From: Octopus bimaculoides
Lineage: Eukaryota
Assembly (NCBI RefSeq): GCF_001194135.2
Contig: NC_069003.1
Coordinates: forward strand, 5,848,856 to 5,888,269
Direction: 5' to 3'
DNA length: 39,414 nucleotides
The translations under genes were made by a program, and so were the position numbers. Shown here in pieces: positions 1-39,414 of this stretch; the stretch's first letter is position 1, and each line of letters opens with the position of its first letter. The notes below the pieces were generated by a model that was given only the letters and a program-made list of their open reading frames with translations, had not been told where the DNA came from and did not search any database.

Positions 1-369
1 AGCACGAACACATAAGTGCGTGCACACATATGAGCGTGCACACATACGAACTTGCACACACTCACATGCTCATACCAAACAGTTTCGAAACAACGCCAAA
101 ACAACGCCAGATCATATATTCAAAATAAATGGAAGTGGAGAGACAAGTTACTGAAGAGATTGCAAGAGTGCAATGAAATAATTTAACAAAAAACTATATA
201 AATTAAATTAATAAAGGACTGAACCAGTGCGTGTGTTTATTACCGGCATAATGCCTCTCCCAAGGTTTAATTGTATTTCTTTCAACACACGTATCCACAT
301 CAAGAATCTTGCACACGAAATACACATACGAAATATATATATATATATATGTATGTTTGTTTATGTATG

Positions 370-380
370 TATATACATAT

Positions 381-417
<37 letters not shown>
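370..417. repeat. (TA)n microsatellite, one of many
   Basis: Other (TA)n arrays lie at ~13705-13750, 15640-15670, 23593-23625, 25999-26028, 30061-30250 and 35355-35383. Confidence 0.95.
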
Positions 418-421
<4 letters not shown>

Positions 422-1030
422 TCATTCACCTCTTTCTATCTGCCATCTTCCTAACTCTCACACCCACACAAATTGTGAAGAATTTCATGCTACATAAAGA
501 TATCAATCAAAATGTAATGCCACATACCATTATCGCCGAAATATAAACAAATACCAATTAGTGATATTACCCAAATAATATTCTCTTCACCCTATCAAGA
601 CATATTTTATCCTCGCTTCATTTCCGTTTAACAAATAAACAAAAAAAAAAGGTTATTTATGTTGTTGCTTTGGTTGACTTCAGCCCCTGACATAACAGAC
701 CTGCAATCAAAGTCATTCCAGATCCAACTGTGATCAGGCATAGTTTATCTAGGACTACATTATCTAATGTGTCCTGTTTTGTTTGGTGTTTAGTTGTAAG
801 CTGTTATTGTGTAGAGCTATGATGAAAGGCATTCCAGCTGTAACTGTTGTACCTCAGGTTTTTGTTTTTTTCAGGCACTGTATATCTAAGAGTACTCTTG
901 GCTTCAGTGTTCTTCGTCTTTTAGCTAGTGTTATTTGAGGGAAATGAGACTACAATTTCTAGCCGGTCGGGTGGACATGTACAGATTTTTCTCTTTAGTT
1001 CATTTGTTGGTGTGTTGTGACCAACATTTG

Positions 1031-1473
1031 TCTGTCTCTCACAACAGCTTATGTAGTTAGTTATAGACACTATAACTGTTTCACAACAGATTATGTAGTT
1101 AGTTATAGACACTACTTGCCTCACAACAGTTTGGATTGTGAGATGATGCAGGGACCAGCAGATTGTCTCACAACATCTGGTATAGTGAGATGATGCAGGG
1201 ACCAACAGACCTGTCTCACAACAGCTTATATAGTGAAATGATGCAGGAACCAGCATATTTGCCTCACAACAGCTTGTGTTGTGAGATGAAGCAGAGATCT
1301 GCCTCACAGATGCAGAGATCTACCTCACATCTTGTATAATGAGATGATGCAGGGATGAACAAACTTGTCTCACAACAGTTTGTGTAGTGAAATAATGTAG
1401 ACATCAACAGACCTGCCTTACACAACAGTTTTTTATTTCTACAGTGAGATGATTCAAAGATTAACAGACCTCA
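1031..1473. repeat. Minisatellite of about 10 diverged 40-50 bp units, core TCACAACAG...TGTGAGATGATGCAG
   Basis: TCACAAC or TCACA recurs at 1039, 1081, 1121, 1168, 1216, 1264, 1304, 1325, 1370 and ~1420. Confidence 0.9.
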
Positions 1474-1779
1474 TCCTTGAAGTACAACTTCTCCTTTCAG
1501 ACAAAATATTTTTTAGTTTTTTATTCTTTTACTTGTTTCAGTCTGTGACCATGCTGGGGCACTGCCTTGGAGGGTTTTAGTCAAACAAATTGACTCCAGT
1601 ACCTATTTTTTTTAAAAGTTTGGTATTTATTCTATTAGTCTCTTTTGCTGGACTGTTAAGTTATAAGGACACACAGAGATAAATTACCCCCCCCCCACAC
1701 ACACACTCAATGAATTTCCACACAGTTTGTCTCTATCAGATTCCTTCATAAGGCACTGATTGGCCAGGGGCTGTATTCT

Positions 1780-2160
1780 TTTATCCTTTTACTTGTTTCA
1801 GTTATTTGACTGCGGCCATGCTGGAGCACCACCTTTAGTCGAAGAAATCGATCCCAGAACTTATTCTTTGCAAGCCTAGTACTTATTCTATCGGTCTCTT
1901 TTTGCCAAACCGCTAAGTTACAGGGGCATAAACACACCAACATCAGTTGTCAAGTGATGGTGGTGGGACAAACACAAATACACAAACATATACATATATA
2001 CACATATATGGGCTTCTTTCAGTTTCCATCTCACAAATTCACTCACAAGGCTTTGGTCGGCCTGAGACTATAGTAGAAGACACATGCCCAAGGTGCCACG
2101 TAGTGGGACTGAACCCAGAACCATATGATTGGAAAGTAAGCTTCTTACCACATAGCCACG
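1780..2160 (-). mobile_element. tRNA-derived SINE family A, near full length
   Basis: On the minus strand: A/B-box-like head, ccttgggcatgtgtc core, (TG/TA)n middle and gactgaaacaagtaaaag tail. The same family recurs many times in the window, with a further partial copy at 1520-1770. Confidence 0.85.
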
Positions 2161-2984
2161 CCCGAGGTAACATGCAATGAGACTGAACCGGAAACCACCT
2201 GGTTTCAAAGCAAGCTTCTTAATCATACAGCCATGGTATATAGTCCAGAGAAACTAACGTCTTACTCTGTGTCCTGGATGAGAACTACATCATGGAAGTT
2301 AGTGAGCTTTAACAAAGTTTGTGTCAGTTCAACCAGTTGAATATTAAGGCTTGCTGTCTGCCTNNNNNNNNNNTTCACTTGTCTTTTTTTACCTCTTATA
2401 AAACTTTATACAAACTCTTGAACTTCACTAAGCATATCTCTGCATATATGCGTCTGTATATATATATATATTTGTTCATATACTTGCATATATATATATA
2501 TACACATGTACGTATGTGTGTATGCTGTTTCTTAGAGGGACTGATATTCATTTCATGGCAAATAAAAAGGAAGAGAAATACAAATGTAAAACAATACAAT
2601 TTGTGTGAAGCCATGCCTGCTGGAAGCAAATGGAGAATGAAATGGTAGGACTTTCAATTTGAGATGGTGTTAAGTACTAGTGGCGACGGTAGTGGTAAGT
2701 AGTGGTGTTGGTGGTTGTAATAGTAGTAGTGGTAGTAGGCAGTGAAGTACTGAAAATGTGAATATGGTCTGTGATATGTACTACTAGTAGTGTTGGTTGT
2801 GGTGGTGAAGTGTGGTGAGAAAATATAAGGTAGAGGCAGGTCTGCTCTGATAGACTGAAGGGAGAAACACAAAAACAAAATTATAAGTTGGCAGTTGTAA
2901 AATAAATATATATGAGATAGCAACAACAACAACAACAAAAATCTTATAGCAGTGAGTCAGGGGGAAAATGCTATAGTGAGTCAT

Positions 2985-3073
2985 ATTTCTTCTATGTAGT
3001 ATTCCCCCCTCTCTCCCTTTCTGTCTGTCAGTCTCTCTGCCTGTCTCTCTCTCTCTTTCTGTCTGTCTCTGTT

Positions 3074-3162
<89 letters not shown>

Positions 3163-3396
3163 NNNNNNNNNNNNNNNNNNNNNNNNNNNNNNNNNNNNNN
3201 NNNNNNNNNNNNNNNNNNNNNNNNNNNNNNNNNNNNNNNNNNNNNNNNNNNNNNNNNNNNNNNNNNNNNNNNNNNNNNNNNNNNNNNNNNNNNNNNNNNN
3301 NNNNNNNNNNNNNNNNNNNNNNNNNNNNNNNNNNNNNNNNNNNNNNNNNNNNNNNNNNNNNNNNNNNNNNNNNNNNNNNNNNNNNNNNNNNNNNNN

Positions 3397-3435
<39 letters not shown>
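2985..3435. repeat. (CT)n microsatellite spanning assembly gap 3163-3396
   Basis: Pure CT arrays flank the N run on both sides. Confidence 0.95.
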
Positions 3436-3440
<5 letters not shown>

Positions 3441-3922
3441 TAAACACACACACACAAACCACAGAGACTGACTTTCTCACACTCCCTCCACTGTTTGTAT
3501 GAACAATGGTGGAATCAAGATTAAGTTTAGTAACTTTTTTTTTTACAAGTCAAAAGTCCATGTCCTCTGTTTCATTTAACAAGAATAGAATTCAATAAAA
3601 ATTATTTCATACATAAAACATCTTGTGTGAAATACATTAATAAATATCTATTTATATAAAAAAAAAAAGAAAAAGCTGTCTATTTGTAAAATAAGAGTTA
3701 AAAGCTGTCTTAGCAAACCTGTACAGTGCAAACAGGAAGACAGAAACCAAGCAGTACAACAACAGCAACAACAAGCTGTGCACTCTCTTACTTCATATTC
3801 CAAGTATCTTGTCTTTTACATATTTCAATCATTGGATTGTGGCCATGCTGGGGCACTACCTTGAAGGATTCTAGTCGCATAAATCCATTTCCCTTTTGGG
3901 ACATATTTTAAAGTCTGGTACA

Positions 3923-4571
3923 GGATCTATTTTAAAACGGGGGCACCAGTTTTCATTTATGTTTTATGTAGTGTTTTTGGTACCGGAAGACTTTCAAACT
4001 TTGTATACTTATCTATTTTGTGTTATAGAACAGAAAAAAATTTTTGTATTCGAATTTATTTCATGTAAAAAATTGTCTTATTTCGATAATTTCTACTAAT
4101 CACTGACGTCTATTCAGTTGAAAACAGTTAGCGCTGTAACAGTGTATATCGTATTAATCCCCTAACCATAACCAGACTGTTAACCGTAACCCTAACCCTA
4201 AAACTAACCCTAACTCTAGAATCCAAACTCTAAAATTGTTACATACATAGATACGCACAGCGTAATTTATTATATAAACAATATATGCGTATAAATTACG
4301 ATTAAACCGGATGAAATATGTCACAGGGAATAACATTTTTATGACCGCCCAGCAGTAACTCTATTCAGCTGAATAGACGTCAGTGATTGGTTGAAATTAC
4401 AGAAATACGGCAACTTTAACATGGAATAACTTGCGAATTCCTTTTTTTTGTTAAGAAGACTAAGAGTAAAAGATGTTTTATATGACACATTCTACCAGTG
4501 TCCCAAGTTTCAAAGTGTTTCGTTAGTGTTTCGTTAAGAAAATACTGGTGCCCCCGTTTTGAAATAGATCC
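3923..4571. mobile_element. 649-bp MITE with 28-bp TIRs and an 8-bp TSD (Merlin-like; superfamily uncertain), inserted in a SINE A copy
   Basis: The left end ggatctattttaaaacgggggcaccagt and the reverse complement of the right end differ at 1 of 28 positions. TSD ctggtaca at 3915-3922 and 4572-4579. Confidence 0.9.
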
Positions 4572-4614
4572 CTGGTACATATTCTTTTGGTGTCACTCAC
4601 GCACACACACACAG

Positions 4615-4985
4615 TCTTTTATTCTTTTACTTATTTCAGTCATTTTGACTGTGGCCATGCTGGAGCACCGCCTTGAAGTGTTTTTGTCAAACAATTCGAC
4701 CTCAGGACTTATTTTTAAAGCATAGTACTTATTCTATCGGTCTCTTTTGCCGAACCGCTAAGTTACGGGGATATAAACACACCAACACCTGTTGTCAAGT
4801 GATGATGGTGGAGATACACACACACATACATATACGATGGGCTTCTTTCAGTTTCCATCTACCAAATCTACTCACAAGGCTTTGGTCTGCCCAAGGCTAT
4901 AGTAGAAGACACTTGTCCAAGGTGTCACAAAGTGAGACTGAACCCGGAACCATGTTGTTGGGAAGCAAGTCTCTTACCACACAAC
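4615..4985 (-). mobile_element. SINE family A, near full length
   Basis: Same head, core and tail blocks as 1780-2160, with several CpGs retained. Confidence 0.85.
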
Positions 4986-5000
4986 CATACCTCTACCTAT

Positions 5001-5270
5001 ATCATCATCATCATCATTTAACGTTTGTTGTTCATGCTGGCATGGGTTGGACGGTTTGACGGGGGCTGGTAAGCTGGAGGGTTGCACCAAACTCCAGTCT
5101 GATTTGGCATGGTTTTCTACGGCTGGATGCCCTTACTAATGCCAACCACTCCAAGAGTGTAATTGGTGCTTTTACATACCATTGGCGTGACACCGGTATC
5201 TGCCACAACTGCAATTTTGCTCAGCTTGATGGGTCTTCTTCTCAAGCACGACATAATGCCAAAGGTCTTG
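5001..5270 (-). mobile_element. (GAT)n-tailed retroposon (SINE/LINE 3' end family)
   Basis: (CAT)n followed by ttaacg...catgctggcatgggttggacggtttgac...ggctggatgccct. Family members recur at 5300-5430, 9180-9680, 20990-21175, 22190-22350, 22700-23030, 25124-25404, 26270-26450 and 30890-31045. Confidence 0.85.
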
Positions 5271-5299
5271 GTCATATTTATATTTAGGAGGTTGTTTGT

Positions 5300-5430
5300 T
5301 AAGGCCAGTTAGAAACTTTGCCAGATCAGATTGGAGCCTGGTGCAGCCTTCTGGCTCACTAGCCGTCAGTCAAACCGTCCAACCCATGCCAGCATGGAAA
5401 GCGGACGTTAAACAATGATGATGATAATGA
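5300..5430 (+). mobile_element. (GAT)n-tailed retroposon 3' end, opposite orientation to 5001-5270
   Basis: gtcaaaccgtccaacccatgccagcatggaaagcggacgttaaacaatgatgatgat. Confidence 0.85.
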
Positions 5431-5734
5431 TATATATGTTGTTATGTATACCTGTTAATGAGCGAGGCAGGTAATCTCATGTACTTCCTGTTAAAAAGGG
5501 GAGTGGAGAAGACAGCTAGAGCTTGGCACGGATAGTACCTAAACGAGAGACGGAGCTGTATACGGGTTGGACCGTTCACCACCTATCTGTAAACAATTGA
5601 GGACTGGACATAATCTCAATCTATGAACATTAATTTCCCTGTTTGAACACTTTCTGCTGTTGTGATCAGAAGTTTACCCCTTTCTTCTTACATTAGAAAT
5701 TGTCTGATCGTAACAATGTGCAGGAATAGCATAG

Positions 5735-6185
5735 GTGCAGGCGTGGCTGTGTGGTTAGAATCTTGCTTCCCAGGTTCAGTTCCACTGTGTAGCATCTTGG
5801 GCAAGTGTCTTCTACTCACTAGCATAGCTATTAGGGTGGGGGGCAGAATGGGGCGGTTCGCCCTGGGTGGCGCACACTCTAGCTATGCTAGTGCTTCTTT
5901 TATAACCTTAGGCCAGCCAAAGTCTTGTGAGTGGATTTCGTCGATGGAAACTAAAAGAAATCCATCATATATGTGTGTGTGTGTGTCTTTCTCTCCCCCA
6001 CATTGCTTGACAACCAATGTTGGTATGTTTATGTCCCTGTAACCTAGCAGTTCGGCAAAAGAAACCAATAGAATAAGTACCAGGCTTTAAAAGCAAATAA
6101 GTCATGAGGTCGATTTCATTGACTAAAACCCTTTGAAGCAGTGCTCCAGCATGGCTGCAGTCAAATGACTGAAACAAATAAAAAA
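5735..6185 (+). mobile_element. SINE family A, full length, interrupted by a mini-MITE
   Basis: Head gcaggcgtggctgtgtgg, B-box-like ggttcagttcc, cttgggcaagtgtcttctact core and gactgaaacaaataaaa tail. Confidence 0.85.
5817..5893. mobile_element. 77-bp hAT-type mini-MITE
   Basis: Perfect 14-bp TIRs cactagcatagcta (5817-5830) and tagctatgctagtg (5880-5893). Imperfect 8-bp TSD cttctact / cttctttt (6 of 8) that duplicates the host SINE sequence. Confidence 0.8.
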
Positions 6186-6689
6186 AGAAGAGTGCGTTTG
6201 TGTGTTGATATTTAACATGTGGTGGTTGTAAGCAAGCATTATTGTCGTATAACTGATATTGTTCATTTCCAGCCTTTAGCAAAAAATGTGTGACCATGGG
6301 AAATATTACGTTGCATAGAACCAGGTTAGGGTTGGTGACAGGAAGGGTATCCAGCTGTAGAAAATTTGCCTTGCCAAATTCTGCCTTCCTCATGTGAGCA
6401 TAGAAAAGATGATGATCATGGTTATGTCTATATGTATGTGTGTGTCTGTGTGTTTGTCCACCAATACCACTTCACAACCATTGTTGGTGTGTTTACATCC
6501 CCATAACTTAGCGGTTCAGCTTAAGGCACCAATAGAATAAGTGTGAGGATTTAAAAAATAAGTGCGGAGGTTGATTTGTTCGACTAAAGTTCATCAAGGT
6601 GGTGCCCCAGCATGGCCGCAGTCTAATGACTGAAGCAATGAAAGATGTAAAAAGGATGGTTGTTATTGTTTCACATCCTAATATTCTTT

Positions 6690-6892
6690 TCTACTCTAGG
6701 CACAAGGCCCAAAATTTTTGGGGAGGTGGAGCAGTCAATTAGATCGACCTCAGTATGCAACTGGTACTTAATTTATCAATCCCAAAAGGATGAAAGGCAA
6801 AGTCGACCTCAGCAGAATTTGAACTCATAACATAAAGACAGATGAAATACCGCTAAGCATTTCACCTGGTGTGCTAACGTTTCTGCCAGTTT
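6690..6892 (-). mobile_element. tRNA-derived SINE family N with a Deu/Nin-like core
   Basis: Minus strand reads gagttcaaattc (B box), then gtcgactttgcctttcatccttttgggattgataaattaagtaccag, resembling the recalled Deu/Nin core CCTTTCATCCTT.CGAGGTCGATAAAATGAGTACCAG. Confidence 0.75.
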
Positions 6893-7709
6893 TACCTCCT
6901 AATATTGTTGAATTTAATGCTCACCCTTCTCCAGGTCAGTCACAGAATGGTAGCAAGTCACAGCGTAAGCAACTCTACCCATGCCACATACCTTAATCTG
7001 TCATAAGTTATGTCATGTGTTGAATGGTGAAAAGTATAATTGATGACAACAGATATAACTGTGGTGAAAGCTCCATCTCAAATCTCAGATTCCATTCATG
7101 AAGAATGTGCTGCCACTATTAATATCTGTCTGCCAAAAGTGACAGACAATAACTTTCTGGATATTAAAGGGGAGAAAATAAATCTAGGGAAATAAATTCT
7201 ATTTTAGTAGCCATAACCATGTCCTCGGGGACATAGGCTGTTACTGGCAAAAATTGGCACACAGGTGAGTGAAATTAATAGTTGTGTATTTGGGAGCCTG
7301 TGATCCATGTTTAGGTCCCTAAAGGGAATGGTTTAACTTCTGTTTTGTTTCAAAGGTGATGGCAAGCCAATCGTGTTTAGGGGACATAGGAAATAGGGAT
7401 CTGGCACCATGTGAAATGGATATAGTTTAGAATAAATTCCTTATTACAATTCCAAGAATGTAATGAGAAAAGAATGTGACAGTATGTTTATATACTTATA
7501 TACATAAATGCATATATATTTAACTATATACACGCACACATGCATGTATGCACAACAGCCATACATACACATACAGAAATTCTCATACTTGTACACTCAT
7601 ACATATAAAATTTCACTCTTAAAAGCATACACCTCCCATGTATACACACACACACACATGTGTATATATATGTGTATGTATGTAATATAATATAGTATGA
7701 TATATGCAT

Positions 7710-7930
7710 CTAGTTGGCTGAATCATGAAAGCATTAGATAGATTGCTTTCAAGTATTCATTCTATTTCTCTGTGCTCTGAGTTCGAATCCCACCAAGATC
7801 AACTTTGCCTTTCATCCTTTTGGGATTGATAAACTACCAGTCAAATACTGGGATGGAGTGGAAGGGTTGATGTAATTGAGTAACCCTCTCCTCCTTAAAA
7901 TGCTGGCCTTGTACCAGAATTGGAAACATT
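7710..7930 (+). mobile_element. SINE family N (Deu/Nin-like core)
   Basis: gagttcgaatccc B box followed by actttgcctttcatccttttgggattgataa. Confidence 0.75.
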
Positions 7931-8747
7931 TGTTCTGATCTCATTAATATGATGAAATCTCTCAGACAACAGCAACACTGGCCATTTATCTCCCATCTCT
8001 CATCTGCACTGTTTATATGGACCTTAACTCTGTTGTCTGAGACTGCACTTTTGGTTCTAAACATATAAAACCCACTTGTTTTTAAAGTATTCGTATTTAA
8101 GTTAGAAACTTCCATCATAATTGTATTAAAGTAGGTTTTTTCTTAAGTTCCTGTTTCGTGTCATTTTCAATAATCATAAAACTAATAATTATTCCCATCA
8201 CTTAGACTGGACTAATTTATTACAGCATGAGTGGAAATGTAGAATATATATATATATATATATTTATATATGAGGTTATATAATTGACAAGGGAACAAAA
8301 AATGAACTTCATTAGCTCACAGCTGTTTCTGCTATTAAATGTAATGCACTAATAGTTGAATGCTTGTGTATTACCTTATGGCTTTGTCAGACCTTCAAAA
8401 ATGAAGTGTAATTCTATTTGGGAAAGCATTTATATATATATATATAGGAAAACATCACCAAAATGTAGAATTGGGTTTGGAGAGAAAAAACCCCTCCCAG
8501 AAATATGCAGATTTAAATAATTTTGTGTATGCGTGTCTATACAGATGGGCACATGAAATAACTATTTATATACATGTGTAATATATAGACAGAATATGTA
8601 TGCTAATACAGATTGTACATATGAGTGATCATAAAGAATCCAGACGAAAAGGAAATGGAGACAGGCGGAAAGTGACAGAAACCAAAATCGAGAGAGAGAG
8701 AAATCAAACTCTTTTTTGAAGTTTAGAGGGTTGTATACATATATCTA

Positions 8748-8936
8748 GGAGGGGGTGTTGAAAAGTTCCTGGCTTTAAGGGTATCGCGTAAAGCATGGTT
8801 GGAGGACCAACCTTCCAACTTCTTTTACAGGGCTTAGAAAAACTGAAGGACCACAGCAATAAGTGTGTGAATCTGAGAGGGGAATATGTTGAATAAAACC
8901 ATAATTAACTGACCCTCCTCTATCTTCTTTTACCCA
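8748..8936 (+). mobile_element. Internally deleted mariner element retaining the transposase C-terminus
   Basis: TA-flanked left TIR ggagggggtgttgaaaagttcctggcttt. 8828-8896 translates QGLEKLKDHSNKCVNLRGEYVE*, a typical mariner C-terminus. The right TIR is lost. Confidence 0.8.
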
Positions 8937-8944
8937 TTATCAGG

Positions 8945-9170
8945 ATGACATTTTGTGATAGTTGTAAACAAATGTTACTCTCATGCAAGCAGTGTCCTTC
9001 GTTTCCAATCTTCCATGGAAACATGTCTGATCTTGGGGAAATATTACCTAACTTGGAAACAGGTAAGGGTTGGTGACAGGAAGGGTATCCAGCCATAGAG
9101 AATTCACTCAGAAATTCCATCTGGACTATGGAAGCATGGAAAACTGAACATAAAAATGTTGCTGATGAAG
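8945..9170 (+). mobile_element. Retroposon family B, with a distinct body and (GAT)n-like tail
   Basis: aaacatgtctg...ggggaaatattacc...ttggaaacaggtaagggttggtgacaggaagggtatccagc. Related copies lie at 6280-6420, 21900-22110, 24170-24360, 27510-27710 and 29020-29200. Confidence 0.7.
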
Positions 9171-9179
9171 CCCTGAGCC

Positions 9180-9680
9180 TCTCTTATATTTTGGTCCATC
9201 ATCTGCCACAGTCACCTCTATCCCACCCAGTCCAAACCTCCCTATCACCCCAATGTCTCTCAAGGGCATGTCATGACACATCTTCGCCACTATCTCTCTC
9301 TCACTGTTGCTCTCTTTATCTTACTGACTCACCCACCTTCTTTACCCTATTCTCCAACTCACCCGCCTTTCTTTCCCATCTGGGGTACCCATGTATCTAC
9401 TCAACAGCAAGACACCCATCCTTGTCCCTCTATACCTTCAATTACTCATCAACCAGCACAGAGCCACCACCATGCCTCAATACTACTCCCCGCTCTCAGC
9501 CGAAGTAACTTGCTGACCCTGTGCGCACTGGTGTCATGTAAAAAGCACTGGTACTAGTACCTCATACAAAGCATAAGAAGTCATAGAAACCAAGCCAAAG
9601 CAGTCAGTGGAGTCTGGTGCAGCTCCTATCAAACTGTCCAACCCATGCCAGCATGGAAAACTTACGTTAAATGATAATGA
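9180..9680 (+). mobile_element. Longer (GAT)n-tailed retroposon copy with a C/T-rich upstream body
   Basis: A pyrimidine-rich body leads into ctctcagccgaagtaac...catgtaaaaagcac...aactgtccaacccatgccagcatgg...taaatgataatgatg. Confidence 0.6.
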
Positions 9681-10194
9681 TGTAATACATATTATATATT
9701 GCTCTTATCTCTGTATTCTGCAAACAGTTAATTTTTTTTTACAGGCTTAATTATGAAAAATTTATTAATTTTACTGAATTCTTTCAAATTCTTAATCGTT
9801 TTGAAAATTAACTAAAACACATGGGCAATGTTTTTCATTAGAAATATGGTAATGTAATTACAAGTTTAATTAATTTTATTTCAGTTTATTAAAAAGAAAA
9901 ACAAGCAAACACCCCCCAGTAAAATATTAACTCAGTCATTTATAGTTTCGAAAAACTGCTGCTATAAATATCAGTTCTCATCATTACTGATGATCTCTCT
10001 GCAACAAACCAGCATCGCCCCTGGGTGCCTCCCTTGGCAAGTGCTATTTGTTCATCATTGAAATGGGTATGGCAGCTTTCCTTTGAGTATATTTCTTACA
10101 AGGCACCATCTTGTCCCTGTCATGTAACTGAGTTCACCACACACGTCTGGGATCTCAGAATGTAGAGAACAAGAACAAAACTCAAAAAACATTT

Positions 10195-10870
10195 TATCTA
10201 TCATCTTTTACTTGTTTCAGTCATTAGACTGTGGCCATGCTGGGGTATCAACTTGATGAACTTTTAGTCGATTGAATTGACCCCCAGTACTTATGAGTTT
10301 TTTAAGCTTGGCACTTATTCTATTGATCTATTTTGTTGAACCACTAAGTTACAAGGATGTAAATACACCAACACTGGTTGTCAAGCAGTAGTAGAGGACA
10401 AATACTGACTCAAACACATGCACATTTATGGAGGGCTCCCCAACCACATGGTTTTCAGTTCTACTATAGCCTCAGGCCAACCAAAGCCTTGTGAATGGAT
10501 TAAGTAGATAGAAGCTGAAAGAAACCCATCATGTTTGTATGTATGTATGTATGTATGTATGTATGTGTGTGTGTGTGTGTGTATAAAGAAAAAGGAGGTA
10601 GTCAGAATTTTGGATAATTACTTAGTGCTTTCATCTCATTTCAGTGATTCATCATGTGTGTGTGTGCATGCGTGTGTTTGTCCCCCTCACCATTTGACGA
10701 CCAGTGTTGGTGTGTTTACATCTCTTTAACAAAGCACTTTAGCAAAAGAAAAGTACCAGGCTTCAAAAACAAAATGAGTACTGGGGTTGGTTCATTCGAC
10801 TGGAATTCTTGAAGGAGGTGCTCCAGCATGGCCGCAATCTAATAACTGAAACAGATAAAAGGCAAAAGAT
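10195..10870. mobile_element. Cluster of three SINE A halves (3' half on -, head half on +, 3' half on +)
   Basis: Family blocks at 10195-10420, 10430-10560 and 10660-10870. Confidence 0.75.
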
Positions 10871-11405
10871 TTATACAGGGTGCACCAGGCGACTGAGAGC
10901 AAAACAAGACATGAAACAGTAACAAAAAAAAACAAGGAAAACAAAACAAAAACCAACATGCATTGAGAAAAACAGCCCACTTATTTAATTAGATACATCA
11001 AAGAAACAAATCATTCAACAAAACTTACTCCTAATGTCATTTCCTGTTGTGGCCATGGAAAGAACCCCTGCTAAGATTGGGTGGGTGCTCTACAGTTGTC
11101 CTTCTCATGATGGCAGCTCCTAATGAGTTTTTGGCACTTTGGGACCACCAGCTGGTTCCTACCTCGCAACAATGGTGTAGATGTAGCTGTTTGGGGGTTT
11201 AAATTAGGAGAGCTGGGGGCCACATGATGCTTATGGGGGAGGGGTTCACATGGTCTCATGGTTGTCCTGAGTTTTGTTGGACATGATCTACTTTCTCCTC
11301 ATCATGCAAAACACTTGATAATGGACCCTTGAAACCCAAGCTACTCCATAATGGCCTTTGTTTGACCAACTGGAATAATTATCATTATTATTATCATTTT
11401 TATTA

Positions 11406-11620
11406 AGGCAGTGAGGTGGCAGAATTTTTAGCATGCTGGGCAAAAAGCTTAGTAGCATTTCATCTGTTTTTAGGTTCTGAGTTCAAATTCCTCCTGGGTC
11501 AAGTTTGCCATTCATCTTTCCAGGGTCGATAAAATATGTACCAGTTGAGCACTGGGGGCAATGTTATTGACTTACCCCTGTCCATGAAATTTGCTGGTCT
11601 TGTGCTAAAATTTGAAATCA
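11406..11620 (+). mobile_element. SINE family N (Deu/Nin-like core)
   Basis: ctgagttcaaattcc B box, then ttcatctttccagggtcgataaaatatgtaccag. Confidence 0.8.
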
Positions 11621-12822
11621 AAATAACTAACTTAGATGCTTAAAGGTGGTGCCTCAGCATGGCCTGAAACCATGTAAGCGAAACCAGTAAAGCTGTGTAC
11701 TAGAAATATAATATATCTCTAAATATCTGTATGTATTTATACCATAAAATTCTCATGAGAAACTAAAATTAAAAGTATAATATCTGGGGAATTTTACCAA
11801 TTTTATTAAGAAATAAACTGAAACGAATCTCTACCCCCTTATGTATTCTTTCATTACGTTCCATATCATTTTTCTTTTACGTGTTTCAGTCACTTGACTG
11901 TGGTCATGCTGGGGCACTACCTTGAAGAATTTTAGTTGAATGAATCAACCCTAGTAAGTTCTTTCTTTTTAAGCCAGGTACTTACTCTATCAATCCCTTT
12001 TGCCAAACTGCTAAGTTACAGGGACATAAACACACCAACACCAGGTGGGGGTGGGGGTGCAAATACATACACACACACACACACACACATATGACATCAC
12101 AAGCAGACCACCTTTGTTTTACATGATCAGTTTATTAACTAACCAATCAGCGTGGAGCGGTGGTGTGGGCAGGTTTTCTCAAACATTCCAGAACCTGGCT
12201 TCCAGTCCCTTACAATAACAGTTCAGCATGCATTACACCCAGATGACCCAGGAAGGTGGCTGAGGCAGATAGCACCGATAAATGATAAGAACCTCCGTCA
12301 CCACGAATATAGCACAATTGTTTCCAGTTATGTTGGACAAGCTGCAGTTTGTCATACCATCCCAAGCAGTGCTTCTCTTCCAGTATTGCTGTTGTTATCT
12401 GTAAAAGGCCAACGTAGTTTTGACTTTGTGCAATAATATAATCTTTTTAAATGTTTGTGGGTGTTGTTCACTTACTTCTAACTGCAGCCCAAGAAACATT
12501 TTTCATTCATCAACTCAACCAGTCACCCCAACAACTTTCTTCGGTCTGCAAATGATAGATTGGACAGTGTAGTCTTGAATATATCATTTTATGTCCGGTT
12601 TCCATCATGGCAGGGGTGGCATGGGCTGATGGTTGATAAATAGAGATCTGTGATATGATTATCTAGGCTAACAACTGGGCTTTATATTATTGGCAGCAGT
12701 GCTTCAGCATGGCCTTGATCCGGTGATTGACACTAGTAAAAGAATAAAATGGCAATGACTGACGAGGGTGATGACAATAACAATGATGACAGTAGTGGTG
12801 ATAATAGAGCAGAGGTGTTGGT

Positions 12823-13085
12823 CAGGGCCAGATTAAGACTCAAAGAGGCCCTAATAACTTAAGAGATTTTGGTGCCCTCATATATACATGTAATCCAAAA
12901 TATAAACAATAATAAACCATAAAATAGATTTTTATTTTTCAAAATGAAGCAAAACTAACAGCAAGATGGAAAATAATGTTTAGTTTTGTATATTTTTACT
13001 TAATTTATATTTGAAAAGTTTTCTACTTGCTTTCATTGCAAAGTCATTGATCAGATCTTCGCTATGATATCAAGAACGAAGCACT
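12823..13085 (-). mobile_element. hAT transposon 3' end with the transposase C-terminal remnant
   Basis: Terminus cagggccagattaagac. The minus strand of ~13015-13070 reads YHSEDLINDFAMKASRKLF, like the end of the hAT dimerisation domain. A second copy of the same terminal region lies at 17532-17750. Confidence 0.7.
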
Positions 13086-13310
13086 TTAACCCTTTAACAT
13101 TAAGATTATTCCGTCAAATGTGATGTTTATTTATCCACATTGTTTTGAATTAATCATGGATTATCTCATAGCATTGAGATTTCAATGATGTGATTGTTTA
13201 CTTTTAGAATGACATTGTAGGATAGGTGTGAGAAGTCAGATCTGGCTGATCTGAACATAAGACAGCTGGAATATTTGGGCAGGATATGGCCAGTTTAAAT
13301 GCTAATGAGT
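13086..13310 (+). mobile_element. piggyBac-like MITE (TTAA-CCCTTT end)
   Basis: ttaaccctttaacatt...aaatgctaatgag. The family recurs at 15920-16017, 24976-25432, 27890-28030 and 36366-36570. Confidence 0.7.
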
Positions 13311-13374
13311 CGAGGCATTTTTCTTTCTGTTGCTCTAATGACGGAGCCAGCTTGCTGCCTTAAAAATTAATAAT

Positions 13375-13383
13375 AATAATAGC

Positions 13384-13432
<49 letters not shown>

Positions 13433-13445
13433 GCAATAATAATAA
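13375..13445. repeat. (AAT)n microsatellite
   Basis: Direct inspection. Confidence 0.95.
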
Positions 13446-13702
13446 CAAAAGCACCCAGAGAGTGCAAACCTCTGCCAACACAACACCAACAATTAACTAG
13501 AGATAATTTTTCAAATGAGAATATCTGAAATAAAATCCTTTAATGAATATCATGAGACCTTTTGGTTTTCTCTTAAATTCCGGTTTTCCTTTAGCAATCC
13601 TGCTGTTTTAGATCAGTGTACAGAATTATGTATATATGTAAGTATGCTGTAAAGTGTTCAAATGTATGTATAATCTCCTAATATAATAATGAGTGTTGTC
13701 TT

Positions 13703-13751
<49 letters not shown>

Positions 13752-14218
13752 CACACATATATAAAATAGAGCTGGTGTGAGAGGTGAAGGTAGAGGAGAT
13801 AAATGGCAAAGAGAGAATTGTATGAATGAGAAAGGAAGGAGTGAAAAAGTCAATAAAGAGCATTTGAAGTGTGTGTGTGTGTGTGTAAAAGAGAGGTATG
13901 TTTGCATGCATGTGTGTGTGTGTACAATGGAAATAGGATGGTAATGTTCAACACTGAAAATGTGTGTGTGTGTGTGTACAAGAAAACTTTGTGAAACTTT
14001 ACATATACATGTAAAGTAAAAAAAACAGGAAAAATAATCTAGAGTCCTTGTCCAGAACTGGATCGATCCCCAAATCTAATCAGTTCATGCCAGTCATGAG
14101 GCCAAACATCCCTAAAAGTTTCATCCGAATCCATCCAGTGGTTCTTGAGATATCTTGTCCACGGACAAACAAACACGACTGAAAACAATACCTCCGCCTT
14201 CGCTAAGGCAGAGATAAT
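13445..14218. mobile_element. Probable non-autonomous DNA element with acctc(c/t)gcc...ggc(g/a)gag end motifs, containing later microsatellites
   Basis: Left end aagcacccagagagtgcaaacctctgccaa, right end aatacctccgccttcgctaaggcagagataa. It resembles Crypton-like non-autonomous families, but this is recall only. Confidence 0.35.
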
Positions 14219-14230
14219 AATAATAATAAT

Positions 14231-14664
14231 AATCCTTTCTACTCTAGGCGCAAGGCCTGAAATTTGTGGGGAGGGGACTAGTCAGTTACATTGACCCCAG
14301 CGTTTGACTGGCACTTATTTTATCAACACTGAAAGGGTGAAAGGCAAAGTCGACCGAATTTGAACTCAGAACCTAAAGACAGACAAAATGCTGCTAAGTA
14401 TTTTACCTGGCATGCTAACGATTCTGCCAGATTGCTACCTTCATGATAATAATAATAATGGTTTCAAATTTTGCCACAAGGGCAGCAGTTTTGGGAGGAG
14501 GGATGAGTCAATTACATCAACCCCGTGTTCAACTGGTACTTATTTTATCGACTTCAAAAGGATGAATTTAACCTCGGCAGAATTTGAACTCAGAACGTAG
14601 TGATGGGCGAAATACCACTAAGAATTTTGTCCAGCATGCTAGCGATTCTGCCAGCCCACTGCTT

Positions 14665-14668
<4 letters not shown>
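14231..14668 (-). mobile_element. Two tandem SINE family N copies
   Basis: 14231-14435 and 14456-14668 both contain tgaaaggcaaagtcgacc or aaaaggatgaa...aatttgaactcagaac...atgcta.cgattctgccag. Confidence 0.8.
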
Positions 14669-14709
<41 letters not shown>

Positions 14710-15629
14710 CAACAACAACAACAATTTAAATAGGAATTTTTTTTAAATCTAGCTTTTCACTGGAATTTACTTGAAGTTTAAATTTAAATTTCTCATTAAA
14801 CGCCCCCTCAAATTTTGGTTTATGGAAAAATTCATTTTATGAATTAGTAATTTCATATCAAAAATATTCAATAAGTAAATAAAATTAAAAAAATAAAACT
14901 ACAGGGTAAAAAAAAATGTGTTAAAATTTCCATTTTCATTTTACAAAATCTTAGAAATATTTTAAAATTCCAATCCATTTTCTATTTCTGTGTGTGCGTG
15001 TGTGTGTATATATGTTCATGGATATATATGTGTTCATGTATATGTATGTTTGTATGTATACATTTGTGTGTATTATGTGTATATGTGTGTGATATAGTGT
15101 GTTTATATGTGTGTGTGTGTATTTTGTGGGTGATGTGTGTGTACATATATTTATGTGTGCGTGTTATGTATATGTGGTGCATATATATGTATTATGTGTA
15201 TGTTTTTTTTTTGTTTGTTTGTTTTAAGAGGAAAATACTGGATTTTTTTTTATTGAAACCTGATCCCTACTAACACAAACATCCCTTTATACAGAAGCAA
15301 CTATATTCTTTCGTTAGCTCACTCCCCTCCCTCTCCCATTTCATTTATTATTCTTTCATTATTTTTTATTAGCTTTAGTCAATAAACTCTGGCCATACTG
15401 CAGCATCACTTCCTTCATAGTTTTATTTGGGGATTGCTACTTAACAAGAAAACCAACTCATAAAATGTTGCAGGATGTGTGGTGAAGAAGATTGCTTTGC
15501 TACCACATGGTTTCAGGTTCAATCCCACTGCTTAGTACCTTAAGCAATTGGCTTCTACTGTAGCCTCAGTTCAGCCAGTGGTTTGTGAGTAAATTTTTGT
15601 AGACAGAAACTGTGTTGAAGCCTGTTGTG

Positions 15630-15687
<58 letters not shown>

Positions 15688-16224
15688 GGTTCACCTTCCA
15701 CACCATCACTACTTGACAGTTGGTTTGGGTTTGTTTATGTCTCCATAACTTAGCAATTTAATAAAAGTAACTGATATAATAAGTACAACACTTACAAAAA
15801 ATGTAAGTACATGGGATGATTTGTTCAAGGCAGTGCTCCAGTATGGCCACAATCCAATGACTGAAACAGATAAGAGATAAAAATCACACACACACACATA
15901 TGCATGAGTATGCACATAGCTTTGATATTTTCATGATGTGATTGTTTATGTTTAGAAGGACATTGTAGGATTGGTGTGAGAGGCTGGATATGGCTGGCTT
16001 GGATGCTAAAGGGTTAATTTAACACCTGTCTGGTTGATCACCACCACCGCCACTGCCAGCGCTGTCACCGATGCCTCCTCCTTTAGAGAACACTCTTGTA
16101 AGCATTTGGAGAAAATCATTTGTCTGAGAATACCAGTATCCTCATCCCTTTCTCTCATTAGTCTTGGAGACGTTTCAAAAACGTGGCACCAGTATTGCCT
16201 CTCGCTTTCTGACTAAACTACAAA

Positions 16225-16612
16225 CAAGCATGGCTGAGTGGTAAGAAGTTTGCTTCCCAACCACCTGGTTCTAAGTTCAGTCCCACTTTGGACAAGTGTC
16301 TTGTACTATGAGCCTTGCACCAACCAAAGCCTTCGGAATGGATTTGGTGAATGGAAACTGAAAGAAGCCTTTTGTGTGTATATATATATATATATACATC
16401 TATGTGTGTATGTCTTTGTTTGGTTCCCATCCCACCTCTACCGCTTGTTAACCACTGTTGGTGTGTTTACATCCACATAACTTAGCAGTTTGGCAAAAGG
16501 AGACCAATAGAATAAGTATCAGGCTTTAAAAAAAATGAGTACTGGGGTTGATTCAGTTGACTAAAACCCTTCAAGGTGGGACCCCAATGACTGAAATGAG
16601 TAAAGGATAAAA
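16225..16612 (+). mobile_element. SINE family A, near full length
   Basis: Head, core, (TA/TG)n middle and tail all present. Confidence 0.85.
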
Positions 16613-16950
16613 GGTTTTTGTGGTGATGATGATGATGATGATAATGTTTAAGCTGAGGGAACACTTAACTGCTATTTCATGAAACCTCCTAACCACAGGT
16701 AAATGCTTTCCAGTTTATTCTGGGAATGTTACACAATGGAATCTGAAAACCTAGTCGTCAGCAAAAATAAAATTCTCTTTTCACTTCATACATGAGAACT
16801 TTGAATTAAGTTCCTGCTCTAATTATTTGGAAGACAATTTACATTTTTAATGAGTTATGTGGAAATTAAAAGGAAATTATATTTCTCAGATTACATACAC
16901 ACACACACACGGTCCTTTGAATACATACACATTCCTATATGTACATGCTT

Positions 16951-16984
<34 letters not shown>

Positions 16985-18244
16985 CCTCAATTGCATATAT
17001 CACTCTTCAATACACAAGTATTCACTTGAACACACCTACTTACACATTCACACACTCACCACAACACGCATACACATGCTGTCTCACACACTCTAACACA
17101 TACACACTCACACACACACTCCCTCTAATAAAGGCACACACACTTATATTCTTTTATATTTATTTGCTTTCATTCTTCAGGCCACGGTCATGCTGCAGCA
17201 TTGCATTCAAAGACTGATTATATCAACCCCAATATTTTTTCCTGGTATCTACTTTATCAGTTCCAGAGTATTTGGGGGTGGGTGAGGGAGGCACCAATTT
17301 TATTTTGCTATCCAGCACAATATTCTTACAAACACACACACACACACACATTCCATACAGCTTCCAGCCTGGAACACTTCCCACATCAGCTGACCCAGAG
17401 GTCACAGCTATTTCTACACCTTCCAACTACTTGTTTGTGCTTTTTAGCACCACTGCCAAGTAGTAGCGATGTCACTAGAGGAATGTCCCAAACTCTGTTT
17501 GCCCCAGATTGTTCTCCCCTATCTCTGCAGTCAGAGACAGATTAAGACCCATAGAGACCCAAAACACTTAAAAGATTTCGGTGACCCTATAATTCAAAAT
17601 GTAAACAATAATAAACCATAAAATGAATTTTCATTTTTTCAAAATGAAATAAAATTAACAGTAAAAGGAAAATAAAGTTTGTTTTTGCAATCTTAGATTT
17701 TATTTATATTTGAGAAATTTTCTCCTCCCTTTTTTCGCTTGCAATATTAATCTTAGAAAGCACATCTGATAGATATGTTTACCATTTTTTTGGTGCTGCT
17801 GCCTTCCCTTGATGTCCTAAGCATGTACTTATTTTGCTTAATGGTTAATCCAGCACTGCCTGCTGCCACCCCCACAGGATCAGATGCACTTGTAGCTACT
17901 CCTGCCACACAGCAATTGTTTTGTTTTTCTACATTCTGAGGATTAGTTCTTTGCTCTCAGCTTTAGTCTTTCCCTTACATATATCTGTTCATATCCAGGC
18001 ATGGCCGTGTAGCTATGAAGCTTGCTGCCTGACCATATGGTTCTAGGTTCAGTTCCACAATGTGGACCCTTGGGCAAGTGTCTTCTATGATAGCCACATT
18101 TGGGAAACGGGTGCATTCAGTGCACTTTTACCATTTGGGTCATGGCTTTTATTAGTAATCAGCATTTGTAATGTGACATCATTAATTAATTACCAAATTC
18201 AGAAACATATGTAACGGATGTAATAAAGGAATGCCACATTCATT

Positions 18245-18261
18245 ACCATGTTTTCTCTCGT

Positions 18262-18316
<55 letters not shown>
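18245..18316. repeat. (TG)n microsatellite at the tail of a SINE
   Basis: Direct inspection. Confidence 0.9.
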
Positions 18317-18317
<1 letters not shown>

Positions 18318-18528
18318 TTTTATCGAGTTTCAGTCATTTGACTGTGGCCATGCTGAAGCACCGCCTTAAAGGGTTTTAGTCAAACAAGTCGACCCCAGGA
18401 AGTATTTTTTATAAACCTAGTACTCGGTTTCTTTTGCCAGACTGCTAAGTTACGGGGACATAAAGACACCAACACCAATTGTCAAGCAATGGTGGGGGGA
18501 CAAACACAGACACAAAGACACACACACA

Positions 18529-18576
<48 letters not shown>

Positions 18577-18735
18577 ATGGCCTTCCACCAGTTTCTATCT
18601 CACCAAATCCACTCACAATGCTTTGGTTGGCCTCAGGCTATAGTGGAAGACACTTGCCTAAAGGATACATGTGGGACTGAACCTGGAACCATGTGGTCGG
18701 GAAGCAAGCCTCTTACCACACAGCCATGCCTGCAC
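18315..18735 (-). mobile_element. SINE family A, near full length
   Basis: All family blocks present, with an expanded (CA)n middle. Confidence 0.85.
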
Positions 18736-19279
18736 CTGTGTGCGTGTGTATATCTATGCATGTATGTAAAAGTCTGATCAACACAGGATGCTGTTTATAC
18801 CATTTGTTCCCTATGCATGCTAACCACATCACTTTACTGGAAGTAGGCTGGGTGTTTAGTACTTTATATGGAGTTCTAAATTCAATGGTAGCAGTCATTC
18901 CTCTAATTGTACACACAGGAACCACCACCACTACTACTACTACTACTGGTATGTGTATGTGTATATATATAGGTATATAACATATGTATGTGTAGCTGGG
19001 GGGGTATATTGTGTTGTATTTTTCAAATTTCTCACTAATGGAGGAAACGCTGGTTTCTAATCTAGAAACCTGACTCTTTCACTGGAATTTAAACAACATA
19101 AACCAGGGTTATCTTTTATGTATGTATGTATACATCTATGTTTGCATGTACATGTGTATGCATATACATGTGTATGTGCAACTGTACCCTGAGGTTCAGG
19201 CACAGATAGCTTTGCTTATGTTTGTATTTATTTATTTATTTATGTGTGTGTGTGCGTAGGTATGTGTGTACATGAGTGA

Positions 19280-19585
19280 GTGAAGGCACATGGCTCAGTG
19301 GTTAGGGTATTTGGCTCACAGACATAAGGCTGTGAATTCGATTCCGTGAGCAAGGCACTTTATTTCATGCTCCTCCAATCCACTCAGCTGGTAAAACTGA
19401 AGTGTACCTGTAACTCAAAGGGACAGCCCTGTCACATTTCGAGTGACGTTGAATCTGCCTGAGAACTACATTAAGGGTATACGTGTCTGGAGTACTCAGC
19501 CACTTGCACATTAACTTCACAAGCAGGATGTCCCATCAGTTGGATCAACTGGAACTGTCATTGTTGTAACCAATGGAATGCCAGT
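19280..19585 (+). mobile_element. tRNA-derived SINE family C
   Basis: gtgaaggcacatggctcagtggttagggta (A box), gaattcgattcc (B box) and tgagcaaggcactttattt core. A second copy lies at 30310-30635 and a head fragment at 31190-31310. Confidence 0.8.
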
Positions 19586-19596
19586 TATATATAATT

Positions 19597-19812
19597 GAGG
19601 GGAGGGGCTGAAAAGTTCCTGGCTTTGGGTAAAAGAAAATACAGGAGGATCAGTTAAATATGATTTATTCAACATATTCCCCTCTTGGATTCACACGGTT
19701 ATTGCAACGGTCCTTCAGTTTTTTCTAAGCCTTGTAAAAGAACTTGGAAGGTTGGGCCTCCAAACAGGCCTTTTATGATATCCTTAAAACCAGGAACTTT
19801 TCAGCACCTCCT
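19597..19812 (-). mobile_element. Internally deleted mariner element with both TIRs, same family as 8748-8936
   Basis: gctgaaaagttcctggcttt ... aaaaccaggaacttttcagcacctcct. The minus strand carries the ...RGEYVE* C-terminus. Confidence 0.8.
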
Positions 19813-20380
19813 TGTGTGTGTATATGTGTGCATATATATTTTCTACATTCAATAGGCTTTTGCTTATCCAGTTGCCTTTGTGAGGCATTAGTTGACACAA
19901 GGGTATGGTAGAAGAAACTTACCCAACTATAGGATTAAATCCCGAACTATGCTTTAGCAAACTCTAAACTTCTTAACCATATAGCCAACTAACCAGATGG
20001 GACCCACCCAACTTCATTATTTGCACAACAATCCACTCAAAAGTAGCTTTACTTATTCTCTCTCAAAGTAAACAGTGTGTTCCATCCATCCTCTCTCTCT
20101 TTCTCTCTCTCTCCTAAATCAATTTACAGTTATTTCATCCCAACTTTGGCTTCCTTATTTTTTAATAACTTCCAGAATTTCTAAAAATAACATTGTGTAA
20201 ATTTCAGGCTAAAAAATCCAGCAAGAAGCAGTCTATCGGCATGTGGTTCCGTATTCTGATATTGGCAAAGGAAAAAAATAAAGTAAAATAAAATAAAATA
20301 AAGTAACTAAACAAATAAATACATGAAAAAATGTATAAGCAAATGTTTAAGAAAATATTTCAATTATTTATGTTTTGTAG

Positions 20381-20463
20381 GGCAATGGCTGGAGGGAAGA
20401 GTGTATCAGAGAATTACGCTTTTGCAGGAATGCATCATATTTTTGATCAACATGCTGCTTCTG
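20381..20463 (+). CDS. WDR13: WD repeat protein 13, internal coding exon A (83 nt, phase 2 to phase 1)
   Basis: Acceptor tgttttgtag| and donor |gtgagt. Translates (R)[27 protein letters not shown](V), matching the recalled human WDR13 segment [25 protein letters not shown]. Visible inside ORF-track entry 20331..20603. Confidence 0.93.
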
Positions 20464-21809
20464 GTGAGTTTCAAATATTTCATTCTACATATTCCTGTCA
20501 AAGACTTCCAAGATCTTCTTCTTCCATCATGTATTTTGGTAAAATCAACAGCATTATCAATCACAGGTTTCTAATGGACCGATTACTGGTCTGCTATTTT
20601 TGATGAGGGTGGGGCAGAAGAGGACCAAAGGATTGTTTGTGTAACTCGGGCAGAGTAAATATCACACAAGGTATTATTATTGTTTTGTTTGACACATTGG
20701 TTTATGGAAAATTTTCTTATCAATGTGCATCTCTTTCACTGACACATACACGTGCACACATCATCATCGTCATCATTTTCTTCATTGTCATCATCATCAT
20801 CATCATTGTGTTTGTTGTCAACATTATCATCACCATCATCATCTTCTGCCTCCTCCTCATAACCTCCTTCATCATTGGGCCATAAACAAACCAACACTTG
20901 TTGGTGATGGTCACAAACACAAATACACACACACACATATATATATCCTGCTCAGTTGAGGGAGTCTTAACTTGTGGGTACTTGACAACCTCACCAGCAC
21001 TAGTACCACATAGAAAGCACCCAGTACACTCTGTTAAGTTGTTGGCATTAGGAAGGGCATCCAGCTGTAGAAACTATGCCAAAGTAGATACAGAACCTCT
21101 TGTTCATCTGTTCCTGTAAAACCATCCAACCCATACCAGCATGGAAAAAAGAATGCTAAACAATAATGAAGATATGTCAGGATTCCACACAGTTTCCATC
21201 TACTAAATTCACTCACACGGCATTGGTTTATAACAGAAGACACTTGCTCAAAGTGCCACACAGTAGGACTAAACCCCAAACCAAACTGAGTTGCTTCACC
21301 ACACACCCATGCCAGCACCCCTGAGCCATGTTATAAATTTATTGTTTAAATCCCACCCCAAAAAATATCAGCAACACTTAACCAAATTATGAATTAATCA
21401 CCACCAACACTTGAAACTCAGTTGTACAACCAAAACCATGAATTGTCATGTGATTATCTCACACCAATTAATTAATTCCTTTTGTTCAGGTCTTCATTAT
21501 TTTATAATCTCCACAAGTGTGATAGGTGCTTTGGATCTCTCATGTTCAGTTATTTCTTCAGTATATAAACAATTGACAATAATAAAAAAATTAAAAAAAT
21601 AAAAAAGATAAAAAAAAACAACCAAAGTCAAAGAACAAAAAAAAAATTCTTTCATTTTTATTAATAATTATTGCTGATTAGATAAAAATCTAATTCAGTT
21701 TCATTTAGTTGTTGAATATTAACGATTATTAATTCATTCACTTTCTGAGTTGTTTATGGTAATCTGTCTTATTCTCTGATACTGACTTGTGGGCTGAGCA
21801 ACACCACCA

Positions 21810-21840
<31 letters not shown>

Positions 21841-22136
21841 CAATGACACTGATAAAAGAGTACAGAATCAAAAGAATCCCCCATCATTGTCACCAATGTT
21901 AACTTTTCTGTGCTTGAATGAGTGGGGCAGAATTTGTTGTGGCAGATTTTGCTGTGATCAGACGGCTTTCTTGTCATCACCATTCACTTGTTTCCATGTA
22001 AGGTAATATTTCCTCTTGGCTGAATATGTTTTCACAGAAAACTAGAAGCAAATGACACCACCTGTATAATGTCAACTTCATTTACGACTTATGTGATGTG
22101 AAGACAAGGAAACACCAAAACAGACAGACACACACA

Positions 22137-22172
<36 letters not shown>

Positions 22173-22704
22173 ACATACACATTATCATCATCATCATCAT
22201 TTCACATCTGTTTTCCATGTTGGCATGGGTTAGATGGTTCGACAGGATCCAGCCAGCAGCAGGGCTGTGCTGATTTTCAGTGATAACTCTAGTGTGATTT
22301 CTATGATAGGATGTCCTTCCTAATGCCAACCATATTACAGTGTGTACTGGGTACTTTTTCTAGTGAGGTTGTGGAGAAACTTGTAAAACAGTAAAAGAAC
22401 AGAAAAAGGAAAAGGGAAAAGTTCCTACAACTAAGAGTGTGGGTTCCATCTATCTCTCAACGCTTAGATTGGTAGCTTCTAGATTTCACTATAGTGTTTT
22501 GATGGAGTTCTTTCTGTCTCTCATTCCTTCAGCTCAGGAATACTCTAGTGGTAGTGTGCATGAAATATTTGACTGCAGTTCATTTCAACTCTTCAATTTA
22601 TGGTCCCATTGATCCCAACTTTTGTTTGTGATAAGGCTAATCATATACATACATACATACAGAATTGATATCCTAAAACCACCTTAGTATTGCTTATGCA
22701 TGGA

Positions 22705-22885
22705 TGGTGCTGGTGCCATATAAAAAAAACACTAGTGCTGGTCCCACAAAAAAAACACTGGTGCTGGTCCCACAAAAAACTACTGGTACTGGTCCCACAA
22801 AAAAATACTGGTGCTGGTCCCACAAAAAAATACTGGTGCTGGTACCACATAAAAAACACACTGGTGCTGCCATGTAAAAAGCACT
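22705..22885 (+). repeat. Minisatellite of about 7 units of 25-28 bp (tggtgctggtcccacaaaaaaa.ac) inside a (GAT)n-tailed retroposon
   Basis: Tandem units seen directly. The array runs into catgtaaaaagcactgtaaagtagttggcattaggaagggcatccagc. Confidence 0.9.
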
Positions 22886-23589
22886 GTAAAGTAGTTGGCA
22901 TTAGGAAGGGCATCCAGCTGTAGAAAACATGCAAAACAGACTATGGAACATGGTGAGACTCCTGGCCTTGCCAGCTCCCATCAAACTGTCCAACCCATGC
23001 CAGCTTGAAAAATGGACGTTAAATGATGATTATGCTCCTCGTATTAATTGAAAGCAGACAACATACATGGCGTGTTTGAATCATTAAAGATACTTTTGTA
23101 GCACTCTAGCCTGTTAACATGGGGCAAGTGAAATCGAAATTGAACCAAATTCAATGACTGGCACAGGTGCCAGTGGAACACTAACAGCACCATCCAAGCA
23201 GGAATCACTGCCACCCCATATTTTAGTAACTACACAATACATACTGCAGCACTAAGATGTTAATTTACTTACTGAAAAGCAATATTTTGTTCTGCTGATA
23301 CTCTGAGAGTCACATCTGACAAACCACATGCATAGATCTTTGCGTTGCAAATTTTTCTGGATGGTTAATCATTTGCCGTTTTCAGATCAGCCAAATGCAA
23401 ATCAATTCTGTAAATGTTTCCCCAGCACACTGCAACAAGAGAGCTTGTGAGTAAAAATACAATAAAAGAAAACCAGAAACATCTTTGTTTAGTAATTAAA
23501 AAAAAAATCTTAAGTACGTTGAAGTTAAAACAAGAAGATTGAACATTGAAAGCAGCTTAACAAATGACTGTTTTAAAAGAAACTCAATT

Positions 23590-23630
<41 letters not shown>

Positions 23631-24975
23631 TTACCTTTTTTTCTTTTTGTAATTAAAGCAATTGTTGGAGCATAAAACTGAAGTGAATGTAATATGAAAG
23701 GTTATATTAAATGAAATGAAGATTATATTGTAAAAGGATTGCAAAAGTTTATCGCAACAAAATTTATAAAAGAAACGTTGTGTAATCCAAATCCAAAATT
23801 TAGTCAATCCAAAATTTATCTATTTATTATATAGCAGCAGTAGATCCATTCCACGCAATCCAACATTGCTGTAGATCTTTGGGGAATATCAGGATTGGTT
23901 AATCAAAGTTGGATAAACAGAAACTATGCAGGTACCTGGAAGACGTGTGTGTATGTGTGGTTCTTAGAAATAGAATTGCTTCTTCCAGATCCTTCTTCAT
24001 AAAATCCCTTGAATGTAATTTGACTGGTTTCATTCAGTGTCAGAAACAGTCAAATTTAATATATGTGAAATAAGTAATTTTAAAATACATCACGATTTGT
24101 ATGTGGTTGAAGTTGTGCTCTGTATATTTTTATTGACTCCCCACCGCACTCTGGCTCCACCACCACCACCACCATCATCATTTAATGTTCATTATTTCTA
24201 TGCTTGCATGGATCAGATGGAATATGCTGAGGCAGATTTTCTGCAACTGGACGCCCTTCCCGTTGCCAATCCTCACCTGTTTCCAAGCAATGTAGTATTT
24301 CACCATGGAAGACTGAAACGAACAATATTACTTGTATGATGGTGATGCTCATTTACGATCATCACACACACAATGGGCTTCTTCTAGTTTCCACCTATCA
24401 AATCTAACAGCAAGGCATTGGTCATCCCAAAGCTGTAGTAGAAGACGCTTGCCCAAGGCGCTGCACATTGGGAATGAGCCCAAGACCACATGTTTGGGAA
24501 GCAACTTCTCAACAGCATCAACCACGCCCAGCACTTGTGGCCTAATTGTTTCCAGTTCCATCTCCACAGCCCGAAGTGTATGGAAACTGTGCAGAAGCCT
24601 GTCAGATGGATCGTATTTGTTGTTCAAAGGTAAAACTATGTCACACACACTTAGCTTGCGGATTACACTTCTTCTGTTTGTGGATTACCTTCTTCCAGTG
24701 CTTGGTAGGTTTGTGTCTCATAGAAGCTCTGAGATGTCCTTTATGTTATCAGTCTTTACCCCTACAATCTCCTCTTTGCAAGTATCCTCTACATCAGTGG
24801 TTCTCAGCTGGGGTTCATATGATCTTTGGGTGTCTGTATAAGATTTCCTTGTTAAAATTTATGTCCAGTAAATTGTTTATAACTCTATAATACACAAAAT
24901 GTTTTCACAATTTTTTAATTACAATTCAATAATATCTTTCAATAATTCTGCTTGTCATTCCCTTACCTCCTCTTC

Positions 24976-25432
24976 TTAATCCTTTAATATTTAAACTGGC
25001 CATATCTGGCCTCTCACACCTACCCTACAATGTCGTTCTAAAAATAAATGATCACATTGCCGTAATTCTTAAGCAACATGATAATGCATGATTAATTCAA
25101 AACAATGTGAATGAATAAGCATTGTGCTGCCTGACTGGCTCCCATGCCGGTGGCACGTAAAAAGCGCCATTCAAGCATGGTCAATGCTAGTACTGCCTGA
25201 CTAGCCCTTGTGCCAGTGGCATGTAAAAAGCACCCCTACACTCCGGAGTGGTTGGCGTTATGAAGGATATTCCAGCTGTAGAAACTTTGCCAGATTGGAG
25301 TGGAGCCTGGTGAAGCCTTCTGGCTTGCCAGCCCTCAGTCAAACCATCCAACCCATGCCAGCATGGAAAGCAGACGTTAAACAATGATGATGATATTGAG
25401 GATGATCTGAGAGAGTAATCCTAAAGGGTTAA
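24976..25432 (-). mobile_element. piggyBac-like MITE with TTAA at both ends, split by a nested retroposon
   Basis: TTAA at 24976-24979 and 25429-25432 (ctaaagggttaa). The body resumes after an insertion at ~25124-25404. Confidence 0.75.
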
Positions 25433-25884
25433 ATGTGAATTACAGCAAGAGATTTGTTTTGCTTTGCCCCCCCCCCTCCTCCTCTTATATTTGACCTTCA
25501 TTTTTAAGTGTCATGTCACTCTCCTCCTCAGAGTCTGTGGTCTTACAAACTGCATGAACTCACAAGTGCTAGCAACATGAAAAAAAAACACTTAGAACAC
25601 GTACAGTAGTTGGCATTTGGAATCTTCAGCCACAGAAACCATACTGAAGCAGACACTGGAGCACAATGCAGTCCTTGGATCCAGTCAAACCATCCAATGC
25701 ATGCCAGCATGGACATTTTACATGATGATGATGGTGGTGGTGGTGGTGGTGAGGAGCCATCTGTCTATCATAAATCCTGTTGGGACTGAAGTATGTCCAA
25801 CTTGTGTGCTCTCCTGATTGGTCGGTAGTCAAGTAGCTGAAGTTCATGTTACAGACGGTCATTTTGTTTGCATCACAGGGCTCT

Positions 25885-25997
25885 AGGCGCAGGCAGGGCT
25901 GTGTTATAAGAAGCTTGTCTGTGTGGCACTTTGAGCAAGCATCTTCTACTATAGGTCTTGAGCAGATCTGGCAGATGGGAACTGAGAGAAGACTGTC

Positions 25998-26032
<35 letters not shown>

Positions 26033-26235
26033 CGTAACTTTGTATTTCTGTCTCCTATCACCACCATTCCACAACCAGTGTTGGTCTGTTTACATCCCCG
26101 TAACTTAGCAGTGAAACACAAGAGACCAATAGAATAAGGCTTTAAAAAAAAAAAAGCCCTGGGGTTGATTCATTCGACTAAAAGTTTTTCAAGGTGGTGC
26201 TTTAGCATGGCCGCAGCAAGTAAAGGTAAAAGAAG
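25885..26235 (+). mobile_element. SINE family A, near full length
   Basis: Family head, (TA)n middle and tail. Confidence 0.8.
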
Positions 26236-26569
26236 TCGATAATTACTTTGTTGCATACTATGGCTGATTATTTAACGTCTGTTTTCCATGCTGATATGGG
26301 TCAGACAGTTTGACAAGAGCTGGTTATCTGGAGAGCTGCACTAGGCTCCAATTGTCTGTTTTGGTAAGGTTTTTCTGGTTGGATGCCCTGTTTAATGCCA
26401 ACCACTTTACAGAGTGTACTGGATGCTTTCTATGTGGCACCAGCACTTTATCTATTCACTATCCCCAGTTTGCCTAACTCACCTAACCCACCAGTGCTGT
26501 AGATCTAGGGGGGGGGCACACACAAGAAGGGAACCAAATACCAGAAGGTCTTTTAGTTTGATGTGCCAA

Positions 26570-27501
26570 TTCTGACATCCTCCACAGAACACACACACGT
26601 GGTTGTGTGGTTAAGAAAGCTACTTCACAACCCTATGGTCTTGAGTTCAGTCTCACCATGTGGCACCTTGGGCAAGTGTCTTTTAGCCCCAGGCTATCTA
26701 ATGCCTTGCGAGTGAATTCGATAGACAGGAATTTTACAAAGCTAGTTGTGCATTAAAGCTGGGTGGACAGAAACTATGCAGAAGCCCAGAGGATGTATCT
26801 GTGTGTGTTCATTTGTTGTTCCCCCCCCCCCNNNNNNNNNNNNNNNNNNNNNNNNNNNNNNNNNNNNNNNNNNNNNNNNNNNGGGTTAGATGAATTCATA
26901 TAACAGAGATTTTGTTTCACATCAGACACCCTTCCTGTCTCTACTCCTTATCTCTTATTTCTTTTTAAGTAAGGGAGTTTTCAGTCTACTTCTCTTTGAA
27001 AGGACAGAGTTCCTGGGCTATTTGTTGACCAGGAAATGTCGAAAATGACACCATCTGAAACCCAACTTCGCATAGAAAGGAAACATCCACACGCACACAC
27101 AGATGAGAGACTTTGTTCAGACAATTTTTGTTTATCAGATTCACTCACAAGGCGTCAGTCAGTTCAAGGTCTTAGTAGAAGATACTTACTCAAGCTACCA
27201 CAACAGTGAAACTGAATTTAAGACCTGATAAGGTTGTGAAGTAGACTTCCTGGCCACCACACATCCGTGTGTCCTCTGGGCTTCTGCATAGTTTCTGTCC
27301 ACCCAGCTTTAATGCACAACTAGCTTTGTAAAGTTCCTGTCTATTGAATTCACTCGCAACGCATTAGATAGCCTGGGGCTAAAAGACACTTGCCCAAGGT
27401 GCCACATGGTGAGACTGAACTCAAGACCATAGGGTTGTGAAGTAGCTTTCTTAACCACACAACCACGTGTGTGTGTGTGTGTTCTGTGGAGGATGTCAGA
27501 A
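26570..27501. repeat. Local inverted duplication with arms 26570-26793 and 27272-27501
   Basis: The arms are reverse complements with 3 substitutions plus a (CA)n length difference. The 478-nt spacer contains gap 26832-26882. Confidence 0.9.
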
Positions 27502-28801
27502 ATGGTCCCATCATTATTTCCATGCTGGCAAATTTTTGACAGCCAGATGCCCCTCCAGGCGCCTACTCTCTCACCTGTTTCCAATTTAGGCACTGTTTGC
27601 CCCTGGCCAGACATGTTTTCACAGAATATTGGAAATGAATGACATTGCATATATGACAGTGATACATCAAGTGATGTGTCACTATCACATGATGTCAAGG
27701 CAACGAGACACACACACACGCACATGTATGCATATTACATATATAATATATATATAAATAGTTACTAACAAGGAATTGTCAATCCAAGCAAAATATTTCA
27801 CAAACTCTCAATTAGTACAAATACACCAAGCTAACAAAATGTTTTCAGATTATGCCTTTTTTTCATATTCCACCCGTTTTCTGTTGAAACTGGTTAAATG
27901 TGGCCTCTCACACCAACCCTGCAATGTCATACTAAAAATAAACATTCACATCTATTGAAACCTCAAAGCTATTAGATAGTGAATGATTACTTCAAGACTA
28001 TGTGAATAAATAAGCTTTACATTTGAGGGAGATTTGGTTGCTATTTCTAACAAGCCAAACAACCTTGTAGTTTATATCAGACCCCAATGATATGATGGCT
28101 TGAACAACCATTTAGGGGCACCGTTGTTGTTCGTTGGTATGACCAAATAATAGAGGCACCTTTGTTTGTTGATGGCACAATAGATAAACTGGATTTCTTT
28201 ATGACGACAGAGATGTATCAAGTTGCTTGTGAGGAAACAATCAGCATTGTTTTCTCTCCCACTCTTTAACATGAATTACATTGAGAGAAAGAGAGAGAGA
28301 GAGAGTAGGATAGATGGAAGGAAGGGGAGGAGGATATCTTTACAAATAGTTTTCATTCTTCCTCCTCCACCTTTCTTTTAAGTGTTCCTGTTCATGGCTT
28401 GAAATATCTGACTGAAGTAGTAGCCTCCTTGAAAGTAAAATACTATTTCTGTCATCATCATCACCACCACCACCACCACCATCATCATCACCACCATTAT
28501 GATCCCTAATATGATCCTGACCACCATCATCATCATTATCTCCAGCAACATCTTCATTGTTGAACCAATGGGAGTGCACTTACACGGCAACCCAATCTAT
28601 TAGAAATACCAGCTAAATCTCTTTTGACTCATACCCTGCCATCTTTAAAACAATAAAAGGAAGGACATAATGGTTCTAAGATTACCTGTCTTAAAAGACA
28701 GGATTATCATCAATGGGAAGTCTTTGATTTTCAGTCTGACCTAGGGTTAAACACCAAGTTCTCATTTGAAGGTGACCCTAAGATATTACCAACCCTTTGT
28801 T

Positions 28802-28872
28802 TAAGACCCACCATGGAGTTCTGTTCCCACATCTGGGGTAGCATTAAGGTGCTTCACACAGATAGACATACT
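28802..28872 (+). mobile_element. CR1/L2/Jockey-group LINE ORF2 fragment
   Basis: Translates RPTMEFCSHIWG, matching the post-RT motif vRP.lEYcs.iW. Confidence 0.5.
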
Positions 28873-29199
28873 TGACCCTCGTGTGTTGACTCCTTCCACA
28901 TCTGGATCAGGACTTTTGCTACACACAGACATCCTAGACCAGGATCCCAACCTGGGGTCCTGATACAACTTATGCAGATGCAAGATGGCATAGCAAAGGG
29001 TGTGACAACAAGAGAAAATATATCGTCATCATTTAACATCCACTTTTCCATGCTTGCATGGGTCAGACGGAATTTGTTGAGGCAGATTTGCTATGACTGA
29101 ATGCCCTTCCTGTTATCAACATTCACCTAAGGACACAGCCTGTACGATGATGGTGCTCACCTATCACAACCACATGATATTAAGACAAAGGGACACCAA

Positions 29200-29230
<31 letters not shown>

Positions 29231-29704
29231 TCTCATGCACACACATACACACATGATGAGCTTCTTTCAGCTTCTATCTATCAAATTTTACTGTTAAGGC
29301 TTTGATTGACCCAGGGCTATTATCATCATCATTCTTTAATGTCTGCCTTCCATGCTGGCATGGGTTGGACGGTTTGACCATGTGGTTTTACCACACAGCC
29401 ATGCCTAGACAATTTATGCACCAAATACATCCCTTAACAGTTTGTTTCTTAAAACATTTTATATACATATATATATATATATATATAAAGACACTTGCCC
29501 AAGGTGTTGCATGATGGCTCTGAACCCAGAACCAAGTGGTTGGGAAGCAAGCTTTTTAACCACACAGCCATGTCCAGAAAATATATACGTAATTAAAATC
29601 ATTTTTCAGAATAAAATCATTAACCCAAATTGTTCAACTCAATTGCTTTCCCATCATTATAGAGGCCTTCTGAGTGGGTTTCTCTTGGCTATCACTTGGC
29701 AACA

Positions 29705-30010
29705 GCAAGGGTCTACTTGATGTTTGTGAACCTCCAGCGTGCACCACCCAGTGAAACTTCTGCTTTTAGTGTTCTGCAATTACATTTATGCACTCTGCTC
29801 TGTTCTCCAATTACCTCATTTCATGCTCCCACTACAACATTTCTTTTATAGACCTTTCCATGGTCCTTTGTGTCGTAACCAATTGAAGTCTTTGTGGTAG
29901 TCCGCATTTCATTTGCATATAAGAGCATGGCTAGTTCATACCATTCAAGTGACTATGCCACCATATTCGATCTTGTCTAGCTTTCCTTTGAGCACAAGTT
30001 TCAGTGAAGT
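29705..30010 (-). mobile_element. RTE-clade LINE ORF2 C-terminal fragment, degenerate
   Basis: With frameshifts, the minus strand gives ALLYANEMRTT / LVTTQRTMERS / NEVIGEQSRV / NVIAEH*KQKFHW, paralleling recalled RTE AMLYASETW..LVTTQRAMERS..NEVIREQSGV..KQKFRWAGH. Confidence 0.7.
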
Positions 30011-30060
30011 AAATGCTTTTTATCCAGCTTTCTGTATCCATACTAAAAGTATGGATCCTG

Positions 30061-30093
<33 letters not shown>

Positions 30094-30309
30094 GTATATA
30101 TATGTATNNNNNNNNNNNNNNNNNNNNNNNNNNNNNNNNNNNNNNNNNNNNNNNNNNNNNNNNNNNNNNNNNNNNNNNNNNNNNNNNNNNNNNNNNNNNN
30201 NNNNNNNTATATATATATATATATGTATGTATATATATATATATATGTATATATGTAGTGCAGATCAGGATGTATGGGTATGTATGTGTGTGTTTGTATA
30301 TATATATAA

Positions 30310-30635
30310 AGTGAAGGCACGTAGCTTAATGGTGAGGACAATTAGCTCACAGTCATTGAGTTGTGTCTTTGATTCTTAGTGGGGTGTTGAGTCCTTGAGC
30401 AAGACACTTTATTTCTCTCGCTCCAGCCTGCTTAGCTGGCAAAAATGAGTGCTACCTGTATTTCAAAGGACCAGCCTTCACACACTCTGTGTCATGCTGT
30501 CTCTTCCTGAAAACTATGTTAAGTGTTTGCATGTCTGTGGAGTGCTCAGCCACTTTCATGTTAATCTCAGGAGCAAGCTGGTTTCTCTGATTGGACCAAC
30601 TGGGACCCTCATCATCATAACCAATGGAGTGCAAG
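30310..30635 (+). mobile_element. SINE family C
   Basis: Collinear with 19280-19585. Confidence 0.8.
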
Positions 30636-31945
30636 TTATGCATGTAATAGGCTGGGTGTGACAAATCTAATATCAGACTCTCAGAATGTGGTGAGATATT
30701 ATTAGCCTTTTAGTGTCCAAATTACTCTTTAATTGTAAACAGAAGTTGATCTGGTTAAGAAGTTTGCTTCTCAATCACCAGCTTCCAGGTTCAATCCCAT
30801 TGTGTTGCACCATAGGCAAGCATCTGGTACCACACCATGGACAAGTTGTCATTGTTTAGACCCAAGTTAGCTGTAATCCCTGATATTGTGCACAGGTGTT
30901 GGTGCCACATACAAAGCACCCAGCCATAGAAATCATGCCAAAACAGACAATGAGGCCTGATGTGGCCCCTGACCTTACCAGCTCCAGTCAATGCATCCAA
31001 CCCATGCCAGCATGGAAAAGGGATGTTAAATGATGATGATGATATCTGTTGATTCACCAAAAGCAAAGCAGGGTAGGTTGACCCACTGATGATTGGAAAT
31101 GAGTAACTCTGAGTACTAGAAATTGGAGACTTTCAATTATAATGTGTGTGTGAATGAATGACTCTATGAATGAATGAGTGGTGTGTGGTCTAGTGAATAG
31201 GTTTATTGGTCTCATTGTCATAAGATTGCTGGTTTAATCCCAGGGCTGGGTGTCCTTGAGCAAGGCACTACATTTTGCCTTGTTGCTATGGTACTTAGCT
31301 GTAAATGAGTATCAGCTGAGTGTAGTTCTCCCTCTCTCTCTCTCTGTCTCTCCAGATGCCCTTCTGGGTAACATGTAGGAGGGGCCAAGAGGGTGAAAAT
31401 GGATTGTTCATGACTGGATTGGCACCCAAAACATTTAGCAGAAGCATGATATATGTTAAATGTGTGTGTGTAAATGTCGAATCTGATATTTTGACACGAC
31501 ACAACAGGAATCCGTTTCCTTCTGCAACAACCACTGAGTCAAGGTTTCTTTGCCCACCACTTCCTACCCATCCACTCTGCACACTCAACACCAATCACAG
31601 AGACCTCAGGATAGATGGTGGTGTCCCCACTCCTCTCACTAGAACTACACTGAAATAAATTTACTCTGTTCATCATCAGAAGAAAGTATTATCAAACACA
31701 CAACTTGTTTAACTTAAAAAAAAAAACCCACCACCACCACCCCCACTACCGCTCCTTAACTCATGTTGCTGCCATTGCCTTTCTTTCCATGGCAATTAGG
31801 ATTGCATTGAGAGAGAGAGAGAGAGAGAGAGAAATCACACACATTTACACAGCTACTTTGCTTGGTACTTTATATTTGTGTTTCAAAAATACTGGGTCAG
31901 TCAATTAGGATTGGTTTTTAAACTTCTGTTGAAAGGATTGTGTGA

Positions 31946-31959
<14 letters not shown>

Positions 31960-31994
<35 letters not shown>

Positions 31995-32231
31995 ATGTAT
32001 GTATATGTGTGTGTGTGTGTGTGTGTATGTATATATGTGTGTGTGTGTGTATGTATATATGTGTGTGTGTGTGTGTATGTATATATGTGTGTGTGTGTNN
32101 NNNNNNNNTATGTATATATGTGTGTGTGTGTGTGTATGTATATATGTGTGTGTGTGTATGTATATATGTGTGTGTGTGTGTATGTATATATGTGTGTGTG
32201 TGTGTATGTATATATGTGTGTGTGTATGTAA

Positions 32232-32263
<32 letters not shown>
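31960..32263. repeat. Higher-order microsatellite (TGTATGTATATATG(TG)n) with a 10-N gap
   Basis: A ~20-24 bp super-unit repeats about 11 times. Confidence 0.9.
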
Positions 32264-32265
<2 letters not shown>

Positions 32266-32984
32266 CAACAAAGTTGTTTTCATTCTTTAATGACATATGG
32301 ATGATTGTTTAGGAAATATTTTTGATAAGAACTTCATCATTTTTTCTCTTCTCTTTCTTTCACAAAACAATTTCCTTATGAAAACAATAAAGGTCCCTTC
32401 AGTTTGTTTGTTTTATCAGTTGTGAGACTTTGCCCATGCTAGGGCACTGACTTGAAGAATTTTTAATCAAATAATCTTTTTAAAGGCTGGTACTTATTCT
32501 ATCAGTCTCCTTTGCTGAAGTGCTAAGTTACAGGGACGTAAACACACCAACACCGGTTTGTCAAGTGGTGATGAGGAACAAACACACACATACATATGAT
32601 GGGCTTCATTCAGTTTCCATCTACCATATCCACTCACAAGGTTTTGGTCTGCTTGAGGTTAGAGAAGACACTTGCTCAAGGTGCCATGCCTGTTTTTTAG
32701 TTTTAATTTTTTTTATTCTTTAGTCTTGGTTCCCAATGTTTGACCCTATTTACTACTGCAACTGTTACAAAAATTGTTACCCAGGCATGGTTGTGTGGTT
32801 AAGAAGCTCTCTTTGCAAGCACATGGCTTCAGGTTCAGTCCTACAACACAGCATCTAGGACAAATGTCTCTTACTATATAGCCCCAGACCAACAAATGCT
32901 TTGTGGAGTTGTAAGTGAATTTGGTTGACAGAAACTCTATAGTAGATGTGTGTGTGTGTGTGTAGGTTTTGAACAACTGACCCT

Positions 32985-33150
32985 GAATGGGAAAATCTGC
33001 AAACAGATCTCTGACTTGTTTTGGAGAATTTGTTGCAATTGCTTCCTCCAGAGTCATTTCCCATTGAATTGATGGAGAATTTGCTGCTATTTCTAGCATT
33101 TCAAGTGATGTGGCTAACATACAAGCTACCTCACGGAAGACAGAAGCTGT
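32985..33150 (-). mobile_element. Possible Helitron Rep/helicase fragment
   Basis: VFREVAC...QWEMTLEEAIATNSPKQVRDLFA resembles the recalled Helitron segment TFREAC..LGLLEND.QWD.T(M/L)EEA....SPKQLR.LFA. Confidence 0.45.
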
Positions 33151-33344
33151 ATGGGTCGGGGCAGGAGTGTGCAGCTGCATGAGTTAAGGAGTGGTGGTAA
33201 GTTGTATGTTTAGTACTGTCTTCTGACCGAGCTCCATTTGTTGCTCATGTTGAGGTTATGTGAGAAGGAAGAAGCTTTGACTCATTGGTTACTGAGTGGA
33301 GAAACAGTCATGTGTTAAGATATCAAACTACAGGCATACATTTT

Positions 33345-33880
33345 TACTGGGTCATCCCATAAATAATGCAGGTTTTTTTTTATACTTCTATCATTTAAAA
33401 AAATTAAGATGAAGTTCTTTTTTAATCTAAAATATACTCCCCTTCATTTTCTACAATGCTCTTCCATTCTGTCTGGTAGACTTGCAAGGCTCCTCTTCCA
33501 AAATTCACTTATCCGTGTCGAAAAATACTCCTCCAGAACTGTTCTGATCTTGTCTAAAGAATTCATATTTTATCTGTCCAAATGATTTCAAAGACTGCAG
33601 AATAAATGATAATCAGATGGGGCAATATCCAGTGAATATGGTGGGTGGGGCACTGTTTCCCATTGAAACTGTTCCAGTCTTTGGAATGGTCATCCTCGCT
33701 GCATGTGGCTGAGCATTATCCTGATGGAAGAACGCCTTTCGTCTTGAAACCAAAGGTGGTTGTTTTTCTTCTCTTGCTGACTTAAGCTGCTCACAGTAGA
33801 TCTCCTTTGATATCATTTGGTTTGGGTTTAAAAGTTGAACTTTTAAACCTTTCATATCCCACCGAACAGATAACAGCACC
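33345..33880 (-). pseudogene. Mariner transposase pseudogene, C-terminal half plus TIR
   Basis: The minus strand gives RRKAFFHQDNAQPHAARMT, then after a frameshift QRLEQFQWETVPHPPYSLDIAPSDYHLF (mariner HDNA and YSPDLAPSD motifs). It has internal stops and a terminus tactgggtcatcccataaataatgc. Confidence 0.88.
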
Positions 33881-33984
33881 TTGAATAAGGTGCCATGCAG
33901 AGGGACTGAACTGAAAACCCTGTGGTTGAAAAGCAAAGTCTGTAAGCACACAGCCCTAACTCAATGTCTGTCTGTCTTTTGCAG

Positions 33985-34125
33985 TTACCAGTGTCAAATT
34001 TGCCAATGATGATAAATCGAGGGTAGCATGTTCATCCACAGACGGTACTCTATCCATCTGCCAACTCATACCACCTCCAGCAACAGTCATTTGCATGTTA
34101 CGGGGTCACGGCAGTGGGATAACAG
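33985..34125 (+). CDS. WDR13: WD repeat protein 13, internal coding exon B (141 nt, phase 1-1)
   Basis: Acceptor tgtcttttgcag| and donor |gtaagt. Translates (V)[46 protein letters not shown](D), versus recalled human [42 protein letters not shown]. In frame with exon A. Confidence 0.94.
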
Positions 34126-34214
34126 GTAAGTTTTCATTTTATATTCATTATCATTTGATCCTTCTCATACTAACCTTGTTTGATTCTATCATAGAAAATT
34201 TGTGTTTAAACGTA

Positions 34215-34518
34215 TTCTAAATTAATACCTTCCATGAAAATGTTGTGTTAATTTATGTTCCAATCACCAGCTTAATAATGAAAAAGTAATTTTAATAAAT
34301 TCTTCTGTATTTTCAAAACTTATTGAAAGAAATATGGAAGCAAATGGGTTAAAATGATCTCAATTTAATCCTTCCATCAAAATTTCATGTTAATTTATGG
34401 TCCAAATACCTATTTCATAATGACAAAGTTATTTCACTAAATTCTTCATTATTTTCAAAACTAATTGAAAGAAAGGTGGTGTCTTTCAAGAGAAATAATG
34501 GTAACATAAAGAGCTGAA
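34215..34518. repeat. AT-rich element with two ~105-bp internal direct copies (34228 and 34370), filling most of the 478-nt intron
   Basis: ccttccat.aaaat.t..tgttaatttatg.tccaa...aaattcttc...tattttcaaaact.attgaaagaaa occurs twice. Confidence 0.55.
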
Positions 34519-34603
34519 GAATTTGGATTTGTTTTTGTAGAAGTAAAGGAATTTTCTTTCCTGTTTCCATCATATTTTTTTTTTGTTTTATTTTCCCTAA
34601 CAG

Positions 34604-34770
34604 ATTTTTCTTGGTCCTCATCAAATGACATCATCCTCTCCGTTTCCTTGGATGGTACTGCTCGTTTGTGGGATGTGGCAGCGGGCAGCTGCATCCGTGT
34701 CATTGAAGACGGCAGTGGGGCTGAGCTGCTCTGTTGCCATTTCCAGCCGTTAAACAATAACATGTTTGTT
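34604..34770 (+). CDS. WDR13: WD repeat protein 13, internal coding exon C (167 nt, phase 1 to 0)
   Basis: Acceptor ttttccctaacag|. Translates (D)[55 protein letters not shown], containing the WD40 [10 protein letters not shown] motif; human has [23 protein letters not shown]...AELLCCTFQPVNNNL. Donor is GTATCCTTT (U12 type). Confidence 0.94.
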
Positions 34771-35351
34771 GTATCCTTTGCAAATAATAACAAAACGTAA
34801 CACACCAGAAAATACAACAGCTACAAGCAAGAAGATCTTATCCTCTATCTTCTATACATACATGCATATACAAGTTAATGAGCACAATTGCTACATGGTC
34901 AGTCATCTTGCCAGAAATAACAGCCAAATCGCTTTCAGACCCTATTGTCATTTCTTTGTGTGTCTGTGTGTATTCTTTTAGTTGTTTCAGTCATCTTGAC
35001 TGCGTCTGTGCTGGAGCACCGCTTTTGGTTGGACAAATCGATCCCAGGACTTATTCTATCGATTTCTTTTGCGGAACCACTAAGTTACGGGGACATAAAC
35101 ACACCAGCATCGTTTGTCAAGCGATGGTAGGGGGGACAAACATAGACACACAAACATATACACACACACACAAACATATATATACACACACAACAGGCTT
35201 CTTTCAGTTTCCATCTACCAAAGTCACACACAAATCTTTGGTCGGCCTGAGGCTATAGTAGAAGACACTTGCCCAAAGTGCCATGCAGTGGGACTGAACC
35301 CAGAACCACGTGGTTGGTAAGCAAGCTACTTACTAAACAACCACTCTTGCA

Positions 35352-35386
<35 letters not shown>

Positions 35387-35685
35387 TTTTGGTGCGAATG
35401 GTTTTTATATGGCACCATGTTTTGCAATCCTGTAAATAATAATAATAATGGTATTTTTATAGAAGCTTAAAGATTATGGCGATCACCGTGCAATGACTAA
35501 GGAAAATAGTCTAATAAGGGGGCATATAAGCCCTCGACATAAAAGAGAAGGCTTTCCTATCCGCATGGGATGNNNNNNNNNNNNNNNNNNNNNNNNNNNN
35601 NNNNNNNNNNNNNNNNNNNNNNNNNNNNNNNNNNNNNNNNNNNNNNNNNNNNNNNNNNNNNNNNNNNNNNNNNNNNNNNNNNNNN

Positions 35686-35733
<48 letters not shown>

Positions 35734-36926
35734 CACACAAAATTATGAGCTGAGGGAGACTTCTATGTGGTCATTCAGTCTGCTAGAAGTATCAGGAAAA
35801 ATCTCCCTCAACTCACATCTAATGGTGTTTGTATAGTGGTTGTAGTTTAAGCCCAAGTCTACCATGATCAAATAAACCAGTGATCAAAGGCGTTCCAACT
35901 GTGACCATCCATCTCAACCATTTCTATGTCAGACACTATATTGTCTAGCATGCCCTCCCTTTTATAGAATGGTAGGGTGTAAGTTGAGGATATTTTTGTT
36001 GCTATTTTTAACGGGTCAGATAACCACATAGTATCCGTCACTTCTTGACTCTGTACACTTACAGATTCTGTGTTAGTGATAAACACTGAAAACTTAGCTT
36101 GGCAGGGTGTGACAGTTGCCGCCTTATGTTAATGAGGTCAACTTACTGACCAAGGGAGATAATTTACACTTGACTATGTCTTTGCCACTTCTCAATGAAA
36201 CAGATCAGGTTCTTATTTTTGTTGCTTGAAGAAGGCATCGATATGAAGATGCAGTGGAAGTGTACAGATATGAGCTTAATAGTTTGGATGATTATTTGAA
36301 AGTCTAGTGATTCAACCTTTTTTATCTGGTCGTATGACTTGCTGGAAATAGTGACCAAAACTCCCTTAACCCCTCAGCATTTAGATTACTCTCTCAAGTG
36401 TAATTGCATATTTATTTCCATTGTTTTGAATTAATCAAACATTATTTCATGGTTACGAAATTTTGATGATGTGATTGTATATTTTTAGAACGACATTGTC
36501 GGGTAGGTGTAAGAGGTCAGATCTGGCTGGTTTGAACACCAAACAGGTAGAATATTTGGGCTAAATATGGCTTTAGTAGACAACATATGGCATGCAGTGG
36601 GACTGCACCTGAAACCATGTGATTGGGAAGCAAACTTCTCAGCCATACCCACACCTGGGTGTACTGAATTATATAATCCTAGAGATTCTATGTCTGAAGA
36701 AAAAGCCAGGATGGCCATGGTTTGAATGCCTTTGATTATGAATCTGCTGGATCAGAACTAGTCTACAGTTAAATCACAACAACAACACCTCTATCTCTAT
36801 CCCCTGTTTCTGACCACAACCTCGCATGCCCTCTTTTTCTCCTCGCCTTTCACAGACACACATATTCCTTTGGTTTTATATGTCACTTGTTTTTTTTGTT
36901 TTTTTTTTTTCCTTAATACAAAACAG
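34771..36926 (+). other. U12-type (minor spliceosome) GT-AG intron of WDR13, 2156 nt
   Basis: 5' site GTATCCTTTG matches RTATCCTTT. Branch site TTCCTTAAT at 36909-36917 (consensus TTCCTTAAC) lies about 10 nt before the CAG, with no pyrimidine tract between them. Splicing restores the WDR13 frame. Confidence 0.88.
34965..35345 (-). mobile_element. SINE family A, near full length, inside the U12 intron
   Basis: All family blocks present and relatively CpG-rich. Confidence 0.85.
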
Positions 36927-36986
36927 ACGGGGAGCAATCGCGGCCACGTACAAGTTATGAATGTTTCCACTGGTCAGTGCTGTAAG
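36927..36986 (+). CDS. WDR13: WD repeat protein 13, internal coding exon D (60 nt, phase 0-0)
   Basis: Acceptor ttccttaatacaaaacag| and donor |gttagt. Translates [20 protein letters not shown], versus human [20 protein letters not shown]. Confidence 0.92.
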
Positions 36987-37396
36987 GTTAGTTTCATTAA
37001 TCCAGACATTACGTTGTTAATTTTGTCTCTCATATATTGTTCAGAAAACATGTCCTAATTGTTTGTTAATGTATGTGACTGGGGACTGCGTGTGAGCTTC
37101 CATTCTCATGGATACTCCAAACATGAATTTTACATTTCAACAGCATCTGCACAATCCAAAACGCTTGCTCTCTCTCTCAATCAGGCATTTGTTATATTGG
37201 ATGTGGTCAGCATTCATGAGGGACATGGTGAGTTTGTTGGTTGGAACAGGCTCAACCTACCTTGGGTGAATGCTGCTGCATATATAAAATAATCATCCCT
37301 TACAACTGTTCCAATTAATATTCGGCAAATATTAAATTTATATATCTTCAGAGGGAAAAAAATATACCCTTGGATGTTTTATGTGTCTATGGATTC

Positions 37397-37462
<66 letters not shown>

Positions 37463-37914
37463 CGTACACCCTTTATCTACTTTGTACCTTCAATCACATT
37501 GTTTACATAGATGTATTCGTATACGAAACATTGTAACTTTCAGTATTGGCCCTAAATTTTATAGAAAATTTGTAATTAAAAGTCATTGCATCGCACTAAT
37601 TAACACAGAAATAGGACACAGTATTGACTTATAAACCTATAATATACTTTGTAGTATTATTAGGGTTGCACTAAATGTATATCAGTTGCCAAGAATGTGC
37701 TTCACACACACACACACACACACAAATGTTTGTTTCTATGTCAACTTTTTTATAAAAACAATTATTAAACTGAAGGAGGATTACTCAATACTTTGTTGTG
37801 GAATACATGTTTATTAAACTTTTACTAGAAGGAGGGTGACAGTGACTTCTAAGTTTTGGTCTGCTAGCCTTTGTTGGACATTCCAATAAAACCCAGCAGG
37901 TTGAAGCTTTGAAG

Positions 37915-38120
37915 TCACTGTCAACAGACCAGATATTTACTCTGCAGCAGGCTTTGAGAAATCATGGGAATATTGCCAAGAGGTGTACATGCTGTGGGAG
38001 GTTTCAGTTTACTGGACTCTCTTGGTTGCCGTGAAGTCCCTATGGGGATACCCAGACACTTGTGTTTGGGTAAATGGCATTAAGCTGAAACCTTTCAATG
38101 TAGACTTCAGCAGGGATATC
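37915..38120 (+). mobile_element. RTE-type LINE reverse-transcriptase fragment, degenerate
   Basis: STDQIFTLQQ, frameshift, FEKSWEYCQEVYM...LLVAVKSL...TCVWVNGIKLKPFNV, frameshift, LQQG. These correspond to RT motifs STTDQIF...GLRQG, with an internal deletion. Confidence 0.78.
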
Positions 38121-38292
38121 ACAATGAGTTGGGGTAGGGATTAGTTGGCTGATATTTACTTCTTAACCACATAGCTATGATAATTTCTAGAAAAATCCTT
38201 GGTAAAGAGATATTAATTTTGTGTAGCTTATTTTAAGTTTAGGGTGGATATCTGGTAAAGCTAAATTTTGTGAATTTCTTGTTTTAATTCAG

Positions 38293-38435
38293 GGTGGATC
38301 AGGGAAAGCTGCTGGAAGAATCCTAACTCTAGCATTCGATTCCAATGGACGTATTTTATGGACTGGAGATGACAAAGGTTTCATTTTCTCGTTCCTGTTT
38401 GATATTGCAACTGGAAAATTAGCAAAAGGACGAAG
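38293..38435 (+). CDS. WDR13: WD repeat protein 13, internal coding exon E (143 nt, phase 0 to 2)
   Basis: Acceptor ttttaattcag| and donor |gtttgc. Translates [47 protein letters not shown](R), versus human [48 protein letters not shown]. Confidence 0.94.
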
Positions 38436-39414
38436 GTTTGCTTTTCATACTCTTTTTTGCTTTATTCTTAGTGCACATTTATTGATTTGATGCAAGTTCA
38501 CCCACAACAGCAAACACAACCCAGAAAACATCATCACACTTTACCATTCTTTTAAACGCAAAAAGAATATGATCAGAGCCTTAGATATGAACTGCTCCTC
38601 GCTCTACTACGACACAACCTTCCATGACAATTGTATGTAAATTTTAGTTCTAATTCTTCATTATTTAAGATGTAGTATAAGGGTTGGGACAATGCTGGGA
38701 TTTCCCAGATGTGTTAAGTTTACGGACTACTTCCAGAAAAAAAGGGCCCTTTTTGAGAGAATGCCATAAAGCCACTTGCCAACCCATTACAACCTCTGAC
38801 CCACAGACATACTTTTTTTTATCAATACTGACTAGGATCATGCCATGTCCATAGAGACACTCCTAACTCCCTGGTCTCTTCCCTTTTCTCATCAGCCATG
38901 TTGTATCCAACTGCCTAGACCCTGCACTAACTATTCTACCCAGTTCTTTATGCCCACAATGTTCTCTGTAACTGCCATGTTGCACATATTTCTTTCCTGC
39001 AGTTGTCAGCTTCCAACACTTTCAGCAGAATACGAATGACATCAGTCTCAATAGTTTCAGAGGGATTCTGAAGGTGACGGGCACTGCCCTTTCCTTGAAA
39101 CCCAGCAAGTGAAAAAAAAAAAAAAAAGAGTATTGGAAAAAATAACTCTTTTGTTCTACTCATAATTTTGAGTGTAAATACAGCATTAGCATTTGAGTGA
39201 AGCTGGTTGGGGGGGGAAACCTTTCTCCTTTGTGGTTAATAGACTGAATCCCTCATGGCCTGACATCATCAATTGGACCTTGGATGCCTTTAATGTAGTC
39301 TGCTCTGATACCTGTATTTAAAACTAACTCTCTCGTTTGAGGAACACCTGTCTTGAAAGGTCAGGAGAAAAGGTCATGGCTGCTTTGGTTAAATCAAGAA
39401 AAAGTTACAAAATA

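Follow-up and report, generated by a model that had tools for sequence, protein, structure and literature searches.

A single intron, at positions 34771-36926 of the stretch of DNA analysed here (39,414 nucleotides, hereafter the window), starts and ends differently from the other introns of the same gene. The locus raises the question of whether this intron belongs to the rare U12 type, which by definition needs the minor spliceosome, and whether its class sets the output of the gene.

WDR13 exons in the window

The named matches of a 171-residue exon translation are WDR13 proteins, from Callorhinchus (E = 7e-67), Acropora (E = 3e-60) and Biomphalaria (E = 3e-51), and the translation of the gene matches WD40 and beta-propeller models (Pfam). 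Using tblastn with Mytilus and Biomphalaria WDR13 we located five exons in the window, whose 199 residues show 71% identity to Mytilus WDR13. Identity to Biomphalaria WDR13 is 83% over the first 131 residues of the window product, and the proteins closest to this product are molluscan. The earlier note had named the gene WDR13, which is borne out by both the homology to named WDR13 proteins and the Pfam matches; judged by its sequence, the gene is a mollusc-like WDR13, and its long introns and many repeats might hint at a cephalopod. The exons are as follows.

20381..20463 (+): WDR13 exon, from tblastn with the Mytilus and Biomphalaria proteins; a U2-type donor, GTGAGT, begins at 20464
33985..34125 (+): WDR13 exon VTSVKFANDDKSRVACSSTDGTLSICQLIPPPATVICMLRGHGSGIT, from tblastn; pyrimidine tract and CAG before it, GTAAGT after it
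34604..34770 (+): WDR13 exon 3, on the 5' side of the candidate U12 intron, from tblastn, the ORF list and sequence reading; ends in phase 0
36927..36986 (+): WDR13 exon of 60 nt, TGSNRGHVQVMNVSTGQCCK, from tblastn; followed by the U2-type donor GTTAGT
38293..38435 (+): WDR13 exon, from tblastn and boundary reading

The tblastn searches detected no N-terminal WDR13 exons anywhere in the window and no C-terminal half of WDR13 in its last ~1 kb; the C-terminal half presumably lies beyond the window end.

The intron at 20464-33984 spans 13.5 kb and is rich in repeats and microsatellites, with four assembly gaps (those listed being 26832-26882, 30108-30207 and 32099-32108) plus (CA)n/(TA)n arrays. 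It also harbors a mariner-type transposase remnant (33616-33960, minus strand; Pfam Transposase_1, E = 1.2e-5), which ends 25 nt ahead of the exon start at 33985.

Splice signals at the two ends of the intron

Exon 3 ends at 34770 with the codons CCG TTA AAC AAT AAC ATG TTT GTT in phase 0, the intron begins at 34771 with GTATCCTTTG, and the downstream exon opens with ACG GGG AGC and encodes the 60-nt segment listed above. The signals read at this intron are given below.

34771..36926 (+): putative U12-type intron, GT-AG subtype, 2156 nt as assembled; from sequence reading, published 12-mer scores and the orthologue table
34771..34779 (+): candidate U12-type 5' splice site GTATCCTTT, which agrees with /RTATCCTT starting at the first base of the intron and lies directly at the exon end that homology defines
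36909..36917 (+): candidate U12-type branch-point sequence TTCCTTAAT, fitting TTCCTTRAY; from sequence reading
36924..36926 (+): CAG of the 3' splice site, directly after the A-rich ACAAAA; from sequence reading

In the branch motif, the second A (36916) lies 10 nt from the last intron base, and we infer that the branch adenosine is 36916 (or 36915), placing it 10-11 nt from the 3' junction. By sequence reading, the spacer that separates the branch site from the terminal CAG is ACAAAA and holds no pyrimidine tract. A long T-run, TTGTTTTTTTTGTTTTTTTTTTTT at 36887-36910, adjoins the branch motif on its 5' side and enters it, and the motif is followed only by A-rich sequence. The other three WDR13 introns start with GTGAGT (20464), GTAAGT (34126) and GTTAGT (36987), hold no TCCTTAAC-like motif and each end in a pyrimidine tract and AG, which marks them by sequence as ordinary U2-type introns.

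The coordinates, the sequence and the phase 0 position after NNNMFV that the earlier note had assigned to the intron agree with our reading, and the same codon and phase recur in the orthologues. Its U12-type 5' splice site does sit at the homology-defined exon boundary; a branch site about 10 nt before the acceptor and an A-rich spacer were found where it had placed them, and the contrast it had drawn with the gene's other three introns holds for their donors as well as for their pyrimidine-tract ends. The rare intron class appears to have been called correctly from raw sequence.

Motif presence alone is without significance here: RTATCCTTT occurs 2 times in the window against 1.0 expected, and TTCCTTAAY once against 1.1 expected. 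Because these counts are at chance frequency, the case is argued from placement at homology-defined exon boundaries and from conservation, which constitute the evidence. Across all the fetched loci and the window (153,531 bases), RTATCCTT is found 15 times on the plus strand, and 8 of these matches fall at the orthologous WDR13 junction; the background away from the junction is 7 in 153,531 plus-strand bases, or 4.6e-5 per base. The remaining seven matches (window 19778; L004 2476; L007 2336 and 11534; L002 7937 and 16333; L008 743) were considered as a second U12 intron in WDR13 and rejected, as none abuts a recognisable coding exon.

The strength of the two signals was assessed by proxy, taking the scores of identical 12-mers in a published table of curated human and mouse minor-intron signals with matrix scores (supplementary file 3 of Olthof et al. 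2019, PMC6717393) in place of intronIC. The 5' 12-mer, consisting of the last three exon bases and the 5' splice site motif, is GTTGTATCCTTT and is identical to the 5' splice site of the RNPC3 minor intron, whose score is 97.07 under the human matrix and 93.58 under the mouse matrix (PMC6717393). The branch-site 12-mer, TTTTCCTTAATA at 36907-36918, recurs unchanged as the branch site of a minor intron in human ZC3H6, with a score of 91.0 (PMC6717393). Given cut-offs of more than 50, with a margin over the major-type score, for a minor 5' splice site and more than 65 for a branch site (PMC6717393), the window intron passes the published thresholds by proxy of these identical 12-mers. It thus has in common with curated human GT-AG minor introns the RNPC3 5' 12-mer, the ZC3H6 branch 12-mer, the termini and the closeness of the branch site to the 3' splice site, although those introns lie in other genes and another organism.

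The orthologous intron in other animals

We compared WDR13 loci from nine other species, six non-vertebrates and three jawed vertebrates. All the species examined have the orthologous intron at the same codon, in phase 0, and in 7 of 7 other non-vertebrate copies (6 species) it is U12-type by its signals, with an RTATCCTT donor and a CCTTAAC motif that lies 10-13 nt from the 3' end. This comparison, which the earlier note had proposed as a check, strongly supports its reading, with a U12-type intron at the same codon in coral, snail, mussel, cockroach, sea cucumber and amphioxus. Listed for each species are the donor, the branch motif and how far the branch A lies from the 3' end.

Acropora digitifera, two tandem copies: donor GTATCCTTT; branch motif TTCCTTAAC; 12 nt
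Biomphalaria pfeifferi: donor ATATCCTTT; branch motif TTCCTTAAC; 10 nt
Mytilus edulis: donor GTATCCTTT; branch motif AACCTTAAC; 10 nt
Branchiostoma lanceolatum: donor GTATCCTTT; branch motif TACCTTAAC; 12 nt
Apostichopus japonicus: donor GTATCCTTC; branch motif AATCCTTAAC; 13 nt
Blattella germanica: donor GTATCCTTT; branch motif AATCCTTAAC; 12 nt

ORF calls on other bivalve-like contigs (P0013, P0017) give V-S-F right after NNNMFV, as GTATCCTTY would. The window intron differs from its non-vertebrate orthologues in that its branch motif ends in T whereas theirs end in C, and it is 2156 nt long as assembled and filled with repeats, whereas theirs measure 431-892 nt.

Several of these loci display peculiarities of their own. 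In Acropora digitifera the two tandem WDR13 copies are ~8.7 kb apart (L002 2282-3173 and 11000-11756), both with the U12 intron, and may reflect either a true duplication or an assembly artefact. The Biomphalaria pfeifferi intron (L001 19576-20261) starts with ATATCCTTT, and its only frame-preserving 3' end is TTCCTTAACTGTTACTAA followed by ACA GGA; of the alternatives, AC at 20257-58 leaves an in-frame TAA and AG at 20264-65 shifts the frame. The termini of this intron therefore seem to be AT-AA, which is rare and non-canonical among U12 introns, and its branch A would lie 10 nt from the 3' end. On the ENA contig P0011, whose exon is identical to Elysia marginata WDR13, the read-through after NNNMFV is V|ASF and not V|VSF or V|ISF, which implies a donor GCN TCN TTY, perhaps GCATCCTT, an unusual U12-like donor starting with GC.

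Public gene models break at the U12 intron in two of the genomes, which gives the comparison some value for annotation. In GenBank, WDR13 of Biomphalaria pfeifferi is annotated as two genes (L001 10001-19611 and 19936-22349), with the break precisely at this intron, and the first of the split products ends in NNNMFVISFSVILFTLC, a read-through into the intron. The Branchiostoma lanceolatum model P0103 (L005 8813-10583) jumps from SCAFQP to GCVYSF, dropping VNNNMIV before the U12 intron together with coding sequence found by tblastn at 9266-9406; the minor intron seems to have misled the annotation here. The gene model in the window should be forced across 34770^36927.

In jawed vertebrates an intron occupies the same codon (NNNLTV | VGN) and the same phase as the window intron but has a U2-type donor in 3 of 3 species, namely a fish, a bird and a shark.

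Sinocyclocheilus (cyprinid): donor GTGAGT; 3' end with pyrimidine tract and CAG
Sula (bird): donor GTCAGT; 3' end CCCACAG (pyrimidine tract and CAG)
Chiloscyllium (shark): donor GTAGGG; 3' end off the contig

The status of human and mouse WDR13 was taken from published minor-intron gene lists alone, which include WDR1, WDR11, WDR27, WDR41 and WDR91, WDR13 being absent (PMC6717393). These orthologues indicate that the U12 intron of WDR13 is ancestral to animals and kept its U12 type from cnidarians to cephalochordates, which dates the intron to before the cnidarian/bilaterian split. On the simplest reading, a minor-to-major conversion would fall between the divergence of the amphioxus lineage and the diversification of jawed vertebrates; minor introns are known to be lost by conversion of this kind (PMC10639083). 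The conversion would explain why WDR13 is absent from the human and mouse lists, and it makes a tidy case of the process, bracketed by amphioxus on one side and jawed vertebrates on the other. A survey that includes an octopus reports a relative wealth of minor introns in molluscs (PMC10639083). Among the papers searched, none joins WDR13 with a minor intron; the one that contains both WDR13 and U12 has, by its title and abstract, polyadenylation-site cleavage as its subject.

Class of the intron and its possible role

The preceding evidence leads us to classify 34771-36926, in the WDR13 of a mollusc-like animal, as a genuine minor-spliceosome intron (U12 type, GT-AG subtype), with a probability of roughly 0.93. 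This assignment has to be weighed against two other accounts of the locus, one of which turns on an assembly gap within the intron.

35573..35685 (.): assembly gap of 113 N, wholly within the intron; the donor lies 802 nt away and the acceptor 1241 nt away
35686-35727: (TA)n, directly right of the gap, from blastn of the intron against the window
35349-35385: (TA)n, ~190 nt left of the gap, from blastn of the intron against the window

The gap leaves at least 113 intron bases unread, and only the length of the intron is made uncertain by it, the true length not necessarily being 2156 nt. The gap touches neither a splice signal nor coding sequence, so the reading frame does not depend on it.

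The first account, an ordinary U2-type intron (GT-AG) with ends that look U12-like by chance, might be argued from the fact that each 9-mer occurs in the window at about the chance rate, and from the T-run at ~36887-36910, which lies just 5' of the branch motif and could pass as a pyrimidine tract. The donor itself speaks against this, since GTATCC has C at +5/+6 where the gene's U2 donors GTGAGT, GTAAGT and GTTAGT have G and T. Moreover, both signals lie exactly at homology-defined boundaries, their 12-mers are identical to curated minor-intron signals, and they recur at the same codon in six further species (5 phyla) while intron length varies several-fold. We regard a chance resemblance as extremely improbable. 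The second account, in which the 5' and 3' signals belong to two introns with an exon hidden in the gap, or in which the scaffold was misjoined there, draws on the gap being unread and of merely estimated length. The flanking exons are nevertheless consecutive WDR13 exons in the right order and on the right strand, and both ends are U12-type, as a single intron predicts. The orthologous introns, of 431-892 nt, are single, and the number of residues from NNN to a hydrophobic-N-x-STG motif (VMNVSTG in the window) is equal in all correctly modelled orthologues inspected. As the orthologue exons join without a missing residue, no constitutive exon should be hidden in the gap, although an alternative (poison) exon might lie within it. 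The (TA)n array beside the gap and the second one nearby are a typical cause of an assembly break, and a hidden exon or misjoin is in our view very improbable.

Minor introns are recognised by the U11/U12 di-snRNP, which reads the 5' splice site and the branch sequence jointly before U4atac/U6atac.U5 joins. For the U12-type intron proposed here, the di-snRNP would bind the donor at 34771 and the branch motif at 36909 together, U4atac/U6atac.U5 would join next, and the adenosine of the branch motif would attack the 5' splice site. The 3' junction would be picked for its closeness (10 nt) to the branch site, without a pyrimidine tract; because this distance is short and fixed, an A-rich spacer would be tolerated and a pyrimidine tract unneeded. 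Splicing would join NNNMFV to TGSNRGH in phase 0, completing the WD40 propeller, whereas an unspliced message would end after nine extra codons. Alongside the signals, placement and conservation observed here and the U2-type state observed in vertebrates, we infer that the intron is removed by the minor spliceosome in this organism, joining 34770 to 36927. No Rfam family or tRNA was detected anywhere in the window, hence no minor-spliceosome snRNA gene there; the literature and the intact splice signals are what point to the organism possessing this machinery.

If the intron is retained, the message reads GTA TCC TTT GCA AAT AAT AAC AAA ACG TAA, that is, VSFANNNKT and a stop, precisely the premature termination that the earlier note had described.

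34798..34800 (+): in-frame TAA on retention, from sequence reading; the stop-to-stop frame list also ends at 34797

The stop falls after nine codons, within the predicted third WD blade region, and retained transcripts would probably be subject to nonsense-mediated decay or encode a truncated propeller. Decay is likely because the stop lies far upstream of the later exon junctions.

Slow splicing of minor introns and control by U6atac have been described for some human genes, and in U6atac-limited switches a premature stop on retention goes together with a need for the minor spliceosome, as it would in the window intron. This background lends some support to a regulated, rate-limiting switch that sets the dose of WDR13 by controlled retention, the rather generic role that the earlier note had put forward as inference. 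The stop nine codons into the retained intron, far upstream of later junctions, and the keeping of the U12 type across many phyla would both fit such a switch. Against it, nothing specific to the window intron, and no sign of rate limitation or regulated retention, was found in the window or the orthologues; the three jawed vertebrates (shark, teleost and bird) use a U2-type donor at this codon, and WDR13 is not among the minor-intron genes of human or mouse. Since vertebrates carry a U2-type intron there, dependence on U12 is dispensable for WDR13, and, in contrast to the proposed switches, the vertebrate conversion argues against necessity. Furthermore, neutral processes may explain much of minor-intron evolution according to a pan-eukaryotic survey, and persistence of the U12 type elsewhere is compatible with slow neutral loss (PMC10639083). 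We therefore consider a regulated switch unlikely. A more elaborate version would make the intron a dosage valve, in which retention of a long, repeat-laden U12 intron tracks minor-spliceosome activity (by tissue, stress or temperature) and throttles WDR13, and which was given up on the vertebrate stem at the conversion to U2. This we hold to be quite unlikely, and what the evidence favours is only its precondition, namely a U12 type, as judged from the signals, and a predicted premature stop on retention. As a U12-type intron, that of WDR13 is an ordinary example of a well-known class and opens no new question on splicing or on WDR13; the value added here is modest and comes from dating the intron, from the conversion seen in vertebrates and from the annotation breaks in two public genomes.

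The intron also contains the following repeats.

34957..35382 (+): interspersed repeat of ~400 nt, detected by comparing the intron with the window (blastn); its diverged copies elsewhere in the window number at least 10
36366..36571 (+): second repeat family in the intron, from blastn; copies at 13086-13290 and 24990-25121 on the minus strand

Open frames within the intron (34791-35255 on the plus strand, 35871-36128 and 36488-36751 on the minus strand) gave no Pfam match, and ARAGORN detected no tRNA-like part in the ~400-nt repeat. The copies of this repeat show 67-76% identity (e.g., 1782-2159, 4620-5002 and 18298-18765, and 16225-16517 and 15485-15784 on the minus strand), and it may be a SINE-like element.
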